64,000 nucleotides of DNA from Sminthopsis crassicaudata. Taxonomy: Eukaryota. The position numbers and the translations under genes were made by a program. The stretch covers positions 254,841,238-254,905,237 of the forward strand of contig NC_133621.1 in assembly GCF_048593235.1 (NCBI RefSeq). The letters run 5' to 3'. The notes below the pieces were generated by a model. It did no database searches, was not told the origin of the DNA, and was given only the letters and a program-made list of their open reading frames with translations. Numbering within the stretch: position 1 is the first letter of the stretch; every line of letters starts with the position of its first letter. Below are positions 1-64,000 of this stretch, piece by piece.

Positions 1-1412
1 AGCTAAAATAAGAGTTATTGTGACTTTAAAAATAAACAAAATAACAAATCAAAACCATAATTGTTTTGAGTTTGGAACATCAATAGCTAAATCTGAGAAA
101 CAATGTATTGGGCAGCTTCATGTCTTCCCTCTACCCAGAGCTCCACCAAAGCTTCCCCTTCTTCTCAATATCTCCCCATTAACAGAATATAAGTTTCTTA
201 TGAGCAAGGACTATTTCTTTTGGTCTTTCTATTCACTAAAGCCTACCATTTTTCCTGAAATACTGATGTGTTTACCAAATATTTATTATTATAAATTTGA
301 GAGTACAAATTAAATACCAACTATAGCAAAAATGAAGCATTATCTCAACCAATATTTATTATTTATTTTGATGGCAGGACTTTCATTAAGGTTACTTTAT
401 TGAAATAAGCTTCAGATAATCTTTAGCTGGTAATTTGACTGAAGGCTTGAGCTTTCATGGTGCCCTTAGAAAATACTACTTCTGCAGGTTTCACTCCCAT
501 ATTTAATTTGCACAAAAAAAAAAATTCTAAATCAAAAAATTCTTAAACTCATGGGCAAACTGGTGGCAAGTCCATTTAGTCAAATTGATCCTAGTGACAA
601 TAGGCAGCTAAATCTGTCATCAAATTCATATGTAATATGTAACTGTAGCCTGATATGCACTGCTGACGCTTATATTCTATTGGGATAGCCTCAGCTCACC
701 TCTTTGCCACAGAGAGGCATGGGAGAGGAGGACTTTTAGTGAACCATAAAGAAATAAGCAAGGAAAAAAGCCACTCAGAACTGAAATGTGATTCTGCTAG
801 AATTTTAGGTCCTCACAAAAGGGCCTAGAAGGAATAGGGCAAAGTGTTTCTCAAACCAATATTTACTGGTTTAGGAAAAGAGAAGTTTCTGTGACTTCGG
901 CTAGTATGTTTTTGGGAAAGGGTGGTTTTGGTAATAATTATTATCTTGGAAGATGGGGTATCTTTCCCCCTTTGAATTCCCATAATGCCTTAAAGCTTTT
1001 AGACTTCCTAAAATGCTTCTATAAACTCCAAACATCCCATCAATAACTGTCAACTACCAGATTCTTTGCTAACAAAGGCAGAGTATGATACCTGACTTCC
1101 TGATTTTTATTTTCTAGTCTTTCCAACTCTTAAAAACTGGGCTATGAAAAACAACTCATTATTTACACTATAATTATCTGCATAGCATTTAAACCTTGAT
1201 GCCATGAACAAAAGATGATTTTGAGGAAAGAAATAAGCGGCCAAAGAAAACTTGAAGAGTACTTAGTCCTTTGAGTTTAGAACAAAATAAAAATCAAAGA
1301 AGAAATAATACACCAGAAATCTTTTTTAAAGTGCTTGCAGGCTCTCTGACCCTCACAAGATCTTTCCTTTTTACTTCATGTTTTGTTATCCTTTATTAGA
1401 AATGAAAGGACC

Positions 1413-1572
1413 GGGGCAGCTAGGTGGCGCAGTGGATAGAGCACCAGCTCTGAATTCAGGAGGATTTGAGTTAAAATCAGGTCTCAGACACTTAACATTT
1501 CCTAGCTGTGTGACCCTGGGCAAGTCACTTAACCCCAGCCTCAAAAAAAAAAAGAAAGAAAGAAAGAAAGAA
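1413..1572 (+). mobile_element. WSINE1-type CORE-SINE with A/GAAA tail
   Basis: Starts GGGGCAGCTAGGTGGCGCAGTGGATAGAGCAC; contains the core ctagctgtgtgaccctgggcaagtcacttaacc. Perfect 15-bp TSD AGAAATGAAAGGACC at 1398-1412 and 1573-1587. Confidence 0.9.
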
Positions 1573-2536
1573 AGAAATGAAAGGACCTTACTGTTCACAT
1601 AGCACAGTTCCTAGAACACAGTAAGCATTTAATAAATGTTCTCTCTCAACTTAAACTCCTATTGGAGCTTATGAGTATACTCTTAAAAGAAAATCTGGAA
1701 TTAAAAGGCAAAGAAAAAAAATTCAAGACTGTTTTTTCCAAAATCAAATGTAAACTGTGCAGTTTTAAAAGTGCACTTTATTTTAAACATATAATTCTAA
1801 AGGAGTGGTCATGAAAGTTGGATGTCTCATTTTTCTCCTAAGCCAGTTCCAAAATGCTAAATCTAAACATCATAAGGATCAGAGTCAGAGCTAAAAAGAA
1901 AACTGGAAGTCATTTAAGTCCAACCTGAGAAACAGAGGCCCAGAAAGGTTAGTTGTCTTTCTAAGGAGTCATAAAAGTAATAATGTGGAAGATCCTAGAT
2001 TTGAATGCAGATTATACTCTAAATTTAACTATTTCTAATGCAACAAACCCAAATTTCAGTGCCTGCATTTACTGGTTATTTCATTTATGTCACCCAAAAA
2101 AGAGATGACATTGGACCTGGAGATATAACTAGAAAAGCTTCAAAAAACAGGAAGAGTTTTCTAGCTTATGGACAGAATTATCAGGGCTTTCATAGTCCAC
2201 TTTGGCCTGACCCTTCCATATTTTCATTTGGATGGAGAAAACATCAGTAATCTAGAAAGAGAAGAGGCAATAACTTTTCATATATTCCAACAATGGCCAG
2301 AGCTTGTATTTCATATCTTTTTCTTGTGGAGAAGAAGAATCACACTGGGTATTATTGTTAGACTTAAGGCAAGTAGGGAAGGGTTGGCCTACCTGTATAG
2401 ATTCCTATGTTCCAGATCACCAAACATTTTGCACAAGAAGCAAGCTACTGCTTGTCACCCATTTGGGCAATGTAGTGTAAAGTTAACAGCCTTGGTCTTC
2501 AAGTCAGAAGACTGAGTTCACAAATCTCTATGATAC

Positions 2537-2678
2537 TTTTTTTTTTTTTTTAATTATTATAGCTTTTTCTTGACAGAACATATGCATGAGTAATTTTTCA
2601 ACACTCTCCCTTGTAAACACTTCTGATTCAACTTTTTCCTTCCTTCCCTCCACTCCCTCTCCCCTAGATGGCAGGCAG
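2537..2678 (-). mobile_element. Short 5'-truncated L1 3'UTR end inserted in a MIR-like element
   Basis: Poly-T start followed by the marsupial L1 3' terminus. TSD TCTATGATA at 2527-2535 and 2679-2687. Confidence 0.85.
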
Positions 2679-3445
2679 TCTATGATAGCCAATTCAGTTT
2701 TCTAGTTTTCCTCAGTTTTTAAAAATAGATTTTTGTACCCCACAAGTTGTTGCAAGGTAGGATGCTTTATAAATAAGAAAGTGCTGAATTAAGTGAAGGT
2801 TGTTCTCCACAAATTCTAAAAGCACAGAATATTCAGGATACTTTCCAAAACCCATTGGGTTAAATGGCAGACATCCCTTGGGGTGATCCAACTCAAAGCT
2901 AGGGATTGACCTTTCTCTACCCTGTTATGCATCACTCAAATCCTTGCTACTGGAGAACTGGGCTCATACTTTGAATTTAAGTTGCACTGAGTTTCAATGA
3001 GAAATAAGAAGCCATGAAATTGAACAAAGCCTTGGACTCTAGAAATAGTTAAGCTAAAGATGAAAGAGAATGAACATCTTGCATACCAAATGTTTCAAAC
3101 ATATCATGTTATCCAAATGTCATTTTTGTGGTAAACCACTACCAAAAAGCTTCCACATACACAGAAAAGCTAGTTTTCAATTATATTTTTTAAAAAGCTT
3201 AATGAGTAAATGAAAATGTTTAGCTAGTGGTATTTAGATGCAAGCCTGAAAAGAAAACTGAAGTTTAGTGTTTATATGCTAAAAGTACATTTTATTGAAT
3301 ACAGATGATGAAACTGTGTGATATTTTTCACGTGTTATTTCCTATAAATGTTTTCTCCCCTCCTGAAGTGTACTTATCAAACATACAAAAAATCCTTAGT
3401 TTATAAATTGATATTCTTATATCTGTATGAACTGGTCCTTTAAAA

Positions 3446-3789
3446 CAAGGGTTCTTAAATTGGAAGAAGGGTCCTGTTTACTTGAGAATACATAACACAT
3501 ATGCTTATAAACATATGCCATATATAATACATCCATGTAAACATATACATCATATGTAGTGATAACTATTTTTCAATATACTTGATTTCCTTTGCAAGCC
3601 TAATCAAATGTAAGACATTTACATCACCCAGAAAAGAGATGAAAATAGACCTGGAGATATGACTAGAAAAATTTTAAAAACAGGAAGAGTTTTCTAGCTT
3701 TAATTTATATATTTAAAAACATTATTCTGAGAAAGGGGTCCATAGGTTGCTCAAGGAGAACCCAATACAAAATAGGTTAAAAATTTCTA
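3446..3789. mobile_element. Non-autonomous hAT/Charlie-like MITE (MER5-like ends), interrupted by a local duplicate
   Basis: Ends caagggttcttaa ... ggtccatagg ... aggttaaaaatttct. Homologous to the copy at 33556-33751. Confidence 0.55.
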
Positions 3790-4339
3790 CCAATTATATT
3801 CTTAAAATGGCATACCAGTGCACAATACCAGTGTCAGACTCCCTTACTATAAAGTTCTAAAATCCTTTGTCTTTTTCATATCTGGGGTGGCTAGGTAGAG
3901 TGGATGTTAGATATTAAATCAGATACAACCAAGTTCAAATTCTGCTTCTAACATCAGTGACTCAGGGCAAATCATTTTCAGTTATCAATTTCCTCATCTC
4001 TAAAATGGGGATAATGATAGTACCTAATTTTAAAGGGTTGTGAGAAAGTGTAAAGCACTTTCTTAAAGCATTACATAAATGTAAATATTATTATATATCT
4101 AAACTGACTATTTTATATCCCTACTACAATGGCAGATATTTTCATCATTTTAAAACTTTTATAGCACTAGACCTTTTTAATCATCTTTCAAAATCCCTAC
4201 ACAATGTGAATTGATTTATCTTTTCTGGTCTTAACACAATAAATCCCTTTCACATAGTTTCAGTATCTCTTTCTTCTTTGCATTTGCCTAAATCAACCTC
4301 CATTCCTAGAATACATACTCTCTCCTGGGACATTACCAG

Positions 4340-4500
4340 TCACTTTGACTTATGTCTTGCCACTGAACTCCAGTGACTCTAGAGGAAAGAATAAGGCTCA
4401 TGACTTTGCCTAACTCTGCCTCATTTAAATCCAATTCACTGGCAAGTCAGGACACCAACCGTCACTCATATCAATGGTTCTCTTAGAGAATAAAGGAAAA
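4340..4500. mobile_element. Marsupial RTE-related SINE fragment (WALLSI/MAR-type; exact family uncertain)
   Basis: gtcttgccactgaactcc...atttaaatccaattcact motif, shared with 50480-50640. Confidence 0.5.
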
Positions 4501-4749
4501 TCCCCTCATCTTTTCAAAAATTCTTTTATTCCTTTTAAGTTCATCTCAGATATCATCTCCTTGTATCTCTTTTTTTACATCTTTTGTTGGTTCTTGTTCA
4601 TCTCTTTGTCTCTCTACTCCCCCAGTTAACTTGTTTATTGCATTTCCTACTCCCACTTATCATACATCTTCCAGTAAATTATAAACTCCACGAGGGCAAG
4701 AAGTGTTATTTTTTTTCTTTGCATACCAAAAGTCTTACAGTGCTTTGTA

Positions 4750-4752
<3 letters not shown>

Positions 4753-4808
<56 letters not shown>
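4753..4808 (+). repeat. (AC)28 microsatellite
   Basis: Uninterrupted AC repeat. Confidence 0.97.
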
Positions 4809-4812
<4 letters not shown>

Positions 4813-6149
4813 GTGCTTAATAAATGTGTGGAAGTGCAGCTAGTTCACCATTATCTCATTAACTATAGGATAAATAAGATGCAATAAAGCCAAATACCAA
4901 TAGCCCATGCTGGGATCAAGTGGTACCATGAATTAATAAATGGGTAATTAGCGGGTCGAGAATGAAGACCATGGCCATGGAGAAATTTCTGAGGCTGTAC
5001 TAAACTAGAAGTAGAATATCTCTCTAATGAAACTTCCTAACTTGGTAAAGCCTTTGCTAATAGAGATTTACCACTTTTAACAAATAAACTGGATCCTGAT
5101 GTAGTTTTTCATCATCCTGATGTAGGGAGGTATACTCATTTTAAAAAATTAAACTAACATCACATTCTTGAGGTCAGTATTGGGAAGGTCTTCTGTAAGT
5201 TTGTTAATGGGAAGCCATGTAATACATCAATTTCCTGCATTCCTAGCAATTTTGGGGATAATTAGTCATTTGAAACTTTAATACAAGAAAGTCTTGAATA
5301 TTTCTACATAACTTCCTTGGCATATCTGATACATTCAAGAATTCTGTTAGTGATATTGTTTCTGAGAAAAACTGACATACTAAAATACGAAATTATAATA
5401 TGTTTATGCTCCATAATGTTTAAGCAATTAGGATGAAAACAATGGTGCTACTATTTCTAGTCCTGAATTACTGACTTATCCTAATAGTTTAGGTTCTAAT
5501 TTGAATACTCAAAGGCTTATTCTTTGTTTATGTATTAGGATACATTCTTTTCTTACATAATAAAATTCTGTGAATAAATGCTACACTATTTCACTGTAAT
5601 TCTAGTAAATCAAATTACATATTGAACAGTTAAAGGCTCTAAAAATTGAGACAATGGAACCACTCTGAATAAAGTTCAGGATTAAACAAACTCTGTGGGA
5701 CATTTTATATTTACTCATTATATTGTTGGATTAATTTAAAAAAACAGCTTAAATATTTTGATTATGTTGAATTTGGTGTATTTTAGAGCACATAATAAAG
5801 GCAAGAAATAATTATATGCCCATAAAATTATTTTACATAAGAAGAGTTCTAGATTTTCTAGTGGCATCTTCTTTAGATGATCCTTAATTATGAGGAGATT
5901 ACTTTGGTTTAGCAGAACATAGTGCAGATGTGTCCTATATCAAAATTGGAGAGAATTCAGCCACAGACTTGGCTAAGGACCAGGCCAGTTGGTTTCCACC
6001 AGAAGGCTAGCCCTCAGGTGATAATTTTGAGAGGATAGGAGGGAAGAAGGAGCACAGCACATTTATTTATTTATTTTAGTTAGCTCGAAGTCTCAAAGGT
6101 CCTCCCCAATCTGGCACCAAACCACCTCTCTAGCTTTACCTCTCCCTAT

Positions 6150-6650
6150 GACTTCCTTTTGCCAAAGTGGACGTTATTATCTTACTTCTGAACCTGCACT
6201 ATATTTACCTGCTTTGGTGCCCTTGCTGAAAGTGTTCTCTAATGTCATGAATTGCTTCCTTTCCCCTTTCTACCTGCAGCATTCCTATCAATTCTTCAAG
6301 TGGTTCCATATTACTAAGTCAAAATACACACTCCTCATTTTGTCTTCTAAAATGCCCCAAAATCTAGCCACAGCTCATGTTTTCAGGCTCCCTGCTATAT
6401 TATTATCCTCCATGCATTCCTCAATCTAGCAAAGCTGATCTACCTTCAGCTTCCCATATAACACATCCCATTTCCTATTTCCATGATCTTGCAGAAATTT
6501 CCTCACATGTTCATCTCTTAATCTGATTTCCTTCAAGACCTGATTTAAATACCACTTCCTACAGAAAGCCTGGCTTGATGCCATCAATTACTAGTGTCCC
6601 CTTCCTCAAAATTATTACTTAATTTTAATTAATTTATATTTATCTACCAA
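6150..6650 (+). mobile_element. L2 LINE 3' fragment
   Basis: Pyrimidine-rich degenerate L2-like 3' sequence (ttccttcaagacctgatttaaataccacttcctacagaaagcct). Confidence 0.5.
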
Positions 6651-9600
6651 TTTCATTACCTGACTTCTGGTGAGCACTTACTGCGAAGAGTGAAGTTTAC
6701 CCTTCAATGAGACAGATGAAAATGTGCTTCAAAGTCATTCCTGCTAAGTTACACTGATCAGATTCTGGGTTCCCTTAGTTGAACCCCTCCCCAAGGAACA
6801 GAAATCTCTCTACCTCCAAATAATGCATTTGAGGAAAATTTTAGTAGTGGTGGACTTTTAAGTTCCAGCAAATAATGATTCTTATACAGAGTTATCCTGT
6901 GTTTTTTACATGGTGTCATCATATGCAGTCAGAATTCATTGTAAATGTTGAGAAAGAATGAAAAATAGAAAGATATTGCCAAACATTTTGTAGAATTTCA
7001 CTTTCTTTCAAATTAGAGGCTACAAATACTCAATAAGGATCTGGAAAACCATAAAACAAAGCATACTTTCTACACCTCAGGGCAACAAGGGGGGAGAACA
7101 ACTAAGATTGAATATTGAATCCATTGTTACCCAATGTTTCCCTATTGGATCACAAAATCAGAAGTACAACTTGGAGAACCTTTAAAATAATCTAGTCCTC
7201 CTTCTTTATTTTATAGATAAGGTTCTGAGGCCAGTAGATGATTAATACTTATTGAATTACCTTGATTGTTTTTAATGATCACAAGGAAGGGATTCAATCT
7301 TGGACAGGGGAATGAGGTGAAAAAGGACTAATGTAATACTTTAAAAAAAAAAAAAAGCATCACTGAAACTTTTTTAAACAAAGATTCAGGAAAAAAATGA
7401 AATAAAACCTTTCAACACAATAAGTCAAGGTGTTACACAATTGGTTTAAGATATACTTTTCCTTAATGAGAGCTTCTTTACAATGAATAGGATTGGTTTA
7501 TGTTTCAGAGCAGGGATACAGGAAGGGAGAGACAAGGTATGGTGAGCTGAGAAAATGCTCTTAAAGCCCATTTTGCTTTGTATCCATGTAAAATAATTCT
7601 ACATCATATCTTAAAAATGGTCAGGGAGGAAAATCCTGCAGACATTGTCTTTACAGGTGCATTGGCAGCTCATGGTCTATAAAGAACAAAAAAATATAAA
7701 ACCACACCTGTAATGGGATCAGACGAAACTAAATCCAGTTGAATGCAATGAGAAATGATACAGAATTTTGCCAAATAAACTCAATGCAAACAGTTCCATG
7801 CAAATCATAGTAACATCACTAAAATTTTATGGATCCCAGATATATGAACATTGAGGGATGGAAAACAAGGCTAATGAAAAATTCTCATCTTCCCCAAACA
7901 TTTACAAATACATAACTCTTTTCTACCTGGTGTTCAAGTATATCTTGGTCTTGGATTGTACTTATGATACCCTATCTCTCCAGCTTAAATCTTCAACGTG
8001 CTCTATGTTCCAGCCAGCTAGAAAACTTTTATTTCGCCACCCTCCCCAATAGACATTCTCATACATCCATGCCTTTGTTCAAAATTCCCTTTCTCCTCAT
8101 CTATCCTATCATCTACATCTATCCTATATTCCATATTGTTCTTTCCTAATCAACTCAAATGCCCCTTCCAACTCCCCAGACCTCAGTCCCATTATAACAG
8201 TTTTGACCATGTAATATTTTAAATGTAGCTACATGTGTTGCTGTTTTACTTCTTTCTCCATTTAACTTAAGTTTTTGAAAAACAGGGTTCTGTGCTAGTT
8301 AATTTTGCCTGCTTCAGCTTTCCCTATTCTGGCATAAGTGCTCAGCAAACAGCTGTCCCTTCAAATAATATCTGTTGTATTATATTGCATTGGGTTAAAG
8401 TGGCCTATAATACAAAGTTCCATATCAGTGACTCTTTATGTTCCACTGACTCCATTTTAAATCATTTTATAAAATAGCTATTTATGCCACAAATTGGATC
8501 CCACTGTAGATCCACTACCCTTCCTTTGGTAGCCTCCATTTTTAAATATAACAATTCAACCAGGAATGATGTGTTTTGGTAAAAGAATTAAGGATATTAT
8601 TTCTTAATAATTACTATAAATAAATTTAATAATTTTAATAATTAATATAACATACCTGGTCTGTAGCAGGCACAGTGCAAGGTCTTAGGGACATAAAGAA
8701 TTATGATTCAAGGAGCTTATATCAATAGGCAATGTGGCATGGTAGAGAAAATGCTAGACTTAGGATTCACATCTTACCTCTGAACTGTTTCATTTCAGTC
8801 TTTTACTTCAAGTATTTTACTTGATCATCTCACTTCCAGCTCTAATTTGTCATCCTACGATCCTACTGGTGGAAACTAAATAACCACAAGAAGGTCACAG
8901 GCATAAATACAAAGTAAATTGGAGATGGAGCATTAACCACTGAGTGAAGGATTCTGAGATTCTAAGGAGATAAGGGGTTTATATTACAGGGACTGTATTC
9001 CAGAGATGGGAGACAGTTTGTACAAAGGCACAGGGGCTGAAGATAAATTTCACATAGTAGGAATTGCAAGCATGGAGCTCTTGAGGACAGAACAGGAGGG
9101 GAAGGGAGTATAAACACACAAATCTGAACAAGTAGGCTAGAGGTAGACTGCGAGTTTAAATGCTAGTTTTTACTTTGTTCTGCCCTGCAAAGAGTAAAAT
9201 CTCAAAATGAATTTAGGAAAAGAAAAAACTTCCCTCTCACAAGGAATTAAATAATTATCCTTGTTACTCAATATTCTTTTAAAAGTTGTGAGAAAAGAAC
9301 TATGGTGCCATAGTAGCCAACATAGACATATGACTGACAATGATTAGAAATTAAGTACATGTTAAACAGAAATTAATAGTATCTTAAAGAAGGGATAGTG
9401 CCTGTAATCCTATCACTATTTACAAATGCAGCATCCACTTTAGCCAATGACTAAAAGAAGTAGGGAATGGGGGTCAGATGGATGGAATGGATGGAACAGG
9501 AAGACATAGCTGACCACATGCTGGAATTAGTAATCAACAGATTTGGATTTGAATTCTATTGGTATATTTTCTATACATGGGGCCATAGAAAAATCACTTA

Positions 9601-11399
9601 GTTTCTCAGAGCCTCATTTTTCTCATCTATGATACAGGAATATGACACTATCCATATCATTATATTTATCTTAAAGGTTTGTGCTAATGCTGGATAAATG
9701 CTTTGAAAACTTTTTTTTCCCTAAAGTAATATGAAGGAAACCAGATGGGACTTCTGTAGAAATAGCCAGGAGTTTGGTCAAATTCCCTAGAGTTCTCTCA
9801 ATGAGTTCCTTTTACTAATAGGTAAAGGATATTTCAGTTCGATGAATTAAGATTTGAATCCCAATTCTCCTACTTACTACTTTTGAGTTCCTTGACATCT
9901 CCAGTCTCCATTTTCTCATCTTTTCAATGAGGATATTAGACTAGGTGATCTTTACATATAATGCTAGATTTAAATGCTAAGATTCTCCCACAAAGATGGT
10001 GAAAGATCAGGAAACTAGGCAATATAAGTCAACAAGAATTTATTAAATATCTGCTATGGGTAAGGCACTTGGCTAAGCCATGCAACCATGGTTAAATAAG
10101 GGGAGGGAGGGGAAGAATTGCATGCTTATTTGGCACAGGATTATAGCCATTCATAAACACTTGAGGACCAATGAGTAAAACTCATAGGGAGACATTTCTC
10201 TGTTTAATAAAAAACTGCAGACAAATCAATAGCTTTTCTCCATTGGTTCTGAGTTCCCTGTCCACAGAAATATAACAGCAGAGGTTAAATGAATACAAGA
10301 CTGTTCTGAAGAGGATTAATTTAGAAATCCTTTTCAGCTATAAGATCCTATGACTTCCTGAAATTCTACAAGTAATTATATAATCTTGCAGGCTAATATA
10401 GTCTTTTAGAATATAAATACAATCAAGAAAGTAGAGGAAAAGAGACAGAGAAAGAAGTTAAACTTTATTCATAGCTGTGTTAGTTTAATTGAAGTCTTTT
10501 GTTTTTTTAAAATCATCTAGATGATTTATTTTTACAAATCAGATCACTTTTCTAGAAGTACTAGAGAAACAGAGTTTTTATGGAAGTAATATAAGGAGAA
10601 AATACAGAGAAGTTTAGTAAAAAATGTTAGTCACGTATGATTAATCATATTTTCATATTTTGGTATGATCACTAATTACACTTGTCAAGGATATATATTG
10701 CGGTATTCTCTTGATTACAATGCTATGGCAATGAAAAGTACCAGATTTTCACACTGCTTTAAGTCTTGGGTTCCAATAATTACCAGGCGCTAAGGTATGC
10801 CTTTGGGAAGTCCATAACCTCCCAAACTTCTCATTTTCTTTTTGTGAAATGAAGGTGTTAAATTAAGAAGAGGTGGAGGGGTATAGATGGCCCCAACTCA
10901 TTTCCTCTTTTATATCTATAATTAAACCAGAATCCAACAAAACACCAACTCCAAAAGTTCCTAGTAATTTTGATTTCCTCAACCCCTTTACATAAATCAG
11001 TGTATTGTGAACCCCCATGGAAATCTAATATTTTACTCATAACATTCTTCAATTATATACTCCTTAAGGCACTATTAAAGAACTGTGAGCACTACCCTCT
11101 TGGATCATTATGCAAAACTAATTAACTACAAAACAGGAACCACTGGTATATTTTAACCCATCCATTTTGCTGAACAGCAAACTGAGGCCAAGAGACCAAG
11201 AGCCTTGGCTGAGTGACTTCCTCCTTTACATCTCATATGTAAAGTGAGTATAATATTTGTACTAGCTTACATGTACAGACCTTCAGCTGTTGTAAGAAAA
11301 GGTCTTTGTAAATTAAAAAAGCTTTATCTAAATATGACTTTTTTATGTTTACTCCTATCTTTTTTAAAAATAAGAATGGAAAGTAAGATTTTGTAAACC

Positions 11400-11940
11400 A
11401 AATTATTGTAAACAGAAACCAGGATTATTCTGAATTATGCTAATTGGAGGAAATAACAACACTCAACAGCTAAAGCAAGCCCAGAGTGAGAATCACAGAC
11501 ATGAGTTGGTCAGAGCAGGGTAGATTATTTAACTGATCATTGCAAGTACAAAATTCCCTTAATCAAATATAAATGAATTCAAATGTAAAAACAAAACATT
11601 CTAAAAATCAGATAGAGTGATCCATTCATTAATCACCAATAAAAATGAAAATCCTTCAACAAAAGGGCAATCTCCCTCCTCCATAACAAAATCACCCACA
11701 AATTCCATCCTCATTCCCACCTCTGTGCTGGAACACTGCCCCTTTCATTCTCTCAATTGGTTATTTTAACATTGAAAATAAGCTTTTCCTTCAGCTAGCT
11801 CTTTCTTTCATTCTAAGCCATGGTGATCTCTACTTTCTCTGAGTTCTTGTCACAATTGAGTGTGTAAACTAAACAACTTATTATCACAGTTTTTGCACAG
11901 AAGGCCCCATACTTCAAATCCTAGAATCCCATTCCCCCAT
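11400..11940. mobile_element. Possible old solo LTR
   Basis: Complex non-SINE/LINE sequence with LTR-like termini (tgtaaacag... ...ccccattccccca). No TSD found and orientation unclear. Confidence 0.3.
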
Positions 11941-12129
11941 GTTTGGGAATAAAGTTAAGAAAATATATCGTCCTCTAAAACTGAAGTTGGTAATAATTAA
12001 GAAAACATGAGTAAAACTAGGCAGCATCTACATTAGTAATCCAGAATAAGAGAGTTTATAAACATAGTGTTAATAACATTTGAGTGGCTATTAAACTATC
12101 AAGATGAAGAAGTTACGCAGGAAATCAGC

Positions 12130-12480
12130 TTCCCCCCTTGCCATATAATCATCTACACAGGGATATAGCCTCTATACGATTTCTTGAACAAGATGCTCCA
12201 TCTCTAGATTCCAGGCATTTTTCATCTGTCCCCCATGCTTGGAATGTTCTCCCTTCTCATCTCCAATCTTCTTTCCAAGTTCCACTTCCCTCTTTGCATT
12301 CTTTTCTTTTTTTTTTTTTTTTTCCTGTATGTGGCATAATTACCCATATTTGTTTGTCATTTTCTCCCCTAGATTGTAAGCTCCTGGAAAGTAGGGACTG
12401 CTTTTTGTCTCTTTTTATATCCTCACTGCTTAACAAGGTGCCTATGACACAGTAGGCACTTAAATTCTTATTGACTGCAA
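12130..12480 (+). mobile_element. L2 3' end
   Basis: ctagattgtaagctcctggaaagtagggactg...cacagtaggcacttaaatt, a typical L2 terminus. Confidence 0.65.
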
Positions 12481-12968
12481 GAAACCAAGGATATAAGCTT
12501 AAGAAAGATGTAGATTTAAATTGTAATATTAGCTTTACCTTATTCTTAGAAATTGTATGTTTGTGTAGAGGTAATTTTATGACAGGTTCATATTAAGATC
12601 TAAGAATTCAATTATGCACAGTGCTAGTTATAGAGCCAGGAGATAAAAACAAGACTGTGTCAGCCCTCAAGGAAACTTTCTCCTTCCACAGGAAAGAATA
12701 CAAAATGTTGGCAAATAAGTTAAGTACAATGTATTTACAAAGCAATTTCCTGGGGGGAAAACCCTATCAAGTAGAGGGATCAGGCATGGTCTTAGGGAAG
12801 AGATGGTCCCTGGGATAGGCTCCAAGGAAGCTAGGGATTCTGTAAAGCAGAAGTAGAGCTTCACATATAAGGTAGGAGTTTTATTTATTTCCTGACCCAA
12901 GGGTCAGGAAATGAAATGCCAGGTTCAGAAAAGAAAGAAGGATAAAATGATAGCAGGGACATCAAAGA

Positions 12969-13112
12969 GGGGCATAGGTGGCATAGTGGATAGAGTACCA
13001 GCCTTAGAATCAGGATGGCCTGAGTTCAAATCAGACCTCAGCTACTTGTCTGTGTGACTAGCTGTGTGACCCTCAATAAGTCTTTTAACCCCAACTGCCT
13101 TACAAAAAGCAA
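12969..13112 (+). mobile_element. WSINE1/CORE-SINE copy
   Basis: ggggcataggtggcatagtggatagagtacc...ctagctgtgtgacc...ttaacccc followed by an A-rich tail. Confidence 0.8.
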
Positions 13113-13760
13113 AACCCAGAAAAAGATACTGAAGAGAAAAGGTCCTATGTGTACAAAATTATTTGGAGTAGCTCTTTATATATGGCAAAAAACTGGAAAG
13201 TGAGGAAATGCCCGTCAATTGGAAAACAGCTGAACAAATTATGGCATATGAATGTAATGTAATATTACAGTACTGTAAGAAATTATAAAGGGAAAGATTT
13301 CAGAGGAACCTTGGAAGACTTGTATAAATTGATTCAATGCTCCCTAAGCAATGCTTTCCAAACTGAGAATTATATGGTTGTCAATTCTATTTTTATTTAT
13401 TTATTTAGCAGCAACAAAGTGAACAATGTGACTATATATATATATATATATACATATATATACACATATATATGTATATATATACACACACAAAAAATAT
13501 CTCTGGCACATATTTATTATTTTTCAAATATATGTGGATAAAAGTGGTGATAAAGTGAAAATCCCATCTAATTAAAAAAAAAGTGATGCCAATGAAATAT
13601 AGCTCCTCTCTTAAGTGGGAGATGACTAAAATGGACGAATTTAGGTATATATCATCAGACAAGGCATCATGATCAATTTTTTTTTTGGCTTAATTCTTTT
13701 TCACAACAGATGTTTCAATGGAAAAGACCCACATAAAGACAAATAATGACCAAAAAAATT
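13113..13760 (+). mobile_element. Old L1 ORF2 end/3'UTR fragment containing a TA/CA microsatellite (about 13433-13492)
   Basis: aaaggtcctatgtgtacaaaattatttggagtagctcttt...gcaaaaaactggaaagtgagg, an L1 ORF2 C-terminal motif. Confidence 0.65.
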
Positions 13761-13879
13761 GTTGTTGTAATTTAAAAGAAGTTATTTTAGACTGATCTCA
13801 TTTACTCTCCTGAAATAGAGGCAAGGCAAAAAGATAAAAGAAATGATACAGCATCTTTGAAATTAAATAACTTACTGCA

Positions 13880-14560
13880 CAATTCTCATGCAAACTTAAT
13901 GGCTAAGGTGGAAAATTCTAACTTGGATGATAATATGATTAAGATAGATTCAGAACTGGCTAAATATCCAGAAATCAGTGTCATGGGATAATGGGACAAC
14001 CTGATTGGAAGATTCAAGGGTCCACTGCTGGCCCTGATTTCTCCAGCTTTTATTAACCACTTAGATGCAAATTAGATGCAAAACATATTTTGTTTTCTTA
14101 AATCAGGAAATTTTGATGAACTGTGCACTGGAATGAATTTAAGAAAATATAATACCCATCACCCCAATTTTCTTCATAAAACAAAAGCATATCTGCTTAC
14201 TTTAAAAAAAAAATCAATAATCTTCTGGAAGAATACTAATCATCAAAGATTCGAGGTTGTAGGTCCCAATCAGAAAAGGGTATGGTAGGCATGAGTTGGA
14301 ACTACTAAGTATAAAACAGTGATATAAGTAGGGAAGTAGAAAAAGAGATGGGTGGTCATATATTAGAACCAAAGGATAGCCAACAGACAGCTTCCCCAAA
14401 GGTATCTCATTAATGTCAAGAGACCTAGCAGAAGGGTCTTCAACACACTTAATGTTTCCCTCATAAACAAAGAATCATTAAAGATAAAATAAGTAGGTGA
14501 TATTAGATGAAATCTGACAGCAAAATTCACTAAAAACCTTTGGAAATTTGGAAGATGACT
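13880..14560 (+). mobile_element. CR1/L3 LINE remnant immediately 3' of PAWR exon 3
   Basis: Degenerate CR1 RT-region phrases (gattcagaactggctaaat...; agatattagatgaaatctgacagc). Confidence 0.4.
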
Positions 14561-14606
14561 ATATTTAGATGATCTGTTGATGTGCTTATAATTTTAAAAT
14601 CTTTAC

Positions 14607-14735
14607 CGCTAATAGGGATGAACCCCCAGGGTCTGAGGCTGCAGCTTCGTTCTGTTTTGTATTCTGTTGTGTGATAGCATCTTCTCTTTTCCTCTCTTTT
14701 TGGCCCTCTTCATCATCTTCATATTCATCTAGACC
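14607..14735 (-). CDS. PAWR: PAWR (Par-4, PRKC apoptosis WT1 regulator) internal coding exon, equivalent to human exon 3; 43 codons, phase 0/0
   Basis: Minus strand has a polypyrimidine tract and acceptor (attttttttccctttctttttttAG), an open frame GLDEYEDDEEGQKERKREDAITQQNTKQNEAAASDPGGSSLLA, and donor GCG|GTAAAG. The peptide matches recalled human Par-4 CLDEYEDDEAGQKERKREDAITQQNTIQNEAVNLLDPGSSYLLQ. Missed by the ORF track because it has no ATG. Confidence 0.95.
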
Positions 14736-17504
14736 CTAAAAAAAGAAAGGGAAAAAAAATAGACTCATTGATATATGCAACTAATGATTCTCATGATAGA
14801 TTAAAATATTTGCATGCAATTATTAGTAATATTTGCCCCATTATTACTTTGAAAGCCTATCAGGTGTGTTCTTTAAAAATTGAATTTAAAAATAATTTTA
14901 ATAAACTGAGCCACATTTTAAATGCATCAAGATTGCAGACGGTTCTGAATAGAGAATTTTTCCATCATCAAAGACAAAAACAAAAATCCTTGGGCAGGTA
15001 AGTTAAACCTTCCTAAGCCTAAGTTTCTTCCCCTAAATTGAAGAGGCTGATCTAAATGATCTAATTACCACTGTAATTCTAAATCTTCCGATTGTTTTGT
15101 AATGCTAAAAGAAATTGGCTTACTTTCAACTCCTCCTCCAGGACATTCTATCTCCTCTCCTAAGGCACAAGAAATCCATCCCCCATGCTTGAAGAGCATT
15201 CCCTCCACAAAGCCTCTTGTAATGCTCAGCTTTCTTTAAAGTTTCACTCAACTGAGGTCTTCAAAGAAGTCTCCCAATTACAAGTGCTATCCTACCCTGA
15301 AGCTAAAATGAATTTGTATATAATATATATTTTTATATCACAACCCCTCCCACTTCAAATAAGAATGAGTTCCCTAATATAAGTTATAAGCGACCTTAAC
15401 AGTGAGATTGAAATAATTCTCCACAGGCCCGGATCGGAGTTCTAAAGTCAACATTTACCAGTTATATATGATAAATGGAGGCTTACAATTTATAAAATGG
15501 GGATAACATTTACACTATTTGAGGACATAATGTTGTACAGAGTGAAGAATATAGGGGGGGGGGGTTCAGCTAGTTGCTGTGTGACTGTAGCCAAGTCACC
15601 TATTGAATCAGGTCTTGGAACAAATGACTTTGAAGGTCTCCCTTCATAGGACTGCAGAGAAAATATAACTTTTCTTCTTTTCCTGTTACTGTTTTTCACT
15701 ATTTTCAGAGTCTAAAGTGATTTATTTATTATAGTAAATCATTTATAATAAATTAGTTACTTTATTCCTCTGATCACCATCCAAATTTACTCTCTCATTC
15801 TTGCACTTTTATAACCAACTACTTTTTAACTCCAAACATTTCCCACTGGCCTCAGTCTAATTGGACTAGAGAGACCAGAGCTTTACTCCAGGATCTTATA
15901 ATCTCATTAGCTGACTCCAGAAATGTGCACTTTCTGTCTCTCCAGATTCTACATTCACAGCAGATTCCATATCGTAACCTTAGGCTACTACCCCAATAAT
16001 ATCCTTCTCCCTGAATACATCACCAGTTTACTATTCTTATAATTTGTTCGTTTCTGGCACATTTTTTCCCCTAATAAAAAGTAGTTAAAACAAGCTTTAT
16101 CCAAAATGCCTTCATTCACAAAATTATAAATAAAAAAATTTCCTTCACTCTTGATTTTGATTTTCTTTAATAATTAAATTGTTAAAAGAAAAGTGGAATG
16201 TAATTTTGTCTTCCTTCCTCTTTTTTCCAATTATCCATCTAGCCATTTCTTGGTACTTGGCCTCAGTTTCTTCAGCTGTACAAGGAGGTTGAACTAGATG
16301 AGCTATACGATACTTGTTGACTCTAACATTAAAAGATTTATCAATCAGAGTTAAAAGGTCCTATGCTATTTCTATGGGGGAGTGAAGAGGTAGTATGACA
16401 AAGAAAAATTAGGGGAAAAAAAACTTTTTGGATTAGATAAAAGTCTGAAACTCAAACAGAAGAAGTGAATGACACAAAATAAACTAAAGACTCCTTTCCA
16501 AAAATGAGAATACTTGAAAGAATAGTGATGGTCCTCAACAGGAACTATATATAAGGAAAGGTGTTTTTGTTTTTTGTTTTTTTTTTTAAATTTGCCTGAC
16601 CAACATTCCTTACTTTCAACTTCATGGACTAGAAATATGGGAAAGAGGTACCAACCAACTCAAGTCCAAATTGTTCTCAATCCAATTAGAAAGCAAGTCA
16701 GCTTTTTATATAGCATACAATCACAGAATGTGCAGAAGTCCACCCTCCATTAAATCAAATATACTCATGACGTACTTTGCCTCAGAAGCATGGCCTGTAT
16801 CATGTATCTCAGATGAAGTCTGGAAGGATGATAAATAATATTTTGGAAACTAAAGTAACTGAACCAAAAAGGAAGTTTAAAAAGAAACCAGTGGTTTTCA
16901 ATGCTAACAAAATAAAAATTCCCACTAATAGAACTACTGACCTCCAAAGTTTCTCAAATAAGGGAATCCATGCTGTTCAAAAATATGAAAACATTACAAT
17001 TTAGACTCCTGTTATAGATGTGACCCAGTTTAAAAAAAAAAAACTAATAAAATAAAAACTATGTGTAACTTCAAACAAATGCCAATTTAATCAAGACAAA
17101 AGAAAACTGCCCTGAATGAATTTGTTCATTAGAGTCCAAAATGCTGAAACAAAATAAGATAAAACAAGAGACTACATTAATCAAATAACATATATTTATG
17201 AAGTTCCTACCAGACATCAAGTACTGCACAAGATCTGGGGAAATGAACATAAATTAAAAAAAAAACAATGACTTCTACCTACTCAGAAGAAGCACACAGT
17301 CAAATGAAGTAAATCTAAGTGTATCACAAATAGTGAATAAGTATAAATATGTAAAAGTTGTTAAATGTAGCAATGGTGCCAAAGAATTTCTAACTGTCAC
17401 TAAATTTAAACGATAAACTGGGTGAATTAGAAATGGCCAAAGCAAAGATGAGGCTTGTTTAATCAATCTACAAGTATTTTAGAAAGCCTTTGGTATGTAC
17501 CCAG

Positions 17505-17750
17505 GGCAGGTAGGAAGCACAATGGAAAGAATGCCAAGTGGGTTTAGAATGAGAAAGACTCATCTTTTTGAGTTCAAATCTAGCCTCAGATATTTACTAA
17601 CTCTGTGACTTTAGGTAAGACACTTAACCTTGTTTGTTTCACTTTTCTCATCTGTAAAATGAGAAGCAATTTTCAAACCATTCTAGTTGTCTTTGCCCAG
17701 AAAAACCCAAATGGCATCATGAAGAGTTGGACACAACTGAAGAACAATAA
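17505..17750 (+). mobile_element. MAR1-type SINE (CORE plus RTE-like tail)
   Basis: CORE domain followed by ctttgcccagaaaaacccaaatggcatcatgaagagttggacacaactgaa. Confidence 0.8.
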
Positions 17751-18759
17751 AGTATGTACCTGTCACTATGCTAAACACTGTGGGAGAGAAAACTCTGAGC
17801 AACTTAGGAGGCAACTCATAACCTCTCACTTTGAGAACACCTTGGTGAAATGCCTCACTTCTAAACTTGATAGGCTGATCTTTGGACATGCACCCCTTCT
17901 CAATATTCATTAATTGTTAATTATCCTCTAACAGATGATAACAAGGCTTAGATCATTTCAATCAGTTATGCTGATGCTCTGTATTCCATTTGTTTCATTA
18001 GTCTGGTTTGGTATCCTTCAAAAAATTCTTTAAATGATGGAGACATAATAGACACAATTCAATCCCTTCCTAATGACACTATTCTGCTAACCTCATATAA
18101 CTAAGGAAGTGATACTGATTCCATACAATTCTTGTTCTAATTTTGTTCCCAAATGTGTGGCAATTCAGAAATCTCAAATATTTTCCATCTAAACCACTTT
18201 TATCCAAATATGGAAGATATTCTGTGTGACATTTGCACATCTGATCTTAATATAAGGAATCCACAGAAATTCCTTAGGTTTTCTAGCTTCTCAAACATTT
18301 GAGGCTGAAAAATGAACTGTTCCTATAGCCCTCCACCCCTCTATGGAAAATAGGGCATTTTTTTTGTTTGTTTTTTAAACATGAATCATAATGATGGGGA
18401 ATGCTTAGAACACCATCTGTCTTACCACTACTAATTATAATGAATGGGACCAAAAAAAAAAAAAAAAAAAAAGGTCAGAGAAGATGAAAACTGCTAGAAA
18501 GGAAAAAAAAAAACTAATTAATGACCCATTTTAATTTGGCAGAATCTTATGAAAGATATATAAGTAAAAATTATGTGGCATGTGGTAAAACAATTGGCAA
18601 TTGTGATTCTGAGTTAGTAAATCAATGGTCACCATGCCTTTCAAACTAGAGATTATAGTCACCATGAAGAGCACTGTAGACATTCTGAGATATCTCCCTC
18701 CTTGATAGGATTCATTTCATTTTCCTCTTTAAACTACCAATATTTTATCTTTTTTTTCC

Positions 18760-18891
18760 NNNNNNNNNNNNNNNNNNNNNNNNNNNNNNNNNNNNNNNNN
18801 NNNNNNNNNNNNNNNNNNNNNNNNNNNNNNNNNNNNNNNNNNNNNNNNNNNNNNNNNNNNNNNNNNNNNNNNNNNNNNNNNNNNNNNNNNN
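18760..18891. other. Assembly gap (132 N)
   Basis: Run of N. Confidence 1.
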
Positions 18892-19304
18892 TGTTTTGTG
18901 TGGGACAGGTGCTACACCACCTTTCCGAAATTAACTGATCAGAGACATCTCAGGTACAAAAAGAAAGCATTTATTTAGTCCCTGCTGCAGGGAAAAGCCC
19001 AAGCATACCTAGGAGACATCCCAGCTCCCACCATATGCCCCTCGAGCTTGTCAAGAGTAAAATAGCAAAAGACCCACACCTTTTCATTGGATAGACTAAA
19101 AGGAAGTAACTATCCTTGACCAATTGTCACCAAAGTTGTCTGCTTCCTGTGGGTCAGGCCCAGAGATCACGTGAACTTCCTGCAACCTGAGGTCCAAGGC
19201 CTGATCTTCCAACTCTGGGAATAGGGATCATGTGAATTAAGGCCTAAAATCTGACCTACTCTACTCTATCTAAGACTTTGAGAAATCTCCACTGGTCCCA
19301 TTCA
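18892..19304 (-). mobile_element. ERV LTR, 413 bp, TG...CA
   Basis: Minus strand begins TGAATGGGACC and ends CACACAAAACA. Contains a CCAAT-like box, and AATAAA about 80 nt before the CA end. The left TSD is lost in the gap. Confidence 0.7.
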
Positions 19305-20049
19305 ACCTGAAACTTTTCATGCTTGGCCTGATACCTGGTCTATCAAAGTATATCAACAATTTATCTGCAAGTTAAAATTCTTAAATGTTGCTGAGGATGC
19401 TAAGAAGTACAAGTGATTTTTATCCATGGTCCTATAGTTACAAGATTGGCTGAAACATAACTTCCATTCTACTCTTTACTCACTACTAATAACACTATAG
19501 CTGAAGTTCACCAATACATTATTGGCTGTTCACAATTAATAATTCCCATTATGATCCATGTACTCATCTTCACTAGCCAGGAATATCATTCTGAAGTTTA
19601 GTGGATTGAACAAGGTACCAATTTACTAAAATAATCTTTATAGAGGGAATGATGAATCTAATCTGCAAATCTTGCCTACAATTGCCAGGTGCTGGTCTAG
19701 GCTCATTAATTCAGTTCAAGAAGCATTTATCAAATCCTACTATGTACAAATGACTAAAGAGCACTTTTTGTCCTCAAGAGATTTATATTCCTCTGGTGGC
19801 AAATGGAAGGAGGGAGAAATGCACTAATCTTGAACAGGGAGGGGAAAGTAACTTCCAATTGGATAATACAGAAGACTCAATTATATTGCAATAAAGGAAG
19901 ACATTTCAGGAACAAGTACTTTGTGGCCTATGGCTTATTCAAAATCAGGAATGAAATATGACACAACAGAGGGGGAAGAAAACGCTCATAAATAAATTTT
20001 GGAATTACTTCCTTTCTTGCTTATTCAATACAAATGTTATAAGTATCTC

Positions 20050-20470
20050 CTATAAACTAGGTCAATGTTTTGTGTTGAGGATATAAAGGAAAATGAGACA
20101 ATTCCTACTATGAAGGAGCTAGCATTCTATTGGATTAATACAGAAAAGTAAGAATGTGTGCCCACAAAATAAATAGAAAGCACTGGGGTAGAGGGACAGG
20201 GAGGGAGAAGTGGAAAGTGCCAACTAGAGAGAGTGATTCCTCAGCTAAAAACTAGGAAGTGGGGAGCGGGGGTGGATCTCTAAGTGGGCAGTCAGGTGAA
20301 GAGAGGAGAGAGCAGTTTAGGCATAGTAGTGAAAAAGGAAATGAAATTTGATCAGTTTGACTATAGCTAGGGAATAATGGATAATAATGCTTGGGAAAAA
20401 ATAGGTTGGACCCAATGATGAAACAGAAGACTTTGCAGTTTATCCTAGGGTCAATAGGAAGCAAGCCAGA
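20050..20470 (-). mobile_element. L2 fragment
   Basis: Purine-rich plus strand typical of antisense L2 3' region. Confidence 0.5.
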
Positions 20471-22019
20471 GCCAGAATCAGAATTGTTTCATTCTTTTAG
20501 TGAAATTCATATTTTCTATCTATTTCACCAAACTGACCAGAAATAACTTATTTTTTTCAGCACTAGCTACATTCACCTCACCATCTTCCTCACAGGACTG
20601 TGCACTAGCATTCTCAAAAGGGAAGATCCTACTACTTAAATGAAAAAGTGATATTTATCATTCAATTCATTTTGCATATAGATCAAAGATCAAAAGTAGT
20701 TAATTAAGGCCAAAGAGTTTATCATCAGATCAACTGAAGAATAATGAATTTTCAGTCACAGAAAATCCTGAAAACCATCTATCAAGATGTATATATATCA
20801 AAGTACATACCCCAACTTCATCAAGAACCAAATAGGTCAAACTAATCTTATTTCCTTTAGTAGGCTAAGAACAACAGATGAAAGTCACACCTATAATATA
20901 TTTAGCTTTCAGCAAGATATATAGTCTTGTTATCCTGTTAGATAAAACTGAGAGCTACAGACCAGGTGGAAAAAGTGACCACTTCAACTAAACCAGTATA
21001 TTTAAGGTATATTTTAAATTTCCAACTTCTTGAAGGACAAGAATAAGCACTACTAATGAGCCTACCTCCTCATCTATGTGCAAAAAGCTTAGCCAAAATA
21101 TAATTTAACCATAGAAATCTGTGGAAAATTCACCTTTAACTTATGAACTAGCCCCCTTCAAGCAAGGTAGCTTTTATTCTTTACAGAAGGTATATAATCT
21201 GAGGACAACTTAACTTCAATTTCAGTCATCTAATCTTCATATTAAAATTTCATGGGCAATTATGTCTTTGTGTTCAGAAACTTGTTCAGCTATGATTAGG
21301 GGTATGAGTTACAAACAATTTTTCTCTATATTATTGTGGTTCTTTGATGATTATTTGGATTAATTTTTAAATTAGTTTCAGATTTTTATACACACACACA
21401 CACACACACAAACATATATATATTTCAAACTCATTACAATCAACTATAACTCACATCTTGGGTTCTATAATGTGAATTAAAGCCATAATATGAATAACAT
21501 CTGAATAACAAAACCAAATTATTAGATTCTAGAGTCAAATGATATAATGAAAACTTGGGGGAAATTCTTATTCTTTGCCTCAGGTGGCTGGGATAATAAA
21601 TCTAACAAGAATCATTTTGTTCTAAGCAAGGGGATACAGACAAAAGTTAGAATCTCTTGAGGACTTTAGAATTTTGATAAGACAGCTCAGAGAACTGTCC
21701 ATTATTTTGCTTCTGTTTTATTTTCTAAAGAAAATAAAATTTGAATTCTGAAGGACAAAAATAATTAGAAAGAACTGAAAACCAAAGGTGATAAAGGAGA
21801 AAGCTCAAGCTGTTGTTCTCAAATTCAAATTTCTGGATTTCAAATTTGAGGATACCAGAATGAACAAACAGTTGGAATTTTCTCAGCTGCTCTCTTGATC
21901 TTTGAAACCTCTAGGTTTTCATTAAGGAGAAAAAAGGAGGCATTTGTAAATGGAAACTTAATGAGTTTGACTTTACACTAATTATGAGATGGTTTGTTAG
22001 CAATTAGAATGGGAAATGA

Positions 22020-23010
22020 TCATTTAAAAACCAATGTGGTCTCCTCAATAACATGTCGAACTAACTTCATTTCATTTGACAGGGTAATCTCAGTGGTAGA
22101 ATAGGTGAATATTATAACTATCTTTATTTAGATTCTAGCAAGGTACCTGAAAGAGTCTTATTTTTAATGATATTATTATGGACAAAATTGAGAGCTATAA
22201 TAGGCTAGATGAGATAGTTCCATTATTTAATATCCTAATATACGTCTCCTCCTTGGGCTTTAGAATATTAAACCAAGATCTAAAAAGATCTTGACAGGCC
22301 CAAAAGAAAAGTCAAAATAATTATAACAAAAATTCATAAAGGTAATTAAAATTTTATATATTTAGAGATTGATCAATTAACTTCACAAATACAGTGTACA
22401 CATAATAGATATCAACAAATAAGAACAACTTTTATATATGGCATTTATATAACTCATACAATGTTTCAGGAATTGGTTTGTGCTTTATGTAGATCACCTC
22501 AACATTATTTCATTTAATCTTCACAATAACTCTGGGAGGTTTTACAGATAAGGAAACTGACACAGATAGAGATTAAGCAACTTGCTCAGCAATAAATACT
22601 AAGTATCTGAGGTAGGTCCAGTGCTCTATCAACTGTATCAACATATTCTCAAGAAAATGATCTAGGAATTTAGTAGACTACAAACTCAATAAGGCAATAG
22701 TGCGACATTGCAGTAAAAACAAAACAAAAAATAAAACCTCCAAAATCTTGCTAATATCCAAAACTATTGTTCTTCTACACTCTTCCTTAGACTAATGTAC
22801 ATCATGAGTTCTAAATTTTAGGATTAAACTAGGATGGTTCTATAAGAGAGTGACTGGGAGGTGAGAGACTTCAGGATGTTCTTAAAAATGATTGGCTTCT
22901 ATGTTGTAGAAGAAGAGGGAAAAAAAATGAGGGAAGGACAATAGCAATCTTCAAGTATTTGAAGAGTTATAATTTGGATAGATTAGTCTTGTTAGAAACA
23001 ATTCTGAACC
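22020..23010 (+). mobile_element. CR1/L3 LINE remnants interrupted by a MIR
   Basis: catgtcgaactaacttcatttcatttgacagggtaa...ttatttagattctagcaagg, CR1 RT motif region; 3' part gtagactacaaactcaataaggcaatagtgcgaca. Confidence 0.55.
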
Positions 23011-23928
23011 TCAAATAAGGGCACACTAAATGAACAAATTCAGGAGAATGAAGCAGTATAAACTTTTAATATATTCCTGCAGGAAGTGGATATGAAACTT
23101 GAGATGAGTTCACACACTTTTCAGAAGGAAAAGTCTTTTATCCCTTATCTTCACCACAAAGTTGTTCTTCTACCTCTCTAATGGTTGAGGTGATGAGGTT
23201 AATATTCTTTTCTGATGTTCCTACAATATACAGCTACATACATACATTGTATAATCATTAAAATGAGTATTAATTCCTTCTGGGGATAAATTAATATCTA
23301 TGAAGTACTTAAACATGACATAATGGAGCCAAGCTAAGACCTTTGTAATTCAGCTTTTACTTTTTTTAAAACTACTAAACTAGTTTTGTCCAGTTCTACC
23401 CAGTTTCAATTGGTTTCAGGAACTTCCATGCTCCCCTCCCTCAGGTCTACTTCCAATTTCAAACTTGTAGATTATCTTCACTATGTGAACATAACTATTG
23501 CTTCCCATAGTCTTACTCTAATTTAGCTTCCAAAGGCCAAAAAAAAAAAAAAAAAAAAAAAAAGAAGCCCAGGGAAATGTTTAGGATTGAATGGAAAAGC
23601 TTCTTAATGTAGACTTCCAGAGATGGTGCTTCATATCCTAGTTGTAGTAACTAGACTATGGCCAAGAAATAATAAAACAAAATATAAAAATTTTGGGACT
23701 ACCTGAACTGGACTACCTGAAATCCATGGTCAAAGGAAAAAAAAAAAACTGACACAATAATATACTATATAGGCTAGTGTCTTTGCCTTCACTGGGCTTT
23801 ATGGAAGAAAAGCAATGATTGCTTGGGGATCTTTTGATTAGTTTTAGGTTCAAGTATTTGTTCTTTTGGGGTCAGTGACTCTGTTCAGTCTCGGAAATAT
23901 CAGAGCAGTAGAAAAATGTTTGGTAGAG

Positions 23929-24960
23929 TGTTAAAGGAGTCACCGGCTAGTGACTGCTGGGGATCTAATTCTATCCAGCAGAATAGATCCCTTCATGTGA
24001 GAGGATGATAATGATACAAGGAAACTGAGAGGCAAGTTCCCTCTTGCCTGCAATTTATTTCATTCTCAATTCACAAGCAACATCTGCATCAGTAAAGACT
24101 GATGTGTAATTCCTTCGTGTGTTATGATTCATAGCTAGGGGGGCTTTCAGAGAATCAACTTGCCCCTCACACTTAGGCATGGTACTTAACAATTCCCATT
24201 TTTTGTTTGATGGGAACATTATTTTCCCCAACAGCACTGTCAGTTTGTCTGATATTGTTAAGTGGCCATTACCTGAGTCTGAATGTTGAGAAATGCAAAT
24301 AGCACAATAAAAATCTTTTCCGTCCTATTATTCTAGATGGTTGGAGGATGAGAGGCTACAGCAGATGTTGAATCTTGTGAGATGTAATTTACTCTGACAT
24401 CATCTGACATCATAATAGTCTATCATGGAGGCAAACTTTCTGACAAATGAACAAATAGGTTTGTAGTCAAAGTAAGCATTTTTCCTAAGTCCCCTCATCA
24501 ATCTCCTGGCTCAGTCCTGTGATGTGCTGGCCTCTTTTAATTACCCCAACTGATAAAGTCTTATCAAGGTCTCTTCTTCCTTTTCTTCCCTATGGGTTAC
24601 CAAAGGTTCCTTTAGCTCTCAAGTGATGCTGCTGCTTCTTTATTTCTTATGCCCCTTATTGGGCGCCATTTGTTATGGGAGCCACCTGCTCATGGCTGCT
24701 GGAGAATCTAATTCTGTCCAGGAGAATAGATCCCTTCATGTGAGAGGATGATAATGATACAAGGAGACTGAGAGGCAGTTGTATTCTCTGACCTCTCTAC
24801 TCCTCTCTCTTGCCTGTAATTTATTTCATTCCCAATTCACAAGCAATATCTGCGTCAGTAAAGGCTGTTTTGCAATTCCTTCAAGGTTTTTATGATTCAC
24901 AGCTATAGGGGCTTTCAGAGAATCAACCTGTCCCTTCACACCTAGGCATGGTCCTTAATA
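23929..24960 (-). mobile_element. Complete miniature non-autonomous ERV (class II/betaretrovirus-like signals): 5'LTR-PBS-479 bp internal-PPT-3'LTR
   Basis: 5'LTR 24671-24960 and 3'LTR 23929-24191 are homologous direct repeats. PBS TGGCGCCCAATAAGGGGC at 24668-24651. PPT AAACAAAAAATGGGAAT directly before the 3'LTR TG. 6-bp TSD GTAGAG at 23923-23928 and 24961-24966. Confidence 0.92.
24651..24668 (-). other. Primer-binding site, tRNA-Lys(1,2)-like
   Basis: TGGCGCCCAATAAGGGGC vs canonical TGGCGCCCAACGTGGGGC (15/18), 2 nt after the LTR CA end. Confidence 0.88.
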
Positions 24961-25699
24961 GTAGAGTTATTTTAATCACTTTTGAAAAATACAGAAGAGT
25001 GTGCTACCCATCTCTCATTCATCTGTTGGTCATCTATCTGCATGACAAACAGCTTTATAAATAACAATAAAACCTAAGTTGAAAATGGGTCAAGAACTTG
25101 CCTTTCTTTGTGTCCTCTTGGCATAAAATAATGCTATGTTTGGCACACAGTAGGAGCTTAATTAATGATTGTTGACTGAGTGACTGAACTATTAGTGAAA
25201 AAGGAGCATCACTTATATACCCAAATAGAGTAATTACATTTCTTTTTCATAAATATTGAATGAAAATTTTAAGAAACTCTCAGGAGACCATTGCTCTCAA
25301 CTCCCATGTATCAATACTGCCTGCCAACATATCAATCCTATCTGCTCAACACTGTCAAAAGACATCAAGTCCACTATATACTCATATAAAGCTAATTTCT
25401 TTTATGTCACTAGAGGATAACAGCAGCCACAAAAACAATAGCAATAATTAGAATTTAAATAGAATTTTAGATTTGCCAAGTAATTTACAAATATTTCATT
25501 TGATTCTTACAAGAATCATGTGGCAGGTGCTATTATTATTTCCACTTTATAGATGGGGAAACTCAAGTTACAGAAGTTAAATGACTTGGCCAGAGTCACA
25601 TCAATAATAAATGATTATACTCAGGCCTTCCTACCTCAAGGTTTGGTGTTCTATCCGTTATCCCACCCAAGATTCATCAATAAATGTCACTTTTTCCCC

Positions 25700-25917
25700 A
25701 TCATTTCAGTCTTGTTTGACCCTCTGTGACCCCATTTGGAGTTTTCTTGGTCAAACTACTAAAGTAGTTTGCCATTTCCTTCTCTAGTTCATTTGATAGC
25801 TGAGGAAACTGAGGCAAAGAGGGTAAAGTGGTTTGCCACACAATGTCTGAACTTAGGAAGAAGAGTCTTTCTGACTCCAGATCCAGCATTCTATCCATTG
25901 AGTCACCTGGCTGCCCC
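25700..25917 (-). mobile_element. MAR1-type SINE
   Basis: Reverse complement of tRNA head, CORE and RTE-like tail. Confidence 0.8.
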
Positions 25918-26687
25918 AATAAACATCAAGGATCTTAATGTGCTAGTATGGAAAGTCCTTCTACTAATGAAAATCATTTAATAAGTCAAATACATTGGAA
26001 GACATTGCACTGGGAATTCATCTTTGTATTTTAGTGACTAGTTAACAAGCCAATTGTATGATTTTTATAAGGAAAAAAAACCATATATGGTAATCTATGT
26101 CATTAGTTAACCCTTTTAATAATCTGTACAATGGTACATTATCTTCAGTTTACAAAATTTATTTTTAAAGAACTTGTGATAGCACAAAACCCAAGCATTT
26201 CAAGATTAAAAAGAAAAGATCCTATCTTGAGTTTTAAAGATCTGAAATATAATCTCCATTTGGATAATGATCCTCCAAACCTAGAGGGTAAGAACAGTTA
26301 AAGGATCTCAACTTTTAAAAATGCAGAAAGTCCTCACACCACTATTACCCCATTCCTATCTGATAGGAGTTTTATCATGCATTATATCCACCACACCACC
26401 TTCCTCGGAGATCCCATCAGACCTCTTGTCTTAAGTAGTGTCAGATTCCCTAAACAGCAATATACGTGATGAAGAAGAGGCAGTCTTTTCATGTATTCAG
26501 CAGATATTCCAAAAACTCCTGAGAATTCCTTAACTCCAGAAATTAGGTCAAAATTCATAGCCATTAAAAAGAGACAGCTTCCCTTTTTGAGGAGACCCAA
26601 ACTACCCAAACTAAAATGTAATATTACCACTAAATTCTTCCTGAATTTTTATCTCTACTTAGTTTAAGACAGATATTGGTAGGGTGA

Positions 26688-26970
26688 GGCCAAGAAAATA
26701 ATAAAACAAAATACAAAAAATGAGAATATAGAAGAAAATGTGAAAGAACTTATAAGAAAAAACAATAGATCTGGAGAATTGGTCAGGGAAAAAAAAATCT
26801 TTTGGACTACCTGAAATCCATGATCAAAAGGAAAAAAAAAAGAAATGGCACAATAATATACTATGTGACTTTGCTTTCACTGGGTTTTAGTGGAGGATTA
26901 GAGGAAGCAAAATACCATAATGTGAAAGAGCTAGACAAATTCCACAACCCAGTGACAAAAGTTTTCTGCA
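26688..26970 (+). mobile_element. L1 ORF1 fragment (degenerate)
   Basis: agaagaaaatgtgaaa...ggactacctgaaatccatgatcaaaa resembles marsupial L1 ORF1 (EENVK...GLPESHDQK). Confidence 0.6.
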
Positions 26971-27130
26971 TGATTTTAAAACAAGCACATAAGAAGTGTT
27001 AATTTATTTACTCTTTAAATATTTATTAGCTTTAATATATGACAAATCCCTTATTGTTATCCCTCTAATGTTACTTCTATTATACTTGTAATTATGGTAT
27101 TTGTGGGCCAATTTAATCTTTCCCACTACC

Positions 27131-27350
27131 TTCGGTGGTACAGTGGATGGAATGTTGGACCTAGAGGCTCAGCTCAAATCTCACATCACACTTTTAGCTG
27201 TTAGATACCGGGCAGCAAGTCACAAGCCTTGTAGGCCTCAGTTTCCTCATCTGTAAAATGAGTTGAAGAAGGAAATAGCAAACCACTCAGTCAGTATCAA
27301 TGCCATGAAAACCCCAAATGGAATGATGAAGAATCAGACTGGACAACAAA
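27131..27350 (+). mobile_element. MAR1-type SINE
   Basis: ctcagtttcctcatctgtaaaatgagttgaagaaggaaatagcaaaccactc...aaaaccccaaatgg. Confidence 0.75.
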
Positions 27351-27487
27351 TTAGGTAGATTATAAACTCCTTGAGGGTTAAAGCCACTTTCACATTTAGA
27401 TCCCTTGTATTAAGCTTATAAGCAAAAATGGGATTATGAGAATAAGATAATTTAGAACTGGGAAGGGACCTTGAGGATCTTCTATAT

Positions 27488-27657
27488 AGGGATTCTTAAC
27501 CTTTGGAGTGTCATAAACCCCTTTGCAGTCTGCTGAACCCAATGGAGCCCCTATAAAAGTAATATTTTAAAATATATGAACAAAAACAATTATATATGTC
27601 AAAATACAATTGTCATTTATTTTTTAAAGTTCAAAGATCCCAGATTAATAATTCCTG
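27488..27657. mobile_element. hAT-like MITE
   Basis: Inverted ends agggattcttaacc ... attaataattcctg. Confidence 0.45.
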
Positions 27658-30600
27658 ATCTGGTTAAATTCTTTTATTTGAGAGATGAAAAAAAAAAAAA
27701 AATGAAGCTCAGAACTCACAAAATAATTAGCAAAGCTGTTATTGGAATCTAGATCCAAATGCAGTTCTCCTTCCAGTGTATCAACATTTGAAAGCTAATC
27801 TAACATAGTAAATAATTATTTCTCAAATGCTCATTTTAATTAACATTGAGATTAGCTAATTTTCAGCTTTTAACCAGCAGATCAAATCCTTATGGCACAG
27901 AAACAACAGAACTTGCTTCTTGGTTGACATCACTGCCAATGTGTAAAATCATAACTTTGGAACAAATCCATTTGTATATTTAGCTATTCATCTTTATCAA
28001 GCTATAAGTTTAACATTGAGTCACAGTGGTGGTACTAGTGTTTTGTTTTGTTTTTTTCTCTCTCTCATTCTTTGGCTTTTCTCCCTAGATGATGATTCAG
28101 ATAGGCATATGCTGCTTTTTTAAAATTTATTTAGGCAAATTTGAAATGAATAAACACTATATCTTCTCATCTAATATTAAATCTCCCTTCAAAGGCTAAA
28201 AAGATTTTAAGCTTACAATATAACCCTAGATCCAACTCCATTAAAAAAAAACTTAATAAGTAACATTTTTACCAAGCTATTCCATTACATTTGGAATGAA
28301 TGGCAGAAGAATCATTCCAGATGCTTGTTAAAAACCAAATCCACAAACTTGACTCACAAGCAAGTCCTGACAAGCCACAACATCTAATGGGCAAGCAGAA
28401 GTACAAATGTTGCAGCAAACTTTTTATAATGTTATGATTCAAAATAAAGCATCACTGTCTCACTAATATTAGAGCTCCCTTCTCTCCCAGGAATACTTTT
28501 CTTTTGGGTATTCTAAAGCTGATTTTCTTAGGTGGCAAGATGTAGGGTAGGATGTATTCCAATAATATCTACCTTTATCTAACTAATCTTCATTAGTAAG
28601 CTCTTCTATTCCTCACTAATAAATAATGCATTCAGAATGCATTCACTTTTCCTTTATGGTATCCCAAAATCTTGCCTCCTTCAAGTCCCAGCTAAAGAGC
28701 CACCTCCTTCAAAACATCTTCTTTGACAACTGGAAAATGCAGGAAATAGCCTTATATTCCCTTTTTCTTTCCAGTCTGTACTTTAACACCTGACCAGTTC
28801 CTATCACACGCTTTAGGACTCTGAAATAGGGTATGGGATTATTAATGTACCACACCTTGTTCTTTACTAGCTCCAGGTCTATAGTATTAACTTAATATTC
28901 ACACACTTGATACAACTATACCTACAAATTAATTCAATGATTTAAAAATCTCACTCTGGTTTCCAAAGTAATTCACATTTTATTACAGCAAAGTCCCCAC
29001 TTATTCAACTAACATTTAGAACCCCCAATGATAAAGCCCAATCTTCAGATACAAGTCAATTTGCTTATTACTTACTTGTGGAATCTTGGTTAAGTGAGGA
29101 CTTCTTTGAATATCAATTTCCTGAAATATCCCCAGATAGTAATCTTGCCTTTTTCTGCACACTGCCTAATCTTCACCTGCTTTTTCTTGCTAGTATAAAA
29201 GTTCTTTGCTTATCTTTCTCCCACAGAGTACACTTAAAAAAATATTTGTTGAAATCACAAAGGATCTTCAGCAGCTATCCAGCTTAAAGAACTTTCTATA
29301 ACATTCAATACATGGTCTACCATCTAATTGACCAATCAAAACCCTCTTTCTCTCAATTCCCCCCTCCTACCCACCCAGTAGAAAAAAAATACTGGGTGGT
29401 GGCCCACCCCCACTTTTACCTACCAATACTGCTACTTCCTCAAGACATTCTACCTCTGATGCATTTTCACTTAACTTTCCTCCAATTCCTGGCTTCCTTT
29501 AAGATTCAACTAAGTAACATTCCTCAGAAAGTCTTTCCCAATTTTTATTCCTAGTAGTTTCCCTCTGTTGATTATTTCCAATTTATGCTATATGTATCTT
29601 ATTTGTACATAGTGAGTTACATTGTTTCTCTTATTAGACTGGAAGCTCTTAGGCACAGTGCCTGACACAAAGTAATGTGCCTAGCACATGAACAAACTGG
29701 AGACCTCCATTCTTGAAGGAAAAGCCAAGGCCTTTATTACTCTAAAATAGCTCTAATAATTAGGACATTTTCCTCTACAGCTCACTTTTTTTTTTCTCTT
29801 AGTAAGTACTACCTATTTTTCTACTGATTTATCAAGAATTCATACCTATCAATACTTGGGGAAGCCTAATAATACTCATCTTTGGAGTTCTCCCCCTAAA
29901 GCTGGATGACAGAATGAACTAGAAAACTCACTTTATCTTTAGCAAGCTGATCTTAGACACCAAACTATTCTTCCTCTTTACATGCCATCTATAATACACC
30001 TTACTGCCTTTGCTGTTGTGTCCCACCACCTCTTATTCCTAGAAAAGTTTATTTCTTGAAAGGAAATGTGAAATGACTTCTATATATAACTGCGAACCAA
30101 CACGTTTTTTTCTCATAGCTCTATTCCCTGAGCACCACCACTGAATATATGCCATCTTCCCCTCTTCAGAAGAAATCTCCATAAGTGTAAGGGCTATTTT
30201 ACACTTATGTCAGTAGAATTTTAGCTAAGTGCCTGATACATAGCTTTTTCACTCATCCTCTTTCCCAGACCTGACTTCTGGGGTTAAAGTTCCTGTTTTG
30301 ACATATTCAAAGACCCTGTCTAATCATGGTCTAATAATTTGAAGATAGGAAGAACTGGGGGTTCATATGTTACCTCCTCAGTCACTAGCTGCATGATCTC
30401 AGGCATGTCACTTAACCACTTAATCTCAGCTCTTAATCTATAAAATGAGAATTCTGGATTAGATGTTTGAACTCTAAGGTGCCTACAAAGTCTAAATCCT
30501 ATGAACATGAACTATATATGATATATAAAGAAAAATCCCTTTTAGAGAAACAGTCCTCCGGGACAACAGACTCACTCAGAATGGTTCCTGTAATACTAAA

Positions 30601-31439
30601 CTAGGAGAACTTTTCCATTTCTATCATTTGAAATGTTTTACCTCCAAACAAAAAAGGAATAATTTTTAAAAGTCATTAACTAATATATGCAAAAGATCTG
30701 AAAAAAAACCAAATTAGATGTGAAGTATAAGCAGCAGGATTTCTGAAAAGTACAGTACTAAAATCTAGCTCTCTCTTGCTTGGTTTTTCTAAGCCTCATA
30801 TTTAGGGAATACTTGTTATTATTTTCTATAAACAGATATCTGATGACTGGGAGCTGGAGCTAGGAATATTATTAAGACAATAATGGGCCAGACTTAAAAG
30901 CTGGCTTTTTGAAATTCATACATATTTTAAAAGGAAAAACGACAGACTGATTTATATTCATATTTGACCAGTTAATATGGTAACATGTCATTAGGAGTTG
31001 AGCAATTATCACCCTTTTCTCCTTACCTCCCCCCAAAAAACAACCCACAACTCTTATGAACTCTCAAAGACAGCTGAAATCTGTGCTTGGGATTCTCCAT
31101 GCTTATCACAATCATGAGAAGCAGCATAGCACTCACTATAGGGCTAGCCTCAGGAAGACCACGTTTCAAAAGTCCTGCTCTGACACATACTGGTTAGTGT
31201 TAACCTGTACAATTCAATTAACTATACCTTTTTCCTTCTCTATGTTTTCCCAGGAAACATTCTAAAGACAAGAAACTGAAGAACAGTGTTGAGAATGCTT
31301 CCTCTGGAAGTTCCCCTTCATTAGTGAGATCACAAGTCTATCAAGGAGATTGAAACAGGGGCATCAAGGAATTTTAGGAAGGGCATTGAATGAAAGCATC
31401 TAAGAAATCAACCAGCTTAGTTAGGAGTTCAAGGTTTTA

Positions 31440-31700
31440 TATCACATAAAAGCAGGTGTAGGAACTTAAAATGTTCAGCAGGGAGAAGACAAGACTTGGA
31501 GGAAAAGGGATAACTACTTCCAAGTATCTAAAATACAATAAAAGAAGTAGCAAAGAGGCAAAATTTAGCTTCATGTAAATGTTTCCTAACATAACTGCAA
31601 TACACCAGAGTGGAATGGGCTACTTCCAGAGATGAAGAGCTACCCTTCATGAGAGTTTTTAAACCAAGGCTAGAGGGCTGATTATAATATACCCTAGATT
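31440..31700 (+). mobile_element. CR1/L3 3' fragment
   Basis: gttcagcagggagaagacaagactt...ttccaagtatct...ggaatgggctacttccagagatg...tttttaaaccaaggctag. Confidence 0.6.
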
Positions 31701-31959
31701 CCTGGTCAGGTAAATGCTGGACTGTAGATTCTACTTATGCACATATTTTCTTTGTCCAAGGATGAAAATAACTCCAAAATTTTAAAGATGTAGCTGTTTT
31801 ATCTTGTCTGAACCCCCTAACCTCACTTTCTTTCTCAGTGGGATCCCCTCTTATCACGGGAAGTCAGGTTTCCTGATTTCTAGCTCTCCAAACACAGAAA
31901 GACCATAATACTAATAACAGAATGAATCACTGGGATGTTACTTCTCCCATACTTTTAAG

Positions 31960-33140
31960 GATTTGGAATGACAGATTTTATTTCTCTTAAAAACATTTCA
32001 GTCCTCTTAAGTAGAAGAATGTTTTTTTTGGGAGGAGGGAAGAGACTTAAGAAGGTGACATTTATTGCTACTAGAAATCAAACAATATGCCTAAAGGCAG
32101 GCATAGAATGTCAATGTGCTTTTATGGGCACAAGGAGGGAAGCTAGTGTCAGACCTGAGTTCCAGAAGGATCATTTTGGTGGAATGATATTTAAATGAAT
32201 TTGAGATAAAGAAAGCCTATATCAGGGTGATGGGTCTAGGAGATATTGTGAAAAGAGAAAGGGTAACATGTTTTTATTTAATATATAGGGTCACTGTGAG
32301 TGAGGAGTGGAAGATCACACCTTGATTGTGAGATTATGTGACTGAATTGTATTTTCTTTCAGAGTAACCAGGAATTTGGGATGAGGGGCTGGAGTTTGTG
32401 GGGAAAGATAAAAAGTTCTATAATAAACATGTTATATTCAAGATACATAAGAGACATCTAGTTTGAGGCACTAACAGGCAGCTGGATATGCAAGATGAGA
32501 TGTCAGGATAGGAGTTAGGACTATATAAACAGAACTGAGAATCATCTCCAAGCCCGTATCATGAAGTGCCATACAAATCGAGAATCTACAGACCCAATAA
32601 TCTCCTTTCAGCTGTATTTCTCATTACCCTATTTCCCCAAAATCGATAAGGTAGAAAAATAAAGAGCCCAAAACACAATCTCATCTGTACCCTGTTTACC
32701 TCCCTACCCAGCTTCTATTCCCAGCATAAGTAGACTTGATTATTAAGAACCTACAATTCTTACTTTACCACTGAAAAATTTTGCTTGACCCAACAACAGC
32801 CTTGATAGCTAAACTATAAGTTTAGTCAGAGAAAGACTCTGACAGGTTGGTGAAAAGAAAGGAAGGTAAGGAATCTTTTATCTCTGTGGAAAATAGGGGA
32901 AGAGAAAAGGGAGGAAGGAAGGAGGCAATAGTGGTAAGATGGGGATCATCTAATAATAATATATAATATTTATGATATATAATAACAAAACAAAATAATA
33001 TAAAATAATAAAACATGATCTCAGAAGAAACTGTTGACACTGGCCTGATTGCAGATGTTGGAGAAGTAAAAGTAAAGAGAAAAACTAAAAGTTGGTTAGG
33101 CTGTGTCAAAGTTATGCTACTTAGAGTCATTCATGGGAAC
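31960..33140 (-). mobile_element. L2 fragments (two blocks, about 31960-32530 and 32820-33140)
   Basis: Antisense L2-type purine-rich sequence (gttatattcaagatacataagagacatctagtttgagg). Confidence 0.5.
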
Positions 33141-33342
33141 TGCTTCTCATTTATGCCTCATTACCATATAAGCACAATAATGGTTATGTGTACTATTAAG
33201 TATTTATCAGATTAACTTTCTTTCAAATTTTATTGGATTACACCAGTAAAAACTCTATGTGTGTCCTGTATCTGCTCAGTCTTCTTAAATTGTTGATTAT
33301 GAATTATTGTTATCTGCTCATAAAGTGTGATCAACTTGATGA

Positions 33343-33347
<5 letters not shown>

Positions 33348-33376
<29 letters not shown>
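33348..33376 (+). repeat. Poly(A) run (similar runs at about 18452-18472 and 23539-23563; poly(T) at about 63345-63372)
   Basis: Homopolymers seen directly. Confidence 0.9.
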
Positions 33377-33378
<2 letters not shown>

Positions 33379-33555
33379 AAAGCCTCAAATGCAGGGAGAA
33401 ATGCATTAGTAATCTTTAAAGAAGTCTTATCCTCCTAAGAACAGGAAGAATTATCCTTCTAAATACAGTGATTACTTATTTGCCACTTTTCCTGACATAA
33501 AAGGGAAGGCAGCTGACCACATACTGGGGAGGACCTCAGATGCCTAAATGTAGTC

Positions 33556-33751
33556 CAGGGATTCTTAAGCTGAGCCTGTGAATTTGAGTTGTTGTTGCTG
33601 TTTTTTAATAGTTTGATAACTATCGCAATACAATTGGTTTCCTTTTTAATCCTGTCATTTTATTTTATGCAATTTTAAAAAATAATATGAAAGGATTTCC
33701 TTTCCTAGACCACCAGAGGAGTCATAACACAAAAAAGATTAAGCATCCTAG
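33556..33751. mobile_element. hAT/Charlie-like MITE, same family as 3446-3789 and about 50900-51030
   Basis: cagggattcttaagc...gataactat...gtcataacacaaaaaagattaagcatcctag. Confidence 0.55.
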
Positions 33752-34779
33752 GTTCTAGGCTAAGTTCTTCATTTGACAGATAAGGAATTGCAACCCAGAG
33801 AAGTTAATCAACAAGACAATCAGAAGAGGACTCAAACTCCAGGACTCTTTCTACTACATCACTGAGATAACAGACAATTCACCAAAAGAGACTACCTAAC
33901 CTCTTTCCCTAAAGATATTTAGGAATACCAGAAACATATTTAGGGGAAGTCGCACAACTGGAATTTTGAAAGGAATTAGTTGGTAATGGGTGAAATGAAC
34001 TACTCCAAATAATTGATGAGCCTTCAGATCACTAATGTATACAACACATCATGATAATATTTCTAAGAATATTTTAAAGAAAGACCCAGGAGCAATGATT
34101 TGGGTCCAATATCAGATGCACTGATAACTAATTTGGGAGAACAACTAACTGAACTGTAAGCTCTATTAAGTGCAAGGATCCTATTTGAATTAAACTCAAC
34201 TCTGTAAATAAATCTTCCCTCTTACTGATCTAATAAATATGTTATTGAACAGACTTCAAGAAATAGAATTAGTGTTAATGAGAATCCTGCCTTCATGAGG
34301 CCAGATGACACGGTTCCTGGATCAACCAATTGAAGTATTTAGAAACTGGATTATCAGCAAGGACTGGGATTTCAAAAACGCAGAATTCATTTTGTTTGAC
34401 TGCATATCAGTTTCAAAAGCATTCCCAATAGAGAGAAAAGTAACAGGACAGAAGACAGATTTTTGCTAATTAAAAAAATAAGAGTTCTCATTCATCAAGA
34501 TTGTGATAAACTAACTAATCAATTAATGCCTCTAATCCAGAAAATATCCTCAAATAAATTAAGGAAGCTTATTGTAGTCATTCTTAAGTGGATTTTTAAA
34601 AATCTAATTTAAGACTGTTAATTGGAAGGCAGGGGAAAATTCTGAGAAAAAGGAGGGAGAACAACTTTCTGGATACTTGTGAGCACTGTCTCAAATATTG
34701 CTTTGAATGTGAACCTATTCAATGTCTAAACACAATTCTTTTTAAGGTTCAGCAATCCATAAAGAAAACCCAGTGATTT

Positions 34780-35215
34780 CAAAAAAGTCTGGAGAGACTT
34801 ACATGAACTGATATTAAGTGAAGTGAATAGAGCAAGAGAATATTGTACACAACAAGAACATGATCAATTCTGATGGATGTGGCTCTTTTCAACATCCGGG
34901 TAATTCAGACTAGTTCCAATGGTCTTGTGATTGAGAGAGCTATCTGTATCCAGAGAGAGAACTGTGAGGACTGAGTGTGGATCACAATATTTTCACCTTT
35001 TTTTTTGTTGTTGTTGTTGCTGTGTTTTCTTACTCATTTTTTTTCTTCTTGATCTTTTTTTTTTCTTGTGCAGCATGATAATTGTAGAAATAAATGCACT
35101 TAAAAAAAAAACATATTGCATTATCTGCTATATAGGGAAAAGAAATTTGGAACACAAGGTTTTGCAAGGTGAATGCTGAAAACTATGTTTTGAAAATTAA
35201 AAAGCCTTTAAAAAA
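34780..35215 (+). mobile_element. L1 3'UTR, 5'-truncated
   Basis: gacttacatgaactgat...atgatcaattctgatggatgtggctc...tttgaaaattaaaaagc. Confidence 0.8.
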
Positions 35216-36401
35216 ATTCAGATATCACAGAAGCCAGCTGTTGCAATCAGCTGAAAATTCAATAAGGGATAATTACAAAAAATTATTAAACTGCCTGTTC
35301 ATTACCTTTGTCAACTTATAGGGAATGCACCTGATTCATAAAGTAAGTCCTTTATAAGACTTTGGATGTTAGACTTATCAGAAATATTTTTGGTAAAGAT
35401 TTTTTTCTCCCCAATCTATTTCTTTCCTTTTTGATCCAAATGAATTTATGTTTGTTGTATAAAAGCTTTTTATTTCTACTTAATACAAAACTAATTTCTG
35501 ACATAAATCTGACATTTAGCATCTCTAAGTAATGACACAAATATATGAATGAGTCATTCTACAGAAGTTAAGTGATTGAGAGATTACAAATAGCTAAATC
35601 TTGAAACATGTGATAATGTGAAAAGGTGTCCAAACTGCCCCTAAATAAGAAAAACACAAATTAAATGCCATTCTGTACTTCTTAAATTGGCACCAAAAGA
35701 ACCAATGACAAAAAAAAAGACTGCATATATACCAAGATATTTATAGTGGAACTTTCTTTGGTAGAGTACATCCCACTTACTAGGGAGTAACTAAACAAAC
35801 TGTGGTATGTAATAGAATATTATTGTGAAATAGTGAATGCAATGAATATAGATAGTAGCGTCAAGAAAACAATATATACAATAACAACAATTGTTAATGG
35901 AACGAACCACTCAACATTTAAAACTGAACTTGAGAAATTATAAGGAACAAATATAGCTTCAAAGAAAAAATAATGAGAAGAAAATTAATCCTGAGCCTTC
36001 CAAGGGCAAGGGCCTACAGGTGAACATGACTGTACTAAACATCAGGGTTGTTTTTTTTTAATTTTAATCAATTCCAAGGGTATCTTTTAAAACTATTTTG
36101 TTTTGAGTGAGGAGGAAGAAGAATGAAGAGATCAAGAGGCAATATCAACAAAATTAATAGACAGTAAAAAAGGATCAGAGTACAAAGTAGAACATGGTAT
36201 GCATGTGTGTGCATGTATGCATGCATGTGTGTGCTCACATTTCAGTGTGGCTGAAGAAGACTGGACTGTGTTAATGAGAGGGAGGAAGAACAAGATATTT
36301 ACTGGGTATGATGAATTCTTTCTCCTGTAATTCTGACATTTATTGAGAAATGTTTTTATAGGACATGTTTTACCATTTAGGATCAGAGTCTTCCAAAGAA
36401 T

Positions 36402-36434
<33 letters not shown>

Positions 36435-36773
36435 TACATATTAATTTAATATAATCATTTGTATATATGTAATGTGTATGTATCTATCTCTATGGACACA
36501 CATATTGCTAAGTGCAACTGAATAAATTTGTGGCAGGAAAGAGAAAAATTCACAAAGATATAAATCCTTTTTCTGGCTCCAAAGGTGGAGAAAAAATAAC
36601 AAGTACAATATATATACATATATTTTACACTTGAAACACTTTCTCGTGTATTTGCTTGGAGACCTAAACATTCTCGGTGGCATTTCAAGGGCATCAGATT
36701 ACAAAGACAAACAGAAGTCATCTTTTAAAATGTTTTACTATTTCAATGGGTCCCGTTGATGAACCTAGCCTTC

Positions 36774-36943
36774 CAAATGTGAAAATATATTTATTGTTTA
36801 ACCTCTATTGCATTGCTTGCTGTCTTGGGGAAGGGAAAGGAGAGAAGGGAGAAACATTTGGAACACAAAGTTTTTCAAAGGTCAATGTCGAAAACTGTTT
36901 TTGCACATATTTGGAAAAATAAAATAAAATCCTATTTTAAAAA
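36774..36943 (+). mobile_element. Short L1 3' end
   Basis: L1 terminus flanked by a 15-bp TSD with 2 mismatches: ATGAACCTAGCCTTC (36759-36773) and ATGAACTTAGTCTTC (36944-36958). Confidence 0.8.
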
Positions 36944-39306
36944 ATGAACTTAGTCTTCTCTCAAACTGACCATAAATAAAAGCAAATCTACAATCTTGAC
37001 CCCTTCTTCACAAGTTTAAAACCCCCTACTCAGAAACAGCCTAACATGTCAGAATTAAGATGCAGAGCTATTTAGGTAAGAAAACTCCCATTGATACAAA
37101 TCTGTGAGTTCGAAGTAAATGACAAATTCTGCACTACATTTCAGATATAAGGCCTAACTTTAAAGAGGGTTCAGAGCTTTTGACGCCATATTTCAGTGTG
37201 GCTGAAGAGGACTTTGTTAATGAGAGGGAGGAAGAACAAGATATTTACTGGGTATGATGAGTTCTTTCTGCTGTAATTCTGACATTTATTGAGAAATGTT
37301 TTTATAGGACATGTTTTACCATTTAGGATTAGAGTCTTCCAAAGAATGATAATAATATGTTTTCCCCATTACACAGTTGAGATCAAATTATATGCCTCCC
37401 AATTACAACCATGAAGTATCCATTTACATACCTTCCCCTCAACCCATAGTCCCTCAATAATGTTGTTAACTGTCACTAAAGTGAGAGATTTAAGTAGGAC
37501 ACTTTTCTCCATACCTAAGTGCTTTTCTTTTATCCACTCTGCAAATAATTTCTCATTCCACTACAATTAGGGAATTCCTTTCTTCCTTTTGAACAGTTTA
37601 AAGCAATTATTTTACCAAAAGCACCTTATTTCCCAACTCCAAAATAAAAGCAATCTCCAACAATATGACCAAAAAGAACACACAAAAAGTTGCATATTTA
37701 ATGAATGACTAACCCTGACCCTGGAGAAAGATGAAGGAAAACACATCTCCCTCCCTTTAAGGTAGAGTAGGAGGTTGACCAGAGAGTGAAATGCTATCTC
37801 CAAGACTAAGGTCACCATATGGATTGGTTTTGCTTAACTGATTCTTTTTGTTATAATGGAACGCTCAACACATTAATGGGGAAATAAACAGCTGAACAAA
37901 TTCTCTTTTATGAATTAAAGGAATAAATACTATTCTGTGGTAAGACACCACAAGAGGAATGGTTTCAAAGAAACCTGGGAAGTTGTGTATAAATGGGACA
38001 CAGAATCAAGTGAACAGAGCCAGAACAATTACCAACTAAAAACAAGCAACTTTGATGAACTAACCCACAATTCTAGAAGAATGGTATTGAAGCAAATCAT
38101 CCAATTTCTGATATGGGAGTAATTGACTAAAGATGCAGAATGAGACATAATTTTTAATAGGGCCAATGTGAGAAATCTATTTTACTTTGCTAGGCATATT
38201 TTTTCAAGGATTTTGTTTTTCTTTTTTCTTTCCAATTAGGAAAGTAGGAGAAAAAATAATAATTAGTAATTGGATTAAATAAATTTTTAAAGGAAATGCT
38301 CACTGGCTGATATTGAAGGAAGAATATGAAATTTTCATAAGTACCGTTTCAACCGATCACATTATCTATTATATTTTCTGTTGTTTAAGGCAAAGAGCAA
38401 TGAGCTTAAGATTTTAAAGACTTGGAGGCAGGGGGAAATGATTTAGTTAGAAATCCTAGTCCTGATTCATCTTGACTAAATATCCCCAGATAACCATCAT
38501 ATCTCTTCATAATCTCAAGTTTCTTTATCTAAAAAGGTTAGGATTCCCATTTTATGTCAATATCCTCCAAAGGAGGAGATATGGTCCTTTTGGATGTCAT
38601 GGCATGATCCCATTGAGTATGCTATCAACCAATGAAAGGGATATAAAAAGAGGACTAACTAGAGCCTCTCACCACTCATATCACACCCTCCATAGAGTTC
38701 CCAAAATATTTTTTTTCTAAAAGGCACACACTATTCAATAAACTCCGGAGGCTCCCTATTGATTCTTAGTTCAAACATTACTTCTTCCATCTCACTTTCT
38801 GAGTTTCTGTTTTATGTAAATTTTTAAATATGTATAATTATTAGTAGCTGAATATATACATATATATATTTACATTTAAGTAAGTAAACACAAGAGGGAG
38901 TGTGATATTGCATTGGTAAGACCCATTGAGATGAGTATTTTTATTGATGTAGAAACAGCTGGTTCTATATAGAAAATATTCTAGTAGGATAAAATACCCT
39001 CATATCTAGTATCCAAAATAGTCACTGTTACAAAGACATCAATTATGGATTGTGTGCTTTTTTTTAAAAAAATAGGTACTTGACTCTCAAATTTCATTTC
39101 TCATCACATCAAGTAAGAAACATTGATATCCCCTTAACTCCCCCCTCCCATCCTTCCCCACCAAAATATACTCTCAACTAAAAACCTGAGGAGAGAATGT
39201 AGCATCTAGGTAACACTTGGGTACTTTTTCATATGAATTTTTAAAATACTATATTTGTAAAGCCAGAAACCCAAATCTTCAAAGTTGAAGAGTATTTATT
39301 TTGTGA

Positions 39307-39376
39307 TGAGTCACGTGGAATTGTCTTTCAGGGCCCCAAGAGGCCCTTAGGCAGGAACACATAAGGGAAATTTTTC
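39307..39376. promoter_or_regulatory. Candidate enhancer motifs: AP-1 TGAGTCA overlapping E-box CACGTG, plus a kB-like GGGAAATTTTTC
   Basis: Motif matches in repeat-poor sequence only; no functional data. Confidence 0.3.
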
Positions 39377-41063
39377 AATCCCTGCCCAAAGACCAGAGAT
39401 GCCTTTCTTTGTTCAAACTCAGCTCCTAAATCACCTACCAATGCTCTATACAAAAGGATAAAAAAGCTGCTAAGAGTTAAAAAATAGGAAGGGTGGAGGG
39501 GGCTACAAAATAGCATGAAGCCTCCTTAGATCCCCAGCAATACAAAGCCACCTATTTCCCCCTGCTGGCTAAATAAATACACCAGTGGCAGGCTACTTCA
39601 TTTCCAGATTCAGCTGCTTGGTGATTATAATTTTTACATGACAATGTTCTCATTATACAAGCAACCAAATTTGCTGACAGTAAAGCCACATGAATGATCC
39701 ATTGGTAGTTCTATATATTTAGTTAAATACAGTAAAAAATGTTAATGTATTAATGACATTTATGAGAAATTAGCATGGTTTGAGCCTGAGGTTCAAGACT
39801 GAACTAGTTAAGAGAACCAATCTTCACAGCATTGGAGCCTGAACACACCCATTTTAAGAGTTCTACAAGGGGCTAAGAATGAAGAAAAAAGAAAAAGGAG
39901 CATAAAAAAGGGATTAAAGAAGAAAAGTACTATCAAAATAAGAGGCTACTAAAGAAAAAAAAGTGTGACATGATGTAAAATATTTGAAAAAATTGATTAG
40001 ATAATATCACACACCAATCACCAGGTGCTTTTAGATTTTTAAATGTACTTTTCACATTTAAACCTCATAAGCAGCAGAAGAGCAAACAGGAATTATTATC
40101 CCCCTTTTCAAATAAGTAAATGGAGTTTCAGATGGGGCAGTTTATCATATGAGTACAGAGCTAGAAGGAATTTAAGTCAATCTAACTCAATCTCATTATT
40201 TGACAGATAAAATGGGTTAAGAGAGTTTATGTGACTTGCTCAAGATCGTTAAGTCTATTAAGATGGGTTTCATTCTTAGATCTCAAATGACCGAGACAAG
40301 AATTTTTCCATTACACTTAAAAGCTTCTTTCCCAACACATTCACCATAAGTCTATTAAATGAGATCAGCAGCCTATGGCATACAAGTTGGCTCTAGCCTG
40401 ATTAAATTATATCAGCATCATGCTTAGGGTAACCTTCAATTTGCTGGTCACATTCTTTCTTCCATTCATTCCAAAAGGCATTTATTAGTACCTGGCCCTG
40501 CTTGGAGAATGACCTGTGCTCAAGAGAGACTTTGGCTCTTCATCATTACCCAATTCAAGGAGCACACTATTTACTGATCACTTAACTCTACATCAAGAGA
40601 GACCTAGGGCTCAGATCCAGAAGACCTGTTGAAACATAATGACTGGGTGACTCTAAGCAAATCTCTTATCAGATCTGTATTCTAGAAGAGAGATTTCAAA
40701 CTCAAGTCAATCCTGAATCCCACACCAGATTAAAATGTCACTGGGAAATGTTTTAACAACATACAGTAAAGCACAATAGTGTTAATTTGTGGTCTTCTAA
40801 GTGAACATGCAGGATCAGGGATCCATTTTTGAGTCTGACAATATGGCTTGGGGAGTTAACTTTTATTAGGAATGAAATTCTCCTTACCAGGAATTCCCTA
40901 CACACTAAGCAAATCACATATCAAGGCCCTATTCTTATCCTATTACATAGCAACAATGTCCTAAACACTGAATTCAGTTTATCATTTTCTCTCCTTTAAG
41001 GAACTAAAACAGATCAACCGCTTTTCTGACAAAAAATTGTCATGATAATGGCAAAAATTTATA

Positions 41064-41142
41064 CAGATTGTCCTAAAAGTGTTAGTGTAGTTTTAAGCCT
41101 TAATAAGCTTTAAAACTCTACTAAAAATTTTAAAACACCATG
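41064..41142. mobile_element. 79-bp fold-back Tc1/mariner-type MITE (MADE-like) with TA TSD
   Basis: TA|CAGATTGTCCTAAAAGTGTTAGTGTAGTTTTAAGC ... GCTTTAAAACTCTACTAAAAATTTTAAAACACCATG|TA; the arms are imperfect reverse complements. Confidence 0.75.
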
Positions 41143-42034
41143 TATAATACTTTTAAAGTTCATAAAATGCTTTTTATGTGTAGTCCTTATTTGATCCTTG
41201 CTTTATATGTCTATAATTTAGATCTTGAAGATGCCATGCTATTTAGCAGTTAAAATAAAATTCTCCAAACTTTCATAAATCTTCCCACAACTGCATCTAT
41301 CATAAAAAATAATCCATGTGCAACTAAAGGAAGGTTCTGCTACTCATGCTTTTAAAATGTGCTTTTAATTTCTCAGACTACTGCTAAAGCCTATAATAAT
41401 GTCACTTGGAAAACAGAAGGCTGAGTGAGCATCTGAGGGTGAAAAGGAATGTTTTCACAGGCGCAGTTAGTAAATACCACTGGCTCTAGCAGAACATTCT
41501 TCCTTAAATGGAAACTAATCATGATTTAACCAAAAAAAGAAAAAAGAAAAAAAAGTCCCTTGTTACACAGGGTGAAGAGGGCATCTATTGATCTCAATTA
41601 CACCTGCACATAAAAAGAAAGGGTAGCAAACAATACTTTCAACACTTACCAAACATGAATAAGAATGTCTTAGTGTGCTTCTTCCCCTTTTTAATCACTA
41701 TTTTGAACTACATAATAAATGTAAGAATCAGCTGAGCCAGCCTGCAGGCTCAGACATCTACCCTCCAGTTCACCTTCTCTGAACAACAAATTTAAAAACC
41801 ATATTTCTTCATTTAGAGATTGCTGATTGGGCATCCAGAATTGAGAGCAACATTAGTATTAAAGGAGATCCATGAATAGATCATACCTAGCATTTGTGTT
41901 AAAATAGGCCTTCAAATGGATCATATATAGCACAGCAATGTGAACAGGGCCAACCAACCTGGTGAGTAGGATAAACACCAACAGAAGCTATCAATCTACA
42001 ACTAGAAATCACTGTCAATATAGAATGAAGTTTT

Positions 42035-43322
42035 ATTTTTTAATATTTTTATTAAAGCTTTTTATTTACAAAACATATGCGTGGTAATTTTTCAACACTT
42101 ACTCTTGCAAAATCTTATGTTCCAAATTTACTCCCCCCACCCCAGATGGCAGGTAATTCAATACATTAAATATATTAAAGCATATGTTAAATCTAACATA
42201 TGTATACATATATAGAGTTATCTTGTTGCACAAGAAAAATCAAATCAAGAAGGGAAAAAAAACCTCAAAAGACAAAATGCAAACAAACAACAGAAATAGT
42301 GAAAATGCTATGTTGTAGTCCACATTCTCTCTGGCTCTTTTCATCACAAGATTATTGGAATGGATGTGAATCATCTCATTGTTGAAGAGAGCCACGTCCA
42401 TCAGAACTGATCATCATATAATCTTGTTGTTGCCATGTATAATGATCTCCTGATTCTGCTCATTTCACTTAGCATCAGTTCATGTAAGTCTCTCCAAACC
42501 TCTCTGAAATCATCCTGCTGATCGTTTCTTACAGAACAATAATATTCCATAACATTCATATACCACAACTTATTCAACCATTCTCTGATGGGCAGCCACT
42601 CAGTTTCCAGTTTCTAGCCACTACAAAGAGAGCTGTCACAAACATTCTTCCACATACAAGTCCCTTTCCCTTCTTTAATATCTCTTTGGGATATAAGCCC
42701 AATAGAAATACTGCTGATAACTTTTTGAGCATAGTTCCAAAGTGCTCTCCAGAATGGTGGTATCCGGTCACAACTCCACCAAAAATGTATCACTGTCCCA
42801 GTTTTCCCACAGCCCGTCCAACATTTGTCATTATCATTTCCTGTCATCTTAGCCAATCTGAGAGGTGTGTGTAGTGGTATCTCAGTACTCTCTTAATTTC
42901 AATTTCTCTCAATAGTGATTTAGAGCCCCTTTTCATATGACTAGAAATAGTTTTAATTTCTTCATCTGAAAATAGTTCATATCCTTTAACCATTTATTTA
43001 TTTGTTTGTTTGTTTATTTGTTTGTTTGTTTGTTTATGTAGGCTGGGGTTAAGTGACTTGCCCAGGGTCACACAGCTAGGAAGTGTTAAGTGTCTGAGAC
43101 CAGATTTGAACTTAGGTCCTCCTGAATTCAAGGCTGGTGTTCTATCCACTGTGCCACCTAGCTGCCCCCCTTTTAACCATTTATTAATTGGAGAATAGCT
43201 TGAATTCTTGTAAGTTTGAGTCGTTTCTCTATATATTTTATATTTATTTATCTTCCTATATTTTAGGAATTTATCAGAACAATTAAATTTAAAGATGTTT
43301 TCCCAATTTATTGCTTCCCTGA
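42035..43322 (-). mobile_element. 5'-truncated L1 (ORF2 C-terminus plus 3'UTR) containing a nested SINE
   Basis: ORF-track peptides (CWTGCGKTGTVIHFWWSC...PFWRALWNYAQK) are L1 ORF2. TSD AATGAAGTTTT at 42024-42034 and 43323-43333. Confidence 0.92.
42999..43171 (-). mobile_element. WSINE1 nested in L1, (AAAC/AAAT)n tail
   Basis: Full head GGGGCAGCTAGGTGGCACAGTGGATAG. TSD TTTAACCATTTATT at 42985-42998 and 43172-43185. Confidence 0.9.
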
Positions 43323-43922
43323 AATGAAGTTTTCATGCTTAAAGTGATATTCCAGTTGGGAATAAAGTTGTAAGACTAGAAGCTGCTAAGTAGCAGCCAA
43401 TTTTTATCCCTGGGACTTTATGAAGATAACTCAGTTGGAAAATCTATGACAATTACTCAAAGCCAATACTCAAAACTAAACTCAATGACAAAGGAAACGG
43501 AATGATATTTCTTATAATAAAATTAATATTTATCACAGGTTAATGAACATAAAATATACCATAAACTATAATTTGCTTCAAGATGGGAAGGAGATATGAT
43601 ATAATGAAAGATCTCTCAATCTAAAGACAGAAGTCTTTAAGGTTCAAGTTTCAGTTCTATTAATAGCTCTATGCCTCTAGGTAAGTTCATTTCAGGGTCT
43701 CAAGAGTTAGACAAGATAACTTCAAAGTATGTTTCCAGTTCTATGTTTTAAAAAAAAGAAATACATATTACAATGTTTGAATTCCTACATTGTCATTTCA
43801 TATTAATTTTCTTCATTGTAAAGATAAAATGAGATAACATTTGGAAGGTACTTATCTATCTCACAATTAATCAGATCAGTAAAAATGACAATTGTGGGAA
43901 GAGCTGTGGAAAGAAGACAAGG

Positions 43923-44779
43923 AACATCAGTATATACTATAAATATACAATAGTACCTTAGTACTCATCATTAATTGGTTCCAGAAGGCAAGACAAGTAT
44001 CCAAACCAAGTGCCAAATAATTTTTTCCCTTAAGTAGTACACCTCCAGTCCGAAGGCTAATCACCCCTCCCCATCCAATCCTCCAAAGGGGCAAGTGGGG
44101 CTTCCAGCAGTAGAAAAATAAGGCAAGCCCATTCCAGTCCAGCCAAGATAGGATCCTTCCTTCTTGATTCAACTCACTTTCTGAGAAGAGCTGAGCTTTT
44201 ATACTCTTTCCCTCCCCAATACTGTCTAAGCTTCATTGCAGGGGAGATGTGGATGCAGAAGCTACACCAGGACCTCTACTGCCTAGGGCTCTGGCCACCA
44301 CCAAGGATTAGGGTTTGCCAGGAGTCTTGGGTCCTCCACCATAGCCACAGCCCCTACTTCTGCCTGGGTTACTACTCTAGTCACCTGTTCAAGCCACTCT
44401 TGTTCTTGCAGCTTCTCCTCCTGCTGAGTGCATCAGGCACTCTGTGTCCCTTCCACTATAACTGTTTTGGGAACTGGGAAAATATATGCTGTATCCATAT
44501 CATCCTGTAGGAATTGCTCCATGACCTGCCCATCAACACTCACAATTTTAGGATCGTGGGCTACAACTTGACAGTCCTGCTCACCATTGCCTTTCCTGTG
44601 GGGGAAACTGCAATGGCCAAGAGCAATAACAGTGAAGGGGGCAGGGCAATATATCCCTACTGCTCAGCCAAAACAACAACTAAATGCAAGGAATGCTGAG
44701 CAAGAGAGTAAATATTAATTGCTGAAGCATTTTTTTTCTTACTGAAAAGTGCTGAGCACTGAATTTGATAAGTGAGTGC
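43923..44779 (-). pseudogene. Gene-like insert of unidentified origin inside an old L1
   Basis: GC-richer than its flanks. Has a 3' splice-site-like ttgcagtttcccccacAG, a 53-aa open frame, then 49 further sense codons in the same frame and UTR-like sequence. Flanked by CAAGG direct repeats. Confidence 0.4.
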
Positions 44780-45334
44780 CAAGGTACCACTGTACAGCTA
44801 TAAATTGGTCAAGCTACTTTAGAAATTAGTTTGCAACTATGACCAAAATGTCACTAAACCGCATTTGCTTTGGCCCAGAAATATTAGCAATTAGCATCAC
44901 AGGAATTTAAAACTAGATGGGAATTTCATCTACTCTCCAAGGCAAATCATTTAATCTCTGTTTGCCCCAGTTTCCCCAAATGCAAATTGGAATAACAGCA
45001 ATGAACCTACAGAGTTGCTGTAAGGATCAAATGAAATATTTCTACAGTGTGTGGCACAGGATAGGTCTCATATTCCCTTTTACCTACCACCTCCATCTAA
45101 TAAAAATGTATTTAGAGCAGGTAGTAAAATTATTTGCCTACATGATTGTATAGGGAAAGAGAATAAGTAAATAAAGAAAAAGGCATTAGCCCCTAAGCCT
45201 AACCCTAACTATTGCTCAGGAAAGGACCTGGCCCAGTTCTTCCTTTGAACTTTGGTATAACACTGCTCTGTAACCATATTAGAAATCATAGATAGACAAG
45301 AGTAAAAGTTAGACACAAAGCTGCAATTAAAGTT

Positions 45335-45570
45335 ATAAATAATAATAAATAGCATTTACACAGTATTTAAGGCTTTGCAAAGTGCTTTAAAAATATTATT
45401 CCATTTGATCCTTAAGACAGCCATTTAAAGTAGGTACTAAATAATTAATACTCTCATTTTACAAATGAGGAAATTGATGCAGAATTTCAGTCTGACTTTG
45501 GTCAGACAACTATGTAAATGTCTGAGACCACATCTGAACTCAAGCTTTCCAAACTCCAGGTCTAGATCTT
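45335..45570 (-). mobile_element. MIR SINE
   Basis: ataatagcatttac...gctttgcaaagtgctt...cattttacaaatgaggaaa, antisense MIR core. Confidence 0.7.
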
Positions 45571-46780
45571 GTAATGTGATTGCTTATTGACAATCTAAAA
45601 GCTGTCATGAAGAGAGCACAAAACACACTTTCCAGTTTATGTCCAGAAATGAAATTTTAGTATTCACCAAGCAAAGCTTGTGTTTTCACTATCCCATGAT
45701 CTAACTGTATGTAAGAATTTGAAATGATTAAAAAAAAAAGTCAGAAAGGTAGATTTTTCTTTTTTTCATTACTTTATGTTCCTCTGATGAAGGGCCACAC
45801 ACTAATTGTAGCCTTAAATAAAGATTGTGCAGGCCAGGATGGAATGTTTCATTTTAGAGGAGGTTTGTAAATAATATTAGTCAAAAGGAAGAAAATAATA
45901 TTGGGCCTCTACAGCTTAAAGACAAACCTTTCACTGTCATGAATTTGCAAAGAATGTATATTCTCAAGCAAATCTTTTCACCAATCACCATGTGCAAACC
46001 TTTGGCAAGGGGACACTATGCACATTCCTGGGAAGATTTAAATGAATTTGTGGAGGACTGAAACCTGGTTCATGTGCAAAGAAGTAGATTTAGATTCCTT
46101 ACAAAGACTTACTTTTCAGAAAAACTTAAACTTCCTGAGTTTTCCACTCATATACCACGCCCATCATGATCAAGAATCGCAGCTGACAGAAATTTCAATT
46201 TCAGCAATATCAACAACCAAGTGGTTTTCTTTTTATATTAACTGTTTTGTTTTTTAAAAGTCCATTTTCATTCTCTGCCTAACGGTTATGAATTTAAAAT
46301 TCCAACTGTAGCTGAACCTTTGGTTAACTTAAATAATTTTAAAAGCAAATAAGAGACTGAATTTTTATAGTTTTTTTTTTAATATATATAAAGTGGGGAT
46401 CCACTTTAATTATACAAGTTTCTCAAAGCATTTTTTATTTCAAACTTTTTAATGCTTACTTAACACATCTTTCCTGTTTTAAGTTTTAGGGTTCATTTCA
46501 AAATATATGATTTCTTAAATTTTTATTTTACATAAATTGGTACCAGAAAGACACAACGGATAGAGTACTAGATTAAGAATCATTAAAACCTGACTTTTAA
46601 GGCTTGCCATGGCCAAGTCCTTTGACCTTCAAAAATCTCCATTTTTTCATCTCTAAAATGAAGGGATTTGGGCTCAGAGATGTCCAAGATTTCCTCTAGT
46701 TTTAATCTATGCTCCTATGAGAAGCAAATTGTTAATAATAATTAATAGTATTAATGTAATATATATATAAATATTCATGC

Positions 46781-47025
46781 TGTTGTTTAATCATTTCAGT
46801 CATGTCCAATTCTTCATGATTCTATTTGGGGTTTTCTTGGCAAAGAAAACGGTTAGAAATTTCCTATTCTAACTCATTTACAGATAAGGAACTGAGGCAA
46901 TCAGGGTTAAGTGATCTGCCCAGTCACACAGCTAGTAAGTATATGAAGCCACATTTGAACACATGAAAATAAATAGTCAAAAGACTCCAGGCCTGGCGTT
47001 TTACCCACTGTACTACCTAGCTGCC
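46781..47025 (-). mobile_element. MAR1-type SINE
   Basis: gttgtttaatcatttcagtcatgtcc...ttttcttggcaaag...ctacctagctgcc. Confidence 0.8.
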
Positions 47026-47164
47026 TATTATACATGTATAATGTTATAATGCAGCACATAAAATGTAAATCTATAGCACTTTTTATTAATAGCACTTATT
47101 TAAGATTTACAAAGAGCTTGACTAACAACAATCCTGGTAGTTCGGTGCTATTGATATCAACTTA

Positions 47165-47290
47165 GGGGAGCATCTAGGTGATGCAATGGATGGAGCACCG
47201 GCCCTGGAGTCAGGAAGAATTCAAATACGGGTTTAGGTACTTGATACTTAATAGCTGTGTGATCCTGAGCAAGTCACTTAATCCCAATTC
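47165..47290 (+). mobile_element. WSINE1/CORE-SINE
   Basis: ggggagcatctaggtgatgcaatggatggagcaccggccctggagtcagg...aagtcacttaatccc. Confidence 0.75.
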
Positions 47291-48416
47291 TCACTGGTAT
47301 TCTCCCAATTCCAAGTCTAGCACTCAATTTACTGGGTCAATTCCCTTAATTAGGTTTAAGATAACCTGTATGTTTTCAGTCACCTAAATAACTGACATAG
47401 TCAAGCAACAGAGTGCTGACTTCATTGAAGGATGCCATAATGGAAACTGCTTGACCAGATCACAATCAATGACCATCCTCTCCCAATGATACATAAAAGA
47501 GTCTCCTTTACAAATAACAAATAACAAATAACTAAAGTTTAAACTAAACAGTATAGGCTAAAATACACGTGCCACAAAAACTGGAAAAAACATGATGAAA
47601 GAATATCCACAGTAAAACAAGGAATCAATTTGAGGAAGAACAGGTGGGAGCGGTAAAGGGGTAGCCCAACCATCCAGGTAATCACACTAAGTGCAATGTT
47701 TTCTGTAGGTATATAATAGACTATATTCTTTTGGAGCATACATGCAACTATTAGGATAATGGACGAAAGTCTATCCAGAATAACCTGACTGTACTTTTGA
47801 TTCACTTAACAAAAATAATGTTTTGTTGAAGGTGATAAACCCTAAGATTTACCTTAATTAAAAATGACATTCAAATAAAGAGTCAATAAAAGGGGAAGGG
47901 AGATGAAGGAGCAAAAGAGGAACAGATCAGCAGGTCACAATAAAAAGGTCCATAAATACCTATTGTCATGAATTCAAGGATCTGAAAGGATACCTCCTTG
48001 TCCCAGTGCAGATCACAAGTGGCCTCTCCACACTTGTTTCATGTTTAAGTGATTAAGAGGATAAAGCAAAAAACTTGAAACAAAAGGACCCCAATTCAAA
48101 TCAGATCCTAGAGACTTAGCTATGAACCTGTTTGCCTCAGTTTCCTCATTTAAAAAAAATGTTAGTAAATAGTACCTACCTTCCCAAATTATTGTGGGGG
48201 CAAAATAAGTTAATATTTATAAAGCACTGTATAAGCATTAAAGTGCCTTATAAATGCTACCAATAATGATAGTGATGAAGAATTGCAATAGTATCTTCCA
48301 AAATCAACTTATTACTAACCCACCATTGAAAAACTCATCCTACTAGTTTGATGTTTATTTCATTGGGGAAGGAGGGAGAAAGGGGGTAGATACAGAGGGA
48401 AAGCAAAAAGCACACA

Positions 48417-48476
48417 CAGTTATTATATCTCCGAGATATTGCAGGTTCAGTTCATGACCACCACAATAAAATGAGC
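48417..48476. mobile_element. Tigger1-like (pogo) terminal fragment
   Basis: ccgagatattgcaggttcagttcatgaccaccacaataaa resembles the recalled Tigger1 end CGGAGATATTGCGGGTTCGGTTCCAGACCACCGCAATAAA. Confidence 0.5.
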
Positions 48477-50064
48477 ACGAAGTATGCCTATAGTTTGTTT
48501 TTAAACGTGGGGCATAGAGCTTCTTGGAAAGGACATTAGGCTTTCTAACTTTGCCCTCAGAATTCCATTGGAAGTGCATCCCTGTAGAGATCTCCCAATC
48601 TTCCTTCCTTATATACTTCACTGTGAAGCTCTTTAAAAGGATAGATCATGTCTTCTTTCATCTTAGTAGTCATAATTCCAGGACTCAGTAGATTTGACTG
48701 CTACATCTGGCATTTGTACCTTCCTGTTCTATTAGACATATTTATTTATCAATAGGAGTTATTCATATTTTTAAAGGGGGGGGAAGTCCAGAAAAAGGTC
48801 ACTGAAGAAAAGTCATTACTTGTGAAAAAAAAGTCCAACTTGGAAGGCTATCTTCTCATCTAAATTTAATAAAGAATTAAAAAGTTGAAAATGCTCCAGT
48901 TTCTGTGAGAACTGAACTCATTTATGTAGAAATACTCTTCCTAATGAAAAATCTTTTTAGCCAAGGAGGTGTGCAGAATCCACATTTCTCAGGAAGTGGT
49001 GGACCCACAACACTGATTTGGAAGGAATGTGATAAAGGATTTTAGACCTAGCTCTGCTATTAACCAATTGTATACTCTTTAGAAAATCTCTTCAACTCTC
49101 TTAACCTCAATTTCCTCATATGTTAAATGAAAAGGTTGGAATGAATGACTGAAGAGATATAACTGTAACTATAAAATTCTGTGATTATTTTTTTAAGAGG
49201 GGAGGAAAGAATGAATGGGACAACATAAGGAATGAGAAAGGAAATAAAAAGAATGTAGAAAAAAACTCACTTTGCTTCACTACTGTGTTCTGGTGATAGA
49301 AATGAGATTGGAAAAAAAAAAGTGAGTAGAGAATCTTTCACTTTCTTCCCCTCCCCCCTCTATGTCCAAAGCCCAACACAATCATTAGGAAGACAATAGC
49401 TAAGAAAAAATGTTTTAAAAGGGGTGACTAGGAAGGGAATATGGATTAGATTTTGTATAAATGAAAAGTTAAAAATAAAAGAGAATGATCTTTCCCAAAC
49501 ATATATAAAAAAAACTTTCCCCTTCATGTGAAAATTAAGATTTATTAAATCTCCCAAGATCTCCCACATTTCATTAGATCACTAAATGTTAGCAATATAA
49601 CAATTTTTAACCACATGAAAAGAATGAATGTTTGCAGTGTTGCTTTCATAAGGAGTCATCCAGCTTCCACTGAAAGGCACACTACACTGGAAAGCTCACT
49701 GCCAGCTTATTGTTACTTTTTGACAACTATAATTTTTAATAAATTTAATTTTTCATATAGGCTGTGGAAATCAGTCCTTTTATGATTTCCGCCCATTATT
49801 CCAAGTTGTAGCTTTTGTTTATGGGAAACAAAACAAAAGTGGATGAAAGTTTTGGTCAATGTATTTTATACAGATCCTTTGTACCAATCCATTTTCAGAA
49901 TCTAGCAAAAGATAAGATAGACTCTTCAGCTATAGGTACAGTGACTAACCAAGGATTATCATTATTATATTTTATCATTTTATTATATTCTTCCCATTAG
50001 GACAGGAGAAACCATTTCATTTCTGTTTTTCTCTGTATCTCAAGAATTTTAGGACAAGGCCTGG

Positions 50065-50305
50065 TATATAGTAGGATATAAGTAATGCAATGAATAGAGT
50101 GCTGGACCTGAAGCCAGGAAGACATTCATCTTCCTGATTTCAAATGTGGTTCCAGACAGTTCTTACCTCTGTGAATCTCAAAGTCACTTCACCTTGTGTG
50201 CCTCAGTTTCCTCATCTGTCAAATAAGCTGGAGAAAGAAATGGCAAACCACTCCAGTTTCTTTGCCAAGAAAACCAAATGGGTCACAAAGAACAAAAACA
50301 ACTGG
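50065..50305 (+). mobile_element. MAR1-type SINE
   Basis: gagaaagaaatggcaaaccactccagtttctttgccaagaaaacc tail after the CORE domain. Confidence 0.8.
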
Positions 50306-50479
50306 CATAAAATAGGTGCTTAATAAATGCTTGCTGACTTGACCTGAACACATGTCACCTCTCCTTCACAAACTATTCACTAACAATATATTACATTAAA
50401 AAGAATCAATTTGTGACTTTACTTCTCTTTCAAATTTCCCTTTCTTTATATATTAAATGGAGGTCTGAAAACCATCTCT

Positions 50480-50640
50480 AACCATCTAGAAATAGATCTT
50501 GCCACTGGAATCAAATGGTTCCAGACAGGAAGGTGAGGTAGTTAGCCCAGCGTTTGCTCACTTAAATCCAATTCACTTGCATGTCATGGCATCACCTCCC
50601 TGATATCATGGTCCTCTTCAAGAAGGAAGGACAAACAACA
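50480..50640. mobile_element. RTE-related SINE fragment, same family as 4340-4500
   Basis: cttgccactgga...cacttaaatccaattcacttgcatgtcatggcatcacc. Confidence 0.5.
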
Positions 50641-51419
50641 AATAAAGATCTACACTTTAGTATATGTCCACTTAAATCAAGAAAAACAGTTCAGAGGTGG
50701 TCACCTTAATCTTTCCCTCCTCTTTAATTCAATCATAACAGACAAACAAACACAAAAACAGAGATGGAAGCAAGCCTAATGAATGTGCATCTTCAGCAAC
50801 AGGAAGAAAATTGTTCTTTAGGAGAGAGCACTTTGAGAAGGCAGATAAGATGCTATCTCCATTTTCTAAATAAGGCTATGAAAATTATAAAAGTGACAGC
50901 AAGGGTTCTTAATTTGGGATCTGTGAGCTTATTTTTTTTTTTAAATTCAGTAAACCTGTTTTGATGTAATTGTTATCTTTTACAATTTAAAACCATTAAG
51001 TTTCCCTGGACTACCAAATTTTTCTTGGTATTTATTTTAAAAGATCATAGTTTAGTGCTGGCAAGGGACCTAAGGGATTTCCTGATCTAAATTACTCATT
51101 TTACAGATGAAGAAACCGAGGCCCAGATTAGCTCAGTGATTTATCTAAGATCACACAAGTAGGGAACTGATTGCAAAGGCAGCGACTGATGTTTCTACTC
51201 CACAACCTACTGTCTATGCTCTCTGTATTTAACCAAAAGCAATAAATATGTTCCATGATTTGCCCATCTAAAAGTAGCCTATCTTCTTGGAAAATACTAA
51301 TATAGTATGATCAATTCTTTGACAGATGAAATGCCCTGTCCAGACTACTTAATGATCCCTATGACATAGATGTCTTAATAATCTTGTTAATGAGATGTGT
51401 TAGATGCATGAATTGATAA

Positions 51420-51872
51420 AACATGAATATTGTGGGACATTCATGTAGTACTGTAATGAACTGAACCGCTACATCCAGCAAAAGAACTCTGGGAGTTGAC
51501 TATGAACCACTACATAGAATTCCCAATCCCTGTATTTTTGTCTGCCTGCATTTTGGATTTCCTTCACAGGCTAATTGTACACTATTTCAAAGTCTGATTC
51601 TTTTTGTACAGCAAAATAACTGTTTGGACATGTATATATATATATTGTATTTAACTTATACTTTAACATATTTAACAACCTGCCATCTGGGGGAAGGAGG
51701 AGAAAAGCTGAAACAAAAAGTTTTGCAATTGTCAATGCTGGAAAATTACCTATGCATAAAATTTTTGTAAAAATTAAATTAATTAATTAATTTTTTAAAA
51801 AAGCAAAGATAAATGCTGAAAAATTACCCATGCATATGTTTTATAAATAAAAAGCTTAAAAAAAAAAAAAAA
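51420..51872 (+). mobile_element. L1 3'UTR with a duplicated terminal segment
   Basis: aatgctg(g/a)aaaattacc(t/c)atgcata occurs twice before the poly(A). Confidence 0.8.
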
Positions 51873-53529
51873 ACAAGTAAGCAGTTGGATAGTGGTTACT
51901 AACATTGCAAGCTTAGTTGAGTGGTGAAAAAATTAGGAAAATGTTCTGGAACTTATAAGGAGGATGGTTAAGGCATCTTCAGATATGTTGGTCTTTTTAT
52001 GGCATTGCTAAAAAAAGATGTTGGACATAAAGTCAGAAGACCTAGTAGGTTTAATTCTCGGTTCTGTCATTGATACCAACATGTTAAAAAAAAATTAAAT
52101 TTTTATTTTCAAAAACAAAACAAAACAAATTTGGAATTGGAAGGGACACTTGAAGGTCATCCATCCAGTCCAACACTTTCATTTTACAGATAAAGAAATT
52201 GAGGCCCACTAGCTTGTCCAGGAATACACAGCTACTAAGCCTCTGCTCTGGGATTTAGACACAGGCAAATCCAGTATTCTGATCCACTAATCCATTCTTA
52301 ATCATGACCCAGAGTAAGTAATTATCCAAAGTCATAGGTATAATAAACAGCAGACAGGATTCATACATAAACTAACTACAAATTTAGCTTTTTCCTCTGT
52401 ACTATAATGCCTTCCATTCATGCTCATTAGCAATGACAAGAGGTGGGGGGTGGGGAATGGGGGGGGGGGGAAGAGAGCACAAGGATCATAAAATTAAGCA
52501 TTTCTTTTTTTATTTGGTGAAATGATTAGTGATCACTTTCACACAATTTCAGACCTGTGAAAGAAATGTTATTTCTCTCCCATATTAATAGCCAATTATT
52601 AAAACTGAGGAGACCTCAGCTTTTTTTCCCTCTATCCTATTTCCTTATCCACTCTCTCAAGGGCAGTGCTAGTGAAAAATAAGATTAACATTCTCCTCAT
52701 TATGAGTATTGCTACTCTATCTAACTGGGTTAAACTTGAATGGGGGATGTAGATTCTTTGTCTAGATTGTCCAAGGCTGGGAGTGGTTTAAGTATAGGGA
52801 CAGAGATAAGACTTCACTCTCAGTCCCTCATTGGAGTAAGCATTTCTCTTTGAAAAGCACTTCTCTCATCTCTCATTAACTGTTAAAAATCAAAGTTGAT
52901 TGCCACCCTTGGTAACACCCCCTCTTCCAAGGGCATATATGTCATAAATGGCATTCGAGAGTGCCACTGACCTCTTTTTATTAAAATCCTGGCATTATTA
53001 ATAAAATTACTACTTGCCCAGAAATTATGCCTCTTGAACTTTTTAAATATCACACTTGAAAAGAACTATTAATTATGCACCAAGAATAAGAATCACAAAG
53101 AAATATATCATTCTAATAGTCATCTTTCTAATCTGCTACATAATGATGTAATGAATTCCATGTTGCACATTTCTAACAGCTAAAAGTTTACAGAACACTT
53201 CCAACTCTATACTCTATGATAATATGACTTTTAATGTACCTCATTTTATTTTACTGACCTATGGCATTTTTGTTAAATCTATCAATTATTATTTCATATA
53301 AAGTTCATTTAAATGTCACAATATCAAAAATAAACACCTTTATTAAAATAAACCCAAAATGTGAAACTGATTTATTTAAATAAAATTAAAATAAGGTCTA
53401 TATAAAGAAGCTGATATCAAAATGGCAGATAGTAATTCATTAATACTAAAGAAATAAAGCCATTTTCAAATATACACTTAAGTTTAATTTAAATTATTCC
53501 CTTCATATGACACCTTTGATGTGCCTAAG

Positions 53530-54200
53530 TTGGAGAATGGCTGAATAAATTATGGTATATGAATGCTATGACACACATGTGCAAAAATGTTTGTGGCAGC
53601 CCTTTTCATAGTGGCTAGAAACTGGAAAATGAATGGATGTCCATCAATTGGAGAATGGTTGGGTAAATTATGGTATATGAATATTATGGAATATTATTGT
53701 TCTATAAGAAATGACCAGCAGGATGAATACAGAGAGGCTTGGATATACATGAACTGATGCTGAGTGAAATGAGCAGAACCAGATCATCATACACTTCAAC
53801 AACATGGCTCTCTTCAACAATGAGAGGATCCAAATCAGTTCCAACTGATCTGTAATGAACAGAACTAGCTACACCAAGAGAAAGAACAGTGGGAAATAAC
53901 AACATAACATTCCCAATGTTTCTGTTATTTTTTGCTTGCATTTTTTTTTCTTCTCAGGTTATTTTTACCTTCTTTCTAAATTCAGTCCTCTTTGTGCAAC
54001 AAGATAATTGTATAAATATGTATACATGTATTGTATTTAATATACTTAACATGTAGGGGACAACCTGAAATCTAGAGGAGGGGGTGGAGGGAAGAATGGG
54101 AAAAGTTGAAACAAAATTTTTGCAAGAGTCAATATTGAAAAATTACCATGTGTATGTTTTGTATATAAAAAACTATAATAAAATTTTTAAAAAAAGAAAT
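53530..54200 (+). mobile_element. 5'-truncated L1 (ORF2 end plus 3'UTR)
   Basis: tgtgcaaaaatgtttgtggcagccc...gtggctagaaactggaaa followed by the 3'UTR and an A-rich end. Confidence 0.85.
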
Positions 54201-57200
54201 AGAAAAAGCTTTATAAATAAACAAAATAATTAATCATTCATCATTTTCCCTGGTTTAAAAAAAAAAAGATCTAAGGCAAGATAGAGTCTTGACTCAGTGG
54301 CCAGAAAACAAATATTTAAGATTCCACTATATGTAAAATGGGGCCCATGAAGGGCTATTGAATTGGAGAAAATTAAACCTCTATCAAGATAACCTACTCT
54401 GGAAGTCAATCATTTGTAATATTAACAAGAAGAGACAAAATTACTCTTGTACCTGTACAGTAATTTGCTGAACTCTAAACATAAGATTTTTTTAAAAGTA
54501 ATAGCAAGATAGTGATTTGCCCCAGTATGAAATCAGCATGAAAAATGGGAATGTATATTACATAAATGTGAATATAAATAAACAATTATAGTAACCCATT
54601 CAAATTTTAAGACTGTTACTAGGTATCACCATATGGATTGATACTCATAACTTCCAAACTATAGAAAATGTAAAGATACCAAAATATTAAAATTAAATTC
54701 AAGGAAGAAATCATAATAATTAGGGAAGAAGATGAAGAATGATTTCTATTATTCAATTTGTTATTGCAGTTGTCATGACATACCTTTAGGAAGGCTACAA
54801 AAGATGAGCTAACAACCCAACACTTTTGGTAAATTACCAAAACAAAACAAAACCTGGTGAATTAAAAGAAAAGTAGGATACAAACTTTTCCTAGCACCAT
54901 TTCTACTTGAATTCCATCAAAAAGAAGATGACAATGAAAGCAATAACACATATTTATACAGCACTTTAGTACTTAATACAGATATTATTCCCATTTTAAA
55001 GATAAAGAAATTAAAGTTTAGAGGTGTGATTTACTCCTGATTACAAAACTAGGTGTGCAAAGATGGTTGAACTCATGTTTCTTGATACCAATTCTAGGAT
55101 GCTCAGCACTATACCAAGCAGGGCAGTGCCAATCCATAAAAATGATACCCTTCTGGATCAGGATTCCAGAGTGAATATCTACTATAACAGATAATGTATA
55201 AAGTACAATAAATAGTTTAAGATATGATATCTGGTCTTTAGGCTATTAAAAATCTTGTTGAGCAAAATTGTTCTTGTTTCTTAAGAATAAGATAGAGAAG
55301 TGGATACAACAGAAGACTTGGAGTAAGGAAGAAGTGAGATCAAACTCCTCAGATACTTCAGGTGTGTGACACTGAACAAGCCTACTCAAATTCTATATAC
55401 TGAGTTTCCTCCATAAAATCAGGGAACTGGAATCAATGACCTCTCAGATGCTTTACAGATATAAATCTAGATCTCATGCTGTTTTTACAAAAGAGGACCC
55501 AGTTATATCTGGAATACTATATGCAATCCCAGGTGGCAAACCACACTGAGAAGGAATCAGTTCAAAGAAATACAACCATTAAGTGAATAGAGAGGCTGCC
55601 ATGTGAGGACCCAGAATTTCCATTGGAAAATAAAGCCCAAAGGAGATGAGGGTGAAAGTATGAATAGTTTTTAAACCACTTTAAATATAAATGTGAAAAA
55701 TATATAACTTATTGACACGTTACTAGGAGAAACTAAAAATGTTGAGGGGAGGGGGATCTTTGATTAGTGAAGGATAAGAGCTAAAAAAAGATCGTTCAGT
55801 AGAAGGAAGGCTAGCTCTAGAATGTTCTGTGTGGCATTAAACTCTTCCCAACCAGACCTAACTTTCTATTCTTTTTACACCTGACTCCCTTGCACATGTT
55901 CTAGGCTCTAGTTCCACTGACTTACTTCCTGTTCTTCTCATAAGACCCTCTGTCCATCATCCATTTCTAATCCTCTATACCTATGCCTGAAGAATTATTC
56001 TTTTTTCACTTCTATCTTTTATTTTCCTGGGCTTCCTTCAAAACTCAACTCAAATCTCACCTTTCATGGGTTCTTTCTAATCTGTGTCCCTTTATGCCAT
56101 TCCCTCTGGGGTCACCTTCTATTTACTCTGTATATATTGTGTAGAAAGATTTTTAACATGTTATTTTCCATTGATGAGCTCCTCCAGGGCAGGAACAATG
56201 AGTTTGCCTTTCCCAGGAATTACCAGCATTTGGCACATAAAGAAATACTGAGTAAATGTTTACTGACTCATAGCAAAGATAAGAATCCAAGTCTCTTCAG
56301 TCCTAGAAGAAAGATCCTCCTACTATATGGAAGCATAACAGTCCAAAAGAGAAAGACTTAAATATGAAACTGGGACTTACAGCGGGACTTCAAGTCAAAA
56401 ATTTAAGTGAACCCCATTTTCCTACATTATTACATTAGTATTACATGAAAGAGTCAGTGAGAGGAGAAAATTATTTGTAAACCTAAAGTCCTATATAGAT
56501 AATGGGAACTTAGAATTCAGATCTCTTTTTATTTAACAGATAAGGGAAACTGAAGCCCCAAGACTTGAAGTAATTCACTAAGGATTCATGTCCAATAGCT
56601 GATAAAGTTCTTTCTACAACACCGAGCTGTCTCCCTTGAACACAATAATTCCAGCACTGTTTTTGATGTGAGAATTGACATCAAATGAAACAAACAACTT
56701 TTCAATGATTATCTACTTGGAATGAGCCATAACATAATACCATGTTGGATAGACAAACTCCAAGTAGAGATTAAGAACATTAATTTTCTTTCATCCTATT
56801 ATTTTCCTTACTTGAGCAAAAAGTCACACAATGTTTTTTGAAGAAGAAGAAGAAAGGAATACTACAAAACAAACTGTTAGAGAGAAAAAGAGAGAGGGGG
56901 GAAGTAAGGGGAGAGAAAGAGAGAGAGGGAGAGGGAGAAAGAAAGGGAATGCACTGCCATATTAATTAAACATATGCTTGCTTGATAAGACCAAGAAGCA
57001 ATGTAACTTCATATCAGAACGTCCATAAAACGTATCATCCTTTAGAGTTTTTACCACTAATTCAGAAATGAATAAGAAGGAATGGTTAGGAGAGACAGAA
57101 GTACAGCAATGTGAATACAATGAAATATTATTGTGCAATAAAAAAATGACAAGAGGCTATGGCATTAAGGACAGAATGTTGAAATTCTGAGTAAGAGAAA

Positions 57201-57607
57201 CTTGGGTTCAAATCCATCCTCTGAGCTGGTACACTAGGCAACACTGAAACTACTTTTGAGAAAGTAGTTGAGCTTTATTGGTACAAATGCTTTCTTCCTC
57301 AAAAGTAGCTGCCAACCAGAGTGAAATCACAGATGCCAACTTTCTATCTCTCTCTCCCACGATAAAATGAGGAAGCAAGATCAGAAGATTTATATGAACA
57401 AAGAAAGGCAGAGAGAAATAAGAACAAAAGTTTGGTCAATTACTCTAACAAATTAAATAAAAACAGTGAAATGAATTCCAACTTTCTAATCAGTATCCTA
57501 ATTTACAATGTTGACAAAGGAAAAAATGTATTTTTTTAAAATTAATAACAATTTAAGGAATCTAGGAAATAAACCCAAATTAGAGGTTTTTAAGATTTGT
57601 CAGCTTG

Positions 57608-59215
57608 AGTCACCAAAACCATTTGATATTGGCTAAGAAATAGATTAGTAGATCAGTGGAATAGGTTAGGTTTACAAGACAAAATACTCAACTATAGCAA
57701 TCTAGTGTTTGACAAACCCAAAGATCCCAACTTTTGGGATAAGAATTCATTATTTGACAAAAACTGTTGGGAAAACTGGATATTAGTATGGCAGAAATTA
57801 GGCCTGGACCCATACTTAACACCACATACCAAGATAAGATCAAAATGATTCCATGATTTAGGCATAAAGAACGAGATCATAAATAAATTAGAGGACATAG
57901 GATAGTTTATCTCTCAGACTTGTGGAGGAGGAAGGAATTTGTGACCAAAGAAGAACTAGAGATCATTATTGATCACAAAATAGAACATTTTGATTACATC
58001 AAATTAAAAAGCTTTTGTACAAACAAAACTAATGCAAACAAGATCAGAAGGGAAGTAATAAACTGGGAAAACATTCTTACAGTTAAAAGTTCTGATAAAG
58101 GCCTAATTTCCAAAATATATAGAGAATTGACTCTAATTTATATGAAATCAAGCCATCTCTAATTGATAAATGGTCAAAGGATATGAACAGACAATTCTCA
58201 GATGATGAAATTGAAACTAGTTCTACTCATATAAAAGAGTGTTCCAAATCACTATTGATCAGAGAAATGAAAATTAAGACAACTCTGAGATACCACTACA
58301 CACCTGTCAGATTGGCTAAGATGACAGGAAAAAATGATGAATGTTGGAGGGGATGTGGGAAAACTGGGACACTCATGCATTGTTGGTGGAGTTGTGAAAG
58401 AATCCAACCATTCTGGAGAGCAATCTGGAATTATGCCCATAAAGTTATCAAACTCTGCATACCCTTTGATCCAGCAGTGCTACTACTGGGCTTTTATCCC
58501 AAAGAAATACTAAAGAAGGGAAAGGGACCTGAATGTGCCAAAATGTTTGTGGCAGCCCTTTTGTAGTGGCTAGAAATTGGAAAATGAATGGATGCCCATC
58601 AATTGGAGAATGGTTGGGTAAATTATGGCATATGAATGTTATGTAATATTATTGTTCTGAAAGAAATGACCAGCAGGATGAATACGGAGGCTTGTAGAGA
58701 CTTACATGAACTAATGCTGAGTGAAATGAGCAGAACCAGGAGATCATTATACACTTCAACAACAATATTGTATGAGGATGTATTCTGATGGAAGTGGATA
58801 TCTTCGACAAAGCGAAGATCTAATTCAGTTCCAATTGCTCAATGATGGATAGAATCAGCTACACCCAGAGAAGGAACACTGGGAAATAAGTGTAAACTGT
58901 TTGCATTTTTGTATTTCTTCCCAGGTTATTTTTACCTTCTGAATCCAATTCTTCCTGTGCAATAAGAAATTCAGTTCTGCACACATATATTGTATCTAGG
59001 ATATACTATAACATATCTAACATGTATAAGATTGCCTGCCATCTATGGAAAGGGATGGAAGGAAGGAAGGGAAAAATTGGAACAGAAATGAGTGCAAGGG
59101 ATAGTGTTGTAAAAAACCACCCATGCATATGTACTGTCAAAAAAAAGTTATAATTAATTTTTTTTAATTTTAAAAAAGAAAAAAAAGAAAAGAAAAAGGT
59201 TTAATTAAAAAAAAA
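57608..59215 (+). mobile_element. 5'-truncated L1, about 1.6 kb; disrupted ORF2 C-terminal region, 3'UTR, complex A tail
   Basis: Peptide MNRQFSDDEI...CWRGCGKTGTLMHCWWSC... is the L1 ORF2 Cys-rich C-terminus, broken by stops and frameshifts. TSD TTGTCAGCTTG at 57597-57607 and 59216-59226. Confidence 0.93.
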
Positions 59216-59889
59216 TTGTCAGCTTGTGATGAGTTTTTTGGGGGAGAGATTCATCTTCTATACCACGCTAAATAAATTACTATGATCGATTCAATCATGT
59301 AGTAAAAAACTTAATTTTTCCATGTAAGATTATATAATAAATAAATCATCCGTTTACCATGAATTAAGTAAGGGTATAAATAAGTAAAGAAAATCTTACC
59401 CTTCTGGCCATTTGCAAATTTTAAAAGGTCATACAGATACTGGTTGTTGTTATTCCCACAAAGGAAGAAGCAAGATCTAGTATGATTACTTAATATTCAT
59501 TAATTTAGCTTATTTGGGTCAACAATTAGTAAATGCTGATAGTGAACAGAATTCTGATGGGTATTGTATCACAAAGTAAATTGAATCAGGAGTTTATTCA
59601 GTTGGATTTGTAAAATCTTTATAAGAATATTAGTATATACCTGTAGCCTCCAATTTATAAGTACCTGAGCCAACTACAAACTCAATATAAACATACTTAA
59701 CAACACAACAAACATGTTACCAAAGAGTCGGATTATAATCTCCTTGTAAAGAGTAACACTCTTTCCCAACTCAAAATACATTGCAAATACAGAAATACAG
59801 AGACATGATTTTTTTCCCCAATTAAAAGATTTCTTTTTAATGTTAAAAATTTTAGTCACTTTTCACCCTCCACTCCCATAATAGCAGAT

Positions 59890-60318
59890 TTTTTTCTTAA
59901 TTTTTAAAGCTTTTTATTTTCAAAACATGCATGAATAATTTTTCAACACTGACTCTTGCATAACCTTGTGTTTCAGATTTTCCTCTCCTTCCCCCCACCT
60001 CTTCCTTTAGATGGCAAGCAATTTAATATGTTATACATGTTTAAATATATGTTAAATCCAATATGTGTAAACATATTTATTTATACAATTCTCTTGCTGC
60101 ACAAGAAAAATCATAACAAAAAGGAAAGAAAATGAGTAAGAAAACAAAATGCAAGTGAACAACAAAAAGAGTGAAAATGTTATATTGTGATCCATACTCA
60201 GTTCCCACAGTCCTCTCTCTGGGTGTAGATGGCTCTCTTTATCACAAAATCATTGGAACTGGCATCAATCATCTCATTGTTGGAGTGAGTCACGTTCATT
60301 AGAATTGATCGTCCTATA
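59890..60318 (-). mobile_element. L1 3'UTR
   Basis: Poly-T-led antisense L1 3' end. Confidence 0.85.
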
Positions 60319-60846
60319 ATAGGCTATCAAACTGTACATACTCTTTGATCCAGCAGTGCCACTACTGGGTCCATATCCCAAAGAGATCATAAGAGGGAAA
60401 ATGACCCACATGTGCAAAAATATTTGTAGCAGCTCTTTGTGTAGTAACAAGAAACTGGAAATTGAGTGGACCTCCATCAGTTGCAGAATGGCTAGATAAG
60501 TTATGGTATATAAATGTAATGGGATATTGTAACTGGGAAATGATAAGCAGGCTGATTTCAGAAAAGTCTTTAAAGATTTGATAAACTGATGGAAGCAAGC
60601 AGAACCAAAAGAACATCGTAACAATAATGTTATGTATGATTAATTCTGTTAGACTTGGCTTTTCTCAATAATGCAGTGATTCAAGGCAATTCCAGTATTT
60701 AAGATGGAAAATGCCATCTACATACAGAGACAGAACTATGGAGACTGAATATGGGTTGAAGCATAATATTTTCACCTTTTTTTGGGGGGGGGGAGTTTTT
60801 TCTTCTTCATTTTTTGCTTTTAATCTGATTTTTCTTGCACAATGTG
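60319..60846 (+). mobile_element. L1 ORF2 end/3'UTR, head-to-head with the previous copy
   Basis: ctatcaaactgtacatactctttgatccagcagtgccactactggg... Confidence 0.8.
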
Positions 60847-61600
60847 ACAACATACATGCTACTTGTCTAATCTCTGCTTCAATACTTTTAGTAATGAGCA
60901 GCTTTCTTAGAAAGAACACACAGTCCAATTTAACTTCATACACCCTAGAATTTTCCTATCTACACAACATACATGCTACTTATCTAATCTTTGCTTCAAT
61001 ACTTTTAGTAGTGAGCAGCTTTCTTCTTTACAACGAGATCCCATTGCATTATGAAACAGCTATGTTAAGAAGCAATGCATTTATATCTTTTTTGACATAA
61101 ACTCTCTAACTTTGACTACTATCTTTAACTATGTTCACCAATTTACTATGATGCCAAAAAACCCCAAAAAACTAAGTTTTTTTTAAAATTTGCATTTCTT
61201 TTATCATTTGTGACTGGGTCAATTTTTTTTTTCATATGCTTATCAACAATTTGTAGTTCTTCTGAGAAATATTTCATCAATTATTGTTCTACTACTTAGC
61301 TATTGGGGAATAGATCTATCATGTTTTTGTTATTTGCTTTTATAACTTAGCTATCAAATATCTATTTAACATTTTTTTCCCAGTTGACTACTGCTATTCT
61401 TAGCCTACTTGCATTAATTTTGTTGTTGCAAAAACTTTTCAATCTCACATAATAGCCACAGTAAATTTCATTGTTAATTTTGGCCATCCTCTTGAGATTT
61501 TTTAAAATCTTGATTCTATTCTCAGAATATTAGCTATCATTCCTAAAGCTGTGTCATAGACAAGCTGATAAATACGCTTCTTATAATTCATCCAACTAGT

Positions 61601-61764
61601 TGTTTTTTTTTTTGTTTTTGTTTTTGTTTTTTGAGGCAATTGGAGTTAAGTGTCTTGCCCAGTGTCACATAGCTAGGAAGAATTAAGTATCTGAGGCTGA
61701 ATTTGAATTCAGGTCCTCCTGACTTCAGAGCCAGCACTCTATCCATTGGGCCAATAGCTGACCC
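61601..61764 (-). mobile_element. WSINE1
   Basis: T-rich tail followed by antisense SINE body ending ccaatagctgaccc. Confidence 0.85.
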
Positions 61765-62049
61765 TTAATAATTTTTTTTTAAACAACAAGTACAAAGTCC
61801 CAAGGCATGCCATAGATTCAGACAGTACAATGCTCAAAAGACAAAAGGAAATCAGAAATATTTTACTCTTGTTTTGCTTCTACGTTCTCTACACAAGAAA
61901 ATAAATTTCCCAACCAGAAAGAGTTAGGGAAAGTGGGTAAGGAGGGATAAAATGAAAAATTCATAAGAGAGGAAAAAAGAGATATCTAACCAGACTCATA
62001 ATTATACATTAATCAGCATTCTTTCTGTGCAAATAAGAATTTTAGCTAT

Positions 62050-62520
62050 CTACAAATCTCCTAACTTGACAATTTTGTGTGACTTTCTCCATCTTGATTA
62101 CAAGAGAATCATGAGAATATCTTTTTCCCCGAGTATAGTATTATAAAGAATCAAGAAACTCCAATTTCAAAGGCACTGTTATTTTTATCCTAGCATAAAT
62201 AGAAATGAGTAATTTTGGCATGGCAACTAACTATACCTAGACTGTCTCCTCTTACCAATTATTAAATAATGCATTTTAGAATTTTGCCAAAATCAACATC
62301 AAGCTTATATGTTTTAGTTTCCAGAAATCACCTTCCATTTATTTGCCCAACTCATTCTTCTGGCATGTCTCCAACTTAAGAATTACTAACAATGGTTTTA
62401 GTAATATCTCTGCAAAGCCCTTTTAGAACTCTAAGAATGAAATTCTTTTGGATCTGAAGACATGAAATCAAATAATAGCTGGCCTTTCTTTTGCCATATA
62501 TATTCACTCTTTATCATGTT
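62050..62520 (-). mobile_element. CR1/L3 remnant
   Basis: Antisense CR1 RT-like phrases (ttttagaattttgccaaaatcaacatcaagctt). Confidence 0.4.
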
Positions 62521-63119
62521 TGTGATAAACTCTTCAATTTGAAGATCCTTTTCCATAAAGGAAAGCAAAACAGTACACTTAATAAGAATTAGGCAACTGA
62601 GTTAAGGACTAGGTGGTGAGGAAATTCCATGTTTTTTAAGCACTTCAGAGAATTGCAAACTCTATGAGGATGCCAAAGGTGTAATATTATGCAGTGACTG
62701 GAATGCTGGACTAAGAAATATTAATATCTTGGCTCATATCCTACCCTCAAATATTAGCTGGATGACCCAAGCCCAGTCAATTAACTTCTTTGTATTTTCA
62801 CTTCCTCATAAAAAAAAAAAAGGGGGGGGGGGAGGAAGGGGAGATTAGACTTAATGACTTATAAGGTCCCCTCTGAGCTCAAAAGCAATGATCCTAATCT
62901 CCTATCAAATATCTACAATTTTTGCTGGCTGATAATGTGGGCATATCATCATCAGATCCAAACAACCAATTTACAACTTCTGAAAAAAACCATTTGTGTG
63001 GACTTTCTGTACATTTCAAATTATGGTCTAGAATATAATGCTGGAATGCATTTTATTTCTTTGCAATTTTTATGGTACCCAGCTGTTCTCAATATATGAG
63101 TCAATTTTAGCTCATGCCA

Positions 63120-63880
63120 ACAAATTCAATTAAGCAAATATAAAGCATCTGCTATGTATGAGACATTAGGGACACTAAGATGAATGTGACAAGTTCTACT
63201 TCTGCGGAATTTACAATCTAATTGGGGAGAGAGGAGGAAAAGTACACAAAAAAACTATGATACAACTCTTAAAGTCAAAGGAGGGATATCCCAGGGAAAT
63301 GCTATGCAAAATTTGAGAAGGAAGAAATTTCCCTCCTCCTCCTGTTTTTTTTTTTTTTTTTTTTTTTTTTTTGTGGGTGAAGGTTGCAGGGCCAGTGAAG
63401 TCAGCTTCTGAGTTGGGCTTTGACAAAATGGAGAAACTTCAATTAAAGATATTTACATTTAATTTGGGAAGTGGTGTATGAGCAAAGGCACTGAAATAGA
63501 GGAGGAGAAAATGAGAAAACCAACATAAACTCCTGAATGCCAGGGATTATTTTTTTCTTATTTATATTCCTAGCTCCTAGGCACCAAATACTTCAAGTGT
63601 GCTTGATGAATTGAACAAAATAGTCCAGTTTGGTTAGAACATATAATAGCTCCAGGAAAATGGTATGACACAAGACTGGACAAGTAAATCAAATCCAAGA
63701 TATAAAGCATTTTGAATGCCAGAAGATATATTATTAATAAGGAGCCATAAAACTCTAACGTACTGGAATAACAAGATCATAGAGATGTGTAGTGAAAAAG
63801 ATTATTTGGCCTACAGAATGATAAATTGATTTACCAGGGATAGGCTGAGGCAGGAAGATATAGAGCCTGAACTCTTCCAA
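63120..63880 (-). mobile_element. L2 fragments
   Basis: caattaagcaaatataaagcatctgctatgtatgagacattagggacac..., antisense L2 3' end and body. Confidence 0.5.
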
Positions 63881-64000
63881 AGATTCAGAAGAAACTAAGT
63901 ATAACTCTAATATTCTTCTTTGGGTAATGAAACATATGACATTTCATTTAATTTGCCAGGGTTATTTGGTTTAATAAAAAGCATAGTTTATTTCTTTAAA

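Follow-up and report, generated by a model that had tools for sequence, protein, structure and literature searches.

Non-autonomous endogenous retroviruses (ERVs) of mammals, such as mouse ETn/MusD, VL30 and MaLR, are larger between their LTRs, from about 1.3 kb up to several kb. Together with koala PhER and recKoRV these are non-coding LTR elements moved in trans, as the mini-element described here appears to have been, with an internal sequence (0.33-0.59 kb) shorter than that of ETn/MusD, VL30, MaLR or PhER. The available text of PMC6112702 proposes co-packaging of unrelated elements for PhER and KoRV. TRIMs are reported from plants, insects (ants), cestodes and bivalves, with the TRIM-like Helenus in zebrafish and coelacanth (PMC10886601), and the available portions of that paper and of bioRxiv 10.1101/010850 name no mammalian or ERV-derived TRIM. 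Like the mini-element, TRIMs and SMARTs are about 1 kb long, carry two LTRs, a primer-binding site (PBS), a polypurine tract (PPT) and a target-site duplication (TSD), and encode no proteins for mobilisation. TRIMs also resemble it in forming occasional tandem arrays (here L153 and L157, arranged LTR-internal-LTR-internal(-LTR)) and, according to the same portions of these two sources, in originating from a longer element that lost internal sequence (PMC10886601; bioRxiv 10.1101/010850). The mini-element differs in its origin from a class II retrovirus instead of Copia/Gypsy, in its 6-bp TSD and in having kept fragments of gag and env. At 1,032 bp the copy studied here lies just above the usual 1,000-bp line of TRIMs; a plant survey, in its available part, counts elements of up to 1,449 bp as TRIMs. 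Because of its TRIM-like working, its retroviral ancestry and the 1-kb limit, we class it among the non-autonomous class II ERVs, as a TRIM-like member, and not as a canonical TRIM.

The dasyurid betaretrovirus clades MEBrv1-5 are likewise class II ERVs of dasyurid genomes, and the parent lineage of the mini-element had a beta-type (GP41-match) env; the screen that reports these clades, in the text available, required gag/pol/env protein similarity (PMC11334065). The mini-element is not described in the available main-text parts of PMC11334065, PMC4408412 and PMC3403934, and we found no published description of the family, the supplements of PMC11334065 and PMC4408412, as possible holders of one, aside. 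Its LTR, here LTR A, is abundant and may well have an entry with no more than a name in Repbase or Dfam.

The element has a short, multicopy structure with independent 6-bp TSDs, descends from longer relatives and has no capacity to encode Gag or Pol. We consider it highly probable (about 0.88) that it belongs to a non-autonomous, trans-mobilised family derived from class II ERVs, which likely spread via the proteins of another retrovirus. A first-pass annotation of the locus had proposed that it may be such a family, and that reading is supported; the nature of the internal part as a deletion mosaic of gag and env goes beyond it.

The window element and its family

The window, by which we mean the whole stretch of 64,000 nucleotides analysed, contains one mini-element, for which the first-pass annotation had the coordinates and the two-LTR structure right; the element reads on the minus strand.

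23929..24960, minus strand: whole mini-element, 1,032 bp, LTR-internal-LTR
24671..24960, minus strand: 5' LTR of 290 bp, TA...CA, family LTR 'A', from the LTR alignment
24651..24668, minus strand: PBS for tRNA-Lys(CTT), 15/18 match, 2 nt past the LTR
24536..24650, minus strand: leader, with a homologous counterpart in longer relatives
24222..24535 (approximate ends), minus strand: broken remnant of the family's 103-codon mosaic frame
24479..24535 (approximate), minus strand: piece derived from the gag start, by comparison with longer relatives
24438..24478, minus strand: piece derived from the capsid N-terminal domain, by comparison with longer relatives and Gag_p24
24222..24385 (approximate), minus strand: pieces read as env signal peptide and SU start, with internal deletions
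24192..24208, minus strand: PPT, adjoining the 3' LTR
23929..24191, minus strand: 3' LTR of 263 bp, TG...CA, from the LTR alignment
24961..24966, no strand: TSD GTAGAG, 5' side of the element
23923..23928, no strand: TSD GTAGAG, 3' side of the element

The element thus ends in a direct repeat on each side and has PBS and PPT in between, and re-analysis gave the same lengths as before for both LTRs and for the internal part (479 bp). The LTRs differ by 33 substitutions over 263 aligned positions (12.5%, K2P 0.139), within the 10-15% previously judged by eye; the indel of about 27 bp reported between them holds as a length difference and resolves into one gap of 23 nt plus gaps of 1, 2 and 1 nt. 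The 5' LTR begins with TA rather than TG. The PBS had been called tRNA-Lys1,2-like, in agreement with its 15 matching positions, and genomic tRNA-Lys(CTT) genes have the Lys1,2 motif as their 3' end (ARAGORN reports Lys-CTT at 3/6 loci with the motif); the PPT and the exact GTAGAG duplication reported earlier were both recovered. The leader is the probable packaging region; its splice-donor-like site is degenerate in the window copy, its folding was not significant (z -1.88), and an Rfam scan of 22000-27000 returned nothing above threshold. No other LTR copies and no stop-free frames of at least 150 codons occur in the window (1-64000), which has a single N stretch at 18760-18891.

Searches covered a genome of 3.24 Gb in 8 contigs and scored only the best 40-150 candidates each, so that rare long elements can be missed. 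At first look there were 681 candidates for the internal sequence and 4,034 for LTR A (best 40 scored each). The internal sequence was present in 225 fetched loci, 182 of them distinct, a lower bound for the family. Both LTRs were complete in 64 of the 182, spaced 331-594 bp apart (median 460), and TSDs matched at five or more of six positions in 42/64 (perfectly in 22) and at four or fewer in 22/64, against a null, from ends of different loci paired by the same procedure, of 8.5% at >=5/6 and 0.6% perfect. The many loci with the same short structure and their own TSDs bear out the earlier preference for a miniature family over a single deleted provirus, and a one-off deletion does not account for them. 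Three samples were blind to internal length: 29 LTR-selected insertions comprised 9 short two-LTR elements, 20 without adjoining internal sequence and no long ones; two LTR-end+PBS patterns led into the short internal sequence in 26/26 matches (21 distinct); and all 88 matches examined for a PPT+LTR pattern, from 143 found, were preceded by at least the 3' part of the short internal sequence. Recapture against the PPT+LTR pattern, with four independent samples, gave 380-550 copies, probably a lower bound.

A tree of 150 internal sequences was star-like with one well-supported subfamily split (bootstrap not converged); subtype labels by motif are noisy, and only the A1-type clade (99/95) was relied on. 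Median LTR-to-LTR gaps of 425-490 bp by subtype, with two LTRs of about 290 bp, give elements of ~1.0-1.07 kb. Both class II traits, the 6-bp TSD and the tRNA-Lys PBS, are present in the family. Over 162 mini-element loci the PBS was Lys1,2-like in 66, Lys3-like in 36 and ambiguous in 60, and the 36 Lys3-closer sites suggest that both tRNA-Lys1,2 and tRNA-Lys3 primers were used.

The source of the internal sequence emerged from longer relatives. Among 19 longer, more degraded env regions, a single one, L264, proved similar to the 3' part of the internal sequence (E 2.5e-19), and its LTR is related; a search with its env yielded 10 candidates, and upstream of these, 7/10 regions also matched the leader, the gag start or the capsid piece. 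From these matches the internal part is therefore composed of leader, gag start, a capsid piece and env pieces, so that the earlier statement that no gag/pol reading frame could be recognised is true of the window copy, while the DNA itself comes from gag and env. The capsid piece matched Pfam Gag_p24 on a longer relative (E 2e-18). The env pieces come from the region that opens env at the end of integrase and are read as signal peptide and SU start, from a hydrophobic stretch and a YW..PFPP motif that we take to be betaretroviral. Longer relatives match Gag_p24, RVT_thumb and rve, in keeping with the class II affinity proposed at first, and the parent-lineage env matches GP41. The mini-element is without pol; the integrase of a relative had as its best PDB match 5cz1/3jca, presumably MMTV (E 4e-15, others 1e-8 or weaker). 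Five relatives read in translation were all broken and internally deleted, and in four of the five, judged by eye, the capsid C-terminus seems to run directly into the RT thumb, which suggests stepwise reduction via a 4-5 kb intermediate. As far as sequence comparison can establish it, the family is shown to consist of ~1-kb non-coding elements reduced by deletion from a class II (betaretrovirus-like) ERV. Two sets of candidates were rejected: the best 30 loci for Gag_p10 and the best 30 for GP41, considered as partners, had neither LTR nor leader in common with the mini-element, and the L192/L193 env N-termini, considered as relatives, had only distant similarity (E 0.14-0.23) and other LTRs.

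Unlike-LTR insertions and the probable helper

In the mechanism that we favour, mini RNA would be transcribed from the 5' LTR, packaged via the kept leader into particles of another retrovirus, reverse transcribed from a Lys primer by borrowed proteins, and inserted by integrase. Eight distinct insertions bear on where these proteins may have come from. They read LTR B-PBS-mini internal-LTR A, with LTR B at the 5' end and its start intact, and LTR A at the 3' end (L227, L238, L278, L295, L304, L314, L327 and L157); LTR A and LTR B have no similarity to each other. TSDs matched at >=5/6 across both ends in six of the eight and perfectly in three (null 9%), in a search that allowed several candidate ends, with the null given the same freedom, over only 8 chimeras. 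The chimeras are scattered at separate places in the internal-sequence tree and differ at the PBS junction, some with the tandem PBS repeats of family B. The two LTRs made by normal reverse transcription are identical, and pairing at the PBS is all that second-strand transfer requires (PMC6088434, available part). The unlike-LTR insertions are best explained by co-packaging and intermolecular second-strand transfer, in which plus-strand strong-stop DNA of a B genome would anneal to the minus strand of the co-packaged mini RNA and so produce just the arrangement seen.

Family B is abundant (5,211 LTR and 2,293 leader candidates) and encodes gag, protease, RT, RNase H and integrase. Its LTR pairs (K2P 0.14-0.23, four elements) indicate an age similar to that of the mini-element, and it is not the young family with a 740-aa Gag (RT 44% identical). 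The first-pass annotation had looked to an autonomous partner sharing the LTR; no complete LTR A provirus was found among 60 gag/env loci, 19 longer env regions and the 10 L264-env candidates, and the likely helper may be a family with a different LTR. With this result, and with the relatives read in translation internally deleted, the evidence for the helper is indirect. We put at about even the chance that it was family B, at least for later subtypes; otherwise it would be a complete virus from the same lineage as the element, outside the loci sampled.

Helpers usually belong to the lineage that they mobilise, and env-bearing relatives with a related LTR exist. The mini-element may accordingly have been mobilised in trans only by its own complete parent, of the LTR A lineage, with the chimeras arising by later DNA recombination at the shared PBS or by assembly error, a reading that differs from our best explanation in the helper only, so that the probabilities overlap, and that we regard as a distinct possibility while leaning against it. 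For L327, none of the listed contig pieces from four runs spanned the step from LTR B into the internal sequence, so it is the assembly that carries the evidence for the chimeras. If two integrated elements had recombined, however, no matching TSDs would be expected on unlike LTRs, yet these are present in most of the chimeras, and the search for a complete LTR A provirus speaks against this reading as well.

Returning to co-packaging and second-strand transfer, a second class of insertions reads PBS-internal-LTR A without a 5' LTR. TSDs matched at >=5/6 in 5/11 of these (null 2.7%), where L292, one of the five, has a doubtful PBS call and four loci were dropped when no PBS start was found. 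The PBS-start copies fit a failed second transfer, after which the PBS end would have been used for integration. L246, L267, L301 and L320 begin directly at the PBS with no 5' LTR and yet have a 6-bp TSD on their flanks. In HIV-1, errors of second-strand transfer leave proviruses with defective 5' ends (PMC12657518, available part), and there as in the chimeras the transfer depends on PBS complementarity only (PMC12657518, PMC6088434). Unlike the HIV-1 cases, the products here are fixed germ-line fossils, with two unrelated LTR families or no 5' LTR. The chimeras also differ from recKoRV, which in the available text has two KoRV LTRs around a foreign middle (PMC6112702), in having two unrelated LTRs.

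Several loci had further arrangements of the two LTRs. In L217 (1514-2250), as also in L226 and L285, LTR A is followed by an inverted LTR B, and the pair in L217 is arranged head to head, with overlapping PBS-like sequence at the join. In L285, L336-L355 and L406, a family B LTR often leads into a tandem series of units, each made of PBS plus LTR end, and then into the TSD, the units sometimes mixing Lys1,2- and Lys3-type PBS. L406 has the 3' half of LTR A with a SINE-like piece twice around a family B internal region (280-620 and 6500-6820); at the 5' side the LTR A half precedes the PBS, possibly a reciprocal chimera. In L334 (2320-3430) a GC-rich, processed-pseudogene-like sequence, which we take to be membralin-like, interrupts family B gag.

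The 103-codon mosaic frame

Proteins for mobilisation are absent from the family, which has only a mosaic of fragments, 103 codons long, in one subtype. This frame joins the leader-adjacent gag start, the capsid piece and the env signal peptide in that subtype alone. In 17 longer-subtype copies, reading from the ATG behind the leader, the first stop common to the copies came at codon 104, shortly ahead of the PPT, whereas each of the other five frames had several, and with junction phases set at random a frame would be open with probability 0.022. These two observations would be expected if the gag/env fusion had been functional, as a membrane-targeted peptide or in protection from RNA decay, and selected in a master element. 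We consider this unlikely, since divergence between copies is equal at the three codon positions (0.17/0.19/0.19), the segment needed for the frame was scored in only 4/88 PPT-sampled copies by a rough motif test, and no real protein homologue was found. The frame now decays neutrally. The 4/88 figure also means that frame-broken subtypes spread at least as well, and with neutral decay and most sampled copies frame-broken, the element could spread without the peptide. In the window copy the start codon is gone and the frame is shifted; two further copies are open and were used as queries, for which Pfam and PDB scans gave nothing real and a homologue search gave 0 matches. HMMER against 1.84 billion proteins returned 2 matches, both low-complexity repeats without a Pfam link, which were rejected.

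Mode of spread and age

It is very improbable that the copies multiplied through segmental duplication or that L1 retrotransposed the RNA: near-identical clusters are few (L139-L141, in a segmental duplication cluster at G000:C2:40.5-41.0 Mb, and L012/L016), and while some copies are 5'-truncated, full copies have two complete LTRs, 6-bp TSDs and unrelated flanks, and the L1 route would produce copies that begin inside the LTR and finish in poly(A). Loss of genes after insertion, by one provirus or by many independently, is refuted by the same deletion junctions recurring colinearly in 32 aligned copies with distinct TSDs at each locus, even though longer, internally deleted relatives with different deletions exist.

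Applying a rate of 0.0045 per Myr from the available text of PMC3403934, the LTR alignment proposed earlier for dating gives about 15 Myr for the window copy and about 19 Myr for the family. LTR-pair K2P over the family had a median of 0.172 (IQR 0.14-0.19). The mammalian rate is about half of 0.0045 per Myr, at which the estimates become 30-40 Myr, and the window insertion is thus roughly 15-40 Myr old. Two further species share the insertion, with contigs that run across the flank-LTR junction at 23929 (33/260 and 28/248 differences), so it predates the split from them. The family is now dead and decaying, and, old and inactive as it is, does not evidently affect the host today.

Tentatively, and at slightly under even odds, this would be the first TRIM-sized element from a mammalian retrovirus, a betaretroviral genome cut stepwise to an internal part of less than 0.5 kb and hijacking the particles of an unrelated ERV family, with unlike-LTR or PBS-ended insertions as germ-line fossils of co-packaging across families and of second-strand transfer between molecules, from which helpers could be named quite generally for non-autonomous LTR elements. 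TRIM-type parasitism would then extend to mammalian ERVs. The family shows how small a mammalian retrovirus can become without ceasing to be copied, and its ~430-500 nt between LTRs bound the cis-signals needed by a betaretrovirus-like particle. Unlike-LTR insertions would offer evidence, from sequence only, of the protein-supplying family, which is usually guessed from LTR similarity. The several hundred old insertions and thousands of LTR copies could serve as presence/absence markers for host-group phylogeny.

Among the remaining family copies, L093 and L080 are smaller two-LTR derivatives with ~90 and ~150 bp between the LTRs, and recurrent inversions of one LTR or of part of the element were seen in L014, L112, L125, L136, L152, L156, L219, L221 and L225.
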